Source: Promethearchaeota archaeon (lineage in GTDB: Archaea; Asgardarchaeota; Lokiarchaeia; Sigyniarchaeales; SOKP01). From it: a stretch of 48,182 nt of DNA. The notes below the pieces were generated by a model. That model made no database searches, was not told where the DNA came from, and was given only the letters and a program-made list of their open reading frames with translations. Every line of letters begins with the position of its first letter. Positions within the stretch are counted from its first letter, which is position 1. This document shows positions 1 through 48,182 of the stretch, piece after piece. Location: positions 1-48,182 of the forward strand of contig JBHLOI010000027.1 in the NCBI GenBank assembly GCA_048940645.1, read 5' to 3'. The translations under genes and the position numbers were made by a program.

Positions 1-34
1 GACAACTTTCTAAAGCCTCTTTTAATTTAACCAT
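1..34 (-). CDS. porB: 5' end of probable 2-oxoacid:ferredoxin oxidoreductase beta subunit (runs off window)
   Basis: ATG at 34 with GGAGG SD upstream, reads MVKLKEALESC...; directly follows porA in a gamma-delta-alpha operon. Identity is from context only. Confidence 0.55.
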   Translation of the reverse strand, partial: MVKLKEALESC

Positions 35-38
35 ATTA

Positions 39-1295
39 CTATTTAACCTCCAATAAACTATCCCAGAGAGTTCCATGTATGGTATCTTTTGGAAACTCTC
101 CAGTTTCAATAAATTTAATCAATTTTCTTAACTGATTTTTTTGTTGTTCTAAAGTGACTTCTCTACCTCCTAAACCATTAATAATGGGCAAAATCTTGGC
201 TGTATCCTCAGTTTCATGTAAGGCTGCTTTTACTTCACAGCTTACTGGACCACCTGTTTGAGATCCAAAAGCTGTAGCTCTATCAACTACTCCAAGTAAT
301 TTAACCTTTCTAGCAACTCCAATTATATCTTCTGTTGGAAAAGGCCTAAAGTGTCTTAATTTTACCATACCGACTTTATAACCTTCTTCTCTTACCTGAT
401 CAATAGCATCTTCCATTTGAAGTGCTAAATCACCGTAAATTATCATTCCAACTTCAGCATTATCCATTTTATATTCCTGAATTAATCCATTGCCATAACT
501 CCTTCCAAATACCTGTTTAAATTCTTGTGCAGCTTTTATTATTTTCCCTTTTGCCCTGATATGAGCATCATGTATTTTTAATCGAAATTCTTGATAAAAT
601 CCGGAAGGCATAATGAGGTTTCCAAACATCATTGGTCTTTTTGGATCCATCCAAATATGAGGCCAACCATCTTCATCTGGCAATGGAGGTAAAAAGTTAT
701 CAACTTTATCCTGGTCCTCAACAATTATAGGTTTTGATGTATGGGATAAAATAAAACCGCCATAAGCTACAAATTTCGGTAACAAAATTTCATGATCTTC
801 ACATACCTTATATGACATAAGAATTTCATCATAGATTTCTTGATGTGAAGAACAAAAGGCACTCATCCATCCTGTGTCACGCTGACTTAGTACATCAGTA
901 AAGTCTGCCCATATATTCCATGGAGGAGCAGGACCTCGTGATGCTATTGCCATAACAATCGGAAGTCGAGCACCTGCTGCCCAATGCACCATTTCATGCA
1001 TATAAAATAAACCTTGTCCAGAAGTGGCTGTAAAAGTTCGAGTCCCCGCTTTACTTGCACCTATGATGGATGCAAGAACACTATGTTCAGATTCAACTTT
1101 AATATATTGAGTCCCAGGCATCTCGCCATTATCAACAAATTCAGATAACTTTTCAACTACTGTTGTTTGAGGAGTAATTGGATAAGCACTAATAACCTGA
1201 ACTCTTGCTGATTTTGCAGCATAAGCAGCTGCAACATTTCCTTTAATGATGAGATTTTCTTCCTTCTGAATAAAATCTTTTGGGGTTTCAACCAT
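39..1295 (-). CDS. porA: Pyruvate/2-oxoacid:ferredoxin oxidoreductase alpha subunit
   Basis: Motifs [30 protein letters not shown]. Confidence 0.93.
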
Positions 1296-1641
1296 CCTTT
1301 ATATCACTTTCCCTTACCATTTCTATATTATTTGTGGGGCATTCTTTAGCACAAATCCCACAACCTTTACAATATTTTAAGTCTATTTCAAAAGAACCGT
1401 CTTCTTTCCTTATTATCACGCCTTCAGGGCAATACATCCAACAGATTCCACATTTATTACAACCTTCCTTAATAACTGGTCTATATGTTCTCCAATCACC
1501 GGTTTCGCCCATACTCCCTTTAATTGGTAATGATATTGGAATGGGAGATAATTCTTCCCAATCTTTATATTCTTGAACCTTTGGTCGTTCTTTTTTAGAT
1601 TTATTAATTTTTTTCCATTTATCTGATTTACTTTCTGCCAA
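1288..1641 (-). CDS. porD: 2-oxoacid:ferredoxin oxidoreductase delta subunit (2x[4Fe-4S])
   Basis: TGDWRTYRP followed by [12 protein letters not shown] and [12 protein letters not shown]. Confidence 0.92.
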
Positions 1642-1643
1642 AT

Positions 1644-2219
1644 TTAACCCTCCTTTACAGATTCATACGCATCTTTCGCAACCCTCATATTTTTGTCTAA
1701 TCTCTTTAGACCAAATTGTTTCTTTATAACTTTTTCCATAATTTCAAGATCATAATAGCCAGTTATCTTTCCAAATGCACCTAACATGGGAATATTTAAT
1801 ATCGGACCACTTGCGTGCATAAATTCTCTTTTAATGCAAATTCCTGTAGCATCAATGATATAAAGTTTAATATTTTTCCCAAATTTACTTGTATCAAATG
1901 TATTTTTACTATTTGCTACAAGTGTAACTCCATCTTTAATAGTATCCTGAACTCTTGGTATATCTAACAGTGAAGTGTCAAAAACTAGTATGAAATGGGG
2001 ATTAACAACGCTATCGTAAGTTTTTATAGGTTTATCTTTAGATATTTTGGTAAATGCTTGTATTGGAGCACCTCTTCTTTCTGCTCCAATAATTGGAATA
2101 GCAATAGCATCTTTAAAGCCTTTCTCATAAGCTAATTCTGCTAATAATTGGCTTGCAGTGATAGCCGTTTGACCACCTCGTCCGTGAAAAGTTATTTCTA
2201 TTATACTGTCATCAGTCAA
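1644..2219 (-). CDS. porC: 2-oxoacid:ferredoxin oxidoreductase gamma subunit
   Basis: [21 protein letters not shown] motifs. Confidence 0.92.
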
Positions 2220-2518
2220 TTTATATCAGCTAAATCTTAATTATTTTTTACAATAACAAATAAGAATCCAACCAATAAAAGCGTATAAAGTTATATTTAT
2301 TAGTTGCTTTTTAAAACTAATTCAATTTGAACTCTTAAGACTAAATTAATCTGCAATACATTAAAAATTTCTGGAATAAATTTATAAGTAGGCTGTTTAA
2401 TAAGGTATGAACCATTTTTTAAAGTATTATTAAGTAAAATAAAACTTTCTGCAACTATTATTATTTTACTATTAAAATTTTATAATTCCATCAAAAATAT
2501 TAAAAATTTTTCATAAGA

Positions 2519-3088
2519 ATGTCTCAAAAAGCCAAGGATTCAGAAGAACAATTCTCGTTTAAATGTCCCGCTTGTTCTGAAGGAACTGTAAATATACAAA
2601 AAACAGTTTACGACTTACCTGATAAGGATAAAATGCTTATTATCAAATTTGAATGCAATGAATGCAATTTTTCTAAAAATGATATCATTCCTTTAACTAC
2701 TAATTTTGATCCTGGCATTATAACTTTAAAAGTTATAAATGAAGAAGATCTTAAATCAAAAATTTATCGATCTCCTACTGGAAAATTAGAGATACCTGAG
2801 TTAGAATTATCTGTACAACCAGGACCTAATGCAGAGTTCTATTATACTAATGTTGAAGGGATTTTATATCGATTCGAAAGTGCTGTCTTACTATATAGAA
2901 ATAATTTAAAGAAATCTGATCCTGAAATTGAGGATGTAAATCAAATTTTAGAGGATATTAAAAAAGCACTTAATGGAAAATTGGAATTCACATTAAAAAT
3001 AACTGATAATGGTGGAGGGAGTTATATCATTCCATTTGATAAATCAAAATATCTTTTTGAAAAACTTGAAAATATGGAATTAGATTAA
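2519..3088 (+). CDS. ZPR1-type zinc finger protein (single archaeal module)
   Basis: CPAC...CNEC zinc finger, then RSPTGKLEIPEL and TNVEGIL typical of the ZPR1 A/B domain. Confidence 0.85.
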   Translation: MSQKAKDSEEQFSFKCPACSEGTVNIQKTVYDLPDKDKMLIIKFECNECNFSKNDIIPLTTNFDPGIITLKVINEEDLKSKIYRSPTGKLEIPELELSVQPGPNAEFYYTNVEGILYRFESAVLLYRNNLKKSDPEIEDVNQILEDIKKALNGKLEFTLKITDNGGGSYIIPFDKSKYLFEKLENMELD

Positions 3089-3276
3089 AATCTCCTTTAT
3101 ACTCAATGATAAGTTTTTAATAAAATTACCATAAATTTAATTTAAGATTAGTTTAGATTATTTTAAAAAAATAGGAATATTTTGCAATCAATAATCATTA
3201 TGATGTATTCCATCACAACTTTTTTAATTAAAAATTGCTTAATTAATTAGTCAAAATACCAAAATAAAATTTATAA

Positions 3277-3282
3277 AGGTGA
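3277..3282 (+). promoter_or_regulatory. Shine-Dalgarno site of pfk (AGGTGA)
   Basis: AGGTGA matches the archaeal anti-SD and lies 6 nt upstream of the ATA at 3289. Confidence 0.7.
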
Positions 3283-3288
3283 TTTTAT

Positions 3289-4495
3289 ATAGCTATTAAA
3301 AAGATTGGAATTTTAACGGGCGGCGGAGTCATGTTCAAGATTTTCCTTAACTGTCGTATACTGCCCTGGGTTAAATAGCGTAATTTATGGGATAATGTTA
3401 AAAGCTTATGATGCTGGGGTAGAGTGTGTAGGAATTCTTAAGGGCTGGAAAGGATTTATAGATAATGATACAATCCCTCTTAATATAGCCGAACATGATG
3501 ACTTACATACGGTAGGAGGAACAATTCTCTATACAAGTAGAACAAATCCTTTTAAAGGAATCACTTCAAAAGAAGAAAAAGCAAAAGAACTAGCAGCAAA
3601 GTTTAATGAATTAGCTATCGATGCCCTAATAGCTATCGGTGGAGTTTTAAAATAGTTTCTATTTTAAACTGAAGACGATACATTAGGGGTTGCGGATTCT
3701 TTGCACAAATTTGCCAAAGCAAAGGTTGTTGGTGTTCCAAAAACTATAGACAATGACCTTCTTGGAACACATTATACGTTTGGATTTTGGAGTGCTGTAC
3801 AGTTAGCTTCTAATACACTAGATAATCTAACAACAACTGCACATTCTCATCAAAGGGTGTTTGTAGTTGAAATAATGGGCAGAGATGCCGGCTTTCTTAC
3901 CATGTATAGTGGAATCTCTGCTGGTGCTGATATTATTTTAATCCCAGAGACTCCATTTGACTTTGAGAAAGATATTACTGATGTACTTAAAAAAAGAGCA
4001 ACTGCTGGTTATAAATATCATATTATTGCAATATCAGAAGGAGCATACCCTAACCTAAAGTCACTAGAGAGAGATTTTAAAACGATTTCTAAAGAAACTA
4101 TTGAAAAATTACCCAAAGATACATTTGGTAATCCATTATTAGCTAAATTAGGTATGTCTCAAATAATTGTTGATGAATTAAATTTACGAGAGGATTTGCA
4201 AAAAGAATTTAAAAGAAATGGAGTTGAATTTGAGTGCAGAAGCGTTGTTCTTGGTCATACTATGCGTGCTGGAACTCCTAATTCATTTGATAGAATATTA
4301 GGTCTAAGATTTGGATTAGCAGCTATGAAATTGGTATTAGAAGGCAAATTTGGGAATATGGTCTCATTACAAGGAAATCAAATTAAAGATGTACCTCTTT
4401 CTGAGGGAGTAAAAAAGAAATATATCACCGCGGAAAACGACAAAATGGAATTACGTGATTTATTAGTTAAAATAAGATACTTATCTAAACAATAG
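3289..4495 (+). CDS. pfkA: 6-phosphofructokinase (PfkA family, PPi-type signature), split by two introns; exons 3289-3328, 3360-3644, 3675-4495; 381 aa after splicing
   Basis: Joined exons read MAIKKIGILTGGGDCPGLNSVI...GGTILYTSR...ALIAIGGDDTLG...PKTIDND...VEIMGRDAG...LGHTMRAG. Exon total is 1146 nt (382 codons with stop). GGDD plus PKTIDND is the PPi-dependent signature. Confidence 0.92.
3329..3359 (+). other. Putative bulge-helix-bulge mRNA intron 1 (31 nt)
   Basis: Removal gives GGA G|AC TGC (GGGDC). Central helix GCGG(3323-26)/UCGU(3354-57), bulges AG^U and AU^A, internal intron hairpin, and exon-exon stem GGGCG/C(U)GCCC. Confidence 0.8.
3645..3674 (+). other. Putative bulge-helix-bulge mRNA intron 2 (30 nt, contains in-frame TAG)
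   Basis: Removal gives GGA G|AC GAT (GGDD). Exon stem UAUCG/CGAUA, central helix GUGG/CUGA, bulges AG^U and AG^A, perfect 10-bp intron stem 3646-55/3659-68. Confidence 0.85.
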
Positions 4496-4531
4496 TAAAA
4501 AAATATTCTAATTTTTTTTAATTATTATTCT

Positions 4532-5776
4532 CTAACCATAATTTTTTTCTTCCTCATGATCAGCATCAATAGCATCTTTTTCTACATCTCGGTCAAGCCA
4601 TTTTTCGTTAAGTATTTCTCTATAATACTCATGCTGGATGATTAAACTCATTATTTCCGAGGTTCCCGTCCAAATCTCTCCAAGTCTTGAATCGCGAAGT
4701 ATTCTTTCAATAGGATATACAGTTGTGTAACCAATTCCTCCCATTACTTGCATAGCATTATTAATAATCTTCCAACAAGCCTTAGTGGAAAACTTCTTAG
4801 ATTCAGATACTAACCTTCTTTGTAACGCTGGTGGTGCTCCAGCATCAATAGTCCTTGCTGTATTTAATACAATTGATCTCGCTGCATCTAAGAGAGTGAT
4901 ACTATCAGCAATTTTAAAACTTACTGCTTGAAAGTTTTTAATTGTTTGCCCAAAAGCCTTTCTTTTGGTTGAATATTTAGTAGCAATATGAAGACAAGTT
5001 CTAGCAGACCCTAATGAACCTGCCGCTGTTGTAAGGCGCTCAGGAACCATCATTTGATAAAAGATTCGACCTCCCTCCCCTTCTCCCATAATTATATTTT
5101 CTTGAGGAACTTCTACATCTTCAAATTTGAGCCTTCCAGCACCACCCCCTCTAGTTCCTAACAATCCGTATATATATTCCGTTTCAACGCCCTTACTGCG
5201 ATCAACAATAAAAAGACTAAGTGATGACCGAGGAACAGCATTAGGATCAAGATTTGTTTTAGCGTAAACAAGAAAGAAATCAGCTCCCTCAGCTCCTACA
5301 ACAAAACGTTTTTCACCATTCAATATATAATAATCACCTTCTTTAACAGCTGTACATGTTGCGCCAAAAAAATCAGAACCACCCCTTGGTTCTGTTAAAG
5401 CTTCTGCAGTATACTTTTTACCCTCACACATAGGTTTTAGGTATTTTAATTTTTGTTGTTCAGAGCCAAATAAATTCATTGCTTCTCCAGTAATTATAGG
5501 AAGAGAATATAAACAAGGTAAAGAGCTTCCTAATACGCCTACTTCTTCAAGTGCAACAACTTCACATTCCCAATTTAAACCTCGACCACCAAATTCCTTA
5601 GGAAATCTTAAACCTATAAGATTCCTCTTACCGAGTTTCTGTAAATACTCAACTGGATAGCTAATTTCTTCTTTATCCATTTTTTTAATTAAATTGTGAG
5701 GAACCTCATCCCTTACAAATGCCCGTACCTCTTCTTTTATACTTTTAGCATCCTCACTTATTAAATAATCAAACAT
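4532..5776 (-). CDS. Acyl-CoA dehydrogenase
   Basis: [39 protein letters not shown]. Confidence 0.93.
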
Positions 5777-5946
5777 TTTTGATTGTTCTTAAAAAAATTA
5801 TATTGCTCAATAAAAATATTTGATAGTTTAAAATTTATTAGTTTACTATTATTCAATTTATCATTAAATTATGGGGAATATGGTATTTCTGAAAATCAGA
5901 AATCTATATTTGGTAATCTTTTATTCAACCACCAGATGGCTTATAT

Positions 5947-7182
5947 ATGCTTACAAAAATTAAAAGTAGTTTTAAAAAGTACCCAAATCCGTTTAAAGTG
6001 CTTGTATTTGCCACTTTCATTGATAGGTTGGGAGGTTTTTTATTATTTCCTTTTTTTTCGTTCTATATATTCGAACGGTTTGGAGTGGGGGGTACTGAAG
6101 TTGGTTTTCTAGTTACAATGTTTTCGGCAGGAAGTATTGTTGGAGGTATGATAGGAGGTGCATTAGCTGACAAATATGGTCGTCGTTCGATGGTGCTTTT
6201 AGGGTTGATCTCAAGTGGAATAGGAAGTATATTGATGGGAGTGGTGGATAATCTGAATCTTTTTTTTATACTTGCAGGACTTTTAGGAATTTTAGGGGAT
6301 ATTGGGGGTCCTGCAAGACAAGCGATGGTTGCGGATTTACTACCAAGAGAAAAACGGTCACAAGGATTTGGAATTCTAAGAGTAGCTGTAAATCTTTCAG
6401 CAACAATTGGTCCTATCCTAGGGGGATTTTTAGCAACCCAATCTTATTTAATTCTCTTTATTGCTGATGCTGTTAGTAGTTTATTTACCGCTTTAATTGT
6501 ATTTCTTATTATTCCAGAGACAAAACCAGAAAAAGAAGAAGATAAACCAGAAGAAACAGTGATGCAAACCATTATAGGATATAAGGAGGTTTTGAAAGAT
6601 TCAATTTATATAACATTTCTTACTATCTCTGCTTTAACGGTTTTGGTATACATGCAAATGAATACCACTTTACCTTATTTTTTAAATCAAATGTATGGGT
6701 TCACTAAGACAGATTATGGTTGGTTGTTAAGCATGAATGCATTGATGGTGGTGTTATTTCAATTCTGGATAACTTCAAGAATTACCAAGTATGATCCCAT
6801 GAAAATGATGGCTTTTGGAACGCTACTATATATGATTGGTTTTGGGATGTATGGTTTTATTTCTGAAATATACCTGTTTTTCATAGCTATGGCAATACTA
6901 ACAGTGGGAGAAATGATTGTGATACCTGTCTCACAAGCTACAGTTACATTATTTGCTCCTGAAGATAAGCGAGGACGTTATATGGCTTTATATGGGTTCC
7001 ATTGGTCGTTTCCAAATCTTTTTGGAGTTTTAGCTGCAGGTTTAATTTATGATTACATTGGACCGAATTGGGTATGGTATTTAGCTGGAATTTTGTGTCT
7101 GATATCCGTTATTGGATTTTGGTTTCTACATAATATCGCAAAAAATCGCATTTCTAAAGAAACAGAAACTTTGGTCAAATAA
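5947..7182 (+). CDS. MFS transporter
   Basis: About 12 TM segments, motif A GALADKYGRR, PEDKRGRY. Confidence 0.92.
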   Translation: MLTKIKSSFKKYPNPFKVLVFATFIDRLGGFLLFPFFSFYIFERFGVGGTEVGFLVTMFSAGSIVGGMIGGALADKYGRRSMVLLGLISSGIGSILMGVVDNLNLFFILAGLLGILGDIGGPARQAMVADLLPREKRSQGFGILRVAVNLSATIGPILGGFLATQSYLILFIADAVSSLFTALIVFLIIPETKPEKEEDKPEETVMQTIIGYKEVLKDSIYITFLTISALTVLVYMQMNTTLPYFLNQMYGFTKTDYGWLLSMNALMVVLFQFWITSRITKYDPMKMMAFGTLLYMIGFGMYGFISEIYLFFIAMAILTVGEMIVIPVSQATVTLFAPEDKRGRYMALYGFHWSFPNLFGVLAAGLIYDYIGPNWVWYLAGILCLISVIGFWFLHNIAKNRISKETETLVK

Positions 7183-7282
7183 TTGTAGGAATAAAAGACT
7201 TCCTTTTGACTAAAATATTACTTTAAATTCATTTTTAGAAGTTGTACTACATCATGAAAATATGATTGTATATCTTAAAGTA

Positions 7283-7302
7283 CGTGAAAGTTCTGTTTCA
7301 CG
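7283..7302. terminator. Small hairpin between convergent genes
   Basis: CGTGAAA-gttctg-TTTCACG, 7-bp inverted repeat between the 3' ends of the MFS and sulfotransferase genes. Confidence 0.3.
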
Positions 7303-7315
7303 AAAATCTTAAAAC

Positions 7316-8443
7316 TTATATTAGTTCAGGTATTTTATAATTCCATTTATCTATAGTGAATCTCCAATTTTTTTCAATCAAATTTAAGATTCTATTATCC
7401 ATTTGAAATTTATTTTTTTTATATGATTTTATCTGTTCCAAATAATTTTTAAATCTATTTTTGTTTTTATCAAACCCTTTAATATTTAAATTGATGTAAA
7501 TCCTTTCCAATTGACTGATTGTATCGCTTTCTAAATCTTCAAACTTAACATCGATTAAATTATTATTTGGTATTAACTTCTTTTCCTTAAAATAACTTGT
7601 CATCATTCTTTTATAGATTTTAATTATATTTTCTTCGAGTAGTTTATTAGATACATTTTGAAACATGAAAATTTGAATTGCTTTCTTATAAAAATGCCGA
7701 GTAGACAAATATATTACGTAGGGATTTCTGTATATATGAATAAATTTTGCTTCTGGGTACATTTCTAATAATATCTTAATCCTAGCTGTGTTTACTGGAT
7801 TTTTTAAAACAAGACGCTTCCCTTTCATATTTAAAGTAGCAGTTTTAAGTAGATAATTGTAAGTATATTTCCACTTTTTAACCAATTTAGAAGAAACGTT
7901 TTTAAAACGCACGTACTTGTTATAATATTCCATCATTCTTTTAGGGAAGTATAAAGCATTATAGAAGGTATAAGGAAATAGATTCCCCAAAGCCATTTCA
8001 TCTTCTTGAGGTTTATAGATACCCATTTTCATATTATCCATGGGGCGTGTTTCAGGTAAGAACTGATTCATGCAAAAGCTAAAAAAAGTATTACTCATAA
8101 AAGATTTAGGAAAAGAGGCTTGCAGCATGGTCACAAATCCAAATTGAGGATCTTGGGTAAGTAAATTATGGAGATGGGTAGTACCACTTCTCCAATGACC
8201 AATTATAAAGATTGGAGGGAATTTTAATTTTGTTTTTTTTATTGCTTTATTATAACACATGTATTCAAAAATACGGAATGGAATTCCAACTATACTAACA
8301 CTATTCATAAAAAGGATACGAAAGTAATGCTTTAAAGCTATTGAGTTATTAGATATTAATAATTTCATCAAATCTCTATAAGAACATCCAAAATTTGGGC
8401 CAATTCGTGCAAAATCAGCATATTTAAAACTCAAAATTCTCAC
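7316..8443 (-). CDS. PAPS-dependent sulfotransferase family protein
   Basis: 5'-PSB loop PIFIIGHWRSGTTHLH, LKNP, HIYRNPY...S, VKFEDL. Confidence 0.88.
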   Translation of the reverse strand: MRILSFKYADFARIGPNFGCSYRDLMKLLISNNSIALKHYFRILFMNSVSIVGIPFRIFEYMCYNKAIKKTKLKFPPIFIIGHWRSGTTHLHNLLTQDPQFGFVTMLQASFPKSFMSNTFFSFCMNQFLPETRPMDNMKMGIYKPQEDEMALGNLFPYTFYNALYFPKRMMEYYNKYVRFKNVSSKLVKKWKYTYNYLLKTATLNMKGKRLVLKNPVNTARIKILLEMYPEAKFIHIYRNPYVIYLSTRHFYKKAIQIFMFQNVSNKLLEENIIKIYKRMMTSYFKEKKLIPNNNLIDVKFEDLESDTISQLERIYINLNIKGFDKNKNRFKNYLEQIKSYKKNKFQMDNRILNLIEKNWRFTIDKWNYKIPELI

Positions 8444-8558
8444 AATTAAGGTCGATAAAATATTGCCTTAATTTTTATGAGATTAAATTATGTGATTTAA
8501 GTAATAAATATATGCAAAAATATTTGCTATATTAAAATAAAAAAAATTAAGTAAAAAA

Positions 8559-8855
8559 TTAAAGTTCAAAGATCTCTCTAGCTTTTTCTTCAACTATCTC
8601 ATTATTAATGAGATCCCAAATTTCACCATAGAAAAATTCTTTATCATTTTTGACAATGATTGGAATCCCTTCAACACACGCACTCATGTCACAGAATAAA
8701 CTATTAAATGTGGGGTTTTTCATCAAAGGATCATCAAAGTCTTTTGGGTCTTGATAATCCAATATCTTATAATCAATATCCTTGCCCGCAAGCCATTGTT
8801 CTAGTTTTTCGCAGAAAAAACAATTCTTTTTTGTAATAATTTTAAATTTTGCCAT
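8559..8855 (-). CDS. Glutaredoxin-like protein
   Basis: N-terminal CFFC and later cis-Pro motif GIPII; thioredoxin-fold size. Confidence 0.7.
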   Translation of the reverse strand: MAKFKIITKKNCFFCEKLEQWLAGKDIDYKILDYQDPKDFDDPLMKNPTFNSLFCDMSACVEGIPIIVKNDKEFFYGEIWDLINNEIVEEKAREIFEL

Positions 8856-8930
8856 GTTAAAAAATTAGTTAAAATTATTTTTAAACGTTCTCTTATGAAT
8901 TTATAAACATTAATTTTTCTCTAATTAAAA

Positions 8931-9614
8931 ATGAATGATTTTTTCTCAATATATGTTCATACACCGTGGGATAAACTTCAAAATAATAATTTAACCTTCG
9001 TTAAATTAATTTCTTTAAAAAGCATTTTCAAAACCTATCCTGTAATTGAACCAAGTTTTTTTGATGATCTTAGCTCAAATTTATCAAAACATAATCATTA
9101 TTCTTGGTACGAAAGCATTAAGAGAATAATTGGACCCAATAAGGAAGATTACGATATTAAAGATTGGAACTTCATATGGGCTATAGATAATGAAAGAAGA
9201 ATGTATCAATTCTTATTTCAAAAAATCACATCTGATAAAGACTCACAGCGAATTTTAGTTGCGCTAGCTCCTCCTGAGTTAGGAAAATTATTTGCTCAAT
9301 ATAAGCGTGACGCGATTTTACGCACCCTATCATTAATTAACAACCCTGAAAAAACTAAATTTTTAATAGTATTAACACCAAAAGGTAAATCAATTGCAGA
9401 AGAACATCAACTAATTAGAGTTAATAAACAAGATTTAGACCAATTAAAAATGATAAATATGTTAAAACAAATGCCTAACATCAAAGGGCAATGGTTTCCA
9501 TCTTTTGAACCTAGATGCCCAATATGCAACGAGGTTTTAACAACAATTAAAGATTATAAAGTAGGATTTGGTAAAATAGTATGTCCACATTGCGGTTACG
9601 AGAAAAGCAAGTAA
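8931..9614 (+). CDS. Hypothetical protein with C-terminal zinc ribbon
   Basis: 227-aa ORF ending in CPIC...CPHC. Confidence 0.7.
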   Translation: MNDFFSIYVHTPWDKLQNNNLTFVKLISLKSIFKTYPVIEPSFFDDLSSNLSKHNHYSWYESIKRIIGPNKEDYDIKDWNFIWAIDNERRMYQFLFQKITSDKDSQRILVALAPPELGKLFAQYKRDAILRTLSLINNPEKTKFLIVLTPKGKSIAEEHQLIRVNKQDLDQLKMINMLKQMPNIKGQWFPSFEPRCPICNEVLTTIKDYKVGFGKIVCPHCGYEKSK

Positions 9615-9708
9615 ATTATCTTATTTTTAATTAAAAATAATTTTTATTCAATAAAATAATATATATAACTTATAATTAACATTTAAAAAACTTGGAATAA
9701 AAAAGAAT

Positions 9709-11247
9709 ATGTTTGTTGCAGCTTTAGATTTAGGTACAACAGGTTGCCGAACTTTTATTTTTGATATAGCTGGTACAATTTTAGCTAGCGATTATCAAGA
9801 ATGGGAGAGTTTTTATCCATCTCCTTCATATGTTGAGCAAGATGCTAATGTATGGTGGGAATCACTAAAAAAAACAATTGAATTAGCCATTAAAAAGAGT
9901 GGAATTGATAAAAGCGAGATTGTAAGTCTTTCAGTTACAAATCAGAGAGAAACAATTGTACCTGTTGATAAAGATGGAACAACTCTTCATAACGCTCTAG
10001 TTTGGCAAGATAGAAGGACGTTAGATCAAGTAGAGTTTATTAAAACGAAAGTTGGAACTGAAAAAGTATATAAAACAACTGGATTAACCATAGATCCTTA
10101 TTTTTCCGCAACAAAAATTCTATGGTTCAAAGATAATAAACCTGATCTATATCAAAAAACCCACAAATTCTTACTAGTATCAGATTTTATCATTTTCAAA
10201 CTAACAGGTAAATTTTGTACTGATCATTCAAATGCTTCACGAACGATGTTATTTGATATTAATAAGTTAAAATATTCAGAAGATATAGCTTCCGAATTAG
10301 AGATTGACTTAGATAAAATGCCTGACGCCATTGAGAGTGGAGTTGATATAGGCGAAATCACAACTGAAGAGACATTATTCGATAAAAAAACATTAGTTAT
10401 AACTGGAGCAGGAGATCAACAATCTGCGGCACTTGGAGTGGGTGTAATATCACCTGGCAGAATTAAATTAACAACTGGCACTGGAAGTTTCATGCTTGCT
10501 TATTTAGAGAAACCAAATTATGATCCAAAAAAGAGGGTTTTATGTAGTTGTCATGCAATTCCAAAAACCTGGGTTCAGGAAGCAAGTATCTTTACAACAG
10601 GAGCATTTCTTAGATGGTTTAGAGACCAAATTGCTCAACAAGAATGTATGATTGCTGAAGAGCAAAATCAAGATCCATACGTTATTATTACTGAAGAAGC
10701 AGAAAAATCTCCCATTGGTGCAAATGGCTTAGTAGCAATCCCTCATTTAGTGGGTGCAGGAGCTCCTCATTGGGATCCTCTTGCGAGAGGGATCATTTTT
10801 GGACTTGCTTTAGGTCATAAAAGAAGAGATCTTTCCCGAGCTATTCTTGAGGGAGTAGCATATGAAGTTAAAAAGAACGTTGAAGTTTTTAGGGAATTGA
10901 AAATAGATCCAAAAGAATTAAGATTAACAGGAGGGGGTTCTCGCTCTGATCTTTGGAATCAGATATATGCTGATGTTTTAGGAATAACTTGCACAAGAAA
11001 TGTCATAGAAGAAGCTACATCTTTAGGAGCAGCGATTTTAGCAGCATCAGGAGCAGGTTTATTTCCAGATATTGCAAAAGCAGCTGAAAATATCTGCAAA
11101 GTAGATAAAAAATGGATTCCTGATACTCAACATCGTGAATTCTATGACAAAATATACAAATTTTCATATAATCTCTATGATTATTTAAAATCTAAAAATA
11201 TTTATCAAAAGTTAAATAAAATATTCCAACAGAAAGATAATATGTAA
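9709..11247 (+). CDS. FGGY-family carbohydrate kinase (xylulokinase/glycerol kinase-like)
   Basis: DLGTTGCR, TNQRET, WQDRR, GAGDQQ, TGTGSF, TGGGSRS. Confidence 0.92.
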   Translation: MFVAALDLGTTGCRTFIFDIAGTILASDYQEWESFYPSPSYVEQDANVWWESLKKTIELAIKKSGIDKSEIVSLSVTNQRETIVPVDKDGTTLHNALVWQDRRTLDQVEFIKTKVGTEKVYKTTGLTIDPYFSATKILWFKDNKPDLYQKTHKFLLVSDFIIFKLTGKFCTDHSNASRTMLFDINKLKYSEDIASELEIDLDKMPDAIESGVDIGEITTEETLFDKKTLVITGAGDQQSAALGVGVISPGRIKLTTGTGSFMLAYLEKPNYDPKKRVLCSCHAIPKTWVQEASIFTTGAFLRWFRDQIAQQECMIAEEQNQDPYVIITEEAEKSPIGANGLVAIPHLVGAGAPHWDPLARGIIFGLALGHKRRDLSRAILEGVAYEVKKNVEVFRELKIDPKELRLTGGGSRSDLWNQIYADVLGITCTRNVIEEATSLGAAILAASGAGLFPDIAKAAENICKVDKKWIPDTQHREFYDKIYKFSYNLYDYLKSKNIYQKLNKIFQQKDNM

Positions 11248-11342
11248 TTCTATTGTTTCTATACCTTTATTTTCTAAATATCCTCATAATAATCAATTTT
11301 ATATATTTTAATTATTATTCTTCTTTTAATTAAATAAAAAAT

Positions 11343-11948
11343 GTGAAAAAAATGGAAGAACCTCAATCTAGTCAAAATCAAGATTATGGTCAAAGTGAAA
11401 TGACTGTAGGGAAAATATTTTATGTAATAATCGTAGTTGCATGCTTGGTAGTCATAGGGGGGATTGTTTGGACGATTGCTGATTTTATTAATCCTCATGG
11501 AAAGTTAGATGCTTTTTTAGCACTTAGTTTAGGATACCAAATCGCTATTGTTGCAGGGTTTTTAGCAGGATTATTCTTTTTATTGGTTTTCTTCTTTGGC
11601 TTATTTAAAAAGGGAAGTAAATGGATTTTAAAAGTCTTTTTTAAAGTCAGAGAACTTGATGAAAAATTTAGGAATCGCACAACTGTAAAAATAGCAGCTG
11701 GTGGTTTATTAATAAGCATTATTGCTATAATAGTTGGAATTGTTTGGGCTTTAATCCAGGAAGTTTTAATTGGTTCTGAGGGTGGATTTGCTGGACTATT
11801 GAGTGAATTTTCATCAGGAAATTGGGTCTTATTTACTGGAGTTGCTCTACTTATTGCTTCATTTATCGGACTTTTTATGATCTATTTCTGGAAAAATGGT
11901 TACCGTTTAATACTAAAAATAATGGGATCCTTAGAGAAGGAGGACTAG
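11343..11948 (+). CDS. Four-TM membrane protein with internal duplication (start may be ATG 11352)
   Basis: Four hydrophobic segments arranged as two similar halves. Confidence 0.75.
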   Translation: MKKMEEPQSSQNQDYGQSEMTVGKIFYVIIVVACLVVIGGIVWTIADFINPHGKLDAFLALSLGYQIAIVAGFLAGLFFLLVFFFGLFKKGSKWILKVFFKVRELDEKFRNRTTVKIAAGGLLISIIAIIVGIVWALIQEVLIGSEGGFAGLLSEFSSGNWVLFTGVALLIASFIGLFMIYFWKNGYRLILKIMGSLEKED

Positions 11949-12055
11949 ATTAATAGTGTAATATTTCTTAATCTCAACTCTTTTTTCTTTAAATTAAATC
12001 AGAAAATTATAGCTCTTATTTTATTTTAATTAATTTTATTTCTTATGTATAATCA

Positions 12056-13567
12056 ATGTCCGTTAGAGTTGGTATTGTTTTCAACTTTCTTCAATTACCA
12101 GATGTTTCGAAATACCCTTTTGTTATTAATAAGAGAAGCGATGGAGTCCTTGTAAAGAAAGGTCTTTTCGTTTATACAGAGTCAGTTGAAGGCTTTTTAA
12201 TAGGAATTGTCGAAAAAATTGTGTTATTAAATGAATATTTTTCAGATGCCCTTACAATTAAAGCATATAATAGTGAAAACAATCCCAACATTTTAAAAGG
12301 CTTGTTTCCAAGCGATGATTTTGAGTATGCGATTGCGATTGTAAAAAATTTGGGAATTATCGAATTTAATGATGAAAAAACAAATAAAATTGCAAAAATT
12401 AAACGCATGACTTATCCGGCTAGCCCAGGCAAAGAAATCTATCTAGTTGAAGAAGATATCCTTAAAAACTTTATTGGATTAGACTCAAAATTAGGTTTAA
12501 ATTTAGGCAAAATAAAAGGTTCGGAAATTAAAGCAAAAATTAGTATGGATCGCTTGTTTAATAAACACTTTGCTATTCTTTCAATATCTGGAGGAGGAAA
12601 AAGTTATCTCACGTCAATTATAATTGAAGAATTATTAAATAGAGATAAAAACCTTGGAACCCCTGCAGTTATCTTAATTGATGTTCATGGAGAATATTCT
12701 TATTTAAAATCAATATCAAACTTTAAAGATAAAGTTAAATTATTCGATACTTCTTTTTTTCAAATTTCAGTCCCCAACTTGAATGCATATACTTTTAGGA
12801 AATATCAAGAAAAAATTTCACATGTTCAAGTAAGGGAACTTTCCAATTATATAAGGCAATTAAAGAAGAATAAAAAGAATTATAATCTAAATGATATAAT
12901 AAAATTAATAGAAAAAGAACAAGATGGAAATAAAAGCACTAAACAAGCATTAATTGGTTGGCTTAGTGAATTAGAGCGTTTAACCCTTTTTGGACCCCAA
13001 GAAAATCCTAATATAAATTCAATTATAAACCCAGCAGAATTAACTATTTTTAATCTCCAAAAAGAAGTTTCTATTAGGAAAAAACAGATCATAGTTGATT
13101 ATATTTGTAATCGTTTATTTTTCCTTCGAAGAATGGAACAAATCCCTCCTTTTTTGCTAATAATCGAGGAGGCACATCAATTCTGTCCTGAAGCAGCACT
13201 TTCAAAAGCTTTAACAAAACACATTATCGAAACGATTGCTAGAGAAGGAAGAAAATTCATGGCTTGTTTATGTTTAATTAGTCAAAGGCCCAAAAGATTA
13301 AGCACAACCGCTCTTTCTCAATCAAACTCAAAAATGATTTTAAACATAAAGAACCCCTATGATTTAAAACACTTAATGGATAGTTCCGAGGTAATAACAA
13401 AAGAATATGCTAATATGATTTCAAGTTTAGGCGTAGGAGAAATGCTTTTAATGGGAAATGTTGTAAATTATCCAGTCTTTATTGATGTTAGGGGACGAAA
13501 ATTTAAATCAAATTCAGAAGAAAGTACATTATCACAGACTTGTTTGAATTGGAAAGCAATTGATTAA
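12056..13567 (+). CDS. HerA/FtsK-family ATPase (N-terminal HAS-barrel-like + DUF87)
   Basis: KHFAILSISGGGKS Walker A, DVHGEY, IIEEAHQF Walker B, IAREGRKF, ISQRP. Confidence 0.9.
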   Translation: MSVRVGIVFNFLQLPDVSKYPFVINKRSDGVLVKKGLFVYTESVEGFLIGIVEKIVLLNEYFSDALTIKAYNSENNPNILKGLFPSDDFEYAIAIVKNLGIIEFNDEKTNKIAKIKRMTYPASPGKEIYLVEEDILKNFIGLDSKLGLNLGKIKGSEIKAKISMDRLFNKHFAILSISGGGKSYLTSIIIEELLNRDKNLGTPAVILIDVHGEYSYLKSISNFKDKVKLFDTSFFQISVPNLNAYTFRKYQEKISHVQVRELSNYIRQLKKNKKNYNLNDIIKLIEKEQDGNKSTKQALIGWLSELERLTLFGPQENPNINSIINPAELTIFNLQKEVSIRKKQIIVDYICNRLFFLRRMEQIPPFLLIIEEAHQFCPEAALSKALTKHIIETIAREGRKFMACLCLISQRPKRLSTTALSQSNSKMILNIKNPYDLKHLMDSSEVITKEYANMISSLGVGEMLLMGNVVNYPVFIDVRGRKFKSNSEESTLSQTCLNWKAID

Positions 13568-13836
13568 GTTAAGTCTTCTATGAGTTCCTCTCTTACTTCT
13601 TTATTACGTTTGTTAAACACTATCATCTTTTTATTTTTTGAGACACGAAATACATTGATAATGGCCATGCTCTCCAACTTCATTAGAATTTCTTCTAGCA
13701 ATAGTGAATTAATGAATGGAAATTCTTTTTTTAATAGCTCCTCCAATCTTTTATTTAAAATTTCTCCTTTATTTTTTATCAAAATATCCAAAATAGAATT
13801 TACTATAGGTTTTTGGTTCCAACGATGGGATTCGAT
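13564..13836 (-). CDS. Small winged-helix-like protein downstream of cdc48 (extended to probable ATC start at 13836)
   Basis: ORF-track frame is open up to 13842; AGGTGA SD at 13848-13843 lies 6 nt before ATC; three helices plus beta-hairpin pattern (LMKLESMAIINV). Confidence 0.6.
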   Translation of the reverse strand: MESHRWNQKPIVNSILDILIKNKGEILNKRLEELLKKEFPFINSLLLEEILMKLESMAIINVFRVSKNKKMIVFNKRNKEVREELIEDLT

Positions 13837-13914
13837 AATTAATCACCTTATTTTAAAATTAAGAATTTAATAGTTAAGTCAATAAATAATATTTTATAAT
13901 TTAAATTTATGAAA

Positions 13915-16149
13915 CTATACAAATAATCGATCTTCTTTTGATTGTTCGATAATTCTGCTCTTTAAACGTTCACCAAATTTTTCATACCAAGTTATAATAT
14001 CTGGGGTTATACTTGGAAAAACTAATTCCCTTGCTTTTTCAAAATGTTCAGGTGCTACTTTTTTAGCTCTAATATTCTCCCTCAATGCAATCATGGCAGC
14101 TTCGCGACATAATGTTTCAATATCTGCTCCAGAAAATCCTTTAAGTTGTTTATTAATAACCTTTAAGTCAAAATCATTTGTGATAGGCATATCTTCTGTG
14201 AAAATTTTTAGTATTTCAATTCTTTCCTCTTCTTCAGGAGCAGGTACCAGAAGAATGCGATCGATTCTTCCAGGTCTAATTAAAGCGGGATCTAAAATAT
14301 CCGGACGATTAGTAGCAGCGATCACTACGATATCTTTATTAATTTCTAATCCATCTAATTCTGTTAGAAATTGAGATAAAACTTTTTCGGATACTCCTGA
14401 ATCAGAAGTATATCTACCCCTAGAAGGAGCAATAGAATCGAATTCATCAAAGAATATTATACAAGGTGCTGACATTCGGGCTTTCCTAAAAACCTCTCGA
14501 ATTGCCTTTTCGCTTTCTCCAACATACTTAGATAATAATTCTGGTCCTTTAATTGATATAAAATTTGCTTTACTTTCATTAGCAACTGCTCTCGCCAATA
14601 AAGTTTTACCACATCCAGGTGGACCATATAATAAAATACCTTTTGGAGGAGTTATGCCCATCCGTGAAAAAATCTTAGGATGAGATAATGGCCAATCCAC
14701 AGCTTCAATTAATTTCTGTTTTAAGTCATCAAGTCCACCTATTTCTTCCCAGGAAACATTAGGCACTTCAACAAAAACTTCTCTTATTCCTGAAGGCATA
14801 ACTTCTTTCAAAGCTTCATCAAAATCATCTTTATTTACAACAATCTTCTCTAAAAGTTCAGGATCTATTATTTCAGACTCTAAATCTATCTCTGGTAAAT
14901 ATCTCCTTAAAGCAGACATAGCTGCTTCACGGCAGACAGCGGAAATATCAGCTCCGACAAACCCATGAGTAATATTAGAATACTCCTTTAGTGAAATTTT
15001 TTTATCTAAGGGCATATTTCGTGTATGAATCTGAAAGACTTCTCGACGCCCCTTCTCATTAGGAACTTTTATTTCTATTTCACGATCAAATCTCCCAGGA
15101 CGCCTTAAAGCTTCATCTAAGCTATTTGGTCTGTTGGTTGCTCCAATTACGATAACTCTTCCTCTGCTATGTAATCCATCCATCAAGGCGAGCAATTGGG
15201 CTACAACTCTTCTTTCTACTTCTCCAGTGACTGTTTCTCTCTTTGGGGCGATTGCATCAATTTCATCAATAAAAATAATAGAAGGATTCTTTTCTTCAGC
15301 TTCTTCGAATATCTTTCTCAATTTTTTTTCAGATTCCCCATAGAATTTACTCATTATTTCAGGACCGTTTATAGATATAAAATGAGCTTCACTTTCATTA
15401 GCAACAGCTCTTGCTAACAAAGTCTTACCGCATCCTGGAGGTCCTCTTAATAATACACCCTTTGGAGGGTCTATTCCTAGGCGTTTAAATAATGAAGGAT
15501 GTCTTAATGGTAATTCAACCATTTCCCTAACTCTTTGTATTTCTCTATCTAGACCTCCTACATCTTCATAAGTGACATATTCAGCACCCCTTTCTTCCTC
15601 TTCAGTTATATGTTCGCTAATATGAAGTTGTGTTTCGGGTTTAATAGTGCATACTCCATTAGGTTTCATACTTATTACTTTAAATGTAATCTCTCTGCTA
15701 ATTCCTATAGAAATGTAAATATAATCATCTAGAGTTACAGGATAATTATTTAGTTTTCTTTTAACAAATGTTTCAAAACGAGGATTTGCTCTGATTTTTA
15801 CACTTGATGGTGCCAAAACGATGTTTTGAGCGGCTAAAGCCTTTACTTTTCGAATCTCAATATTATCATCAATAGAGGTACCTGTATTTTTCCTTAACCT
15901 AGAGTCTATTCGAATTATTCCTAATCCATTATCTTGAGGATAACTTGGCCATGCAATGCCAGCACTTTCTCTTTTTCCAAAAAGCGCAATAACATCCCCT
16001 GTCTGAATATTTAAATGTTCCATTGTTTTAGGATCTATCCGAATGATATTACGCCCAATATCTCTCTTTTTAGCTTTTTGAACGCGTAATATGATTCTTT
16101 TTTGTTCATTTAAATCTTTTGGATTATTAGAATTATCTTTTGTATCCAT
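13915..16149 (-). CDS. cdc48: CDC48/VCP AAA+ ATPase
   Basis: N domain plus two AAA modules ([11 protein letters not shown] twice, [28 protein letters not shown]). Confidence 0.97.
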
Positions 16150-16236
16150 ATCCGATCGATCTTAACAATTAGTTTTATTTAATTATATAAAATAATAATT
16201 TTGTAAAAATTTTTTGTTTTCGAAAAAATTTGGCAT

Positions 16237-17292
16237 TTAAGATTTTTTTAAATAACTATCTAAAGTAACTTGTCTTTTTGAAAGCTCTTGTTTTTTCAAA
16301 CGTTCAAGAGCATTATCTACTCTTTGAGTTGAGAAATTATGTTTCTCAATTAATAATTCTCGAATCTTTTCATAGTCTATTTTTTTCCATACTAATTTTG
16401 GATACTCTTTTTTTATGTCTGGATTTAGAAATATTTGTTTTATTCGATCAATAACTTCTAGATCTATGTTGATTTCTTTCCCCCTCACCTTTATATTACT
16501 TCTTAATATATTTTCTAAGGATCCATATTCTTTAATTAAATCCAGTGCAGTACGTTGACCGATTCCTTTAACTCCAGGAAAAAAATCAGTTCCTATTAAA
16601 ATACCCATTTCTACTAATTGTTCTCTTGTAATTTTTAAATTTTTTAAGAATTTTTCTAATGAAATATATTCGATATCTAAGGTTTTTGAAGTATCTCTAA
16701 CCTTTACAGTTCTACTCACAGCAAAATTTCTAATTAAACGTTCTCCTCCAAACAACAATGTATCATAATCCTGAGAAGCACATGCCCATGCATCTCCTAG
16801 TTGTACTAAATATGCTGATTGAGCTTCTCCTTCAGAACTTGCATTTATAATAGGAATTCCAAAATAATTTACAAGTTTTTTACTTTCTTCAATCATATTT
16901 TCATCTAATTTTGATGTTAATTGTGCATACTTCTTTGCTTCTCTAAAATCCTCAGCTTCTCTAGCTTTAATCATTTTTTCCTTATATTCTTCTTTAATTT
17001 TTCTTCTCTCTTCTATTGTATCCAGTTTTAAATCTGAAGGAGTGCCATCAAAGACGAAAATTGGTCTTATATTATGCTCCAAAAAATTAATAGTTCTATA
17101 AAATAATCCAGAAAGATGAGAAGTCACATTTCCCTCATCATCCATCAATAAAGTACCATCTCTTTGGCGAATTATTGCTAGAAATTGATAAATTGTGTTG
17201 AATGCATCGATAGCTATACGTTTATTAAAGAGGTTTTCAAATGTGATTGTTTTCTTAACTTCATTTACAAGTTCGTTTATTTTAATACCCAT
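16237..17292 (-). CDS. fen: Flap endonuclease 1
   Basis: MGI start, IDAFNTIYQFL, SEGEAQ, SQDYD, GTDF, C-terminal PIP box QVTLDSYL. Confidence 0.97.
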   Translation of the reverse strand: MGIKINELVNEVKKTITFENLFNKRIAIDAFNTIYQFLAIIRQRDGTLLMDDEGNVTSHLSGLFYRTINFLEHNIRPIFVFDGTPSDLKLDTIEERRKIKEEYKEKMIKAREAEDFREAKKYAQLTSKLDENMIEESKKLVNYFGIPIINASSEGEAQSAYLVQLGDAWACASQDYDTLLFGGERLIRNFAVSRTVKVRDTSKTLDIEYISLEKFLKNLKITREQLVEMGILIGTDFFPGVKGIGQRTALDLIKEYGSLENILRSNIKVRGKEINIDLEVIDRIKQIFLNPDIKKEYPKLVWKKIDYEKIRELLIEKHNFSTQRVDNALERLKKQELSKRQVTLDSYLKKS

Positions 17293-17358
17293 TTTTCATC
17301 TTTTTTATTACATGACATTTATCATGTAATATTATTAATTTTTCATATATATTTTACA

Positions 17359-17916
17359 CTAAATATTAAGAATTTTTCTGGGTCGTCGCTTTAATTTTGT
17401 ACCACAAACTTCACATTCCTTATACAAATTTTCAGTTTGATAAATCTTTTTACAATGAGGACAATAAACTTCAAAAATAATCTGCTTTCGAATTCCTTTT
17501 TTATATAAAGGGGAAAATTTTAAATTAAGTTCGGAACATAAATTTTCCATTGAATAATCATTAGTGTATAAAATTACATCTTGGTTTTGAGAAATTGAAA
17601 GTTCCAAAGTTAAGGCTATTAATTCTTTATCAGCTATTGATAATGCTTTATAGTCTCCTGTTACTTTGGATTTTTCCTCTACTAATTGAAGTGATTTAAT
17701 ACTCGGTTCTTCTACAATCAACTTCTTACTTTCAATAGCAACCTGAATTCTATTTAAAATATTCCTGTTTTTGTTACGATATTTATTGACCTCAATTTCC
17801 TCAATTATTTTAGGTGTAGTATAAATCTTTTCTTTAAAAATATTGAAATCTATACCTTTAAAAAAAATATTAGAATCAATAACTAGAATTGAATTCTTCT
17901 TCAGGACTGTCATCAA
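17359..17916 (-). CDS. nob1: NOB1-like PIN endonuclease with zinc ribbon (rRNA maturation)
   Basis: VIDSN, YTTPKIIEEI, GDYKALSIAD, TNDYSMEN, CPHC...CEVCG. Confidence 0.88.
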   Translation of the reverse strand: MMTVLKKNSILVIDSNIFFKGIDFNIFKEKIYTTPKIIEEIEVNKYRNKNRNILNRIQVAIESKKLIVEEPSIKSLQLVEEKSKVTGDYKALSIADKELIALTLELSISQNQDVILYTNDYSMENLCSELNLKFSPLYKKGIRKQIIFEVYCPHCKKIYQTENLYKECEVCGTKLKRRPRKILNI

Positions 17917-18802
17917 GGGGAACCCTTAAAGTACCTATAATTTTTTTTCTTAAACGTTTAATATAATTTTCACTTAAATTTTTTGAAAGGCGTATAAATT
18001 TTATATGAGAATTCGCCTTACGAATTTTAATAACTGTTTTTGGCTGGATTTTTTTGAAAGTACGTTGACCATCTATTACAATTTTTGCATTTAATCGAGG
18101 TCTTAATAATTGTATCTCAACCTCACTAGTCATAGGTAAAACTATAGGTTTTAATCCAGATCTAGCGAAGCTATTTAGTGGAGTTATTTGCATAATTTCT
18201 AATGGAGATTTTACTATTGCTCCCCCAGCACTAAGATTATATGCGGTGGATCCTACTGATGTAGATATTATTACTCCATCTAAATAGCTCCGGTTTAAAA
18301 ACACTCCATCGATTTTTACAGATATTTGTAGAACTTTTGAGCTTTTTGATGAGACAATTAATATTTCATTCAAGGCATTATTTAGTTTGATTTCCTCAGA
18401 ATTTTTAATTAAGTATGGGGTTATTTTGGAACATTTTTCAATTATATACTCATTATTTAAAATTTTAATAAGATCATTAAAAACCGTTCTCTCATTTGAT
18501 TCATCTAAAAAACCAATCGATCCTATATTTACTCCTAATATTGGAGGAGCATTAAGCTGCGGTAAACTACTCGCTACTCTTAGAATTGTGCCATCTCCAC
18601 CACAAGATACAATGAATTTTGTATTTACCTCAGTCATTTCACTTAAATCTTTCCCACTATGTGGAAAAATTTTTGGAGCAATTCTTGTCTCTAATTGGAC
18701 AACTTCTCCTTTTTTAACAAGGTATTCAAATATCCTCTTAGTTAATTTAATGGCTCTTTCTGAATCCATTCTGCATGCTAAAGATACTGCCTTTTTCTCC
18801 AT
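17876..18802 (-). CDS. nadK: NAD+ kinase
   Basis: GGDGTIL, GFL, LNE, DGVIISTSVGSTAYNLSAGG. Confidence 0.95.
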   Translation of the reverse strand: MEKKAVSLACRMDSERAIKLTKRIFEYLVKKGEVVQLETRIAPKIFPHSGKDLSEMTEVNTKFIVSCGGDGTILRVASSLPQLNAPPILGVNIGSIGFLDESNERTVFNDLIKILNNEYIIEKCSKITPYLIKNSEEIKLNNALNEILIVSSKSSKVLQISVKIDGVFLNRSYLDGVIISTSVGSTAYNLSAGGAIVKSPLEIMQITPLNSFARSGLKPIVLPMTSEVEIQLLRPRLNAKIVIDGQRTFKKIQPKTVIKIRKANSHIKFIRLSKNLSENYIKRLRKKIIGTLRVPLDDSPEEEFNSSY

Positions 18803-18915
18803 TAGTCTCAGTTTTTTAATTATGTTTTTTATAAGACACTGTAATTCTAAAAAAAAATAATAAATTAAATAAAAATAAAATTATTGATTTTTTCTAAAAC
18901 AAAATAAATAAGGAC

Positions 18916-19344
18916 TTAACCAACAATAACTCTGTTTATTAAAGTTTTCCCAGCAATCTGCCAGTATTCAACTTGAGCTGATGATAATTTGGCGGGATTT
19001 TTTTGTAAATCTTTTAATTTAGAAACTAATTCCTCTTCTAAAGGCCAAAGAACATCAAGTGATTCATAAGATTCAAGATCCATAATGTTCATTGACGTAT
19101 CTTCTATAAAGTTAATTTGAGCATTACCCTTAATTATCTCTGGAACCTCAACCATATGCCCTGAAGGAATAGTTAAAGACCTCTTATTATTATCAAACAT
19201 TCCTATGCATACAACTCTAACTTTGGCATGACCGTGTTTTCCACTTTTAGATCTTTCCGTACTCTTGATTTGACATGGTTCTTCCTCAACCATGATGTAT
19301 TGTCCAGCTTTTAACTTTTGTATTTCAGTCCTTCTTATACTCAT
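18916..19344 (-). CDS. eif5a: Translation factor aIF5A/eIF5A
   Basis: Hypusine loop SKSGKHGHAK. Confidence 0.96.
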   Translation of the reverse strand: MSIRRTEIQKLKAGQYIMVEEEPCQIKSTERSKSGKHGHAKVRVVCIGMFDNNKRSLTIPSGHMVEVPEIIKGNAQINFIEDTSMNIMDLESYESLDVLWPLEEELVSKLKDLQKNPAKLSSAQVEYWQIAGKTLINRVIVG

Positions 19345-19504
19345 TATTTCTTAACTCCTCATATATATAAATTTGATAAAAATCTTATACGAATATTTTT
19401 AATTTTCACATTTCTATTTTATATATTATTATTTTTAGTCAAAAAAAAATATTAGTTTTTAAAGATATTAATTATTAGCATATAAAATTACAAATGATAA
19501 AACA

Positions 19505-20872
19505 ATGGTACTTGAAAAATTAGGACGCTCCTTAGATCAAGCATTAAGAAAGATAAGAAGATTACCGTTGGTTGATAAGAATGCAATTAATGCGTTAATC
19601 ACAGATTTACAGAGAAGTTTGCTGAGTGCAGATGTAAAAGTCGAATTAGTATTCGAAATGACTGAAAATATTAAAAAACAAGCTATGGACACTCATCTCA
19701 CAAAAGCAAAACGGAAGGAATATGTTATTACATTAGTACATAATGAATTAATAAAAACATTAGGCGGAAAACCTGCACCAATTAGAATTAAACCTGGAAA
19801 AAGTAATGTAATTCTACTTGTGGGAATACAAGGATCTGGGAAAACAACTACAGTAGCAAAATTATCAAGGTTTTATAAAAACAAGGGTTATAAAGTGGCA
19901 GCTGTTACAACAGACACATATAGACCTGGAGCATATGAACAACTTGTTCAATTAACAGATCAGATTGGAGTTAAATGCTACGGTAATCCAAATGAGAAAA
20001 ATGCTATTAAAATTGCTATTAGAGAAACAAAAAGAGCGATAAATGAAGGGAATGACATTATTATTGTTGATACTGCTGGACGCCATAAGGAGGAAAAAGA
20101 ATTAATGAAAGAAATGTCACAGATTGAACAATCATTAAAACCAAATGAAGTGATTTTAGTAATTGATGGAACTTTAGGTCAACAAGCTTATTCCCAGGCA
20201 GAAGAATTTGCTAAAACTACAAAAATAGGAAGTATAATAGTAACTAAATTAGATGGAACTGCTAAAGGTGGTGGCGCTCTTTCTGCGTGTTCCGCCACAA
20301 ATCAGCCTATAAGATTTATAGGTGTAGGTGAAAAAATAGATGATTTCGAAGAATTTGATGCAACATCCTTCGTTGGAACTTTATTGGGTATCCCTGACTT
20401 AGAAAGTTTAGTAAAAAGGGTTCAAGAAGCAGAGGTTGAAATAGATCCAGAAATGGCCAAAAGGATGATGCGGGGAAAGTTTACTCTTGATGATTTATAT
20501 TATCAACTTAAATCAATAAAAAAAGTAGGCAAGATGAAACAAATTTTAGCAATGGTCGGAGGAGGAAATATTCCCGATGCGTTAAAAGATGATGCTGAGA
20601 GAAATTTAGAAAGATGGGAAGTTCTTTTAAATTCCATGACAACAGAAGAAAAAGAAAATCCAAAGATAATTAAAAAAACAAGAAAACGTCGAATAGCAAT
20701 AGGCAGTGGTACAGATTACTCTGTAATTAATCGGATGCTAGATCAATATAATCAAATGAAAAAATTTATGAAGCGATTTTTACAGTTACAAAAGAAAGGG
20801 AAAAGCTTTCCTGGAATGGGTAAAATAGATCCTTCTTTCTTTAGTAAATTAGGGAAAGATTTTAAGTTCTAA
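19505..20872 (+). CDS. srp54: Signal recognition particle protein SRP54
   Basis: [27 protein letters not shown], Met-rich M domain with RRIAIGSG. Confidence 0.97.
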
Positions 20873-20887
20873 AAATTAATATACTAT

Positions 20888-21529
20888 TTGATAAATTTGG
20901 TTAATTTTTTATTATTGATTGAAGATATTCCTTATTACTCTAAGAAAGATATCGACTGTGGATTAACTCCTCTTGAGATTTATAGATTATGTTCGACTAT
21001 AAGAGAAGCTTTTTGTCTTTCTTTTTCAATTAGAAAACAAAATAATTTGATTTTATTTTTTTACAAAACTTTAAGTTTAATAAAATTTCAAGGAAATAAA
21101 TTAAGATTCTTAGGCTCAGATGAAAGATCTCAAGCATTACTCTTAAATAAAGCAATAATGAAACTTTATGAAATTAAAATTAATCTTAAATGGATTAAAT
21201 CTACTCCTGGAATTATTGTAAAAAAGTTAGCAGATTTTCAAGAAGGTCTTCAATTTATAAAGGAGATAAGTCAAAATAAAATAATTATAGTAAATGGTTA
21301 CTATAAGAGTCAAATTTCATTAAAACTTAAAGAATTTATAAATTTAGAATCACTAAATGAATACCTTTATATTTTACAAATTTTCCTCAACGAATCGAAA
21401 GCTTCTGATTTTATTGGTTTAATAAAAAAAAAGATTGATTTAAAATTTCTAGTGCTTCCCAAAGTAAAACTTATTGAAGATAAAATTTTATTTATTAATT
21501 TTATTATAGATCAACAACTCACATCCTGA
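20888..21529 (+). CDS. TrmY-like SPOUT-family protein, divergent
   Basis: LCSTIREAFCLSFSIR, LRFLGSDERS and STPGI resemble TrmY; the C-terminal SAM-binding knot is poorly conserved. Confidence 0.6.
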   Translation: MINLVNFLLLIEDIPYYSKKDIDCGLTPLEIYRLCSTIREAFCLSFSIRKQNNLILFFYKTLSLIKFQGNKLRFLGSDERSQALLLNKAIMKLYEIKINLKWIKSTPGIIVKKLADFQEGLQFIKEISQNKIIIVNGYYKSQISLKLKEFINLESLNEYLYILQIFLNESKASDFIGLIKKKIDLKFLVLPKVKLIEDKILFINFIIDQQLTS

Positions 21530-21542
21530 AATAATTTTAGAA

Positions 21543-22949
21543 ATGATTTTAAAAAACGTTAAAATTTATACAAATGGAGAATTCCGTGAAGCTATTTTAT
21601 TAATTCAAAATGAAATTATTGATTCAATATTTTTTGAGCCATCTAATAATAGTCTAAATACGCTTAGGGATAAAAACAACGATAGTATTGAAATTGATTG
21701 TGGTCAAAGACTGATTTTACCTGGTATCATTGATATTCATTCTCATTTAAGGGATATGGGACAGATTGATAAAGAAACGTTTAGAACTGGAACAAAAGCA
21801 GCAGCTTTTTCAGGTATCACAACAGCTTTTAATATGCCCAATACAATTCCTCCTGCCACAACCTCAGATCGGGTAAAAAATTGGATGAATAAAGCTAAAA
21901 ATAATATTTACATAGATATAGGATTTATAGCAGGCGTACCTGAAGGAATTAACGAGGAAGAAATAAAAAGAATTATTGAATTAGGAGTTATAGGCTTTAA
22001 AATCTATCCATTGAAACCATTAGCAGAGAATGATTGGACTAATCAATCGAATATACAAAAATTAATTAAACTTTCTTCAAAGCTTCAATTTCCTATTTTT
22101 ATTCATCCTGATTGGCCTTCTTCAAATACATATAAAGAGAAATTACGTCAAATTAATAATCAAAAAGGAAATTTATTAAAAATTCATAATAAATTCCATT
22201 CAAATAAACATGAAGCTAAATTTATTAGTTTTATTTTAGATAACTGCTATGAAGTGGTTAAAAAATTTAAGTTACAACCAGAAAAATACCCAATTATTCA
22301 TTTCTGTCATATTAGTTGTAAAGAAAGCATTAAAGAATTGAAAAATTTTTCTATTAATTATAGTGATTATGCTTCTATTATCACTTTTGAAGTTACTCCG
22401 CATCATATATTATTAAATTATGATATTAATTTAGAAAATCCAGGGTATGGCAAGGTTCTACCTCCTTTACGACGTAAATCCCATTCCAAATTTTTATTTG
22501 ATCAATTAAAAAAAGGAAATATAAAGTTTATTGGAACTGATCACGCACCACATACAATTGAAGAAAAAATGCTCCCATTTTTTGAAGCCCCCTCTGGATT
22601 TCCTGGATTTGAAACTTATCTATTTTTATTGTTAGATAAAGTTTTTCGGAATCGATTGCAACTAAGAAATTTGGTTGAAGCAGTGGCAGAAAATCCCGCT
22701 AAAAGATTCAATTTGAACCGGAGAGGTTTTATTAAAGAAAATTATTTTGCTGATTTAATCATTGTTGAAAAGACAGAAGATTACCCTATAAATTCTCAGA
22801 AGTTTAAAAGTAAAGCAAAATATACTCCATTTGAAAATTCTGATTATTCTAATCGATTAACCTCAGCTAAGATTTGGAAAGTATTTTTAAGAGGTAAAGA
22901 GATCAATGTTAAAAATAATCATCCAACCGGTAAAATAATTAGAATGTAA
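21543..22949 (+). CDS. pyrC: Dihydroorotase (amidohydrolase family)
   Basis: PGIIDIHSHLR, MPNTIPP, HFCHIS, EVTPHH, PPLR, GTDHAPH. Confidence 0.88.
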   Translation: MILKNVKIYTNGEFREAILLIQNEIIDSIFFEPSNNSLNTLRDKNNDSIEIDCGQRLILPGIIDIHSHLRDMGQIDKETFRTGTKAAAFSGITTAFNMPNTIPPATTSDRVKNWMNKAKNNIYIDIGFIAGVPEGINEEEIKRIIELGVIGFKIYPLKPLAENDWTNQSNIQKLIKLSSKLQFPIFIHPDWPSSNTYKEKLRQINNQKGNLLKIHNKFHSNKHEAKFISFILDNCYEVVKKFKLQPEKYPIIHFCHISCKESIKELKNFSINYSDYASIITFEVTPHHILLNYDINLENPGYGKVLPPLRRKSHSKFLFDQLKKGNIKFIGTDHAPHTIEEKMLPFFEAPSGFPGFETYLFLLLDKVFRNRLQLRNLVEAVAENPAKRFNLNRRGFIKENYFADLIIVEKTEDYPINSQKFKSKAKYTPFENSDYSNRLTSAKIWKVFLRGKEINVKNNHPTGKIIRM

Positions 22950-23005
22950 ACTATAAATGAATATAGACATATTATTAATATAAAAATTGAAGTTTAAAAG
23001 AAGAT

Positions 23006-23641
23006 ATGTCAAAGGATGAGATTTTTAGTTTAGATGATGGTAAACAGCTAATAAAGTTCGCAAGAGAAAATATTGAGTATTATTTAGTAAACAATAGAAA
23101 ATTACCCATACCAGATGACATTAGAAATAAATATTCAGATAAATACGGAGCGTTTATAACCTTGAATAGATATAATGTCTCGGGTAATCCATTAAGAGGT
23201 TGTATTGGCTATATTGAACCAACTTATCCTTTATATGATGTAATACATAAAGTTTCAATTAGTTCTGCTTTAGAGGATCCACGTTTTCCATCTGTTACGA
23301 TTGAAGAAATGGATAATATTGTGATAGAACTTTCTATATTAACACCTCCAGAATTGATTAAGGTCGATGATAAAAAAGAATTCTTCAATAAAATAGTTAT
23401 TGGAAGAGATGGATTGATTGCAGAAAGAGGAATGAGACGTGGCTTACTTCTACCTCAAGTACCTGTTGAACATGGGAGAAATTGGGACGTAGAAACATTT
23501 TTAACTCATACATGTAATAAAGCATGGTTACCAGATGATGCATGGAAAGAAGAAAATACTAAAATTTATTCTTTTCAAGCAATATTATTTGAGGAAAAAA
23601 AGCCAAGAGGAGAAGTAGAAAGAAAATATCTAAAACCTTAA
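23006..23641 (+). CDS. AMMECR1-domain protein (AmmeMemoRadiSam protein A)
   Basis: LRGCIG, DPRF, ELSILTPP, GLLLPQV. Confidence 0.93.
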   Translation: MSKDEIFSLDDGKQLIKFARENIEYYLVNNRKLPIPDDIRNKYSDKYGAFITLNRYNVSGNPLRGCIGYIEPTYPLYDVIHKVSISSALEDPRFPSVTIEEMDNIVIELSILTPPELIKVDDKKEFFNKIVIGRDGLIAERGMRRGLLLPQVPVEHGRNWDVETFLTHTCNKAWLPDDAWKEENTKIYSFQAILFEEKKPRGEVERKYLKP

Positions 23642-23681
23642 TTAAATACGAAATTTATAAAGCCGGGATTTAGGAAAAGTT

Positions 23682-25187
23682 ATGGAAAATGTAATTTTAG
23701 CAGTTGATATTTCTTCAAATTCAGTTAAAGTTGCCATGGTATCAGATGCTTTAACTTTAAATTCAGTTATAATCCAACCATATAAAATAATCAATGAGGA
23801 TATTGATGGTCTTGCTAGAAGATTTGATATGGATGAATTATGGAATAAAGTTTTAACTGGAATTCAACTAATTTTGCAGGATTATAGATCTAAGGAATAT
23901 AATATTATTGGAATATCAAGTTGTGCCCAAAGGATAGCAACTGTATTTCTGGATAATAGAGGGAAAGAGATCTATGGAGGTCCAAACACAGATGTTCGTG
24001 GTATAGACGCTGGATATCTCATTGATGAGGAATTTACCGATAAAGAATTATTTGAGATAACAGGCCATAGTCCTTCATTATTATTTTGCCTAGCTCGCTT
24101 ATTATGGTTTAAAGAAGAAGATGAAGAAAGTTATAATAAAATTGATAAGGTATTAATGCTCGATGATTGGTTAGTTTACCGTTTTTCAGGAGAGTTTTGT
24201 ACAGATTTATCAACAGCAGCGGAATCTCAAGTATTAAACATAAAGAAAGGTGAATGGAGTACAGATATCATCCAAACCTTTGATTTTAATCCAGAATTCT
24301 TTCCTAAAATTGTAGAATCTGGATCAATAATTGGTGAGTTAAAAACTGAGCTAATAAAGAGGTTTAATTTAAAACAAAAAGAAATACCTATAATTAAGAC
24401 TGGTGGAGATACACAAGCTTCTTTATTAGGAATGGGTGCTATAGAAGAGGGAGACATAGGAATTAGCTTAGGGACAACATCGCCGCTTCAATTAGTAGTA
24501 AATAAACCAATAATTGATCCTTATTGTAATTATTGGACTTCATGTCATTCACTTAATAATAAATGGGTAATTGAAGCTCATGCGGGTAATACTGGAGCAA
24601 GCTATAATTGGTTTAAAGAAGCTTTTTTAAAAGGTATAACAGATGATATGGATGTTTTAATTGAGTCATATTTGAGAAAAACTGAACCAGGAGCTTTTTC
24701 AACTTATGCTTATCTAGGACCTGAGAAAATGAATATCAAAAATCAAACATCAATTAAAAGAGGCGCCTTTATATTTCCACCACCTTCTATGATTTCAGAA
24801 AAAGTACCAAAGCTTGAAGATTTTGCTAGAGGTGTTATTGAAAATATTGCTTTTGGTATTTATGAAAATCATCAAGTGTTAAATGCATTAATTGATTTTA
24901 AGACAAAAACATATTGTGCTGGTGGAATGGCCAAATCAAATGAATTTTGCAACATTTTAACCAACGTTTTGAATACTAAAATAACAAGTCCTCATATTAA
25001 AGAATCTTCCTTCATAGGAATTAGTCTAAATGTATTAAAAGGGTTAGAATATTATCCCGACTATAAAAGCATTATAACTGAATTAATAAAATTTGAAAAT
25101 TTTAATCCTACCTCGTCAATCTCACAGAGTTATAAAAATATATATAAGCAGTGGAAATATTTTAAACAAAAAATTGATGTATTATAA
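23682..25187 (+). CDS. FGGY-family carbohydrate kinase, divergent
   Basis: AVDISSNSVK, CAQR, LARLLWFKE, GGDTQ, GTT, AGGMAKS. Confidence 0.85.
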   Translation: MENVILAVDISSNSVKVAMVSDALTLNSVIIQPYKIINEDIDGLARRFDMDELWNKVLTGIQLILQDYRSKEYNIIGISSCAQRIATVFLDNRGKEIYGGPNTDVRGIDAGYLIDEEFTDKELFEITGHSPSLLFCLARLLWFKEEDEESYNKIDKVLMLDDWLVYRFSGEFCTDLSTAAESQVLNIKKGEWSTDIIQTFDFNPEFFPKIVESGSIIGELKTELIKRFNLKQKEIPIIKTGGDTQASLLGMGAIEEGDIGISLGTTSPLQLVVNKPIIDPYCNYWTSCHSLNNKWVIEAHAGNTGASYNWFKEAFLKGITDDMDVLIESYLRKTEPGAFSTYAYLGPEKMNIKNQTSIKRGAFIFPPPSMISEKVPKLEDFARGVIENIAFGIYENHQVLNALIDFKTKTYCAGGMAKSNEFCNILTNVLNTKITSPHIKESSFIGISLNVLKGLEYYPDYKSIITELIKFENFNPTSSISQSYKNIYKQWKYFKQKIDVL

Positions 25188-25191
25188 ACTA

Positions 25192-25986
25192 TTAACTTTG
25201 AATAAATGATTCTAAATCATGACCTTTTTCCCAATACCACCTAAAAAGTTGTTTTAACCAATTTATAAAAAGTTCACTCGAATCAAATAAACACTGACTA
25301 TAATCAATTTTATCCTTTTTGCTTAGAAATAAAATGCCTCCTTTATCAGATACTAGAAGTGAGAGCGCCACTTTATTTAAAACTCGAACATTTTTGAATG
25401 CATTGATTTTGTTATAAAAAGCGTGTCTATCTTTAAATATCTTCCCGACTTTTACAGAATTCAATAAAATTTTTTGTTCAATTAATGTTTTTACCTCGAA
25501 CAATTCATTTTTACTTTTTTTTTCAATAATGGGAATAATTGATTCTTGAAATTGATCTGATATGGCCATAATAAACTTCTCAGAATTTTTCACTAAATCT
25601 GCCCATATTTGAACGTTATTCATAGTTTGATTACCAAATTTTAAATTCTTTAACTTGCCAATTTGTACAATAAATTGAATAGGTAGCGCATCAACATCAT
25701 GAATATTAAAAAATTCTTGATAGTTCAGAGCCATTTCGAATGTTTTTAAGATTTTGTAAAAAATCTTACCTATTCCAGATATTGAATACACATTTCCTTC
25801 TTTATAGATTAAACCCTTTTTGTACAAACGCCTTAGATGGCGTGAAATCTCAGGGCCAGGTATCTTTAATTCTCTTTCAAGCTGGCTATGTCTTTTTTCT
25901 TCATGATATAAACTTTTAAAGACGCGATATCTTCCCTCATTGGTAAATTCAACTAAAACTCTATTGAGATTCAAGATTAAAACCAA
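25192..25986 (-). CDS. ArsR-like winged-helix regulator with C-terminal effector domain
   Basis: N-terminal HTH (PEISRHLRRLYKKGLI) and C-terminal WLKQLFRWYWE typical of archaeal DUF1724-type regulators. Confidence 0.8.
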   Translation of the reverse strand: MVLILNLNRVLVEFTNEGRYRVFKSLYHEEKRHSQLERELKIPGPEISRHLRRLYKKGLIYKEGNVYSISGIGKIFYKILKTFEMALNYQEFFNIHDVDALPIQFIVQIGKLKNLKFGNQTMNNVQIWADLVKNSEKFIMAISDQFQESIIPIIEKKSKNELFEVKTLIEQKILLNSVKVGKIFKDRHAFYNKINAFKNVRVLNKVALSLLVSDKGGILFLSKKDKIDYSQCLFDSSELFINWLKQLFRWYWEKGHDLESFIQS

Positions 25987-26200
25987 ATTGTTGGTGAAAT
26001 TAAATAATTTTAAAAAATTTTTATTTATTATAATATAAAGATTTGTTTAAAATAATTAGTATGTATTAAAATCAATTTATATTTATTAAAAGGGATTATA
26101 ATAAATACATAAAATATCTACGATTTCTTTAAATCCATTTAATTTCTATTAGATCTAAATTAAATTTAATTAAAGTTCAAAATAAAATATTAGAAAAATA

Positions 26201-26560
26201 GTGATACTTTTGACTAATTTTGAAAATATTGAATCCTGTTTAAAGGAAATTGAAAATCGTTATTCTAACAATGAAAAAGTAAGGAAAAAGTTAGCAAAAT
26301 TCAATGAACCCATTCAAATAACATTTATTGATACAAATAGAAAAGTACTAATTCTAATTAACTTTGATCAAGGAATTAATATTAAAGATAATACTGGAGA
26401 TGATGGAGCTACAGTTAAAATTGATTTTTCAGCAGAACAGGATATGTTAGACTTGTTCAATAAAGAGCTTGGTGCAGTAAAAGCTTATTCAAGTGGAAAA
26501 ATAAAAATCATTGAGGGAAATATTAGGAACTTAATGAAGCTAAAAAGTTTGATGTTCTAA
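26201..26560 (+). CDS. SCP2 sterol/lipid-binding domain protein (start likely TTG 26210)
   Basis: LFNKELGAVKAYSSGKIKIIEG matches the SCP2 C-terminal motif. Confidence 0.75.
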   Translation: MILLTNFENIESCLKEIENRYSNNEKVRKKLAKFNEPIQITFIDTNRKVLILINFDQGINIKDNTGDDGATVKIDFSAEQDMLDLFNKELGAVKAYSSGKIKIIEGNIRNLMKLKSLMF

Positions 26561-26637
26561 TCTATATCATTTATCCCAAATAATAAAATTATAGGTTGTA
26601 TTTTAAATAGAATTAATTTTTCAAATTTGAAATTAAA

Positions 26638-28320
26638 ATGAAAGCATTAATCACTGCTAGTATTTCTGATAAAGTCTTAGAGGAATTAGCTACTCATATG
26701 GAAATCACATATGAGAGCTGGAGAGATACAGGAATTATTTATTTGGATGCTAAGGAATTAATTGAAAAATTAAAAGAATATGATATCTTTATAACGGCAG
26801 CAGATGATTTAAAGAAATCAGAATTATTTGATCATACAAATCTAAAATTAATTGTTTCCTGCCGAGGAGATCCATTTAATGTTAATTTAAATGCTGCTAC
26901 AAGAGATAATATTCCTGTAATTTTTACTCCCCTTAGAAATGTGGATGCTGTAGCTGAACTTACTATTGGATTTATGATCTCTTTAGTACGAAATCTATCT
27001 CAATTAAATATGTTTTTACATTCAGAAAAGTTTGAAATCATTGATTTTGAGGACTGGATTCATCACTATAATCGATTTATTGGTATTGAATTATTAAATA
27101 AAACTGTAGGTATTATTGGTTTTGGCCAAATTGGTCGCAGAGTAGCAGAAAGATTAAAATCTTTTGGGGTTAATTTTTTAATTTATGATCCGTTCATACC
27201 GGATGAGATTATTAATGAATTGGGTAAAAAAGTTGACATTAACACTTTAATGAGAAATTCTGATATAATCACAATTCATGCAGCTGCTACAGAAGAAAAT
27301 GATAATTTAATTAACCAAGAACGAATTGGCATGATGAAGAATACCGCATACCTGCTTAATTTAGCTAAGGGTAGCCTTATTGATTATGAAGCGTTATTTA
27401 AAGCATTAAAAGAAAAACAAATTGCTGGAGCTGCTTTAGATGTATTTCCACTTGAGCCAATTGATGAAGATAATGAATTCTTGGAATTAGAGAATGTAAT
27501 TGTCTCTCCGCACATTGGAGGGAATACTAAAGAAGTTATCGAACGCCAATCAAATATGCTTCTTAAAGATATTAAATTATGGTTAAATAATGAAAAACCT
27601 AAACACCTTCTTAATCCTGAGGTTTTTAATGAATCTGAAAATAAAGATAGCCCTCACGATATACAAATAGATAATTTAAAAAGAAAAGTATTAGACACCT
27701 GTAAGAAGCTGTTAGATGATGGACATGTTATTGGTTCTGCTGGAAATGTAAGCGTTAGGGTTAAAAATGATGATGAAGAATTGATTTTAATTACACCTAG
27801 TAACGTTAATTATGATATTATGAAACCTGATGATATCTTATTAATCGATTTTAATGGAAATATTGTTCAAGGCGTAAGAAACCCCTCAGTTGAGAAGCAT
27901 TTACATTTAGGTATATATAAAGCAAGAGAAGATGTTAATGCGATTATTCATTCTCATGGGGTTTACTCTACTATTTTAAGCACTATTAATTTATCATTGC
28001 CTCCAGTTATGGAAGAGCTAATTCCATATCTTGGAGGAGAAATAGCATGTGCCAAATATGAGGAGGCTGGAACAGAAGAGTTAGCTGAAATTGTTTTAGG
28101 TAGTTTAGAAGAAAAAAATGCGGTAATATTAGCTAATCATGGAAATATTTGCTGTGGAAGTCATCTGGAAGGTGCTTATACAGTTTTACAGTATTTAGAA
28201 AGAGGAGCAAAGGTCTATTATCTTGCAAAGCTTATCAAGGAACCTAATTTGTTACCAGAAGACACAATTGATTATGAAAAGGATATATTTGAAATTTTTA
28301 AAGAGTCTAAAAAAATTTAA
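26638..28320 (+). CDS. Fusion: D-isomer 2-hydroxyacid dehydrogenase (SerA-like) + class II aldolase (FucA-like)
   Basis: GIIGFGQIG, ALDVFPLEP, PHIGG; then GNVSVR, ITPS, PSVEKHLH, HSH, LANHG. Confidence 0.9.
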   Translation: MKALITASISDKVLEELATHMEITYESWRDTGIIYLDAKELIEKLKEYDIFITAADDLKKSELFDHTNLKLIVSCRGDPFNVNLNAATRDNIPVIFTPLRNVDAVAELTIGFMISLVRNLSQLNMFLHSEKFEIIDFEDWIHHYNRFIGIELLNKTVGIIGFGQIGRRVAERLKSFGVNFLIYDPFIPDEIINELGKKVDINTLMRNSDIITIHAAATEENDNLINQERIGMMKNTAYLLNLAKGSLIDYEALFKALKEKQIAGAALDVFPLEPIDEDNEFLELENVIVSPHIGGNTKEVIERQSNMLLKDIKLWLNNEKPKHLLNPEVFNESENKDSPHDIQIDNLKRKVLDTCKKLLDDGHVIGSAGNVSVRVKNDDEELILITPSNVNYDIMKPDDILLIDFNGNIVQGVRNPSVEKHLHLGIYKAREDVNAIIHSHGVYSTILSTINLSLPPVMEELIPYLGGEIACAKYEEAGTEELAEIVLGSLEEKNAVILANHGNICCGSHLEGAYTVLQYLERGAKVYYLAKLIKEPNLLPEDTIDYEKDIFEIFKESKKI

Positions 28321-28593
28321 GCTCGTTCATCCTTCATTACCCCCTAATCTACTTAAAGATTAAGATTAAATTTCTTAATAAAAATAATTTTCGAATCTCT
28401 CTTTAAAAATAGTTATCAAATTTATTAAGTTTTGCCGCATAAATAGAAATTAATATAAGAAATTTTTATCACGTATATAGGCAGTTCTTATTCAATTAAG
28501 AGGGAATCGAAGATATAATTCAAGATATAACAATTGATAAAAACAAATTAAACTTAAATTATTACTATAAAAAATTACAAAAAGGCGATAATC

Positions 28594-30642
28594 ACGGCTC
28601 AAATAAGCGGTGTTGTGGTCCCATCACTCACATTCTATAATAAAGAAAACGAAATAAATATAGAGATACAATCATTATTAATTCGCCATCTTCTTGTTAA
28701 TGGAGCAGATTCAATATACTTATTTGGAGTTACTGGAGATGGTAGGCTATTCTCAAATAATAGAATAGAAAAGATCAAACTCATTAACTTAACCTTAGAA
28801 TTGACAGGTGAAAAAATACCTTTATTAGTAGAAGTACTAGGTAATGAAGTGGAAGAAATAATTGACGATCTCGATGAATTAGGGAAAAAATATGATACCC
28901 TTAATTTGGTAATAGCCCCTCCTTTAATAGAAAAAAAGTTAGATTTAGAATCTTATTTTACAGAAATTTTTGATTCGATTAGTATTAAAAATTATATTTT
29001 TTTATCTAATAATCCTAAAGGATTTACTAGAAATGAACTAAATCCTAAATTTATTAAAAAATTATTGGATATTCCAAATTTTTCTGGATTCATTGATTCA
29101 TTTGATAATATCAATAATAGCAAATTATATATTCAAATGATTAGTCAAAATTTTTCTCTATTATGTGGAAAAGAGGAAAACTTTCAAAAATTTCTCCAAT
29201 TAATTCCCTTAAACTTGCGAAAATATTGTGGAATATTACCTAAAATTGGTAATCTAGTAAATATCGCTTCAAAATTATATTTTTGTGCGATTGAAGATAA
29301 AATTTTAGATTTACACCAAATACAAGACCAATTAAATGATGTTAGAAATAATATTTATGACTTTAAAATAGACAAGGGAAAAGAGGAAAGAGGTTTAAAA
29401 TATGCTTTTCTTTATTTATATAAGGATATCATTCAAACTTCTATTGAAGATCACTATAATATAACTCCTGAACTTAATAGAGAATTAGATCAAATTTCTA
29501 AAGGAAGAATACAAGCAACAGTAAATTATTTACTGAATCAAAAAGCAATATATCAACTGTATTCTCTTGGTAAAGAGGAAATCTATCAACTAGATGATAT
29601 TATAAACACATTTTCCAATATTGAAGTTTTAATTAAACAGGGGAAACTCAAAAAAATAATAGGCCCCTATGATGCAGAAACAAATACAATATATCGTGTT
29701 AATTTTGAAAATAGTCAATTGATTTTTAGATTTAGAACTTTAAAATCGTTTAAATATGAAAATCTAATTAAAGAAAAGGTTTTATTTCCTCTTTTAGATG
29801 GCTCTTTAAACCCAAATTTAGGAAATTTTAGAGAAAAAGTTAAAGAAATAATTGCAGTTAAAAAAGGGGATTATATTTTTAAAAAAGATAATCCTTCTAT
29901 AATACCAGTGGGTAACTTAATTTATTATGATGAAACCAAACAGCTTATTCCTTATTTATTTTCAATACAAGAATATATCCATGGAAAATCTTTAAAGAAT
30001 TTGTATGATAAATATAAAGGGGAGATTTTTAGTTTTAACAAATCAAAGTTCCTTAATCTATTTGCTGAAATAGGAGAAATATTAGGAAAGCTACATAACA
30101 TAAAATTCAATTCATTTCAACCTGATATTTACAATCTCGGCAAAGAGACAAAAAGTAATTGGTTAGAAATTATTAATTCGGAATTCGAAAATCAAATTCA
30201 AGAAGCAAAAAAATATAAATTTAATCAAGAGGAGGAATTAAGGGATTTTTTAAAGGAACATCTATATTTACTAGAAAATGAAACTGAACCCGTTTTAATC
30301 CATAATGACTTTCAATGGAAGAATATTATTATTAAAGATGATCCAACAAAATTTCAAATAAGAGGAATAATAGACTTTGATAAATGGAGGATAGGGGTAC
30401 GAGCACAAGATTTTGTGAGAATGGAAAATACCACGTTTAGAACCATTAATCAAAAAGATATAAAACTCAAATTTTATGAGGGTTATCAAAAATATTGTAA
30501 TATTGATGAGAATTTTTATAAAAAGATTGATATATATTCTCTATTGTCATGTATGAAAGGATATAACAATGCAATGCTAAATCAAGGCAATGCAGATTTC
30601 TTACTAGCTGAAATTAAACATAAATTAAATATTTATTATTAA
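28594..30642 (+). CDS. Fusion: degenerate DapA-like TIM barrel + APH/choline-kinase-like phosphotransferase (start ACG 28594 or GTG 28615)
   Basis: N-terminus ISGVVVPSLTFY...GADSIYLFGVTGDG; C-terminus LIHNDFQWKNII, GIIDFD. Confidence 0.8.
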   Translation, partial: TAQISGVVVPSLTFYNKENEINIEIQSLLIRHLLVNGADSIYLFGVTGDGRLFSNNRIEKIKLINLTLELTGEKIPLLVEVLGNEVEEIIDDLDELGKKYDTLNLVIAPPLIEKKLDLESYFTEIFDSISIKNYIFLSNNPKGFTRNELNPKFIKKLLDIPNFSGFIDSFDNINNSKLYIQMISQNFSLLCGKEENFQKFLQLIPLNLRKYCGILPKIGNLVNIASKLYFCAIEDKILDLHQIQDQLNDVRNNIYDFKIDKGKEERGLKYAFLYLYKDIIQTSIEDHYNITPELNRELDQISKGRIQATVNYLLNQKAIYQLYSLGKEEIYQLDDIINTFSNIEVLIKQGKLKKIIGPYDAETNTIYRVNFENSQLIFRFRTLKSFKYENLIKEKVLFPLLDGSLNPNLGNFREKVKEIIAVKKGDYIFKKDNPSIIPVGNLIYYDETKQLIPYLFSIQEYIHGKSLKNLYDKYKGEIFSFNKSKFLNLFAEIGEILGKLHNIKFNSFQPDIYNLGKETKSNWLEIINSEFENQIQEAKKYKFNQEEELRDFLKEHLYLLENETEPVLIHNDFQWKNIIIKDDPTKFQIRGIIDFDKWRIGVRAQDFVRMENTTFRTINQKDIKLKFYEGYQKYCNIDENFYKKIDIYSLLSCMKGYNNAMLNQGNADFLLAEIKHKLNIYY

Positions 30643-31001
30643 TTCTTTTGCTCATATATAACACAAACCATTACTGAAAATTTCCAAGGAGTTTTTGCTC
30701 CATTATAAACTAATGATTTGACTTCTTCCGAAGGTTCCTCCCCAAAAAAATCTTTAAAAACCTTCCAAGCAATTTTTCCTATAGAATCGTCATTCTCTAA
30801 AATCCTATCAAAGTTTTCTTTTATTCCTGCCCAATAAATTCTTTTTTTATCCATAATATTTTTTAATTCTGATAATCCAAGTAGTTTTTCTAATACTAAA
30901 TTTTTAGAAATATCTGGAAAATATTGACTGAATTGCTTTGAAATCTCTTCTGGAATTCCGAGCTTTCTATCAAATAAAAAAACCAATCCTATCGCTTTCA
31001 T
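30639..31001 (-). CDS. Hypothetical protein
   Basis: 120-aa ATG-started ORF filling the gap, with protein-like composition. Confidence 0.7.
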   Translation of the reverse strand: MKAIGLVFLFDRKLGIPEEISKQFSQYFPDISKNLVLEKLLGLSELKNIMDKKRIYWAGIKENFDRILENDDSIGKIAWKVFKDFFGEEPSEEVKSLVYNGAKTPWKFSVMVCVIYEQKN

Positions 31002-31188
31002 ATTAATAAAACTGAAATTTTATTTTGATATTTTGATGCAATATAAAGCTTTTATTATTATTTTAGGTTATATCTCATAAAAAAAATATAAATCTAATTT
31101 ATTTATTAATTGAATTAATTTTATTTTAAAATTGGTTTTTTAAAATTAAAATTAATTCAATATTTTGAAATCTCCTATGTGGATTTAA

Positions 31189-32025
31189 ATGAAAATTTTG
31201 TATGTGACCGATATCCATGGTATTAAATGGAAATATGAGCAAATATATCGTAAAGCATTATCTTTAAAAGCGGATCTGGTAATTAATGGTGGTGATATGT
31301 TGCCCTTTGGAGACTTTCTAAAACAGGATGACTTTATAATTAATTTTCTTAACAATTATTTCTCAAGATTTGAAGAAGCAAAAATATATTATTTAGGGAT
31401 GATGGGGAATGATGACTTATTAATTTTTGACGATCTTTTTGAAAAAATCTGTAATAAGTACCATCATATCCATTCGATTGCCCAGAGAAGATTTAAATTT
31501 GACAAATTTGAAATTATTGGAATGAACTGGGTCACGGACTTACCATTTGCTTTAAAAGATCGAGCTAGAAAAGATACCAGTAATTTTATTTTTCCAAAAC
31601 AACTTGGAACACCAGTTATTTCTTCTCCAAATGGATGGATAACAATAAAAGATTGGTATTCGTATGTGGAAAATTTACGTACAATTGAAGAAGAACTTAA
31701 AGATTTAGTAATTCCAGATAAGATGGACAATACCATTTATGTATTTCATATGCCCCCCATTAATTTAGGACTTGATATTTGTCATGATGGTCGTAAAGTT
31801 GGATCAAAGGCAATTTATGACTTTATAAAAGAAAGACAGCCAAAAATAACACTCCATGGCCATATTCATGAAAGTCCAAAGATTTCTGGACAATGGTATT
31901 CGTTTTTAGATAAAACTTTGTGCATACAACCAGGGCAATCATTATTTTTTGAAAAAAATATGATATATTGTATTATAGATACAGAAAAAATGAATTATAA
32001 GCGATTAAGCCTTAAGAAAATATAA
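31189..32025 (+). CDS. Metallophosphoesterase (Icc-related)
   Basis: TDIHG, GGD, GNDD, HMPP, HGHIHE. Confidence 0.9.
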   Translation: MKILYVTDIHGIKWKYEQIYRKALSLKADLVINGGDMLPFGDFLKQDDFIINFLNNYFSRFEEAKIYYLGMMGNDDLLIFDDLFEKICNKYHHIHSIAQRRFKFDKFEIIGMNWVTDLPFALKDRARKDTSNFIFPKQLGTPVISSPNGWITIKDWYSYVENLRTIEEELKDLVIPDKMDNTIYVFHMPPINLGLDICHDGRKVGSKAIYDFIKERQPKITLHGHIHESPKISGQWYSFLDKTLCIQPGQSLFFEKNMIYCIIDTEKMNYKRLSLKKI

Positions 32026-32039
32026 GGTTTTATATAAAA

Positions 32040-32453
32040 TTACCAAAATGCTTTTTGAAATTTCTTAATTGTTTCTTCTAAACTATCTTCGATTTCTTTC
32101 TCAAAATTAGAAAAAATAGATATATCACCATCCCAATTGTTTAAGATTTCATCTGGATATAATTCAAAAAACCTAAATACTATACTCTTCAACTCAACGA
32201 AAACTTTCTTTTCTTTTACTTTTTTTGATGAGTTTGCAATAAATAAAAATCCCCTTCTTTTTAATAGGGTAAATCTCTTATTCTGTAATTCAAAATTAGA
32301 CAAACCATTATTAGTTATTTCTTCAGCAAAAGTATTTAATGCGCTCATTAAACTTCCAAAAAGCTGATCATCAACTTTTTCATCATAAACTCGGTGATAT
32401 AAAACAATTCCTCCCTCAGAGAGAACCCAAACATCTTGTAAAACTTTAACCAT
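32040..32453 (-). CDS. Longin-like domain protein (true start ATG 32453)
   Basis: VWVLSEGGIVLYHR...DDQLFGSLMSALNTFAEEI...FFELY...WDGD fits the longin-type beta-beta-alpha-beta-beta-beta-alpha-alpha pattern; AGGTGG SD before the ATG. Confidence 0.72.
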   Translation of the reverse strand: MVKVLQDVWVLSEGGIVLYHRVYDEKVDDQLFGSLMSALNTFAEEITNNGLSNFELQNKRFTLLKRRGFLFIANSSKKVKEKKVFVELKSIVFRFFELYPDEILNNWDGDISIFSNFEKEIEDSLEETIKKFQKAFW

Positions 32454-32500
32454 AGAGTCCACCTGTTCTATAAATTTAAATAAAAAAATGGTAACAATCA

Positions 32501-33256
32501 TTATTTGCTTTTTGGACGAATATATCCAAAGAATGCGCCAAGAATCCCAAAAATCACAAAGATCCATGCTAAATAGTAAAAAATTGAAAAAGAGTATTCT
32601 TCTCCTCCAAATAAAATAAGTAATCTGTCAACTAAGAAGTTTAATGGAACTAAAATGAAGAAAATAGACATTAAAGCTAATGCTAAAAAGGCATTTTTAA
32701 ACACTTTTTCTTCTGTTGATTTATAGGATGTATAAGAGCGGATGAAAAATGGAATGTAGATCATTGTTATGTATAGAAATACAAAAAGGAATGCAATTGC
32801 ATCTAATAACGTATTTCCTCTTTCATAAATTATCAACGAATAAATTGCAGTCAATGCTCCAAAAATTATTACAAAATATTTTTGAATTTTATTATATCCT
32901 TTTTCAAATACATTTACTTTAAGTATATACGATATAAATATAGCTATTGCAAAAAATGTAAAACTAATCCTGAAATCGACTATTCTTAGCAATATCCATG
33001 ATAGTGGGGTGCCAGGGTCAGTTGCGCTTTCATTGTAAACATATTCTAAGCCCGAGTATAAAGCCAAAACTTTAGAGAGCCATGAAAAAATTATTGCTAA
33101 CATAAAATTTAAGAATATTATAAATAAGTATAATGTTAATCGATGTCTTTTTTGATAATATTTTATCATAATCAAAACTAATACGACTAATGCTATGACA
33201 ATAATAACTGATTCAAAGACCATACCAATAAATTGTTTCTCAATCTGAAATTGCAT
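32501..33256 (-). CDS. Seven-TM membrane protein
   Basis: Seven hydrophobic segments by eye, with basic loops after TM1, TM3, TM5 and TM7. Confidence 0.78.
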   Translation of the reverse strand: MQFQIEKQFIGMVFESVIIVIALVVLVLIMIKYYQKRHRLTLYLFIIFLNFMLAIIFSWLSKVLALYSGLEYVYNESATDPGTPLSWILLRIVDFRISFTFFAIAIFISYILKVNVFEKGYNKIQKYFVIIFGALTAIYSLIIYERGNTLLDAIAFLFVFLYITMIYIPFFIRSYTSYKSTEEKVFKNAFLALALMSIFFILVPLNFLVDRLLILFGGEEYSFSIFYYLAWIFVIFGILGAFFGYIRPKSK

Positions 33257-33442
33257 AGTTATACATTTATTTATTAAAATTTTGTTAAAATATCAATAAA
33301 GCATAATTATTTATATTTTAAGTTTTAGAAAATAGCTTTTATTCAAACCATCTTGACTCTTAGAAACTTATCTTAAAGAATAAACTCTTAATTCATGTTT
33401 TATTTTATACAATATATATTCTAATTTAACACTCAAAACAAA

Positions 33443-34366
33443 ATGAGACATAATAATATAGAATTGGACCTTGCGGCTGAACTGGTAAAAACTGCAACAG
33501 ATATTACAGAGTGGTTTAGAGCAAAAGGTTTTAAATCATTTCAAAAGGAAGATCAGTCTCCAGTTACCTTAGCAGATTATGCTTCTCAATTATTTATTGT
33601 TAAAAAATTAAGAGAAAAATTCCCAAACGATCAGATTATAGCTGAAGAAAGTTTTAGTTCGTATATTGACAATAATGTTCAAAAAATTATAAAAAGATGT
33701 TATAGATCATTGGAATTAGATTTAATCGAAGATTTTGAAAGAATTCTAAATTATAGAGGTCCTTATTCACCACGTCAATGGACCGTAGATCCTATAGATG
33801 GGACGAAGGGGTTTCAAAAGAATTTATCTTATGCTGTAGGGATAGGCTTTATGATCAATTCAGAATTGATTGCTGCTGCTATTGGGGTACCTAATTACAA
33901 TGAGAAAGGAAGAGCATTATTTATTGCGGAGAAAAATCAAGGTACAAGAGCTTCTTATGGTGAGGAGGATTTTATATCAGTAAGTGTTACAGATAAAAAA
34001 AATATTAAGAAAGCAAAAATGTGTCATTCTTTACATTATGATGAGCCATGGGTTACAGAATTTGCCCATGCAGCCGAAATTAATAACTTTATTCAAATTG
34101 ATAGCATGGCAAAATTTTGTATGGTTGCTGATGGTACTGCTGATTTATATATTAAACCTATGGATAAAAATAGATCTTTTTCATGGGATTTTTTACCAGG
34201 GATGTTAATGGTTAATGAAGCAGGAGGGATTGTATCAGATCTAAAAGGGAATAATATAAAGTTTAATAATGAAAAATGTATAATTACAGCACCTGGACTT
34301 GTAGCATCCAATGGAAATTTGCATGAAGAGATATTAAAATATCTAAAAGATATAGATTTTTATTAA
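33443..34366 (+). CDS. Inositol monophosphatase family, 3'(2'),5'-bisphosphate nucleotidase-like
   Basis: SPVTLADYASQ, AEE, WTVDPIDGTKGF, WD...EAGG. Confidence 0.88.
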   Translation: MRHNNIELDLAAELVKTATDITEWFRAKGFKSFQKEDQSPVTLADYASQLFIVKKLREKFPNDQIIAEESFSSYIDNNVQKIIKRCYRSLELDLIEDFERILNYRGPYSPRQWTVDPIDGTKGFQKNLSYAVGIGFMINSELIAAAIGVPNYNEKGRALFIAEKNQGTRASYGEEDFISVSVTDKKNIKKAKMCHSLHYDEPWVTEFAHAAEINNFIQIDSMAKFCMVADGTADLYIKPMDKNRSFSWDFLPGMLMVNEAGGIVSDLKGNNIKFNNEKCIITAPGLVASNGNLHEEILKYLKDIDFY

Positions 34367-35451
34367 ATTGCCACAAAATTAATTAAATTAGTTTGTTTTA
34401 CATTTATATCCTTTTTAAGGTTTGATAATTTGATTCCAACTAATCTAACTTTTTTATTTTGTCTTAAAAATTCATTCAATAATTCTAACACAGTTTTCAA
34501 GACCTTATCTTTATTTAGAATATGGTAGGAAAAAGATTTAGAACGTGTATATGTCAAAAATCCTCTTAAACGTATCTTTAATGTTATTGTTCTGTAGTAT
34601 ATTTTTTCATCCTCCAATTTTTTATGAATTTTATTATTAATTTCATCCAATTTAGAAAATATTAACTTAAAATCGTCAGTATCCTCAAAAAATGTTCTTT
34701 CTTTACTTATTGATTTCCTATCTTCATGAAATTCTTTTACTTCTCTTTTATCAAGACCATTAGCTATTTTCCAAATCCATTCTCCATATTTTCCAAATTT
34801 TTTAATTATTTTATTGAGTGGGGTTTTAATAATATCTCCTATAACGAAAATTCCATTTTTATTGTAATAGATTTTCGATTTTTTACCTATTCCTGGGATG
34901 CGAGTAATTTCTAAATCTTTTAAAAAAATTTGAATATGAGATGGTTCAACAACCGTTATACCATCTGGTTTTTCATAATCTGAAGCAATTTTTGCTATTG
35001 ATTTTGTGGGACCGATCCCAACAGATAGTGTAATCCCAACTTTATTGAGTATTTCTTCTTTTAGCTTTAACGCATGCATTTTAGCTTCAAGATAATTTTT
35101 ACAAATATCAGACACATCTAAATATGCTTCATCAATCCCAACTTGTTCAAAAGTAGGAGAATAGTTTTTAATGATATCCATTACTTGATCTGAGACTTCA
35201 TAATATTTTTTAGAACTTGGATATAAATAAATCCCATGAGGACATAATTTATATGCTTTAGAAATTGGCATAGCAGAATGAAGACCATATTTTCTGGCCT
35301 TATAATTACAAGTACTCACTACACCCCTACCTTTTCCCCCTTTGGGGTCCGCTCCTATAATAATAGGTTTTCCCTTTAATTCAGGATTATCACGTTCTTC
35401 AACTGCGGCAAAAAAACAATCTAGATCACAGTGAAATATTATCCGATTCAT
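34363..35451 (-). CDS. dinB: DNA polymerase IV (Y family)
   Basis: HCDLDCFFAAVE, STCNYKARKYG, GIDEAYLD, AKIASDYEKPDG. Confidence 0.96.
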   Translation of the reverse strand: MNRIIFHCDLDCFFAAVEERDNPELKGKPIIIGADPKGGKGRGVVSTCNYKARKYGLHSAMPISKAYKLCPHGIYLYPSSKKYYEVSDQVMDIIKNYSPTFEQVGIDEAYLDVSDICKNYLEAKMHALKLKEEILNKVGITLSVGIGPTKSIAKIASDYEKPDGITVVEPSHIQIFLKDLEITRIPGIGKKSKIYYNKNGIFVIGDIIKTPLNKIIKKFGKYGEWIWKIANGLDKREVKEFHEDRKSISKERTFFEDTDDFKLIFSKLDEINNKIHKKLEDEKIYYRTITLKIRLRGFLTYTRSKSFSYHILNKDKVLKTVLELLNEFLRQNKKVRLVGIKLSNLKKDINVKQTNLINFVAI

Positions 35452-35606
35452 TTTTTATGCATAGAGATTTGGAAAAAGAATCAAAATATCAACAGATTTT
35501 ATATATTAATATAATATAAAAAAAAAAAGACTTCAGAGAATTTTTAAAATACTCTATTAGGTATTATGGTACACATCTTTTTAATTAATTTTTTATTTAT
35601 TATCAT

Positions 35607-36281
35607 ATGTCTAAAGAAAAAGAAAGTTTATTTAGAACTGAAGTCGTATGGGGTGCAAAAACAATATATAAAAAGGGTTTAGTAGATACTGGGGAAGGGA
35701 ATGTAAGTGTAAGATACGGAAAAAAGGAGGAATTGTTTATCACTCCCTCCTTTAATAATTATGAAACTTTAACAGAAGAACAAATTGTACATATGAATTT
35801 TGATGGAACCCCTTTAAGTAAAGGAAAATTACCTTCTACTGAAGTAAAAATGCACTCTCTTATTTATAGATCCCGTTCAAAAGTTCATGCAGTAATACAT
35901 ACTCATTCACCTTATGCAACTATGCTTTCAGTCAACCAAATGAATATACCTATTATAATGGAGGAACAAATCGCATTTTTAGGAGGCTCAATCGATATAT
36001 CTTCATTTGGAGAAGCACATACAGAAGAAGTAGGAGAAGCTGCTCTTAAGGCATTAGGAATTAAAAATGGAGCACTTTTAGCTAACCATGGAGTAATTGT
36101 TTGTGGAAAATCAGTAGAACATGCTGTAAAATTTGCTGAATTAGTTGAAAAACTTGCAAAAATATATTGGGGTGCCTTACAAGTCGGTAAACCTAAAGTA
36201 ATATCCGCAGACCAGCATGTTAAATTCAATAGGCTATTTGAAAGTCTGTTTGCAAATTACCCTCGGACAATGCAAAAATAA
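35607..36281 (+). CDS. Class II aldolase/adducin family (FucA-like)
   Basis: GNVSVR, PSTEVKMH, HTHSPYA, LANHG. Confidence 0.9.
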   Translation: MSKEKESLFRTEVVWGAKTIYKKGLVDTGEGNVSVRYGKKEELFITPSFNNYETLTEEQIVHMNFDGTPLSKGKLPSTEVKMHSLIYRSRSKVHAVIHTHSPYATMLSVNQMNIPIIMEEQIAFLGGSIDISSFGEAHTEEVGEAALKALGIKNGALLANHGVIVCGKSVEHAVKFAELVEKLAKIYWGALQVGKPKVISADQHVKFNRLFESLFANYPRTMQK

Positions 36282-36302
36282 AGATTTTTAAACTTCATAA
36301 TT

Positions 36303-37133
36303 ATGGAATTAGGTATAAGTAGTTTAGGATTTATTATTGAGTTGGGGGAATTAAATAAGTATAAAAATGTTTTAGATTTGCTATTTGATTCTACAGAGGC
36401 ATGCCTTAATGCCGCTGAACTTAGTAATATAAAAGTTGTAGAATTAGTAATTGATCCTCCAATAATTTTAAATGGTGAAAGAATGAATGAATTTAGTGAA
36501 TTAATAAAGTCCTATAAAATTAAAAAACAAATTCATGGCCCTTTCATAGATATAAATCTTTGTTCTCATAATGATATTATATTAACTGCTTCAATTAAAT
36601 CATATATTGAAATGGCTAAAATTTGTAATGATATTAATGCTAAAATGATGACTATTCATCCTGGTTTGGCTAATTTTATGATTTCCTCCATAAGAGAATA
36701 TAACAAAATTCAATTGACAAAAGCAATTAATCAATTACTAAATTTTACATCTAATTATGACTTAATGATCTGTTTAGAAAACATGCCGAAGAAAGCAGAT
36801 ATCATGTTAGATACGGCAGATATTGAGGAAATTTTCTCAAATATTAATCGTAATGATCTTTATATGACTTATGATACAAGTCATTTTTATACAAACGATG
36901 GTAATGTAGAATTATTATGGAAAAAATTACATAAAAAAATAAAAAATATTCATTTAGTAGATAACTTCACTAAAGATTCTGATACTCATCCACCATTAGG
37001 GAAAGGAAAAATAAATTTTAATAGAATATTTGAAATAATTAAGAGTTATAATTATAAAGGACCTTTAATAATTGAAATTTCCTCATTTAAGCATCTACAA
37101 GAGAGCATAAATTTTATAAATAAATATATCTAA
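36303..37133 (+). CDS. Sugar phosphate isomerase/epimerase (xylose isomerase-like TIM barrel)
   Basis: HGPFIDINL, IHPG, LENMP, DTSH, HLVDN...DTHPPLGKG. Confidence 0.87.
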   Translation: MELGISSLGFIIELGELNKYKNVLDLLFDSTEACLNAAELSNIKVVELVIDPPIILNGERMNEFSELIKSYKIKKQIHGPFIDINLCSHNDIILTASIKSYIEMAKICNDINAKMMTIHPGLANFMISSIREYNKIQLTKAINQLLNFTSNYDLMICLENMPKKADIMLDTADIEEIFSNINRNDLYMTYDTSHFYTNDGNVELLWKKLHKKIKNIHLVDNFTKDSDTHPPLGKGKINFNRIFEIIKSYNYKGPLIIEISSFKHLQESINFINKYI

Positions 37134-37220
37134 TTAATGTGATTAATAATATAGAACGCAAAACAAATATTATCTATAATACAAATTATTTATGTTTCCA
37201 AACCAAAGGAGAATTAAGAG

Positions 37221-37613
37221 ATGAAAATAATATCCCTACAAATTAATGACGATTTATTAGAAAGATTTGAACGTGTTCGATTTCAAAGTGGATTTAATTC
37301 TAAAAGTGAAGCTCTTAGAGATGCAATTATAAAATTTATTGAAATTAAGGAAAAATTTGAAAATATGGAAGGATATAAAATAATGACAATCAATTTAGTT
37401 TATCCGTTTAAAGATGTAATTGCAGATGAAGTTTCCGAAATTTATAATAGATTTCATTTAATTATAAAGGCTATTACAGATTGGAGAATTGCTGAAAAGA
37501 AAATTGAGGTAATTTTAGTTGTTGGAGATTTCCTTAGTATAAAAGATTTATATAATAATATCGCAAAAATCAAGGATGTAATCTGCTCTATCCATGAAAT
37601 TATCATTGATTAG
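37221..37613 (+). CDS. NikR-like ribbon-helix-helix regulator
   Basis: N-terminal RHH (IISLQINDDLLERF...SKSEALRDAI) plus ACT-like C-terminus. Confidence 0.82.
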   Translation: MKIISLQINDDLLERFERVRFQSGFNSKSEALRDAIIKFIEIKEKFENMEGYKIMTINLVYPFKDVIADEVSEIYNRFHLIIKAITDWRIAEKKIEVILVVGDFLSIKDLYNNIAKIKDVICSIHEIIID

Positions 37614-37615
37614 AT

Positions 37616-38470
37616 TTAATCAAAACGAAGGGATAAATCTACTTGTGTGGATGGAAATTGTGTTAAATTACCTATACTAATAATATCTGGTTCTGCGATG
37701 ATATAATCAACTATTGTTTCCTTATTAATACCTCCTGATACTTCAATTATTACATTATCACGTAATTTATGGTTTCGCAAAATTGTAATGGCATCTTCCA
37801 CTTGATCAGGAGACATATTATCAAGCATTATAATATCTGCTCCATTTTTTGCTGCAATTAAGACATCATCAACATTTTCAATTTCAATTTCAATTTTTTT
37901 TGAGAAACTTGCTTTTGTTTTAACTTCTACTAGTAATTTCTTCACATCTCCGTTATAATATTTTAAATGTGTGTCTTTTAATATTATCATATCATCTAGA
38001 GAGAAGCGATGTGTTTCCCCTCCTCCCATTAAAACAGCTTTCTTTTCAAATATTCGAAGTCCTGGAGTAGTTTTACGTGTAGCTGCAATCTTCACATTCT
38101 TTCCAGAGGCTTTTACTAGATTTACATATTCTCGAGTAGTTGTAGTAATAGCACTCATATGAGTAGCTAAATTTAACCCTACCCTTTCTCCAATTAAAAT
38201 ATTTTTGGTATTACCTTTTAACTCTAAGACAATATCTCCTTTCTCAATACTTTCCCCATCTTTTTTTTTGAAATTAATATCTACCTTTAAAATTTCAAAG
38301 AGTATTGCTAGTTCTTCTAAACCAGAAATAAAACCATTACTCTTAGTAATAATTTTAGCACTAACTGTTGAGTTGTCTGGTATAAAATTAGATGAAACAT
38401 CAATAAAATTGCAGTCTTCCTCGATAAATTCTCTTATCTTCCTTTCAATAATTAATCGATTAAAACTCAT
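37616..38470 (-). CDS. nadC: Nicotinate-nucleotide pyrophosphorylase (quinolinate phosphoribosyltransferase)
   Basis: ATRKTTPGLR, HRFSLDD, KDTH, IMLDNM, EVSGGI. Confidence 0.95.
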   Translation of the reverse strand: MSFNRLIIERKIREFIEEDCNFIDVSSNFIPDNSTVSAKIITKSNGFISGLEELAILFEILKVDINFKKKDGESIEKGDIVLELKGNTKNILIGERVGLNLATHMSAITTTTREYVNLVKASGKNVKIAATRKTTPGLRIFEKKAVLMGGGETHRFSLDDMIILKDTHLKYYNGDVKKLLVEVKTKASFSKKIEIEIENVDDVLIAAKNGADIIMLDNMSPDQVEDAITILRNHKLRDNVIIEVSGGINKETIVDYIIAEPDIISIGNLTQFPSTQVDLSLRFD

Positions 38471-38528
38471 ATTTTTGAAGGAAATTATATATGGTATTAT
38501 TATTATAGATTAAACCTTAAATAAAATT

Positions 38529-39167
38529 ATGGTAAGAACGGAGTTAGTTTTTATAAAAAATAATGAAATCAAACTTGAGGCAGAATATTTCCAGTCAAAA
38601 AGGAAATTCAAAAAAGCAAATATGTTAATTATACATCCACATCCTCAATTTGGAGGAAATATGTATAATAATATTGTATCTGGAGTTTTTAATAAATTTA
38701 TTCAAGAGGATATCTCTAGTTTAAGATTTAATTTCAGAGGAGTAGGTAAATCCAGTGGAAATCATACGAGCGATAGGAATGAATTAAGCGACGTTAAAGC
38801 TTGCGTTGATTTTTTAATAAATGAAAAAAAAGTCGAAAACATATTCTTATGCGGATATTCTTATGGAGCTGCAATTGGTTGCTCTACGATTAATTATTCA
38901 GATAAAATTATTGCCTATGCTGCTATTTCTTTTCCTTGGGACTTTATGGGAAGTAAATATAAAAAACTCTCTCAATCAGATAAACCAAAATTTTTTTTAC
39001 AAGGAAATAGAGATGATATTGCATATTTTGAGAGATTTGAGATTCATTTTAATGATTATCAAGATCCAAAATATTTTCAAATAATAAATGGAGCAGATCA
39101 TTTTTATAGGGGATATGAATCTCAAGTAGCTGATAAAGTATATGAATTCTATGTTTCTTTAACTTAG
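38529..39167 (+). CDS. Alpha/beta hydrolase
   Basis: HPHPQFGGNMYN, RFNFRGVG, GYSYG, D, ADHF. Confidence 0.92.
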   Translation: MVRTELVFIKNNEIKLEAEYFQSKRKFKKANMLIIHPHPQFGGNMYNNIVSGVFNKFIQEDISSLRFNFRGVGKSSGNHTSDRNELSDVKACVDFLINEKKVENIFLCGYSYGAAIGCSTINYSDKIIAYAAISFPWDFMGSKYKKLSQSDKPKFFLQGNRDDIAYFERFEIHFNDYQDPKYFQIINGADHFYRGYESQVADKVYEFYVSLT

Positions 39168-39177
39168 CAAAATATTT

Positions 39178-40215
39178 TTAAGGAAATTTAACCAGAACTT
39201 TTCCGAATTGTTTCCCCTCGTTTAGGTAATTTTCGGCTTTAACTATATCATCAAAATCGAAGGTTTTATCAATTATAGGATCTAAATATCCTTTAAAAAT
39301 TAAGTTCATAACTTCTCTGAATTCATTTTGGTTTCCCATAGAGGAGCCTTTTATTTCCAAATGTTTCCAAAAGATATGTCTAATGTCTATTTCAGCTAAG
39401 GGACCTGTAGTGCTTCCTGGTGTAATTAAACGACCACCTAATCTCAATAGACGTAAACTAGTTTTAAATGTAGCTTTACCTATACTATCTATTACAATAT
39501 CTACGCCTTGCTTATTTGTTAGTTTCTCGTAAACAAATTTATCATAATTAGGTGTTTCTTTATAATTAATTACAAAATCAGCCCCAATATCTTTAGCTTT
39601 TCTCATTTTTTCTTGATTACTGGTTGTTGCAATAACAGTTCCACCAAAATATTTAGCAATTTGAATTGCAGCTGAAGAAACACCACCCCCAGCTCCATGT
39701 ATAAAAACAATATCACCTCGACTCATTCTGGCTTGTGTTTTTAGCATTCTATAAGCTGTTAGAAAGGTTAAAGGCGCTGCTGCAGCTTTATCAAGTGTAA
39801 AACTACTTGGTAATTTTAAAACATTAACTTCGGGGACTTTAAAGTATTCAGCAAAAGTTCCCCATCCATATTCTCCCATTATAGAAAAATCTTTACAGTA
39901 AACCTGTTTACCAGAGAGACACATATGACATTTTCCACAACTGGTTCCTGGATTTACAGAGACTCTATCTCCCTCTTGAAAATTTGTTACCTCAGACCCT
40001 AATTCTTTAATTATCCCACTTCCATCTGATCCAAAAACGTGAGGCATTTTAAGGTTTAATCCTGGCCATCCATTAATTAAGAACAAATCAATATGATTTA
40101 AAGCAGCATATTTCGTTTCAATTAGTACTTCATTAGCTGCTATTTTGGGAGCATTCACCTCCCCTACTATTAATTTTTCTATGTTACCATGTTCTTTAAT
40201 AAAAGCAGCCTTCAT
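39178..40215 (-). CDS. Zinc-binding (MDR) dehydrogenase / quinone oxidoreductase-like
   Basis: ALNHID, GSDGSG, CGKCHMCLSG...C, HGAGGGV. Confidence 0.92.
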   Translation of the reverse strand: MKAAFIKEHGNIEKLIVGEVNAPKIAANEVLIETKYAALNHIDLFLINGWPGLNLKMPHVFGSDGSGIIKELGSEVTNFQEGDRVSVNPGTSCGKCHMCLSGKQVYCKDFSIMGEYGWGTFAEYFKVPEVNVLKLPSSFTLDKAAAAPLTFLTAYRMLKTQARMSRGDIVFIHGAGGGVSSAAIQIAKYFGGTVIATTSNQEKMRKAKDIGADFVINYKETPNYDKFVYEKLTNKQGVDIVIDSIGKATFKTSLRLLRLGGRLITPGSTTGPLAEIDIRHIFWKHLEIKGSSMGNQNEFREVMNLIFKGYLDPIIDKTFDFDDIVKAENYLNEGKQFGKVLVKFP

Positions 40216-40220
40216 ATTCT

Positions 40221-40245
40221 TTTAATTGCTACAATAGCAATTAAA
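40221..40245. repeat. Perfect 11-bp inverted repeat
   Basis: TTTAATTGCTA-caa-TAGCAATTAAA, 5 nt upstream of the MDR dehydrogenase start codon. Confidence 0.7.
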
Positions 40246-40320
40246 CTTCACATTTCTAAATTATAAAAAAATCAATCTCATTAATTATATTAACAATGAT
40301 AAATGAAACAATATTAAAAA

Positions 40321-40719
40321 TCAAATCGAAGAAAGCTTTTCAAGATCATCACGACTGTTGTCCTCAGCCCAATCTAAAAGTTGATCGTAATATTTTTCAA
40401 TATCTTCAGATTCAGGTACTTTTGAAAGCACTGCTAGAAGAAACTGAGTTTTCTGGTCCGTCATAGTTATATTTCTGCAAACGATAAAGTCATTTAAATA
40501 TTTTATTTTCATGCTTGTAAGTTGAGATAAACTTAATTCTTCAGATGCTTTGTAAGCTGCATCACTTAGTAATGAACCCATGGCAGCAATCACTCTTTCA
40601 TCAACATCATCGGCTTTTTGCGAAGCCAGTACCAATCCCGTGGAGGTTGAAAACAAAGAGGCTCGAAAATTACCATTATCATTTAATTCTTTAAGGACCA
40701 TTTCTAATCTGCTAACCAT
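40321..40719 (-). CDS. Roadblock/LC7 domain protein
   Basis: LEMVLKEL...ASLFSTSTGLVLAS...DERVIAAMGSLL...ASEEL; ATG at 40719. Confidence 0.82.
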   Translation of the reverse strand: MVSRLEMVLKELNDNGNFRASLFSTSTGLVLASQKADDVDERVIAAMGSLLSDAAYKASEELSLSQLTSMKIKYLNDFIVCRNITMTDQKTQFLLAVLSKVPESEDIEKYYDQLLDWAEDNSRDDLEKLSSI

Positions 40720-40837
40720 AAGAAAAATCACATAATTTTGTTTATTGAATGATATTATCGCGTAATATATCTTGTATAATAAATATGAACTTTCTATTAT
40801 TTAATTTTAATTAATTTTATAATTAACTTATTTAATT

Positions 40838-41359
40838 TTATATATTTAGATTAATTAAAAAAGTCGTTAAAATCTCATCCTTATCTATATTTAGGGTAAT
40901 AACACTTGGTCTTGCTTTTGGAGTATCAAACCCTTTTTTCTGGGGTGGTGCTTTTGGTTGAGTAGGACTTCCAGGATTAATAATTAATGTATTATAAGGA
41001 GTTCCCTTTATCATTGGTTGGTGGGTATGACCCGTAATTAATATATGTAAATTATTATCTTTGAAAAATTCTTCTATACCCTTTGGTAGTATATGAATTA
41101 CTCCAATATTGTATTTACTCACTGAAAATTTAATAAAATCTGGCAAATTTTCGATTTTATCTTTATTTCCACGTACACATTTAGTTGGAACAATTTTTTC
41201 TAGTTCATCCAAAAAAGCACTAATGCATACATCTCCAACATGAATAATCTCATCTACATCTTTGAATGCTTTTTTTAATTGATCTATTAAATTTCTATAC
41301 TTGAGTATTTCATCTTTAGAAGTAATATGAGTATCTGCAATTATTCCGAATTTAACCAT
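40838..41359 (-). CDS. YfcE/MJ0936/Vps29-family metallophosphoesterase
   Basis: ADTH, HVGD, VRGNKD, GHTH, NPGSPT. Confidence 0.9.
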   Translation of the reverse strand: MVKFGIIADTHITSKDEILKYRNLIDQLKKAFKDVDEIIHVGDVCISAFLDELEKIVPTKCVRGNKDKIENLPDFIKFSVSKYNIGVIHILPKGIEEFFKDNNLHILITGHTHQPMIKGTPYNTLIINPGSPTQPKAPPQKKGFDTPKARPSVITLNIDKDEILTTFLINLNI

Positions 41360-41374
41360 AATAATCCTAACTTT

Positions 41375-42445
41375 TTACATTAAAAGAATACTAACTAGGA
41401 AGATAATGGCTCCAAAAAGGAAGTCTGCTAGAATTCTAACAATTTTATGTGTGGTATTCTCTTTAATTCTTATATCATTCTTAAAATAAGAACCAAATTC
41501 TTTAGATCCAATAGATAAACCTTCTTTAATCCTAGGAAATTGCCAAATTAACAATATTACGCTAATTATCAGTAATGGGCAGTATAAAAATAGTGCTGTA
41601 TAGATAAAGTCATTTCCGTGCAAATAATTCCATACGGCATGCAATGTAATAATATTATTAACAGCATGGGCGAAAATAGCAGGGAAGAGCCACCTTTTTC
41701 TTATTACAAGCATTGCCAAGATAATCCCTACAAAAAATGATTGTAGAAACCAAATTAAAGGGTAAATAATGGGTAAATTAATTGTATACGGTGTAAATAG
41801 ATAATTAAAATGACCTAAACCAAAAGAAAAGGAAGATATTATTACAGCAGACATATTATGAATATAATCACTTCCTCTATTCGCTAAGAATCCTCTATCT
41901 CTTGATTCTTCATATATAGAAACACTAACTTGTACTATTAATACAGAAATGATGAAAATATCATAGTCATTTATTAGATAAGAGTTCAAAGAAGTTGGAG
42001 AATAAACATTTAAAGCAATTATAGAATATTCTAATAAATCAGGTAAAAATAAGTAAGTAAAAAAATCTAATGGGATAAAAACTAAAAATAATAGAAGAAT
42101 GCCATATAAAAGTTGATACTTATAATTGTTTTCTGAAATACTAAACAATCTTAAAAATTTTTTTGAAGAGCTGATATCCTCCTTTATTATTAATTCTTTC
42201 TTTTGTGGTTCGAAGGCAAAATTAGAAACAAATAGGAAAGTTGGAATCGCAGCTACAATAAGCAAAGCTCTAAATAAAAAATATAAAGGTTCATAAGCTT
42301 TTGAAGTTGTATCTACTATTAAATTTGGTAGGATTAGGAGTATTAAAAAAAAAATAAATATCCCAAGGTATATCGTTAGAACTTCTAAAAAGAAATAAAG
42401 TCTGTGCTTAAATATTGATTTTATTGAGCTCTTAGGCTTTGCCAT
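41375..42445 (-). CDS. CPBP (CAAX protease/Abi) family intramembrane metalloprotease
   Basis: EESRDRG, FGLGH, HAVNN motifs in a multi-TM protein. Confidence 0.88.
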   Translation of the reverse strand: MAKPKSSIKSIFKHRLYFFLEVLTIYLGIFIFFLILLILPNLIVDTTSKAYEPLYFLFRALLIVAAIPTFLFVSNFAFEPQKKELIIKEDISSSKKFLRLFSISENNYKYQLLYGILLLFLVFIPLDFFTYLFLPDLLEYSIIALNVYSPTSLNSYLINDYDIFIISVLIVQVSVSIYEESRDRGFLANRGSDYIHNMSAVIISSFSFGLGHFNYLFTPYTINLPIIYPLIWFLQSFFVGIILAMLVIRKRWLFPAIFAHAVNNIITLHAVWNYLHGNDFIYTALFLYCPLLIISVILLIWQFPRIKEGLSIGSKEFGSYFKNDIRIKENTTHKIVRILADFLFGAIIFLVSILLM

Positions 42446-42529
42446 AAATTAATCGCGTATTAGTTAATATGAATAACATACTATTGATTTAAAAAATTTT
42501 AAACTTTATTATTTTATTGTTTTGAATTC

Positions 42530-43717
42530 TTATGTTAAATCATAACTAAACGATCCAAATTCTGATTTTATTTCTACTACATTTTTATTTTGCTTTGATC
42601 TCTTCTCACATTGACCTATAACTTTTGCATTAATTTTGTATTTTTTGGCAATATTGATGATATCCTTAGATATAGAATCATTACAATAAATTTCCATTCT
42701 ATGTCCCATGTTAAAAACTTGGTACATTTCATTCCATGGGGCTTCAGATGATTTTTGAATAATCTGAAATATTTTTGGGATTTTAAACATATTATTCTTA
42801 ATATACTTTAAACCACTCCCGAATTTTAATACCTTTGTCTGTCCACCACCAGTATTATGGATTAAGCCATGCAATTCTCTCTTAAACCTTTTTAATACAT
42901 CCAATAGAACTGGGAGGTAGGTTCTTGTTGGAGAAAGAAGTGCTCTGCCGATTGTCATATTCAGATCTTTAAGTTCATCTGTTAATAAGTAGTGTCCAAA
43001 AAAAATCGATTTCTCATCAATATTAGAATCAAAACATTCGGGATATTTTTTATAATAATCATGAGAAAACACTCCATGTCTAGCTAAAGTCAATCCATTA
43101 CTTCCTATTCCACTATTATATTCCTCCTCGTAGGACGCTTTTCCATAACTAGCTAAACCTATTATTACATCATCCTTTTGTATATTACTAGCATCAATTA
43201 TATTATCTCGTTTAATTGATGTGAATATGGACGCATCAACTAGTAACGTTTTAACTATATCACCTACATCAGCAGTTTCACCCCCACAAGTAATTATATT
43301 TAACCCAAAATTAGAGAGTTTTCTGCTATAAGATTCATATTCATTAATAATAGTACCAATAACATCTCCAGAAATTAGATTACTATTTCGGCTGATGGTA
43401 TTCGATAAAAAAATATCCCCCGTTTCTCCAACACATAATATATCGTCTATATTCATAACAATAGCATCTCTCACGATACCCCTAAAAACTGATATATCAT
43501 TTGTTTCTTTATAATACATATAAGCCAAATTAGCTTTTGTACCTGCTCCATCAGAATGAAAAATGGAGCAATAATCATCTCGATTATAGACATCTCTAAC
43601 AATTTTACAAAAAGCACCGGGAAATAATCCCTTATCTAGTGATGTAATTGCTTTATGGAGTTCCTCCTTTTTGGATGAAACTCCTAACTGAGAATAAATA
43701 TCCTTATTATTTGTCAT
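42530..43717 (-). CDS. purM: Phosphoribosylformylglycinamidine cyclo-ligase (AIR synthetase)
   Basis: DGAGTK, MNIDDILCVG, GGETADVGD, GSNG, LSPTRTY, FNMGHRME; ATG at 43717. Confidence 0.93.
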   Translation of the reverse strand: MTNNKDIYSQLGVSSKKEELHKAITSLDKGLFPGAFCKIVRDVYNRDDYCSIFHSDGAGTKANLAYMYYKETNDISVFRGIVRDAIVMNIDDILCVGETGDIFLSNTISRNSNLISGDVIGTIINEYESYSRKLSNFGLNIITCGGETADVGDIVKTLLVDASIFTSIKRDNIIDASNIQKDDVIIGLASYGKASYEEEYNSGIGSNGLTLARHGVFSHDYYKKYPECFDSNIDEKSIFFGHYLLTDELKDLNMTIGRALLSPTRTYLPVLLDVLKRFKRELHGLIHNTGGGQTKVLKFGSGLKYIKNNMFKIPKIFQIIQKSSEAPWNEMYQVFNMGHRMEIYCNDSISKDIINIAKKYKINAKVIGQCEKRSKQNKNVVEIKSEFGSFSYDLT

Positions 43718-43718
43718 T

Positions 43719-45086
43719 TTAAAAATCAAATTTATTTTTAAGAAATTTTATTAAATCTTCAGTTTGAACAACGGATTTGCCAATATATTTATGAGGGTCT
43801 AGTAAATCATCCAATTCTTCCTTAGTGAATTTATCTCTAATCTTATTATTTTCAAGTAAAATATCTTTAATCAAGCGATCTTCTTTTTTAGATATAATGG
43901 CAGATTGTCTTAAGATTTCATGCCCTTCTTGCCTTCCTATACCTCTAGCAACTAATTTCACCATTACTTTTTCAGATAAACAGGCGCCTTTTGTAAGGTT
44001 AAGGTTCTCTTCGATTTTATTCATATCGAATTCGATATCTTTTAAGTTGTTAGTCAATTGTTTTATCATAAAATCTAATAATATAAAATTTTCAGCAAAG
44101 ATGATTCTTTCATTTGCAGAATTTGTAATATCTCTTTCATCTTCAAGTATAACATTATCTAATGCAGGAATTACGTTTGATTTAAGTATCCTTGCTAAAC
44201 TACAAATTCTTTCAGATTTATGGGGATTTCTTTTATGAGGCATCGTTGAACTACCTACTTGAGCTTTTTTGAATGGTTCAAACATCTCGGATATTTCAGT
44301 TCGTTGTAAAATTCGAAATTCTGTAGCTATTTTTGCTAAGGTTTGACCAATTAAAGAGGTTAAAAGTATTACCTCCGCATGCCTATCTCTTTGAATTATC
44401 TGATTTGCAATTAGGACAGGACTTAAATCAATTTCTTTCATTACTTCTTTTTGCAATTTAATACCATAATCTCCAAAACTCGCCATAGTTCCAACAGCTC
44501 CTGACATCTTTCCATAAGAAATACGCTCAATTACCTCATTTAAGCGATCAAGGTGTCTATTTACTTCATAAGCCCATACACCAAATCTCATACCATATGT
44601 CGTAGGTAGAGCATGTTGTCCATGTGTTCTTCCAATACAAACAACATTCTTATTTTTATCCATTAAAGAAATTAATTCCTTCATTAGAAGTAATAGCGAT
44701 TTTTTGATATTTTTAAGCGCTTCCTTTATTTGTAAGGCTAATGCTGTATCTTCAATATCATAACTTGTTGCCCCTAAGTGAATATATTTACCCGCATCAC
44801 CTTCACATTGTTCTGTTAATGCTTTTATCATAGCCATTAAATCGTGATGGATTTCCCTATCAATTTCTTTCACACGCTCTAATTTCACATATTTCAAATT
44901 GGATTTTTTAACAATTTCTTCTGCTACTTCTTGAGGTAAATTACCAAACTTCGCATGAACTTTTGCTAAAACACCCTCAATTCTTAACCAATTTTCTAAT
45001 TTTTTCTCTTCTGTAAATAACTCAGCTATCTCAGTGCGATAACGGTTTTCAATCGGATGAACAAATTTATGACTCATATCACTCAA
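43719..45086 (-). CDS. purB: Adenylosuccinate lyase
   Basis: HLGATSYD, GRTHGQHA, GSSTMPHKRNP. Confidence 0.96.
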   Translation of the reverse strand: MSDMSHKFVHPIENRYRTEIAELFTEEKKLENWLRIEGVLAKVHAKFGNLPQEVAEEIVKKSNLKYVKLERVKEIDREIHHDLMAMIKALTEQCEGDAGKYIHLGATSYDIEDTALALQIKEALKNIKKSLLLLMKELISLMDKNKNVVCIGRTHGQHALPTTYGMRFGVWAYEVNRHLDRLNEVIERISYGKMSGAVGTMASFGDYGIKLQKEVMKEIDLSPVLIANQIIQRDRHAEVILLTSLIGQTLAKIATEFRILQRTEISEMFEPFKKAQVGSSTMPHKRNPHKSERICSLARILKSNVIPALDNVILEDERDITNSANERIIFAENFILLDFMIKQLTNNLKDIEFDMNKIEENLNLTKGACLSEKVMVKLVARGIGRQEGHEILRQSAIISKKEDRLIKDILLENNKIRDKFTKEELDDLLDPHKYIGKSVVQTEDLIKFLKNKFDF

Positions 45087-45298
45087 CTTTGACCTTTCTA
45101 ATTTAGATTAAGTAAAATTTTAATATTATCTTTTTTATTAAAAAGCTGATATCTTATTTGAGTAGGATTACCAATTTATGCTTTAATTAGTAGAATATTC
45201 AATCCTTAATAATGAATTCCTATGTATTTTATATAGCAAATCACTAAATTTTTTATCTTAATTGAATTTTAAATCTATCTCGCTTTCTGTAATTTGGA

Positions 45299-45547
45299 AT
45301 GCAGAATATTCAGAAATATTATTTCTATAGATGCTATCATTGCGGAGAATGGTATTATATTAATAAAATAATAAAAACAAAGAAATGTTGGAAGTGTAAT
45401 CGTTCATTCCAATTTAAAAATTCAGCAAAGTTCTCAAAAGAGTGTATACTTTCTCAAGCAATTAAAATTATAAAACATCTAAAAGAGAAAGCAGTAAAGG
45501 AAAACTTAACAAAATATCAGAAAGGAATTCCAAAAGAAATCATTTGA
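45299..45547 (+). CDS. Small zinc-ribbon protein (DUF1922-like)
   Basis: RCYHCG...KKCWKCNR. Confidence 0.7.
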   Translation: MQNIQKYYFYRCYHCGEWYYINKIIKTKKCWKCNRSFQFKNSAKFSKECILSQAIKIIKHLKEKAVKENLTKYQKGIPKEII

Positions 45548-45602
45548 ATTGAACTAATATAAAGAATAAAATTCTTTAATTTAGTATTATTCAATCTTTT
45601 TA
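45548..45602 (+). terminator. Hairpin plus T-tract after zinc-ribbon gene
   Basis: ATTGAA/TTCAAT outer stem and TAAAGAAT/ATTCTTTA inner stem, followed by a T run. Confidence 0.35.
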
Positions 45603-45657
45603 TTAGATTTGTTTTTTTTTACAGTCGCAATGCAAATACTATTATTAGCTGTGTACA

Positions 45658-47109
45658 ATGGAAATTGCTGATGAATTAAAAATATATGATGATAATTTGG
45701 TTAAAGAACTTTCAAATTTAGCTAGAAATAATATTGAATATTGGGATATTAGAACGGCTTTAAATAATGGAACAGTTTTAAGTTTCACAAATCAACGAAG
45801 TAAAGAAATTAGCTCATATGAGACTTTAGAATGCGGAATAAGAGCATTTATTAATGGAGGATGGGGTTTTTGTGTCATAAAAAAAATAGATAAAAATAAT
45901 ATTATAGATGGTTTTTTAAAAGCGATAAAATTAGCAAAGAAATCACAATCTCTATGTAAATTTCAATTTAATATAAAAGAAAGTGCTCCACTTAATAAAA
46001 AATTTAAAATTAAAAGCTTAAGGAATTTAGAAAGCATTGATATTAAAGATAAAATTGAAATTGTAAAAATCCATGAGGATATTTCTTCAAAATATTCTAA
46101 AGAAATAAAAAATACCCGTACAGTATATTTAGATGGATATTTTAAAAATTTATTTTTAAATTCATTCGGAAGTCATGTTTATCAGGATCTAGAAGTTTTA
46201 CGTCTTTTTTCAGCCGTTTATGCTCAAAGGAAAGGATTAATCCAAAACGCAATGAATTCAGTAGGAGGGGTAGGGGGATTTGAAATATTGGAAACAGAGG
46301 ATGCTCAAAATATAAGTTTAAAATCAGCAAAACAAGCGATAATGCTTCTAGATGCTAAATCTCCTGTTGGTGGTAAATTTAACGTTATAATGGATCCTAA
46401 ATTAACAGGAACATTCATTCATGAAGCTTTTGGCCATGCTTGCGAAGCAGATATTGTTTTAAATAAAGAAAGCATATTAGAGGATAAAATTGGAAAAACT
46501 GTTGCAATTGAAGAAGTAAATGTTATTGATGATCCAACTATAGGTCAAGGTAAACAATTCAAATTACCATATGAATTATATGGGAGTTATAATGTGGATG
46601 ATGAGGGGATTCCTTCACAAAAAACCGTAATAATTGAAAATGGTGTTCTTCGAAACTTTTTACACAATATAGAAACAGCATCCAGAATGTCAATAGAGCC
46701 TAATGGTCATGGGAGGGCAAATTCAAGTGTTGCAATGCCTCAAGTCAGAATGGGATTCACCTATTTGGAGCCAAAAGATTGGAAGTTGGAGGAAATGATT
46801 GAAGACACAAAATCTGGAGTACTTTGTGAGGATTTTCAGTATGGATATACAGATACCACCACTGGAAATTTTCAATTTAAATGCAAATTTTCTTACAGAA
46901 TTGAGAATGGAGAGAAAAAAGAATTAATGAGAGATGTATCTCTTTCTGGAATGACATTAGAGGTTTTAAAAAGAATTACCGCTATTGGGGATAGAAGTAC
47001 TTTTAATTATTCTGATGGCATATGTGGGAAAGGTGGTCAAGGTGTTCGAGTTTGTGATGGTGGACCGTTTATTAGAATTGAGGACATTACGGTGGGAGGA
47101 CTTAATTAA
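45658..47109 (+). CDS. tldD: TldD metalloprotease subunit
   Basis: HEAFGHACEAD, DDEG, NGHGRA, PQVRM, CGKGGQ. Confidence 0.93.
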   Translation: MEIADELKIYDDNLVKELSNLARNNIEYWDIRTALNNGTVLSFTNQRSKEISSYETLECGIRAFINGGWGFCVIKKIDKNNIIDGFLKAIKLAKKSQSLCKFQFNIKESAPLNKKFKIKSLRNLESIDIKDKIEIVKIHEDISSKYSKEIKNTRTVYLDGYFKNLFLNSFGSHVYQDLEVLRLFSAVYAQRKGLIQNAMNSVGGVGGFEILETEDAQNISLKSAKQAIMLLDAKSPVGGKFNVIMDPKLTGTFIHEAFGHACEADIVLNKESILEDKIGKTVAIEEVNVIDDPTIGQGKQFKLPYELYGSYNVDDEGIPSQKTVIIENGVLRNFLHNIETASRMSIEPNGHGRANSSVAMPQVRMGFTYLEPKDWKLEEMIEDTKSGVLCEDFQYGYTDTTTGNFQFKCKFSYRIENGEKKELMRDVSLSGMTLEVLKRITAIGDRSTFNYSDGICGKGGQGVRVCDGGPFIRIEDITVGGLN

Positions 47110-48182
47110 TGCAAAATAAATCTGATATTTCTAATCTCGCATTATTCGCACTTAATATTGCTGAAAAGTTAACAGTAAAATTCGCTGAAATATATTTTTC
47201 TCTAAGTGATTATTTAAATATAGATATAGAAGAAAACTCAATAAAAAATAATGAAATTGGGAGCGATCTGGGGGTTGGAATTCGTGTTATTAATCAAAAG
47301 GGTTCATTAGGGTTTGCATATACAAATCGACTTGAAAGAAAATATATTGAGAATATGGTTAAAACTGCCATCAGTATGATGAGAACCGGGACTGAAGATC
47401 CTGATTTTAAAGATTTACCACCTAAATATGAGGTTTATAAAACCGTTAATGGTTTATATGATAGAGATATAAAATATTTATCAATTGAGGATTCAATACT
47501 ATACGCAGAGGATTTAATCAATATATGTGACAAAGACGATATGGCAATTTCCCAATCTGGTAATTTCTCATCTAGTTATAATAAAACTTTTATCTTCAAT
47601 TCTAATGGTCTTAATATAGACTCAAAAACTACAATTAGCTCTATTTCTTCACATGTTATTGTTAAGGATAAAATAACAAATGATACTTCTTTTGGTTTTG
47701 AAAGTCAGATTGAAAGGAATTTAAATGATATTAATGGTAAAAATGTTGTTAAAACCGCACTGAAAAATGCGAAAAGGAATTTAAATAGAAAGAAAATAAA
47801 AAGCATAAAAGCACCATTAATTCTTACCCCGAAAGGGGTAATTAGTTTCATTTTAAGACCACTAGCTTCAGCTATCAATGCAGAAACCTTCCAGTACAAA
47901 AGAAGCTTCCTGGTTGACAGGAGAGGCGAATATCTTGGACCAGATTTTTTAGATATTGAGGATAATGCTTTAATTGATGGTGCTGTAGGATCCGCTACAT
48001 TTGATGGAGAAGGTGTACCTTGTAAAAATAAAAGAGTTATCGAAAAGGGTAAATTCTTAAAATCTGGCTTATTACATAATAGCTATACCGCAGGAAAAGA
48101 GGGTGTTGAGAGTTCTGGAAATGCAGCACGTGATTCATATAGTTCTCTTCCAGCTATAGGCATTACAAACTTGATTCTTCAA
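47109..48182 (+). CDS. pmbA: PmbA/TldE subunit, 3' truncated by window end (absent from ORF track)
   Basis: ATG overlaps the tldD stop (TAATG); reads MQNKSDISNLALFAL...GVGIRVI...GFAYTN...FDGEGVP...GNAAR. Confidence 0.88.
   Translation, partial: MQNKSDISNLALFALNIAEKLTVKFAEIYFSLSDYLNIDIEENSIKNNEIGSDLGVGIRVINQKGSLGFAYTNRLERKYIENMVKTAISMMRTGTEDPDFKDLPPKYEVYKTVNGLYDRDIKYLSIEDSILYAEDLINICDKDDMAISQSGNFSSSYNKTFIFNSNGLNIDSKTTISSISSHVIVKDKITNDTSFGFESQIERNLNDINGKNVVKTALKNAKRNLNRKKIKSIKAPLILTPKGVISFILRPLASAINAETFQYKRSFLVDRRGEYLGPDFLDIEDNALIDGAVGSATFDGEGVPCKNKRVIEKGKFLKSGLLHNSYTAGKEGVESSGNAARDSYSSLPAIGITNLILQ

What the first reader, a model, noticed from the sequence alone, without database searches (positions are those of the whole stretch)
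3289..4495. Phosphofructokinase gene with two miniature bulge-helix-bulge introns: candidate mRNA splicing in an Asgard archaeon
Seen in sequence: the PFK reading frame is broken only twice, by a 31-nt insert (3329-3359, frameshifting; unspliced translation stops at TAG 3376 after 29 codons) and a 30-nt insert (3645-3674, in-frame TAG at 3653). Removing both yields a 381-aa PFK with all catalytic motifs and no other lesion. Each insert pairs with its flanks as exon stem / 3-nt bulge / 4-bp helix / 3-nt bulge / intron stem. Established: archaeal tRNA splicing endonuclease (EndA) cuts after the second nucleotide of each BHB bulge and RtcB ligates. The classic protein-coding example is the single cbf5 intron of Crenarchaeota. 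Applying that rule gives the boundaries that restore GGGD and GGDD in both cases. Inference: this is a multi-intron mRNA for a central carbon enzyme in the lineage closest to eukaryotes. Gene callers would miss it, and splicing could act as an on/off control on glycolysis or gluconeogenesis. I cannot verify novelty without a literature search.
Basis: partly seen in the sequence, partly recalled or inferred. Interest (0 to 1): 0.97.

Follow-up and report, generated by a model that had tools for sequence, protein, structure and literature searches.

The report
Two tRNA-type mini-introns in Asgard PFK
The only phosphofructokinase gene of this Loki-type Asgard archaeon is broken by two 30-base inserts shaped like tRNA introns, and comparison with 85 related genes indicates that they are cut out of the messenger RNA, something the papers I could search report for only one other archaeal protein gene (cbf5).

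Summary
The PFK frame (3289-4495, +) is broken only by a 31-nt insert (3329-3359) and a 30-nt insert (3645-3674). Removing both gives 381 codons with GGGDCPG and GGDD restored.

Among 86 distinct Loki-type (Promethearchaeota) PFK alleles, insert 1 is present in 18, insert 2 in 14 and both in 8, always at the same phase-1 position of an Asp codon. The exons are under equally strong purifying selection with or without inserts (dN/dS about 0.05). Exon 2, which cannot be translated without removing both inserts, is also constrained (0.08).

Both inserts form relaxed bulge-helix-bulge motifs whose cut sites give exactly the needed junctions. The helices are kept by compensatory changes, and full exon-exon complementarity is found almost only where the intron is present. 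The genome encodes a crenarchaeal-type alpha/beta EndA (specificity loop with its Lys/Arg kept) and RtcB.

The best reading is EndA/RtcB splicing of a two-intron pre-mRNA (about 0.8). No RNA data could be obtained.

The suggested glycolysis on/off switch is unsupported. The introns come and go among close relatives, and rnhB, S27ae and several GTPase genes of this genome also carry internal stops. Earlier reports of this scan describe similar mini-introns in other genes of this genome.

The parts
3276..3282 (+). Shine-Dalgarno-like AAGGTGA, 6 nt before the start position
   Evidence: Read from the sequence. The same AAGGTGA lies before the start position in L004, L046, L078 and L106.
3289..3328 (+). 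Exon 1: 13 codons plus the first base (G) of the Asp codon. The codon at the start position is ATA, not ATG/GTG/TTG.
   Evidence: ATG, TTG or GTG stands at the aligned position in most alleles. ATA stands there in L001, L031, L046 and L106.
3329..3359 (+). Intron 1, 31 nt, phase 1 within the Asp codon of GGGD. Left in, it shifts the frame.
   Evidence: It is present at this site in 18 of 86 distinct alleles.
3318..3366 (+). BHB-like motif of intron 1: exon stem 3318-3322 with 3361/3362-3366, central helix 3323-3326 with 3354-3357, bulges 3327-3329 and 3358-3360, intron stem from 3330 with 3353.
   Evidence: 94% of cells paired, the central helix paired in 16/16 aligned alleles, 3 pairs with compensatory change; background frequency 9e-5.
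3360..3644 (+). Exon 2, 285 nt (AC of the Asp codon, 94 codons, then the G of the next Asp codon).
   Evidence: Pfam PFK profile positions 11-100, E 1.6e-21. dN/dS is 0.083 among alleles that carry both introns.
3645..3674 (+). Intron 2, 30 nt, phase 1 within the first Asp codon of GGDD. It is in frame but carries TAG (3653) and TAA. Borders shifted by 1 or 2 nt to the left give the same product.
   Evidence: It is present at this site, always 30 nt long, in 14 of 86 alleles.
3634..3680 (+). BHB-like motif of intron 2: exon stem 3634-3638 with 3676-3680, relaxed central helix 3639-3642 with 3669-3672, bulges 3643-3645 and 3673-3675, hairpin 3646-3655 with 3659-3668.
   Evidence: 88% of cells paired, exon stem 100%, one compensatory pair (A-U to G-C), and pair 3639/3672 never formed; background frequency 1.2e-5.
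3675..4495 (+). Exon 3 (AC of the Asp codon, 272 codons, stop TAG at 4493-4495).
   Evidence: Pfam PFK profile positions 103-276, E 2.6e-54. NCBIfam TIGR02483 PFK_mixed positions 105-323 of 325.

Best explanation
The gene is a working, single-copy phosphofructokinase gene whose primary transcript carries two tRNA-type (bulge-helix-bulge) mini-introns. Each intron, together with about 10 nt of exon on either side, folds into an exon-exon stem, a 3-nt bulge, a 4-bp helix (the last 4 paired exon bases against the intron's 3' end), a second 3-nt bulge on the other strand, and an intron hairpin.

The heteromeric (alpha/beta) splicing endonuclease EndA cuts after the second base of each bulge: G3328^U3329 and U3359^A3360 for intron 1, G3644^U3645 and G3674^A3675 for intron 2. 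RtcB joins the exon ends. Only the doubly spliced mRNA encodes the 381-aa enzyme with GGGDCPG and GGDD restored. Unspliced RNA gives a 29-codon peptide.

Shown here: the anatomy, conservation, selection and covariation, and the presence of the enzymes. Inferred: the cleavage and ligation themselves.

The introns behave as tolerated passengers that are gained and lost often within the genus, not as a dedicated switch.
For: 1. Exact anatomy and restoration of the family motifs.
2. The same inserts lie at the same sites in many independent MAG assemblies: intron 1 in 18 and intron 2 in 14 of 86 distinct alleles. The length is fixed at 31 nt (32 in one allele) and 30 nt.
3. No exon stop in any of 65 full alleles. 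dN/dS is 0.052 for intron-bearing pairs and 0.051 for intronless pairs. Exon 2 of the two-intron alleles gives 0.083.
4. The introns evolve more slowly than synonymous sites: 83% and 76% identity against 54% at third codon positions. The loops vary and the stems are kept.
5. Structure counts. Intron 1: central helix 100% paired, three pairs with changes on both sides, and slid controls fall to 31-54% paired. Intron 2: 88% paired against 33-44% when slid.
6. Two alleles (L012, L033) carry an unrelated intron sequence at site 1 that keeps the same BHB. L012 shows GUGG:CCAC in place of GCGG:UCGU.
7. Full exon-exon stem complementarity occurs in 16/18 intron-1 alleles against 3/67 without, and in 14/14 intron-2 alleles against 15/71 without. 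Independent contrasts on the tree go 9:1 and about 6:0 (p about 0.02-0.03). Extra identity among intron-bearing alleles is confined to about 25 nt around each site.
8. The background frequency of an equally good motif at a fixed position is 9e-5 and 1.2e-5.
9. The genome has two EndA paralogues. One resembles the A. pernix alpha subunit (3P1Z_B, E 5e-34) and keeps the Tyr/His/Lys triad and K44/R46 of the Crenarchaea-specific loop, which confers broad specificity (PMC3241643). The other lacks the His. There is one RtcB.
10. Other genes of this genome are interrupted alike. rnhB has a 30-nt insert with TAA inside DEAGR|GP. S27ae and several small-GTPase genes have internal stops.
Against: - A scan of metagenome contigs for the spliced junction 2 found only unrelated PFKs. 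No full-length protein more than 92% identical is on record.
- Both motifs depart from the canonical BHB (a G.A mismatch in intron 2; an imperfect exon stem in intron 1), and ViennaRNA's minimum-energy folds do not draw a BHB.
- RNAalifold prefers another register for intron 1, made possible by the GGC repeat. That register is broken in L033 and L012.
- A genome-wide scan for a BHB plus joined frames showed no excess over shifted controls, so the motif alone is not diagnostic.
- The window's allele has ATA at the start position, so its expression level is uncertain.
Confidence: 0.8

Rival explanations
1. The gene is a pseudogene or a decaying allele. The inserts are random or mobile DNA insertions that inactivate PFK in some lineages and are never removed.
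For: The frame is broken twice. The start position holds ATA. Presence is patchy among relatives.
Against: dN/dS is 0.05, the same as in intronless alleles, and 0.083 for exon 2 in two-intron alleles. There is no further lesion in 65 alleles. The inserts are kept at exact length and site across synonymous divergence above 1. They are more conserved than synonymous sites and show compensatory changes. There is no other copy of either insert in the genome. PFK is single-copy with this query.
Confidence: 0.04
2. The inserts stay in the mRNA and the ribosome deals with them, by translational bypassing as in T4 gene 60, by frameshifting, or by stop read-through.
For: The inserts are short (30-31 nt) and structured, as bypassed gaps are. 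Transcription and translation are coupled in archaea.
Against: No matching take-off and landing codons flank either insert: GGA is followed by no GGA at the landing side. Intron 2 carries two in-frame stops in every variant, and read-through would put 10 residues into the GGDD catalytic loop. What is conserved is a BHB-shaped pairing with both exon flanks, which bypassing does not need.
Confidence: 0.03
3. The inserts are removed from the RNA by something other than EndA/RtcB, such as another endonuclease-ligase pair (Ire1/XBP1-like logic) or an unknown RNP. The BHB resemblance would then be secondary.
For: The motifs are relaxed. Minimum-energy folds give a 4x5 internal loop. Cleavage was not tested.
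Against: The predicted EndA cut positions, after the second base of each 3-nt bulge, give exactly the required junctions at both introns and in all variants, including the two unrelated intron sequences at site 1. The genome encodes the EndA type known to accept relaxed motifs. cbf5 introns are also relaxed (PMC2738675).
Confidence: 0.08
4. The inserts are assembly or binning artefacts.
For: All the data are metagenome-assembled genomes. The raw reads were not examined.
Against: Inserts at the same sites, diverged in sequence, appear in MAGs from many independent studies and assemblers, with record prefixes JAEOSD, JBHL.., JBATUM, JABCSY, JAUW.., JAHLWS, JAGXNS and CAZ...
Confidence: 0.01

Closest known systems
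BHB intron in the cbf5 (pseudouridine synthase) pre-mRNA of Desulfurococcales and Sulfolobales (Watanabe 2002; Yoshinari 2006; Yokobori 2009, PMC2738675)
   Same: A short intron sits inside an archaeal protein-coding sequence. [quoted passage not shown] The host has a hetero-oligomeric EndA. Presence among relatives is patchy, with inferred secondary loss. The intron must be removed for a functional protein.
   Different: cbf5 has a single intron in a single gene of Crenarchaeota, and its splicing was shown experimentally. Here there are two introns in one mRNA, in a central-carbon enzyme of Loki-type Asgard archaea. They turn over fast within one genus (at least 14 and 11 changes on the gene tree), two unrelated intron sequences occupy one site, and no RNA evidence exists yet.
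Non-canonical tRNA introns of Thermoproteales and of Asgard archaea (PMC11291895; bioRxiv 10.64898/2026.10.13.758758)
   Same: The same size range, the same BHB or relaxed-BHB logic with half of the motif made of exon sequence, the same enzymes, and many gains and losses.
   Different: Those introns sit in tRNA genes. Neither paper reports introns in protein-coding genes: the preprint holds the word 'protein-coding' once, for neighbouring genes, and no 'mRNA'. Here the exon half of the motif is made from codons (Gly-Gly-Asp), which fixes synonymous sites.
Unconventional cytoplasmic splicing of XBP1/HAC1 mRNA by Ire1 and a tRNA ligase (RtcB in animals); from my own knowledge
   Same: A protein endonuclease cuts a small structured intron out of an mRNA. 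A tRNA-type ligase joins the exons, and removing a roughly 26-nt intron restores the productive frame.
   Different: Ire1 is unrelated to EndA and recognises twin stem-loops, not a BHB. That splicing is a regulated stress switch, and nothing here indicates regulation.
Translational bypassing of the 50-nt gap in phage T4 gene 60; from my own knowledge
   Same: A short structured insert with stop codons lies inside an otherwise intact, selected reading frame.
   Different: Bypassing needs matching take-off and landing codons and a stop right after take-off. Neither is present here.

Membership tests
Archaeal BHB (EndA-dependent) intron | [quoted passage not shown] | tested here: inconclusive
   Intron 1 has both 3-nt bulges and a 4-bp helix (two G-U and two G-C/C-G pairs), paired in 16/16 alleles. 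Intron 2 has both bulges, but one of the four helix positions (3639/3672) is a mismatch in all 13 alleles. Both are therefore relaxed motifs, as described for cbf5 and for non-canonical tRNA introns.
Archaeal BHB (EndA-dependent) intron | Flanking helices on both sides (exon-exon stem and intron stem) | tested here: met
   The intron 2 exon stem of 5 bp is invariant and its hairpin is 7-10 bp. The intron 1 exon stem of 5 bp has one bulged base, and its intron stem begins with two pairs that show compensatory change.
Archaeal BHB (EndA-dependent) intron | Cuts after the second base of each bulge give a precise, functional exon junction | tested here: met
   Applying the rule gives GGA G|AC at both sites and restores GGGDCPG and GGDD, identical to intronless orthologues. 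This is an in-silico test only.
Archaeal BHB (EndA-dependent) intron | Structure maintained in evolution (covariation; constraint on the exon halves) | tested here: met
   One caveat: the GGC repeat allows an alternative register for intron 1, which fails in L012 and L033.
Archaeal BHB (EndA-dependent) intron | The host encodes EndA and an RtcB-type ligase | tested here: met
   PF01974 is found twice (103.5 and 70.1 bits) and PF01139 once (568.9 bits). The alpha-like copy keeps the catalytic Tyr/His/Lys and the CSL K44/R46.
Archaeal BHB (EndA-dependent) intron | Excision and exon ligation observed in RNA | not testable with these tools
The junction scan of metagenome contigs returned only unrelated PFKs.
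Phosphofructokinase family (Pfam PF00365; NCBIfam TIGR02483 PFK_mixed) | Profile match over the whole domain, above the curated cut-off | tested here: met
   Exon 2 scores 77.4 bits (profile 11-100) and exon 3 scores 184.9 bits (profile 103-276), against a cut-off of 30.9. The TIGR02483 pieces cover 11-103 and 105-323 of 325, but each piece alone is below that model's whole-protein cut-off.
Phosphofructokinase family (Pfam PF00365; NCBIfam TIGR02483 PFK_mixed) | Catalytic and substrate motifs GGDxPGxN, GGDD/GGDG, PxTIDND and MGR | tested here: met
   After removal of the inserts the sequence reads TGGGDCPGLN, AIGGDDTLG, VPKTIDNDL and EIMGRDAG. Asp after GGD and Lys in PKTIDND are, from my own knowledge, the signature of PPi-dependent enzymes. 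The phosphoryl donor was not tested.

The most novel reading that the evidence does not exclude
These mini-introns may be an active, mobile population in Loki-type Asgard archaea. On this reading they enter mRNAs (and tRNAs) again and again at sites whose exon sequence can supply the outer half of a BHB, and are later lost precisely.

Points in favour:
- both PFK introns sit in the same 9-mer, GGYGGAG^AC;
- site 1 holds at least two unrelated intron sequences;
- presence needs at least 14 and 11 changes on the gene tree.

This would be an ongoing intron gain-and-loss cycle in protein-coding genes of the prokaryotic lineage closest to eukaryotes, carried out with tRNA-splicing enzymes only.
Probability: 0.3. 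Interest if true: 0.9.

Novelty: new variant of a known kind. Interest (0 to 1): 0.8.

Why it matters
In the papers I could search, introns inside archaeal protein-coding sequences rest on one gene, cbf5 of Crenarchaeota. This would be different in four ways:
- A two-intron mRNA for a core metabolic enzyme in Asgard archaea, and with the other interrupted genes of this genome, evidence that protein-gene splicing by the tRNA machinery is routine in this lineage.
- Exon codons constrained by RNA structure.
- A natural series of alleles with no intron, one intron or both, ideal for testing gain, loss and cost.
- Public annotations of these genomes that systematically truncate such genes: the 357-aa and 265-aa 'PFKs' in the protein collection.

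It bears on how interrupted genes were tolerated before the spliceosome existed. It does not show any link to spliceosomal introns.

Tried and rejected
- Spliced or intronless twin in protein space: among 498 relatives at E<=1e-100 (best 120 listed) there was no full-length protein more than 92% identical. Lengths of 357 and 265 aa mark truncated calls of intron-bearing alleles.
- An exact scan of metagenome contigs for the spliced junction 2 gave 25 hits, all unrelated PFKs at 45% identity or less.
- A genome-wide scan for a BHB plus joined reading frames gave 1705 candidates against 1603-1791 in shifted controls, with no excess at any threshold. The rigid rule also misses intron 1, so it is useless as a census, and the other candidates in the window look like gene borders.
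- Intron copies elsewhere in the genome: none.
- Rfam: no match in 3150-3800. There is no tRNA gene in the window.
- L039 looked like a different intron position but is a run of N.
- Minimum-energy folding of single sequences does not show the BHB, and intron 1 has z = -0.1 to -0.5.
- Considered and rejected: pseudogene, bypassing or read-through, assembly artefact, MITE-like insertion, and a split protein (the exon 1 peptide is 13 aa).

Full report
**What is in the sequence**

On the + strand the PFK frame falls into three open pieces.
- 3283-3378 reads ...IGILTGGG, then runs out of frame to TAG at 3376.
- 3317-3655 reads CPGLNSV...AIGG, then runs to TAG at 3653.
- 3668-4495 reads DDTLG... 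to the stop.

Pfam PFK covers profile positions 11-100 on exon 2 and 103-276 on exon 3. NCBIfam's best model is TIGR02483 (PFK_mixed), covering 11-103 and 105-323 of 325. Taking out 3329-3359 (31 nt) and 3645-3674 (30 nt) leaves 40 + 285 + 818 nt, which is 381 codons, and restores TGGGDCPGLN and AIGGDDTLG. Both inserts split an Asp codon after its first base (G|AC), and both lie in the same context, GGYGGAG^AC.

**Whose genome it is**

The closest PFK loci come from MAGs mostly titled Promethearchaeota or Promethearchaeia, some under other Asgard or other names (Hodarchaeota, Hermodarchaeota and others). The window's assembly is 3.83 Mb in 126 contigs and 89.6% complete. It holds one PFK match with this query.

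**Comparative picture**

From 40 related genomes and 80 further loci I obtained 86 distinct alleles. Intron 1 is present in 18, intron 2 in 14 and both in 8. The six alleles from the other families of the order have neither.

The site never moves. Intron 2 is always 30 nt. Intron 1 is 31 nt, or 32 nt in L012. Sixteen intron-1 copies form one sequence family. L012 and L033 carry quite different sequences at the same site.

On a tree built from exon 2 and exon 3 with the junction-proximal codons removed, intron 1 needs at least 14 changes of state and intron 2 at least 11. Close relatives therefore differ in having none, one or both.

**Not a pseudogene**

None of 65 full-length alleles has a stop inside an exon. 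Median pairwise dN/dS is 0.052 for intron-bearing alleles and 0.051 for intronless ones, at dS of about 1.8. Exon 2 cannot be read in two-intron alleles unless both inserts are removed, and there it has dN/dS of 0.083, against 0.059 in intronless alleles.

The introns themselves are more conserved than synonymous sites: 83% and 76% identity, against 54% at third codon positions in the same pairs. The variation is concentrated in the hairpin loops.

**The RNA structure**

Both inserts fit the tRNA-like arrangement of a bulge-helix-bulge. An exon-exon stem comes first. Next is a 3-nt bulge holding the 3' splice site. Then comes a 4-bp helix between the last paired exon bases and the 3' end of the intron. 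After that is a 3-nt bulge holding the 5' splice site (A G ^ N). An intron hairpin closes the motif.

For intron 1:
- The central helix is paired in 16 of 16 distinct alleles.
- Overall 94% of cells pair, against 31-54% when the partners are slid.
- Three pairs show changes on both sides.
- L012 has GUGG:CCAC where the window has GCGG:UCGU.
- Both L012 and L033 switch the first two intron-stem pairs from C-G, A-U to U-A, U-A.
- The exon stem needs a bulged U3362 or a 4-nt 3' bulge.

RNAalifold proposes another register, which the GGCGGCGG repeat makes possible. That register is broken in L012 and L033, while the BHB register is not.

For intron 2:
- 88% of cells pair, against 33-44% when slid.
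- The 5-bp exon stem is invariant.
- One hairpin pair changes from A-U to G-C.
- The helix position next to the 3' bulge (G3639/A3672) never pairs.

Both are relaxed BHBs. Single-sequence minimum-energy folds do not draw them.

**Is the fit chance?**

The borders are fixed by protein homology, not by the fold. In this genome a motif at least as good, at one fixed position and length, occurs at 9e-5 (intron 1 grade) and 1.2e-5 (intron 2 grade) of positions. The motif alone is still not diagnostic genome-wide. A scan for a BHB plus joined frames gave no excess over shifted controls.

**Exon constraint tied to the intron**

- Full 5/5 complementarity of the exon-exon stem is found in 16/18 alleles with intron 1 and in 3/67 without it.
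- It is found in 14/14 alleles with intron 2 and in 15/71 without it.
- Phylogenetically independent contrasts go 9:1 and about 6:0 in the expected direction (p about 0.02-0.03).
- Extra identity among distantly related intron-bearing alleles is limited to about 25 nt around each site (0.94 against 0.79, and 0.89 against 0.78), with none further away.

This is what a structural requirement on the exon half of a BHB predicts. It argues against long co-conversion tracts.

**Enzymes**

The genome has two EndA paralogues and one RtcB. One EndA (201 aa) aligns end to end with the A. pernix alpha subunit (3P1Z_B, E 4.9e-34). It keeps Tyr125, His133 and the Lys of the triad, and also K44 and R46 of the Crenarchaea-specific loop. 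That loop confers broad substrate specificity, and K44 is needed for activity (PMC3241643). The other paralogue (205 aa) lacks the catalytic His, as expected of a structural beta subunit. This is the enzyme type linked to relaxed motifs and to the cbf5 mRNA intron (PMC2738675).

**Most likely mechanism**

The pre-mRNA folds locally, EndA cuts the four bonds, and RtcB joins the exons and probably circularises the introns. Only the doubly spliced mRNA encodes PFK. Shown: anatomy, selection, covariation and enzymes. Inferred: cleavage and ligation.

The rivals fit poorly:
- Ribosomal bypassing lacks take-off and landing codons.
- Read-through would put 10 residues into the catalytic loop and has two stops to pass.
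- A MITE-like element has no other copy in the genome.
- An assembly artefact is excluded by the many independent assemblies.

**The switch idea**

Nothing supports regulated splicing. Close relatives do without either intron, and other genes of the same genome are interrupted alike:
- rnhB has a 30-nt in-frame insert with TAA between DEAGR and GP, with a similar fold.
- The only S27ae match has an internal TGA.
- Several small-GTPase genes have internal stops.

Earlier reports of this scan describe mini-introns in dnaG, S27ae, rnhB, a phosphatase and a Rag-like GTPase of this genome. I checked rnhB directly and S27ae and the GTPases only for internal stops.

**Novelty**

Searches of the held literature found protein-coding BHB introns only for cbf5. 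For Asgard archaea they found only tRNA introns. A two-intron archaeal mRNA, and mRNA introns in Asgard archaea, were not found in those papers. Subscription journals are largely outside that library.

**Limits**

- There are no RNA data.
- All genomes are MAGs.
- The gene tree is a quick one, and recombination among alleles is likely. Several intron-1 alleles from distant clades share the AAGGTGA leader. The counts of gains and losses are therefore minimum numbers on a gene tree, not events on a species tree.

Noticed in passing
window 3289-3291; also L031, L046, L106 (ATA) and L101, L104 (ACG): At the aligned start position the window's PFK has ATA instead of ATG/TTG/GTG. It lies 6 nt after AAGGTGA, and an in-frame TGA just upstream means no canonical start is possible. 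ATA recurs in three separate lineages, all carrying intron 1 (4 of 18 alleles with intron 1 against 0 of 67 without). ACG occurs in two intronless alleles. This suggests near-cognate initiation, or a link between a weak start and an intron only 40 nt downstream.
   Followed up: partly
L114:1121-1150 (G000 C86), + strand: The only RNase HII gene of the genome has a 30-nt in-frame insert with TAA between DEAGR and GPV. It can form a 4-bp central helix (UGGU:GCUG), an AG^A 5' bulge, a 6-bp intron hairpin and a GC-rich exon stem.
   Followed up: partly
L115 (G000 C88:49914-50015, -); G000 C52:78127-78594, C24:52594-53121, C9:8592-9101, C15:14341-14868: The single S27ae match has an internal TGA. 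Four of 39 small-GTPase (Gtr1/RagA-profile) matches have one or two internal stops. These are possible further mini-introns.
   Followed up: no
L012:1182-1213 and L033:1183-1213: Two alleles carry an intron at site 1 whose sequence is unrelated to the main family (about one third identical) but keeps the same BHB. This suggests a second gain or a replacement at the same site.
   Followed up: partly
proteins P0001, P0004, P0005, P0049 and others: Public protein sets hold many Loki-type 'PFKs' of 357 aa (cut at intron 1) and 265 aa (cut at intron 2), beside intact ones of 382-384 aa. Gene callers truncate the intron-bearing alleles.
   Followed up: partly
L111:1453-2058 (-) and L112:1423-2040 (-): There are two EndA paralogues. 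One has the full catalytic triad and a Crenarchaea-type specificity loop (SKPR aligned to EKPR, K44/R46). The other has no catalytic His. Together this points to an alpha/beta heterotetramer in a Loki-type Asgard archaeon.
   Followed up: partly
window 3641-3646 and 3677-3700 (protein motifs GGDD, PKTIDND): Asp after GGD and Lys in PKTIDND are, from my own knowledge, signatures of PPi-dependent (reversible) phosphofructokinases, while public records name these proteins ATP-dependent.
   Followed up: no

What the first reader, a model, noticed from the sequence alone, without database searches (positions are those of the whole stretch)
3318..3366. Intron 1: BHB geometry predicts the only register that restores the catalytic Asp
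Pairing read from the sequence: exon stem G3318-G3322 with C3361-C3366 (U3362 bulged); central helix G3323-U3357, C3324-G3356, G3325-C3355, G3326-U3354; 5' bulge A3327 G3328^U3329; 3' bulge A3358 U3359^A3360; intron stem C3330-G3353, A3331-U3352, GUU/AAC, AAG/CUU. Any 31-nt deletion here restores the frame, but neighbouring registers give Tyr or Val. Only 3329-3359 gives GGG-D-CPG, and that is the register the BHB rule predicts independently. The G-U pairs work only on the sense RNA, which favours an RNA-level structure over a DNA palindrome.
Basis: partly seen in the sequence, partly recalled or inferred. Interest (0 to 1): 0.88.

Follow-up and report, generated by a model that had tools for sequence, protein, structure and literature searches.

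The report
Mobile tRNA-type mini-intron in Asgard pfk
A 31-base insert breaks the only PfkA-family phosphofructokinase gene found in this Asgard archaeon; it has the RNA shape cut by the tRNA-splicing enzyme, is conserved in 30 related genes and seems to spread with a neighbouring selfish DNA-cutting gene, so the mRNA very probably has to be spliced, which the papers I could search report inside a coding sequence for only one archaeal gene.

Summary
Observation confirmed. All listed pairs exist, and among 31-nt removals only 3329-3359 gives GGG-D-CPG, at the canonical BHB cut points. The gene is the single PfkA (PPi-type motifs) of a Promethearchaeia (Loki) genome, with a second 30-nt insert (3645-3674). 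The insert sits at the same site in 30 of 104 orthologous loci; the central helix is 99% paired, with a C-G/U-A swap. Carrier genes are otherwise intact (dN/dS 0.07). A crenarchaeal-type two-subunit EndA and RtcB are encoded. Corrections: the restored Asp is not the catalytic base, and this copy's BHB lies 2.6 kcal/mol above the predicted MFE. The intron is scattered on the pfk tree and moves as a DNA patch. Five carriers and no non-carrier have a free-standing LAGLIDADG gene just upstream; this genome keeps that cassette's leader but not the nuclease. Its EF-1alpha gene shows the same nuclease-plus-intron pairing. No RNA reads were obtainable, so splicing and homing are inferred. The scan noted these pfk introns and the nuclease link before on other genomes; I found no paper on them.

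The parts
2519..3088 (+). zpr1-like gene, the conserved upstream neighbour of pfk
   Evidence: TIGR00340 over cut-off; ends 105-160 nt before the intron site in 36 of 37 intronless relatives
3211..3288 (+). foreign leader (SD AGGTGA at 3277-3282) shared with intron carriers of three genera; in G092 and G083 it follows directly on a nuclease gene; probable leftover of a homing-endonuclease cassette
   Evidence: the eight best matches of this flank are all intron-1 carriers; intronless sister G116 has the host-type leader
3289..3328 (+). pfk exon 1 (probable ATA start, ends in the G of the Asp codon)
   Evidence: ATA/ATT/ATC at this position also in G118, G083, G094, G092, G031, G051
3312..3375 (+). 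BHB substrate: exon stem (3318-3322 with 3361-3366, extended by 3312-3317 with 3370-3375), central helix 3323-3326 with 3354-3357, two 3-nt bulges
   Evidence: extended stem averages 5.2 of 6 pairs in carriers against 3.6 in intronless genes
3329..3359 (+). intron 1, 31 nt, frameshifting, ORF-less BHB intron in phase 1 of the GGG-D Asp codon
3360..3644 (+). pfk exon 2
   Evidence: PFK_mixed profile positions 11-103
3645..3674 (+). intron 2, 30 nt, in-frame TAG, 10-bp hairpin with relaxed BHB (central helix 3 of 4), splitting the GGDD motif; register ambiguous over 3643-3645 with the same product
   Evidence: present at 22 loci in 21 genomes
3675..4495 (+). pfk exon 3 with PKTIDND (catalytic base region) and stop
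   Evidence: spliced product 382 aa from ATA

Best explanation
The insert is an ORF-less archaeal BHB intron in a working mRNA. SHOWN: the pfk frame is broken here and at 3645-3674; removing both at the BHB cut points gives a 382-aa PfkA with PPi-type motifs; the helix is conserved in 30 orthologues; carriers evolve under purifying selection; EndA (catalytic and structural subunit) and RtcB are encoded. INFERRED: the pre-mRNA folds, helped by enzyme binding, into helix-bulge-helix-bulge-helix; the (alpha-beta)2 EndA with its crenarchaeal-type loop cuts after G3328 and U3359; RtcB joins the exons and remakes the Asp codon. INFERRED, less sure (about 0.65): the intron spreads by collaborative homing. 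A free-standing LAGLIDADG gene inserted between zpr1 and pfk cuts the conserved GGGD codons of intronless alleles; repair copies nuclease, new leader, exon 1 and intron; the intron makes the new allele uncuttable; the nuclease is later lost, as here.
For: Register and pairs. 30 of 104 loci in five genera carry it at the identical site, 30-32 nt. 95.3% of cells paired, 0 of 500 shuffles as high, slid controls 32-54% (relatedness inflates this control). Synonymous exon positions are constrained in carriers: last Gly GGA 30/30 against 39/74, middle Gly GGY 30/30 against 35/74. All 26 full-length carriers give an intact ORF; dN/dS 0.069 against 0.060. Only PF00365 copy found in a 90% complete genome. 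EndA alpha aligns with A. pernix including K44/R46 of the loop that gives broad specificity (PMC3241643); beta lacks the catalytic His; RtcB present. Mobility: 21 state changes on the pfk tree against 24 shuffled, genus 13 against 55; identical intron in G000 and G087 at 0.62 substitutions per site; divergence about doubles at the intron site in discordant close pairs; AGY Ser marker in 7 of 20 carriers, 0 of 62 others; LAGLIDADG gene upstream in 5 of 24 carriers, 0 of 67 non-carriers; same pairing at EF-1alpha in this genome and at 5 more loci.
Against: The BHB of this copy is not the predicted MFE; intron 2 has a mismatched helix and lies 5.2 kcal/mol above its MFE. This genome has no nuclease gene next to pfk, nor do most carriers. 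The nuclease target was not determined. Genomes are related, so the Fisher values overstate. Intron 2 has no clear nuclease partner.
Confidence: 0.9

Rival explanations
1. Dead gene: the insert is a small DNA insertion that inactivated pfk, and the BHB look is chance.
For: The frame is broken twice; the start codon is ATA; BHB-like shapes are common in AT-rich DNA; the BHB is not the MFE.
Against: No other lesion in 26 full-length carriers, dN/dS 0.07; only copy found; helix conserved with a compensatory change; same site in five genera.
Confidence: 0.03
2. The mRNA is not spliced; ribosomes bypass or frameshift over the insert, as in phage T4 gene 60.
For: Short hairpin insert beside a nuclease cassette, as for T4 gene 60 (my knowledge).
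Against: The junction splits a codon (G|AC), so bypassing cannot make the Asp; other registers give Tyr or Val; no matching landing codon; selection acts on intron-exon pairing.
Confidence: 0.03
3. Real intron, but ancient and repeatedly lost (or moved by neutral recombination), not spread by a nuclease.
For: All intron-1 variants align and look homologous; cbf5 shows single gain and later loss (PMC2738675); most carriers lack an adjacent nuclease.
Against: Needs about 38 independent losses; none of 83 intronless alleles has the full carrier-type junction expected from precise loss; no RVT_1 found; intron divergence is uncoupled from host distance, rho 0.09; foreign leader and nuclease travel with it.
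Confidence: 0.25
4. The insert is removed at DNA level, or is a palindromic MITE-like element.
For: Hairpin shape; intron 2 is a near-perfect inverted repeat.
Against: No target duplication, no second copy in the genome; pairing involves exon bases in BHB geometry and alternates G-U with G-C.
Confidence: 0.02

Closest known systems
BHB intron of the cbf5 pre-mRNA in Desulfurococcales and Sulfolobales (Yokobori 2009, PMC2738675)
   Same: Short (16-44 nt there, 30-32 here), ORF-less, BHB cut after the second bulge base, splits the codon of a conserved Asp, host has a hetero-oligomeric EndA.
   Different: Asgard host; metabolic gene with two introns; the Asp is not the catalytic base; patchy lateral spread instead of single gain and loss; linked to a free-standing nuclease; splicing shown for cbf5, not here.
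HVO_1309 5' UTR intron of Haloferax volcanii (PMC7714728; PMC10485636)
   Same: EndA-processed BHB intron in an mRNA.
   Different: 46 nt, reported in the UTR; here it breaks the coding frame.
Collaborative homing: F-CphI and the psbA group I intron of cyanophage S-PM2 (PMC6083498, PMC2988022)
   Same: ORF-less intron in a conserved motif beside a free-standing homing endonuclease gene; intron and nuclease co-inherited.
   Different: Here the intron is a 31-nt protein-spliced BHB intron in a cellular chromosome and the nuclease is LAGLIDADG; cutting and protection untested; nuclease absent at this locus in this genome.
Asgard tRNA introns (bioRxiv 10.64898/2026.10.13.758758)
   Same: Repeatedly gained inserts at BHB motifs in Asgard genomes.
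   Different: That work covers tRNA genes only and found no general route of arrival.

Membership tests
Archaeal BHB intron | 4-bp central helix between two 3-nt bulges on opposite strands | tested here: met
   two terminal G-U pairs here, G-C in other carriers
Archaeal BHB intron | Cuts after the second base of each bulge give the exon junction | tested here: met
   junction fixed independently by intronless orthologues
Archaeal BHB intron | Flanking exon and intron helices | tested here: met
   93% and 93% of cells paired
Archaeal BHB intron | BHB is the stable fold of the free RNA | tested here: inconclusive
   2.6 kcal/mol above MFE here, 0-5.5 across 30 carriers
Archaeal BHB intron | Host encodes EndA and RtcB | tested here: met
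Archaeal BHB intron | Excision and exon ligation occur in vivo | not testable with these tools
Group I or II self-splicing intron | Ribozyme core | tested here: not met
   31 nt; no Rfam intron match
Collaborative homing pair | Free-standing homing endonuclease gene beside the intron-bearing gene | tested here: inconclusive
   absent at this locus in G000; present in 5 carriers and no non-carrier
Collaborative homing pair | Co-conversion of flanking DNA with the intron | tested here: met
Collaborative homing pair | Nuclease cuts the intronless allele and the intron blocks cutting | not testable with these tools
   needs an in vitro assay
PPi-dependent PfkA | GGDD and PKTIDXD signatures | tested here: met
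   PMC12203962; activity not tested
PfkA catalytic base (Asp127) | The split Asp is the general base | tested here: not met
   it aligns with the N-terminal GGD Asp of Bacillus PFK; the base is Asp127

The most novel reading that the evidence does not exclude
Promethearchaeia splice many protein-coding mRNAs (pfk twice, EF-1alpha, EF-2, S27ae and others) with the tRNA endonuclease, and these ORF-less mini-introns invade conserved motifs by collaborative homing with a family of free-standing LAGLIDADG nucleases: a mobile mRNA-intron system in a close prokaryotic relative of eukaryotes.
Probability: 0.62. Interest if true: 0.88.

Novelty: new variant of a known kind. Interest (0 to 1): 0.74.

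Why it matters
In the literature I could search, protein-spliced introns inside archaeal coding sequences are known for cbf5 alone, and their origin is stated as unclear. Here a central metabolic gene needs two splicing events, other core genes of the same genome show the same design, and the comparative data give a concrete, testable route of intron gain: a nuclease drives, the intron protects, the host EndA removes the cost. It bears on how introns could spread into mRNAs of the archaeal relatives of eukaryotes, and it means genes scored as pseudogenes or missing in Asgard genomes may be intact.

Tried and rejected
Ab initio genome-wide BHB scans were too unspecific (about 2-fold over antisense decoys, dominated by operon junctions) to count introns; I used a homology census instead (1 clear intron in 507 genes). 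Rfam: nothing relevant. The intron has no second copy in the genome by short blastn. No RVT_1 found (genome 90% complete). The LAGLIDADG_3 hit on C83 has no intron-bearing neighbour detected. Several genes inserted upstream of pfk in carriers are not nucleases by Pfam; the G083 ORF is only motif- and Atlas-level similar to Vsr/DUF559 nucleases. The C119 nuclease gene has no Pfam hit itself and is assigned by homology (E 1e-22). The sigma-70 promoter scan is uninformative for archaea. A paper on the role of Asp12 was not found. RNAalifold recovers only three of four central pairs and no intron stem, because stem registers differ between intron subfamilies. One search used a wrong frame for the deletion table (redone); some searches were slips, corrected.

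Full report
1. The observation. The window is contig C37 of a 3.8-Mb genome whose nearest relatives are Promethearchaeota/Promethearchaeia, the former Lokiarchaeia. Translating every 28-, 31- and 34-nt deletion shows that among 31-nt removals only 3329-3359 yields GGG-D-CPG; neighbours give Tyr or Val. These ends are the canonical cuts after the second base of each bulge. A strict BHB of this form occurs at 5e-4 of positions for this length and in 0.13% of insert shuffles. The fold is not the predicted minimum in this copy: best BHB-constrained fold 2.6 kcal/mol above the MFE, central pairs at probability 0.01-0.04; across 30 carriers the gap is 0-5.5.

2. The gene. Exons 2 and 3 match PFK_mixed; this is the only PF00365 locus found. 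A second insert, 3645-3674 (30 nt, in-frame TAG), splits the GGDD motif in the same GGA G^AC context. Removing both gives 382 aa from an ATA start behind AGGTGA, with GGDD and PKTIDND, the PPi-type signatures (PMC12203962). The Asp restored by intron 1 aligns with the N-terminal GGD Asp of Bacillus PFK, Asp12 in E. coli numbering by my knowledge; the general base is Asp127. 'Catalytic Asp' is therefore wrong, though the residue was present in all orthologues scored.

3. Comparative evidence. 142 of 161 genomes of the class have the orthologue. Intron 1 is present at 30 of 104 scored loci in five genera, always after GGA G, 30-32 nt long; intron 2 at 22 loci. On 27 distinct sequences the central helix is 99.1% paired; one pair swaps C-G to U-A in three genomes, coupling a synonymous exon change to an intron change; the first two intron pairs swap in 5 and 8 sequences; slid controls give 32-54%. 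Relatedness inflates the shuffle control, so I weigh the swaps, not the P value. All 26 full-length carriers give an intact ORF, with median dN/dS 0.069 against 0.060 for intronless genes. This rejects the pseudogene and assembly-error readings.

4. Machinery. The genome encodes two EndA subunits and RtcB. One has the Tyr/His/Lys triad and aligns best with A. pernix EndA alpha, including the Lys44/Arg46 loop that confers activity on relaxed motifs (PMC3241643); the other lacks the His. This is the enzyme type linked to cbf5 splicing (PMC2738675).

5. Mobility. On a pfk tree built without the intron-flanking codons, intron 1 needs 21 changes (shuffled mean 24), genus labels 13 (shuffled 55); single gain would need about 38 losses. 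G000 and G087 share an identical intron at 0.62 substitutions per site. Close pairs that differ in intron state show about twice the divergence at that site; G116 and G118 differ at 18 positions in the first 90 nt and almost nowhere after. No intronless allele has the full carrier-type junction expected from precise loss. Prompted by an earlier scan note (e1-5575414) I examined the upstream DNA. In 36 of 37 non-carriers zpr1 abuts pfk; carriers often hold inserted genes. Five carriers have a double-motif LAGLIDADG gene ending 95-165 nt before the site, and a family-wide search finds this nuclease beside pfk only in those five. G000 lacks it but has at 3211-3288 the leader that follows the nuclease gene in G092 and G083. 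A motif-free census of 507 genes found one more clear intron in G000, a perfect BHB in the P-loop of EF-1alpha (C119:4250-4282), directly downstream of a homologous LAGLIDADG gene. Six of 27 nuclease loci examined had a neighbour with a 29-33-nt BHB-shaped insert, in five different genes.

6. Mechanism. Shown: anatomy, conservation, selection, enzymes present, patch-like movement. Inferred (0.9): EndA cuts after 3328 and 3359 and RtcB rejoins the exons; without this, translation stops at about codon 30. Inferred (0.65): collaborative homing, as described for F-CphI and the psbA intron (PMC6083498; PMC2988022), with later loss of the nuclease.

7. Comparison and novelty. It meets every testable feature of an archaeal BHB intron and works like the cbf5 intron. 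Papers searched report cbf5 and the HVO_1309 UTR intron only; a 2026 preprint on Asgard introns covers tRNAs and leaves their arrival open. The library lacks most subscription journals, so prior description is not excluded. The scan itself has noted these pfk introns, many other Asgard mRNA introns and the nuclease link on other genomes; these notes are leads, not support. Verdict: new variant of a known kind, interest 0.74.

Noticed in passing
G000:C119:4250-4282 (L226:2751-2783): 33-nt insert with stops and a perfect BHB in the P-loop Lys codon of the only EF-1alpha match in the genome (gene cut by the contig end), directly downstream of a 599-aa LAGLIDADG-like gene (L226:748-2547).
   Followed up: yes
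G000:C88:49889-49919 (-) and G000:C19:35830-35862 (-): 31-nt and 33-nt BHB inserts whose removal restores an S27ae-like protein and the CX5R loop of a phosphatase; orthologues not checked.
   Followed up: partly
L202, L203, L209, L210, L225: BHB-shaped 29-31-nt inserts in genes beside LAGLIDADG genes of relatives: 2-oxoacid oxidoreductase gamma-like, RuBisCO-like, acetyl-CoA synthetase-like (twice) and EF-2-like, named from sequence motifs only.
   Followed up: partly
window 3289-3291: Probable ATA start; ATA, ATT or ATC at the same place behind AGGYGA in six other intron carriers, never in the intronless g1 genes listed.
   Followed up: partly
L015:1993-2418 (-), G083: 142-aa ORF between zpr1 and pfk with a Vsr/DUF559-like nuclease motif, so a second nuclease family may use the same site.
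   Followed up: partly
family f1: A free-standing double-motif LAGLIDADG family occurs in 69 of 135 genomes, up to 8 copies each, often with long N-terminal extensions.
   Followed up: partly
pfk orthologues: Introns 1 and 2 co-occur more than expected (13 both, 11 and 8 single, 59 neither; odds ratio 8.7, kin not independent).
   Followed up: no
G083:C5:244006-244200 (L089): A second, partial pfk copy carrying intron 2.
   Followed up: no
whole genome: ARAGORN finds only 13 tRNA genes, several malformed, suggesting many tRNAs carry non-canonical introns.
   Followed up: no
PDB 9cir, 44xa, 44xf: Solved structures of a close intronless relative of this PFK exist (484 bits); by my recollection from Prometheoarchaeum syntrophicum, not verified.
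   Followed up: no

What the first reader, a model, noticed from the sequence alone, without database searches (positions are those of the whole stretch)
3634..3680. Intron 2: near-textbook BHB with a 10-bp hairpin hiding an in-frame stop
Exon stem UAUCG(3634-38)/CGAUA(3676-80) is perfect. Central helix GUGG(3639-42)/CUGA(3669-72) has G-C, G-U and U-G pairs plus a terminal G·A mismatch, so it is a relaxed BHB. Bulges are AG^U (3643-45) and AG^A (3673-75). The intron stem UUUAAAAUAG/CUAUUUUAAA closes a UUU loop. Excision gives IGG-D-DTLG. The relaxed helix suggests an EndA with broad specificity (inference; crenarchaeal-type heteromeric enzymes are known to accept such substrates).
Basis: partly seen in the sequence, partly recalled or inferred. 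Interest (0 to 1): 0.86.

Follow-up and report, generated by a model that had tools for sequence, protein, structure and literature searches.

The report
tRNA-type mini-intron in Asgard phosphofructokinase
A 30-base insert breaks the active-site codons of the only phosphofructokinase gene found in this Asgard archaeon, and comparison with about 70 related alleles indicates it is cut out of the messenger RNA by the tRNA-splicing enzyme and passed between species as a small DNA patch, something the papers I could search show inside an archaeal coding sequence only for cbf5.

Summary
The base-level description is correct. The 30-nt insert (3645-3674) splits the IGG-D-DT motif of the only pfkA-type gene in this Lokiarchaeia (Promethearchaeota) assembly; a second 31-nt insert lies at 3329-3359. 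The same site is filled in 21 of 135 family genomes. Carrier genes are otherwise intact (dN/dS 0.05-0.12), and carriers fix synonymous codons only over the predicted BHB footprint (18/19 versus 0/52). Only a cut at the bulge-predicted phase restores the catalytic Asp in all carriers, which rejects ribosomal bypassing. The genome encodes RtcB and a two-subunit EndA with the crenarchaeal broad-specificity loop. A motif-free comparison found five such 30-31-nt inserts in about 1,100 genes. 'Near-textbook' overstates it: the central helix has 3 pairs (2 in some relatives) and the BHB is not the minimum-energy fold. Identical 30-mers in alleles at dS about 2 point to lateral spread; a remnant of a LAGLIDADG-domain gene lies upstream, significantly linked to intron 1 but not to intron 2. 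This scan reported these pfk introns before in other genomes; I found no paper on them.

The parts
3645..3674 (+). Intron 2 of pfk, 30 nt, in phase 1 of the first Asp codon of IGG-D-DT; in-frame stops at 3653-55 and 3665-67
   Evidence: same position in 21 of 135 family genomes
3634..3638 (+). 5' arm of the exon-exon helix (pairs with 3676-3680)
   Evidence: 98.9% of cells paired in 18 variants
3639..3642 (+). 5' strand of the central helix (pairs with 3669-3672; 3 pairs plus a conserved G.A)
3643..3645 (+). 5' bulge AG^U; predicted cut after 3644
   Evidence: third base varies U/A among relatives
3646..3668 (+). Intron hairpin, 10 bp with a 3-nt loop
   Evidence: 92.8% of cells paired; one pair changes on both sides (A-U to G-C in 4 variants)
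3669..3672 (+). 3' strand of the central helix
   Evidence: one-sided changes G-U/G-C and U-G/U-A/C-G
3673..3675 (+). 3' bulge AG^A; predicted cut after 3674; the middle base is free (G/A/C/T)
3676..3680 (+). 3' arm of the exon-exon helix
3624..3688 (+). Whole fold, including an outer exon helix 3624-30 / 3682-88 seen in this genome
   Evidence: z = -4.28
3329..3359 (+). Intron 1 of pfk, 31 nt, frameshifting, phase 1 of the Asp of GGG-D-CP; central helix fully paired, outer helices weak
   Evidence: at least three unrelated intron sequences at this site in relatives
3289..3328 (+). pfk exon 1; apparent ATA start, GGTGA at 3278-3282
   Evidence: relatives have ATG/TTG/GTG here
3360..3644 (+). 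pfk exon 2
   Evidence: PF00365
3675..4495 (+). pfk exon 3; the joined product is 381 aa with GGDD and PKTIDND
3153..3282 (+). Remnant of the 3' end (last 13 codons, stop at 3192-94) and trailer of a LAGLIDADG-domain ORF that stands upstream of pfk in some intron-bearing relatives
   Evidence: local alignment score 130 against shuffle maximum 63 to G130/L220; family assignment
2519..3088 (+). zpr1-like upstream neighbour, used as the landmark for spacer length

Best explanation
The insert is an endonuclease-spliced (tRNA-type) intron in an mRNA. Step 1 (shown in sequence and conservation): the pre-mRNA can form a relaxed bulge-helix-bulge whose exon half is supplied by the Ala-Ile-Gly-Gly-Asp-Asp codons. 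Step 2 (inferred from known EndA chemistry): the genome's two-subunit EndA, which carries the crenarchaeal specificity loop, cuts after the second base of each bulge (after 3644 and after 3674). Step 3 (inferred): RtcB joins the exons and restores GAC-GAT; with intron 1 also removed this gives a 381-aa PfkA-family enzyme, and the 30-nt intron may be circularised. Unspliced RNA stops at 3653. Evolution (inferred, weaker, about 0.6): the intron moves between species as a short DNA patch of about 45-55 bp (intron plus a few flanking codons) by recombination or gene conversion. Free-standing nucleases beside pfk may help, which is supported for intron 1 but not shown for intron 2.
For: Single pfkA-type gene in the assembly, broken only by the two inserts. 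Same-position 30-nt insert in 21/135 family genomes from 3 genera, none in 19 genomes of the other families of the order. All spliced CDS open, about 380 aa. dN/dS 0.05-0.12 among carriers, the same as non-carriers at 0.05-0.12, including within the clade sharing the intron with this genome. Synonymous identity among distant carriers is 0.81-1.00 at codons -4 to +1 and at background outside; the full exon signature is in 18/19 carriers and 0/52 non-carriers. 89.5% of cells paired against 32-44% when partners are slid; covariation score reached by 0/500 shuffles. Codon-register removal would put Asn, His or Tyr at the catalytic Asp in 10/19 carriers; the BHB-predicted cut gives Asp in 19/19. 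EndA alpha with the loop and Lys, a second EndA paralogue, and RtcB. Motif-free census against G018: five clean frame-breaking inserts in about 1,100 genes, all 30-31 nt with BHB scores 11-15 (null P 0.03-0.0005), while 13 ordinary in-frame indels scored 2-9. Spread: 14 changes on a 71-row tree built without the sites; identical 30-mers at dS 1-2 with only 4-19 nt 5' and 7-22 nt 3' of identical exon.
Against: The BHB conformer is about 5 kcal/mol above the predicted minimum-energy fold, which sequesters the 5' bulge. The central helix has only 2-3 pairs. Only one pair shows a two-sided change, and the sequences are related, so the covariation is modest. This genome's pfk appears to start with ATA where relatives have ATG/TTG/GTG, so this one allele could be weakened. 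The spacer-nuclease link is not significant for intron 2 (independent pairs, median p 0.22). The assembly is 89.6% complete, so a second pfk cannot be excluded.
Confidence: 0.9

Rival explanations
1. Programmed ribosomal bypassing (T4 gene 60 or yeast mitochondrial byps type): the ribosome hops over the hairpin and no RNA is cut.
For: A short insert of about 30 nt with a hairpin and in-frame stops right after a GGA codon resembles known coding gaps (10.1101/2022.08.31.505936).
Against: Bypassing needs matched take-off and landing codons. Here take-off GGA faces GAA, AAA, TAA or TGA, and the resume codon would be Asn, His or Tyr in 10/19 carriers at the catalytic Asp. Intron 1 is 30-32 nt with out-of-frame ends. 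Exon-exon pairing downstream of the insert is conserved.
Confidence: 0.03
2. Pseudogene or assembly artefact: the gene is dead and the insert is a footprint of a small mobile element or an error.
For: ATA at the start position in this genome; MAG of 126 contigs; a dead 232-bp pfk fragment carrying the intron exists in G121.
Against: The same insert occurs in 21 independent assemblies. No other lesion is present in any carrier CDS, and dN/dS is 0.05-0.12. There is no other copy of the insert in this genome within 6 mismatches. The apparent AG duplication is not kept in relatives. ATA is the commonest non-canonical codon at aligned starts (8 of about 750; some of these ORFs are spurious).
Confidence: 0.04
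3. The intron is real but ancestral to the family, strongly conserved and repeatedly lost; it does not spread laterally. This rival concerns evolution, not splicing.
For: Counts of changes cannot tell gain from loss. cbf5 introns were lost repeatedly (PMC2738675). Six non-carriers keep the 5' exon signature.
Against: Loop and several stem positions vary freely among variants, yet the 30-mer is identical between genera where four-fold sites are about 40% identical. No non-carrier has the full empty-site signature that a recent precise loss would leave (0/52). Intron 1, with a weak inner stem, shows the same pattern.
Confidence: 0.3
4. The insert is removed from the DNA (a programmed excision) or by an enzyme other than EndA.
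For: Intron-less alleles exist in relatives.
Against: No recombinase-type repeats are kept at the ends. Boundaries match the EndA rule of cutting between the second and third bulge base (PMC2738675) in seven inserts of unrelated sequence (six with a good BHB, MetRS unresolved).
Confidence: 0.03

Closest known systems
cbf5 pre-mRNA BHB intron of Desulfurococcales and Sulfolobales (Yokobori 2009, PMC2738675; Watanabe 2002 as cited there)
   Same: Short intron inside a coding sequence; unconventional BHB made partly of exon; cut between the second and third bulge base; hetero-oligomeric EndA; lineage-specific absence.
   Different: cbf5 is one gene with one intron, inherited vertically, with splicing shown by cDNA. 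Here there are two introns in one metabolic gene and several genes per genome, in an Asgard family, with patchy distribution and identical copies across genera; splicing was not shown here.
BHB intron in the 5' UTR of Haloferax volcanii HVO_1309 (PMC7714728)
   Same: mRNA substrate of the archaeal splicing endonuclease.
   Different: That one lies in an untranslated region; this one interrupts a catalytic codon and carries stops.
Non-canonical tRNA introns of Asgard archaea (bioRxiv 10.64898/2026.10.13.758758)
   Same: Same phylum, similar size, BHB boundaries, repeated gains, two EndA paralogues consistent with (alpha-beta)2; also unproven at RNA level.
   Different: That study covers tRNA genes only ('mRNA' occurs 0 times); its intron-rich classes are Jordiarchaeia and Atabeyarchaeia, and it found no route of arrival.
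Collaborative or trans homing of ORF-less introns by free-standing homing endonucleases in phages (PMC2988022)
   Same: A nuclease gene stands a few hundred bases from an ORF-less intron that sits in a conserved catalytic motif.
   Different: Known cases involve self-splicing group I introns in phages. Here the intron is protein-spliced, the ORF is a variable 370 to more than 900 aa protein with a C-terminal LAGLIDADG domain found at other loci too, no cleavage is shown, and the link holds for intron 1 only.

Membership tests
Archaeal EndA-spliced (BHB) introns | Two 3-nt bulges on opposite strands at the exon-intron borders, cut after the second base | tested here: met
   the cut position restores the Asp codon in 19/19 carriers
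Archaeal EndA-spliced (BHB) introns | Strict 4-bp central helix (canonical BHB) | tested here: not met
   3 of 4 pairs here, G.A unpaired in 18/18, 2 of 4 in four variants: relaxed class only
Archaeal EndA-spliced (BHB) introns | Flanking exon and intron helices (h and h') | tested here: met
   98.9% and 92.8% of cells paired
Archaeal EndA-spliced (BHB) introns | EndA and RtcB encoded; broad-specificity type for relaxed motifs | tested here: met
   (sequence level only; subunit assembly not tested)
Archaeal EndA-spliced (BHB) introns | Excision and ligation observed in RNA or in vitro | not tested
Archaeal EndA-spliced (BHB) introns | Host gene functional after removal | tested here: met
   intact 381-aa frame and dN/dS 0.05-0.12
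Translational bypass elements (gene 60, byps) | Matched take-off and landing codons with a conserved resume codon | tested here: not met
   against the rule
Group I/II introns or other Rfam families | Ribozyme core or Rfam match | tested here: not met
   30 nt; no Rfam match at E up to 1 in 3200-3800
Miniature transposon (MITE-like) footprint | Several genomic copies and a target-site duplication | tested here: not met
   single copy; 12 of 13 family matches lie in pfk and the other is an intergenic A+T-rich chance hit; AG duplication not conserved
Collaborative homing (free-standing nuclease plus ORF-less intron) | Nuclease gene linked to the intron-bearing allele | tested here: inconclusive
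   altered spacer or nuclease ORF in 13/25 carriers and 0/46 non-carriers; independent pairs p 0.008 for intron 1, 0.22 for intron 2; trait defined after seeing the data
Collaborative homing (free-standing nuclease plus ORF-less intron) | Nuclease cuts the intron-less site and not the intron-bearing one | not testable with these tools
   needs a cleavage assay

The most novel reading that the evidence does not exclude
One family of Lokiarchaeia uses its tRNA-splicing endonuclease and ligase for routine mRNA splicing, including multi-exon genes for core functions (pfk, RNase HII, S27ae, a small GTPase). The tiny introns spread between species by gene conversion driven by neighbouring free-standing nucleases. 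This would be a prokaryotic, protein-catalysed intron invasion of coding genes in relatives of the eukaryotic host lineage.
Probability: 0.45. Interest if true: 0.92.

Novelty: new variant of a known kind. Interest (0 to 1): 0.78.

Why it matters
The papers I could search document EndA splicing inside an archaeal coding sequence for cbf5 alone (PMC2738675, PMC7714728), and the 2026 Asgard intron census covers only tRNAs and leaves the route of intron arrival open. If confirmed, Asgard archaea have multi-exon protein genes spliced by the tRNA machinery, so core genes are being mis-annotated as pseudogenes or as absent in MAGs. About 85 of 127 family genomes show internal stops in RNase HII (my count, not inspected one by one). 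The 47-nt substrate and a defined EndA pair make it directly testable in vitro. The nuclease link offers a testable route for intron gain. It is not evidence of ancestry to spliceosomal introns; the closer functional parallel is IRE1/RtcB splicing of HAC1/XBP1 mRNA (own knowledge).

Tried and rejected
The de novo BHB-plus-ORF-fusion scan gave 356 hits, and its shifted-register controls gave 350-356, but these controls were not independent of the test, so the scan gives no census; it recovered intron 2 among 5 high-stringency hits. The pattern was malformed (it missed the window itself) and is discarded. The G006 match to the intron is an intergenic A+T-rich chance hit, not a transposed copy. 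L055 (G017) is an open-frame chance match. No viral contig holds the intron pattern or this pfk. No Rfam match. No sequence within 6 mismatches of either intron exists elsewhere in this genome, tRNA introns included, so the source of the intron is unknown. The MetRS insert in G018 (L203) could not be given a convincing BHB register. One search ended in an error after printing the start-codon table. The Atlas hit for the L079 ORF (DUF559/DUF2726-like, 0.91) is a lead only. Nine literature searches found no report of mRNA introns in Asgard archaea; subscription journals are not covered. L141 and L142 (distant) were left out of the trees.

Full report
Setting. The window is contig C37 of a 3.83-Mb, 89.6% complete assembly. 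Named relatives are Promethearchaeota (Lokiarchaeia) MAGs; SOKP01 and Loki_b31 carry alleles identical to those of same-genus genomes. The finding lies in a phosphofructokinase gene (PF00365) between a zpr1-like gene and an acyl-CoA dehydrogenase. It is the only pfkA-type gene in the assembly.

The observation. All pairings, bulges and coordinates are as written. Removing 3645-3674 and 3329-3359 gives a 381-aa frame with no other lesion. An intron-less relative matches a solved 424-aa PFK (PDB 44XA/9CIR) at E 1e-144 along its length, GGDD motif included. GGDD with PKTIDND is the signature usually linked to PPi use (own knowledge; not tested). The insert holds two in-frame stops. The motif is relaxed rather than near-textbook: the terminal G.A never pairs and some relatives have two central pairs. 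ViennaRNA prefers a slipped fold by about 5 kcal/mol, although the region folds far better than shuffles (z -4.28).

Comparative evidence that it is an intron in a working gene. An order-wide pattern search found a 30-nt insert at this exact site in 21 of 135 family genomes (11 of 41 in the genus, 9 in a second genus, 1 in a third) and in none of 19 genomes of other families. In 71 full alleles, a sample enriched for carriers, 19 carry intron 2 and 17 carry intron 1, and all translate to about 380 aa (one contig-truncated at 335) after removal. dN/dS among carriers is 0.05-0.12, as among non-carriers. Among distant carriers synonymous identity rises to 0.81-1.00 only at codons -4 to +1, the BHB footprint; the full signature is in 18/19 carriers and 0/52 non-carriers. 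On 18 distinct variants 89.5% of cells pair, against 32-44% for slid partners; one pair changes on both sides and eight on one side. The 3' bulge's middle base varies over all four letters. For that reason a codon-register skip would change the catalytic Asp in 10/19 carriers, whereas the cut predicted by the EndA rule (PMC2738675) restores it in all. That rejects ribosomal bypassing, which needs matched codons.

Machinery. Two EndA paralogues and RtcB are present. One has the catalytic Tyr, His and Lys motifs, and its best solved match is 3P1Z_B (E 5e-34), aligned through the crenarchaeal loop with Lys and Arg in place. That loop and Lys44 confer broad specificity in Aeropyrum EndA (PMC3241643). 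The other paralogue lacks the His motif. This agrees with the two-paralogue pattern reported for most Asgard genomes.

Not an isolated case. A census that ignores the motif, aligning about 1.3 Mb of relative G018 to this genome, found five clean frame-breaking inserts in about 1,100 genes: pfk twice, RNase HII, S27ae and a small GTPase. All are 30-31 nt with BHB scores of 11-15, and two more were found in G018; ordinary in-frame indels scored 2-9. Inserts shared with G018 or near gene starts are missed, so this is a lower bound (roughly 15-20 per genome if extrapolated; inference). RNase HII has internal stops in about 85 of 127 family genomes, including two single-contig genomes, and in none of 17 from other families (my count).

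How it spreads. On a tree built without the two sites, intron 2 needs 14 changes among 71 rows, at least 8 on well-supported branches. The identical 30-mer occurs in alleles at dS 1-2, across genera, with only a few identical exon codons on each side, although other variants show that the loop and several stem bases can change. Lateral transfer of a short patch fits better than conservation plus loss, but the tree cannot give direction. The window keeps its last 13 codons and trailer at 3153-3282. An altered spacer is seen in 13/25 carriers and 0/46 non-carriers; on independent pairs the link is significant for intron 1 (p 0.008) but not for intron 2 (p 0.22). This resembles collaborative homing (PMC2988022), but nuclease activity and target are untested, and homologues of the ORF also stand at unrelated loci.

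Comparison and verdict. My literature searches found cbf5 and a Haloferax 5' UTR intron as the only mRNA cases. Earlier agents of this scan reported the same pfk introns in other genomes and many other Lokiarchaeia mRNA introns, one with RNA support that I did not check; these are not independent evidence. Verdict: a real feature and a new variant of a known kind; confidence in EndA-type splicing 0.9; interest 0.78.

Noticed in passing
window 3289-3291: pfk appears to start at ATA, 6 nt after GGTGA and just after an in-frame stop; relatives use ATG/TTG/GTG. ATA is the commonest non-canonical codon at aligned starts in this genome.
   Followed up: partly
window 3329-3359: The intron 1 site is occupied by at least three unrelated intron sequences (30-32 nt) in relatives, all with a fully paired central helix: independent occupations of one site.
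   Followed up: partly
L217:1501-2619, L218, L219, L220, L228: A variable-length ORF with two LAGLIDADG motifs stands between zpr1 and pfk; it is frameshifted in G028, and homologues lie next to argG, a ferredoxin oxidoreductase gene and others.
   Followed up: partly
L079:865-1290: A second, unrelated 142-aa ORF upstream of an intron-bearing pfk, with weak DUF559/DUF2726-like (nuclease-type) features; a remnant lies in L026.
   Followed up: partly
L215:1015-1246 (G121 C5): A dead 232-bp pfk fragment carrying intron 2 at a second locus, 95% identical to the genome's intact copy, with the intron loop differing.
   Followed up: partly
G000 C72 6720-6691 (minus): A further strong candidate: a 30-nt insert with a 4-bp helix and both outer helices paired, joining two long frames at a VWA-like IVGDA motif.
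   Followed up: no
G000 C86 1120-1149, C88 49919-49889, C52 near 78280, C7 33705-33676: BHB-type inserts in RNase HII, S27ae, a small GTPase and a longin gene.
   Followed up: partly
L203:2166-2197 and L206:329-358 (G018): Frame-breaking inserts of 32 and 30 nt in MetRS (beside the HIGH-like motif) and in a 575-aa gene; the latter has a perfect central helix.
   Followed up: partly
G000 C119 2136-4043: A 636-aa ORF with a LAGLIDADG-domain match (E 8e-23 to the pfk-linked ORF) stands next to an eIF2-alpha-like gene.
   Followed up: no
G000 C101 14409-14501 and several tRNA genes: tRNA-Sec is present; several tRNA genes are mis-called by ARAGORN, apparently because of D-arm introns of about 30 nt.
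   Followed up: no

Follow-up and report, generated by a model that had tools for sequence, protein, structure and literature searches.

The pfkA gene and its two inserts

The window, a stretch of 48,182 nucleotides from a Promethearchaeota (Loki-type) archaeon, carries at 3289-4495 on the + strand the gene pfkA for a PfkA-family phosphofructokinase, which is the single pfkA match in the genome. Excision of two short inserts gives a single open PfkA frame of 381 codons, running from an ATA at 3289 to 4495. The features of the locus are as follows.

3278-3282, + strand: putative ribosome-binding-like site GGTGA, 6 nt 5′ of the ATA start
3289-3328, + strand: exon 1, ending GGC GGA G (Gly12, Gly13 and the first base of Asp14)
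3322-3328, + strand: exon side of site 1, with the stem-closing G at 3322, the central-helix strand GCGG at 3323-3326 and the bulge AG at 3327-3328
3329-3359, + strand: predicted intron 1, 31 nt, frameshifting, family A; partner strand TCGT at 3354-3357 and 3′ bulge AT^A at 3358-3360
3360-3644, + strand: exon 2, beginning with the AC of Asp14 and finishing GGT GGA G
3634-3644, + strand: exon side of site 2, with the stem TATCG at 3634-3638, the helix strand GTGG at 3639-3642 and the bulge AG at 3643-3644
3645-3674, + strand: predicted intron 2, 30 nt, with an in-frame TAG at 3653-3655 and a 10-bp hairpin; partner strand CTGA at 3669-3672 (three pairs plus G-A) and 3′ bulge AG^A at 3673-3675
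3675-4495, + strand: exon 3, containing the motifs GGDD and PKTIDND

The start appears to be ATA (window 3278-3291), in-frame ATG, GTG and TTG being absent. At site 1 GGCGGAG (3322-3328) is followed by the insert (3329-3359) and by AC from 3360; at site 2 GGTGGAG (3638-3644) is followed by the insert (3645-3674) and by AC from 3675. These coordinates agree with the initial annotation, in which inserts of 31 and 30 nt both split an Asp codon in the same phase within GGY GGA G^AC. Insert 1 cannot slide. A 2-nt left slide of insert 2 gives an identical product, and its G^AC register is fixed because the inserts of relatives end in AAC, AAA or AAT. A common 5′ bulge AG^U, also claimed initially, holds in the window but varies among relatives, which have T, C or A at the U position. 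The AACTG said to be shared near the 3′ ends is present, but it lies in different hairpin registers, and no more than 11/29 and 18/30 alleles retain it.

The PfkA motifs have been interpreted previously, with Asp127 in TIDND as the general base (PMC12203962). The presence of both GGDD and PKTIDND suggests that the pfkA product is probably a PPi-dependent enzyme. By alignment with the Geobacillus PFK the interrupted codons are those of Asp12 in the GGD loop and Asp103 in the GGDG/GGDD loop. To call these active-site loops is fair; however, neither split Asp is the general base, whose TIDND motif is uninterrupted. Both GGD loops are uninterrupted in a closely homologous 424-residue PFK of solved structure (PDB 44xa, 44xf and 9cir; E 9e-145).

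Pairing and probable splicing of the inserts

Spliced alignment of 190 pfkA loci from genomes and metagenomes yielded 150 distinct alleles, with an insert at codon 14 in 29, at codon 109 in 30 and at both in 19. No disrupting insert was found outside these two codons among the 150 alleles, and in the 189 usable loci all 59 insert alleles measure 30-32 nt. After excision none of 40 insert-bearing genes contained a stop or any other lesion, and the codon-position divergence of insert-bearing alleles equals that of empty ones. In-frame inserts of 21-30 nt at codons 81-88 of distant alleles were set aside as protein loops rather than introns, as was a 527-nt gap in one allele (L089) that is a run of N and not a long insert.

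The four exon bases 5′ of the bulge pair with the four intron bases 5′ of the 3′ bulge, giving the bulge-helix-bulge (BHB) arrangement of a 4-bp helix between two 3-nt bulges, with the cut after bulge base 2. At site 1 the central helix has four of four pairs in all 29 alleles. Site 2 is relaxed, with three of four pairs in 26 alleles and two of four in the other 4, and free folding of this site did not produce the exact BHB. At the synonymous exon position −5, base changes are matched in the intron partner (at site 1, C-G in 26 alleles and T-A in 3); together with the frozen paired synonymous sites, this is the mark of flanking helices kept by selection. The predicted cut restores the Asp codon. 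The genome has two genes with the EndA domain (PF01974) and one rtcB gene (PF01139).

From the clean spliced frames, the BHB pairing, the covariation and the EndA and RtcB genes we strongly infer that both inserts are spliced, and hence are BHB-type (tRNA-type) mRNA introns. In the mRNA each would fold into the BHB seen in the pairing and its conservation; the splicing endonuclease EndA would then cut each bulge behind its second base and RtcB would join the exons. That the inserts are instead left unspliced, as pseudogene lesions, assembly errors or points of ribosome bypass, is hardly credible given the recurrence of these inserts, with compensatory changes, across dozens of independent assemblies, a single pfkA match in this genome and the absence of further lesions in the 40 insert-bearing alleles.

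Junction sequence and site preference

In order to place the two junctions among other inserts, this genome was compared with approximately 2.7 Mb (70%) of a sister genome, G018, by motif-free spliced alignment in both directions, and further candidates were checked in sequence and added; a de novo BHB scan of the genome was too noisy to serve as a census. The census comprises 16 further mRNA inserts of 29-37 nt. Eleven lie in this genome, in genes named partly from motifs: rnhB, a Rag-like GTPase, rps27ae, a geranylgeranyl-reductase-like gene, purA, mevalonate kinase, dnaG, a transporter, a low-molecular-weight phosphatase and longin (two inserts). Their positions, by contig, are listed here.

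C86, 1120-1149, + strand
C52, 78280-78309, + strand
C88, 49889-49919, − strand
C72, 6691-6720, − strand
C54, 14730-14759, + strand (purA)
C114, 14316-14346, − strand
C83, 7122-7158, + strand
C90, 10892-10924, + strand
C19, 35830-35862, − strand
C7, 33832-33860, − strand
C7, 33676-33705, − strand

The other five occur in G018 and are lacking here: PAC2, an AAA ATPase, metS, an amidohydrolase and an acyl-CoA dehydrogenase (L267, L264, L269, L286). With the pfkA pair, the coding genes of this genome hold at least 13 BHB-type inserts. The C72 insert splits the GDAA motif of the geranylgeranyl-reductase-like gene and is absent in G018. For the purA insert the best pairing (GGGG/CCCT) is obtained in the register GGA G^AT, two bases to the left of the codon boundary; the cut then falls in an Asp codon, in phase 1.

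The initial annotation had proposed GGYGGAG^AC as an insertion target. The exact 9-mer is found at 0/16 of the other mRNA sites. GGAG^A occurs at one (purA, in its Asp codon; p=0.10), ^AC at two (p=0.15) and GGA before the cut at three (p=0.08), and the low-molecular-weight phosphatase and purA have in common GGAR^A. Among some 15 tRNA introns of this genome, as parsed automatically, none has the pfkA junction. The 9-mer is rare, with four other in-frame copies in approximately 2.8 Mb of long ORFs, and the pfkA match therefore exceeds naive chance; when motif and structure are taken into account, the excess over chance is not large. All four copies are empty and unable to form the stem. The two similar uninterrupted sites noted initially both exist as described:

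18593-18601, − strand: empty GGTGGAGAT in the GGDG motif of the NAD kinase gene nadK, with a stem of just 2 bp round the 7-nt loop
24402-24410, + strand: empty GGTGGAGAT in an FGGY kinase gene, with a 2-bp stem only

The homologous GGDG loop of nadK has no insert in 39 relatives, nadK and purA alleles of relatives being judged by match length and stops only. The full 9-mer is also present at site 2 in three empty pfkA alleles, which is the number that chance predicts. As a lineage-wide target GGYGGAG^AC is not supported.

A sequence-specific element might nevertheless direct insertion to the 9-mer, either a homing endonuclease acting in cis or trans, or reverse splicing followed by reverse transcription. 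The exact repeat within pfkA, the GGAR^A of purA and the phosphatase, a free-standing LAGLIDADG-domain gene in the genome and the resemblance of the lateral tracts (see below) to co-conversion would all fit. This reading is very unlikely, and is already largely refuted. Homing calls for a shared, rarely empty target, yet the 9-mer is shared with none of the 16 sites, exact targets stand empty at four in-frame positions elsewhere and in three site-2 alleles, and nadK is empty in the 39 relatives. The longer, endonuclease-bearing alleles that homing-element remnants led one to expect did not appear in the 189 usable loci, where no insert exceeds 32 nt, and neither pfkA insert was present in the viral contigs searched. 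Reverse splicing fares no better: the genome (90% complete) has no RVT_1 match, and close plus/minus pairs differ most at the flanks. The recombination tracts remove introns as well. The LAGLIDADG_3 domain belongs to a free-standing ORF of 447 codons (C83, 19632-20972, − strand) with repeats in its N-terminal region; an 846-codon ORF (C7, 34070-36607) that adjoins the two-intron longin gene, 4 kb from rtcB, has a similar N-terminus.

A softer rule accounts for most of the likeness. A Gly-Gly-Asp motif cut in phase 1 dictates six of the nine bases; the three that remain free are synonymous, namely the bulge A, the C that closes the stem by pairing with G at −7, and the helix Y. GGA, which supplies the bulge A, is used in 59/59 insert-bearing versus 117/241 empty alleles, and GAC, which supplies the stem-closing C, in 57/59 versus 45/241. 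This synonymous freezing is confined to the junction and ends at the edge of the paired zone. Across the 16 other sites and the pfkA pair, A stands at −2 in 17/18 5′ bulges and 18/18 3′ bulges, the sole exception being the GG bulge of the G018 amidohydrolase insert; registers were chosen partly by BHB pairing, which somewhat inflates this rule in what is a small census. Intron flanks have a GC content of 44% versus 31% in coding DNA, and the exon stems round a 7-nt loop are stronger than a GC-matched background (p=0.002).

On empty alleles, a profile trained on the 16 other introns ranks the pfkA sites 5 and 4 of 1102 positions, and with a flat GC-plus-A model they come 18th and 19th, within the top 2%. 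Position-specific information beyond GC-plus-A is borderline, being equalled by 5% of column permutations, and leave-one-out profiles on empty orthologs did no better than the flat model. Conservation also marks the sites: among 125 distant PfkA homologs their windows rank 11 and 25 of 382. Elsewhere the inserts split RNase HII DEAGRG, purA GDEGKG, MVK GEH, phosphatase CAGNTARS and the MetRS HIGH region, and the PAC2 and longin inserts lie outside catalytic motifs. Between the two genomes intron-site windows are 0.91 identical versus 0.85, a weak test of conservation. Hence these ranks, together with conservation, indicate a soft and general preference that points to both pfkA sites. With the profile, the chance of drawing exactly this pair among conserved positions is 1-6%, and some further cause may thus remain. 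The likeness of the junctions appears to be mostly the product of the shared Gly-Gly-Asp motif and the RNA shape needed for splicing, rather than of a special DNA target.

The inserts at site 1 fall into families, and family A aligns with B/C no better than chance (p about 0.25). Since the two are unrelated, the site 1 bond was probably colonised twice, which argues that the soft preference is real. Of the sequence-preferring insertion proposed initially, this preference survives and the fixed 9-mer does not.

The inner hairpin of site-1 family C scores 16.2 against that of site 2, compared with 7.0 ± 4.2 for pair-shuffled hairpins (p=0.025), and the likeness lies above 98.6% of 351 unrelated intron pairs (p 0.015-0.025 overall). 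This hints at a single copying event linking the two similar sites. An insert might have moved once within the gene, the 9-nt likeness serving as micro-homology that guided it, and the double colonisation of site 1 would agree with such mobility. We regard this as rather unlikely: AT-rich hairpins align readily, three comparisons were performed, and the inserts of this window itself (family A and site 2) are unrelated, with a score of 1.0. Copying between tRNA genes was found to be rare in Asgard archaea (10.64898/2026.10.13.758758), and transposition of tRNA introns via micro-homology has been proposed for Thermoproteales (Fujishima 2010, as cited in 10.64898/2026.10.13.758758). It is a speculative and rather unlikely extension that 30-nt mRNA introns are minimal non-coding mobile cassettes, carried from one Asgard lineage to another on short tracts in conserved motifs and able to jump via the 9-nt micro-homology, as between site 2 and family C; if true, the cassettes would reveal how introns can enter protein genes in the prokaryotes most closely related to eukaryotes.

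Exchange between lineages and relation to known introns

On the gene tree each site requires at least 17 state changes, versus 27 with shuffled labels. Close plus/minus pairs differ by 0.19-0.20 in their unpaired flanks versus 0.07-0.08 elsewhere in the gene, and minus/minus pairs by 0.08-0.09 versus 0.06, the pairs in both comparisons being non-independent. L002 differs by 1% from insert-bearing alleles, and over a 75-nt tract it has no intron 1 and agrees with distant empty alleles, whereas L177 and L075 have intron 1 on tracts matching distant insert-bearing alleles, in a gain-like manner. L182 and L331-L333 are 4% apart, with the differences mostly within approximately 12 nt of both junctions. 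Foreign tracts accompany gains as well as losses, and with the flank-centred differences they point to allele exchange by recombination in both directions. The purA insert is polymorphic too (9/36 genomes). Separately, L189 is mosaic relative to L030, highly divergent over the first 420 nt and nearly identical thereafter.

Several other routes were rejected. Precise loss via a spliced copy does not fit, as empty alleles lack the frozen flanks. A retro-transposed or reverse-spliced intron would leave identical flanks and require a reverse transcriptase, neither of which was seen in this 90% complete genome and its close plus/minus pairs. Distant plus alleles share no third positions beyond the paired zone, contrary to long co-conversion in one recent sweep. 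The intact database proteins nearest to insert-bearing alleles are not of spliced-copy origin; they come from DNA contigs, and their flanks are changed.

Retention alone, in which insertion would be indiscriminate and persistence limited to places where imprecise loss is lethal to the enzyme, draws on the position of both pfkA sites within top-conserved windows and on the splitting of most other hosts inside family motifs. However, losses are frequent and clean, and since they come about by swaps with empty alleles, retention is not needed as the sole force. It also leaves unexplained the GC, A and stem biases and why one phosphodiester bond received two families. In 150/150 alleles no insert interrupts PKTIDND, which is the most conserved loop and carries the general base, and neither PAC2 nor longin is split in a catalytic motif. 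We consider retention on its own improbable; of the retention initially suggested, the siting in conserved loops stands, and the frequent losses speak against the rest.

Collectively, we favour, with a probability of roughly two in three, an account in which tRNA-type introns met one soft rule twice on the same peptide, which would make the junctions alike, and are exchanged as alleles on short tracts. The rule would combine a GC-rich exon stretch that closes a stem round a 7-nt loop, an A two bases 5′ of the cut and a conserved motif; in a genome of 30% GC the Gly-Gly-Asp codons would be among the best such places in pfkA. The protein would dictate six of the nine bases, and, for as long as the intron remains, selection for splicing would hold the three that are synonymous. 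Intron-plus and intron-minus alleles would replace one another between lineages through homologous recombination on tracts of tens of bases, such as those observed, and conserved motifs may ease such short-tract recombination.

On this account the apparent 9-nt target is mostly explained and becomes an ordinary part of the finding. The pfkA pair offers a testable rule for intron location (GC-rich stem, 7-nt loop, bulge A and conserved motif), exhibits allele swap between lineages as a mode of turnover, and bears on whether insertion bias or retention shapes intron evolution. In practice, conserved genes of this single Asgard genome are interrupted by at least 13 such inserts, which gene-calling programs will annotate as pseudogenes or fragments.

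Inteins, group I introns and archaeal rRNA introns with homing endonucleases sit in conserved motifs, and their plus and minus alleles exchange together with flanking DNA. The pfkA inserts resemble them in both respects but have no ribozyme core, ORF, fixed target or sign of one-way drive. The rRNA introns with homing endonucleases are also covered in the report of the BHB intron in cbf5 pre-mRNA of Desulfurococcales and Sulfolobales, which is 16-44 nt long and was proven by cDNA (PMC2738675). The cbf5 intron and the pfkA pair are both short and BHB-type, lie in phase 1 of an Asp codon within a conserved motif, have relaxed motifs and patchy loss, and lack an endonuclease ORF (PMC2738675). They differ in that cbf5 involves one gene and one ancestral gain, whereas pfkA has two introns in a gene and at least 13 inserts in the genome, and in that splicing of cbf5 is proven by cDNA, whereas the pfkA introns are known here from DNA sequence (PMC2738675). 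Presence and absence within a genus, unrelated families at one site and two-way lateral exchange also set pfkA apart from cbf5. In our literature search, tRNA-type splicing within archaeal coding sequence was documented for cbf5 only, and mRNA introns of this sort were not reported in Asgard archaea.

The non-canonical tRNA introns of Asgard archaea resemble the pfkA pair in size class, BHB boundaries and repeated gains (10.64898/2026.10.13.758758). The hosts differ, being mRNA here and tRNA in that preprint, which makes no mention of mRNA (10.64898/2026.10.13.758758). One G018 candidate for an mRNA insert (c17-c) was dropped from our census as a tRNA-Cys T-loop intron; the tRNA-Cys gene is uninterrupted in this genome (C63) and carries this 30-nt T-loop intron in G018 (L284).
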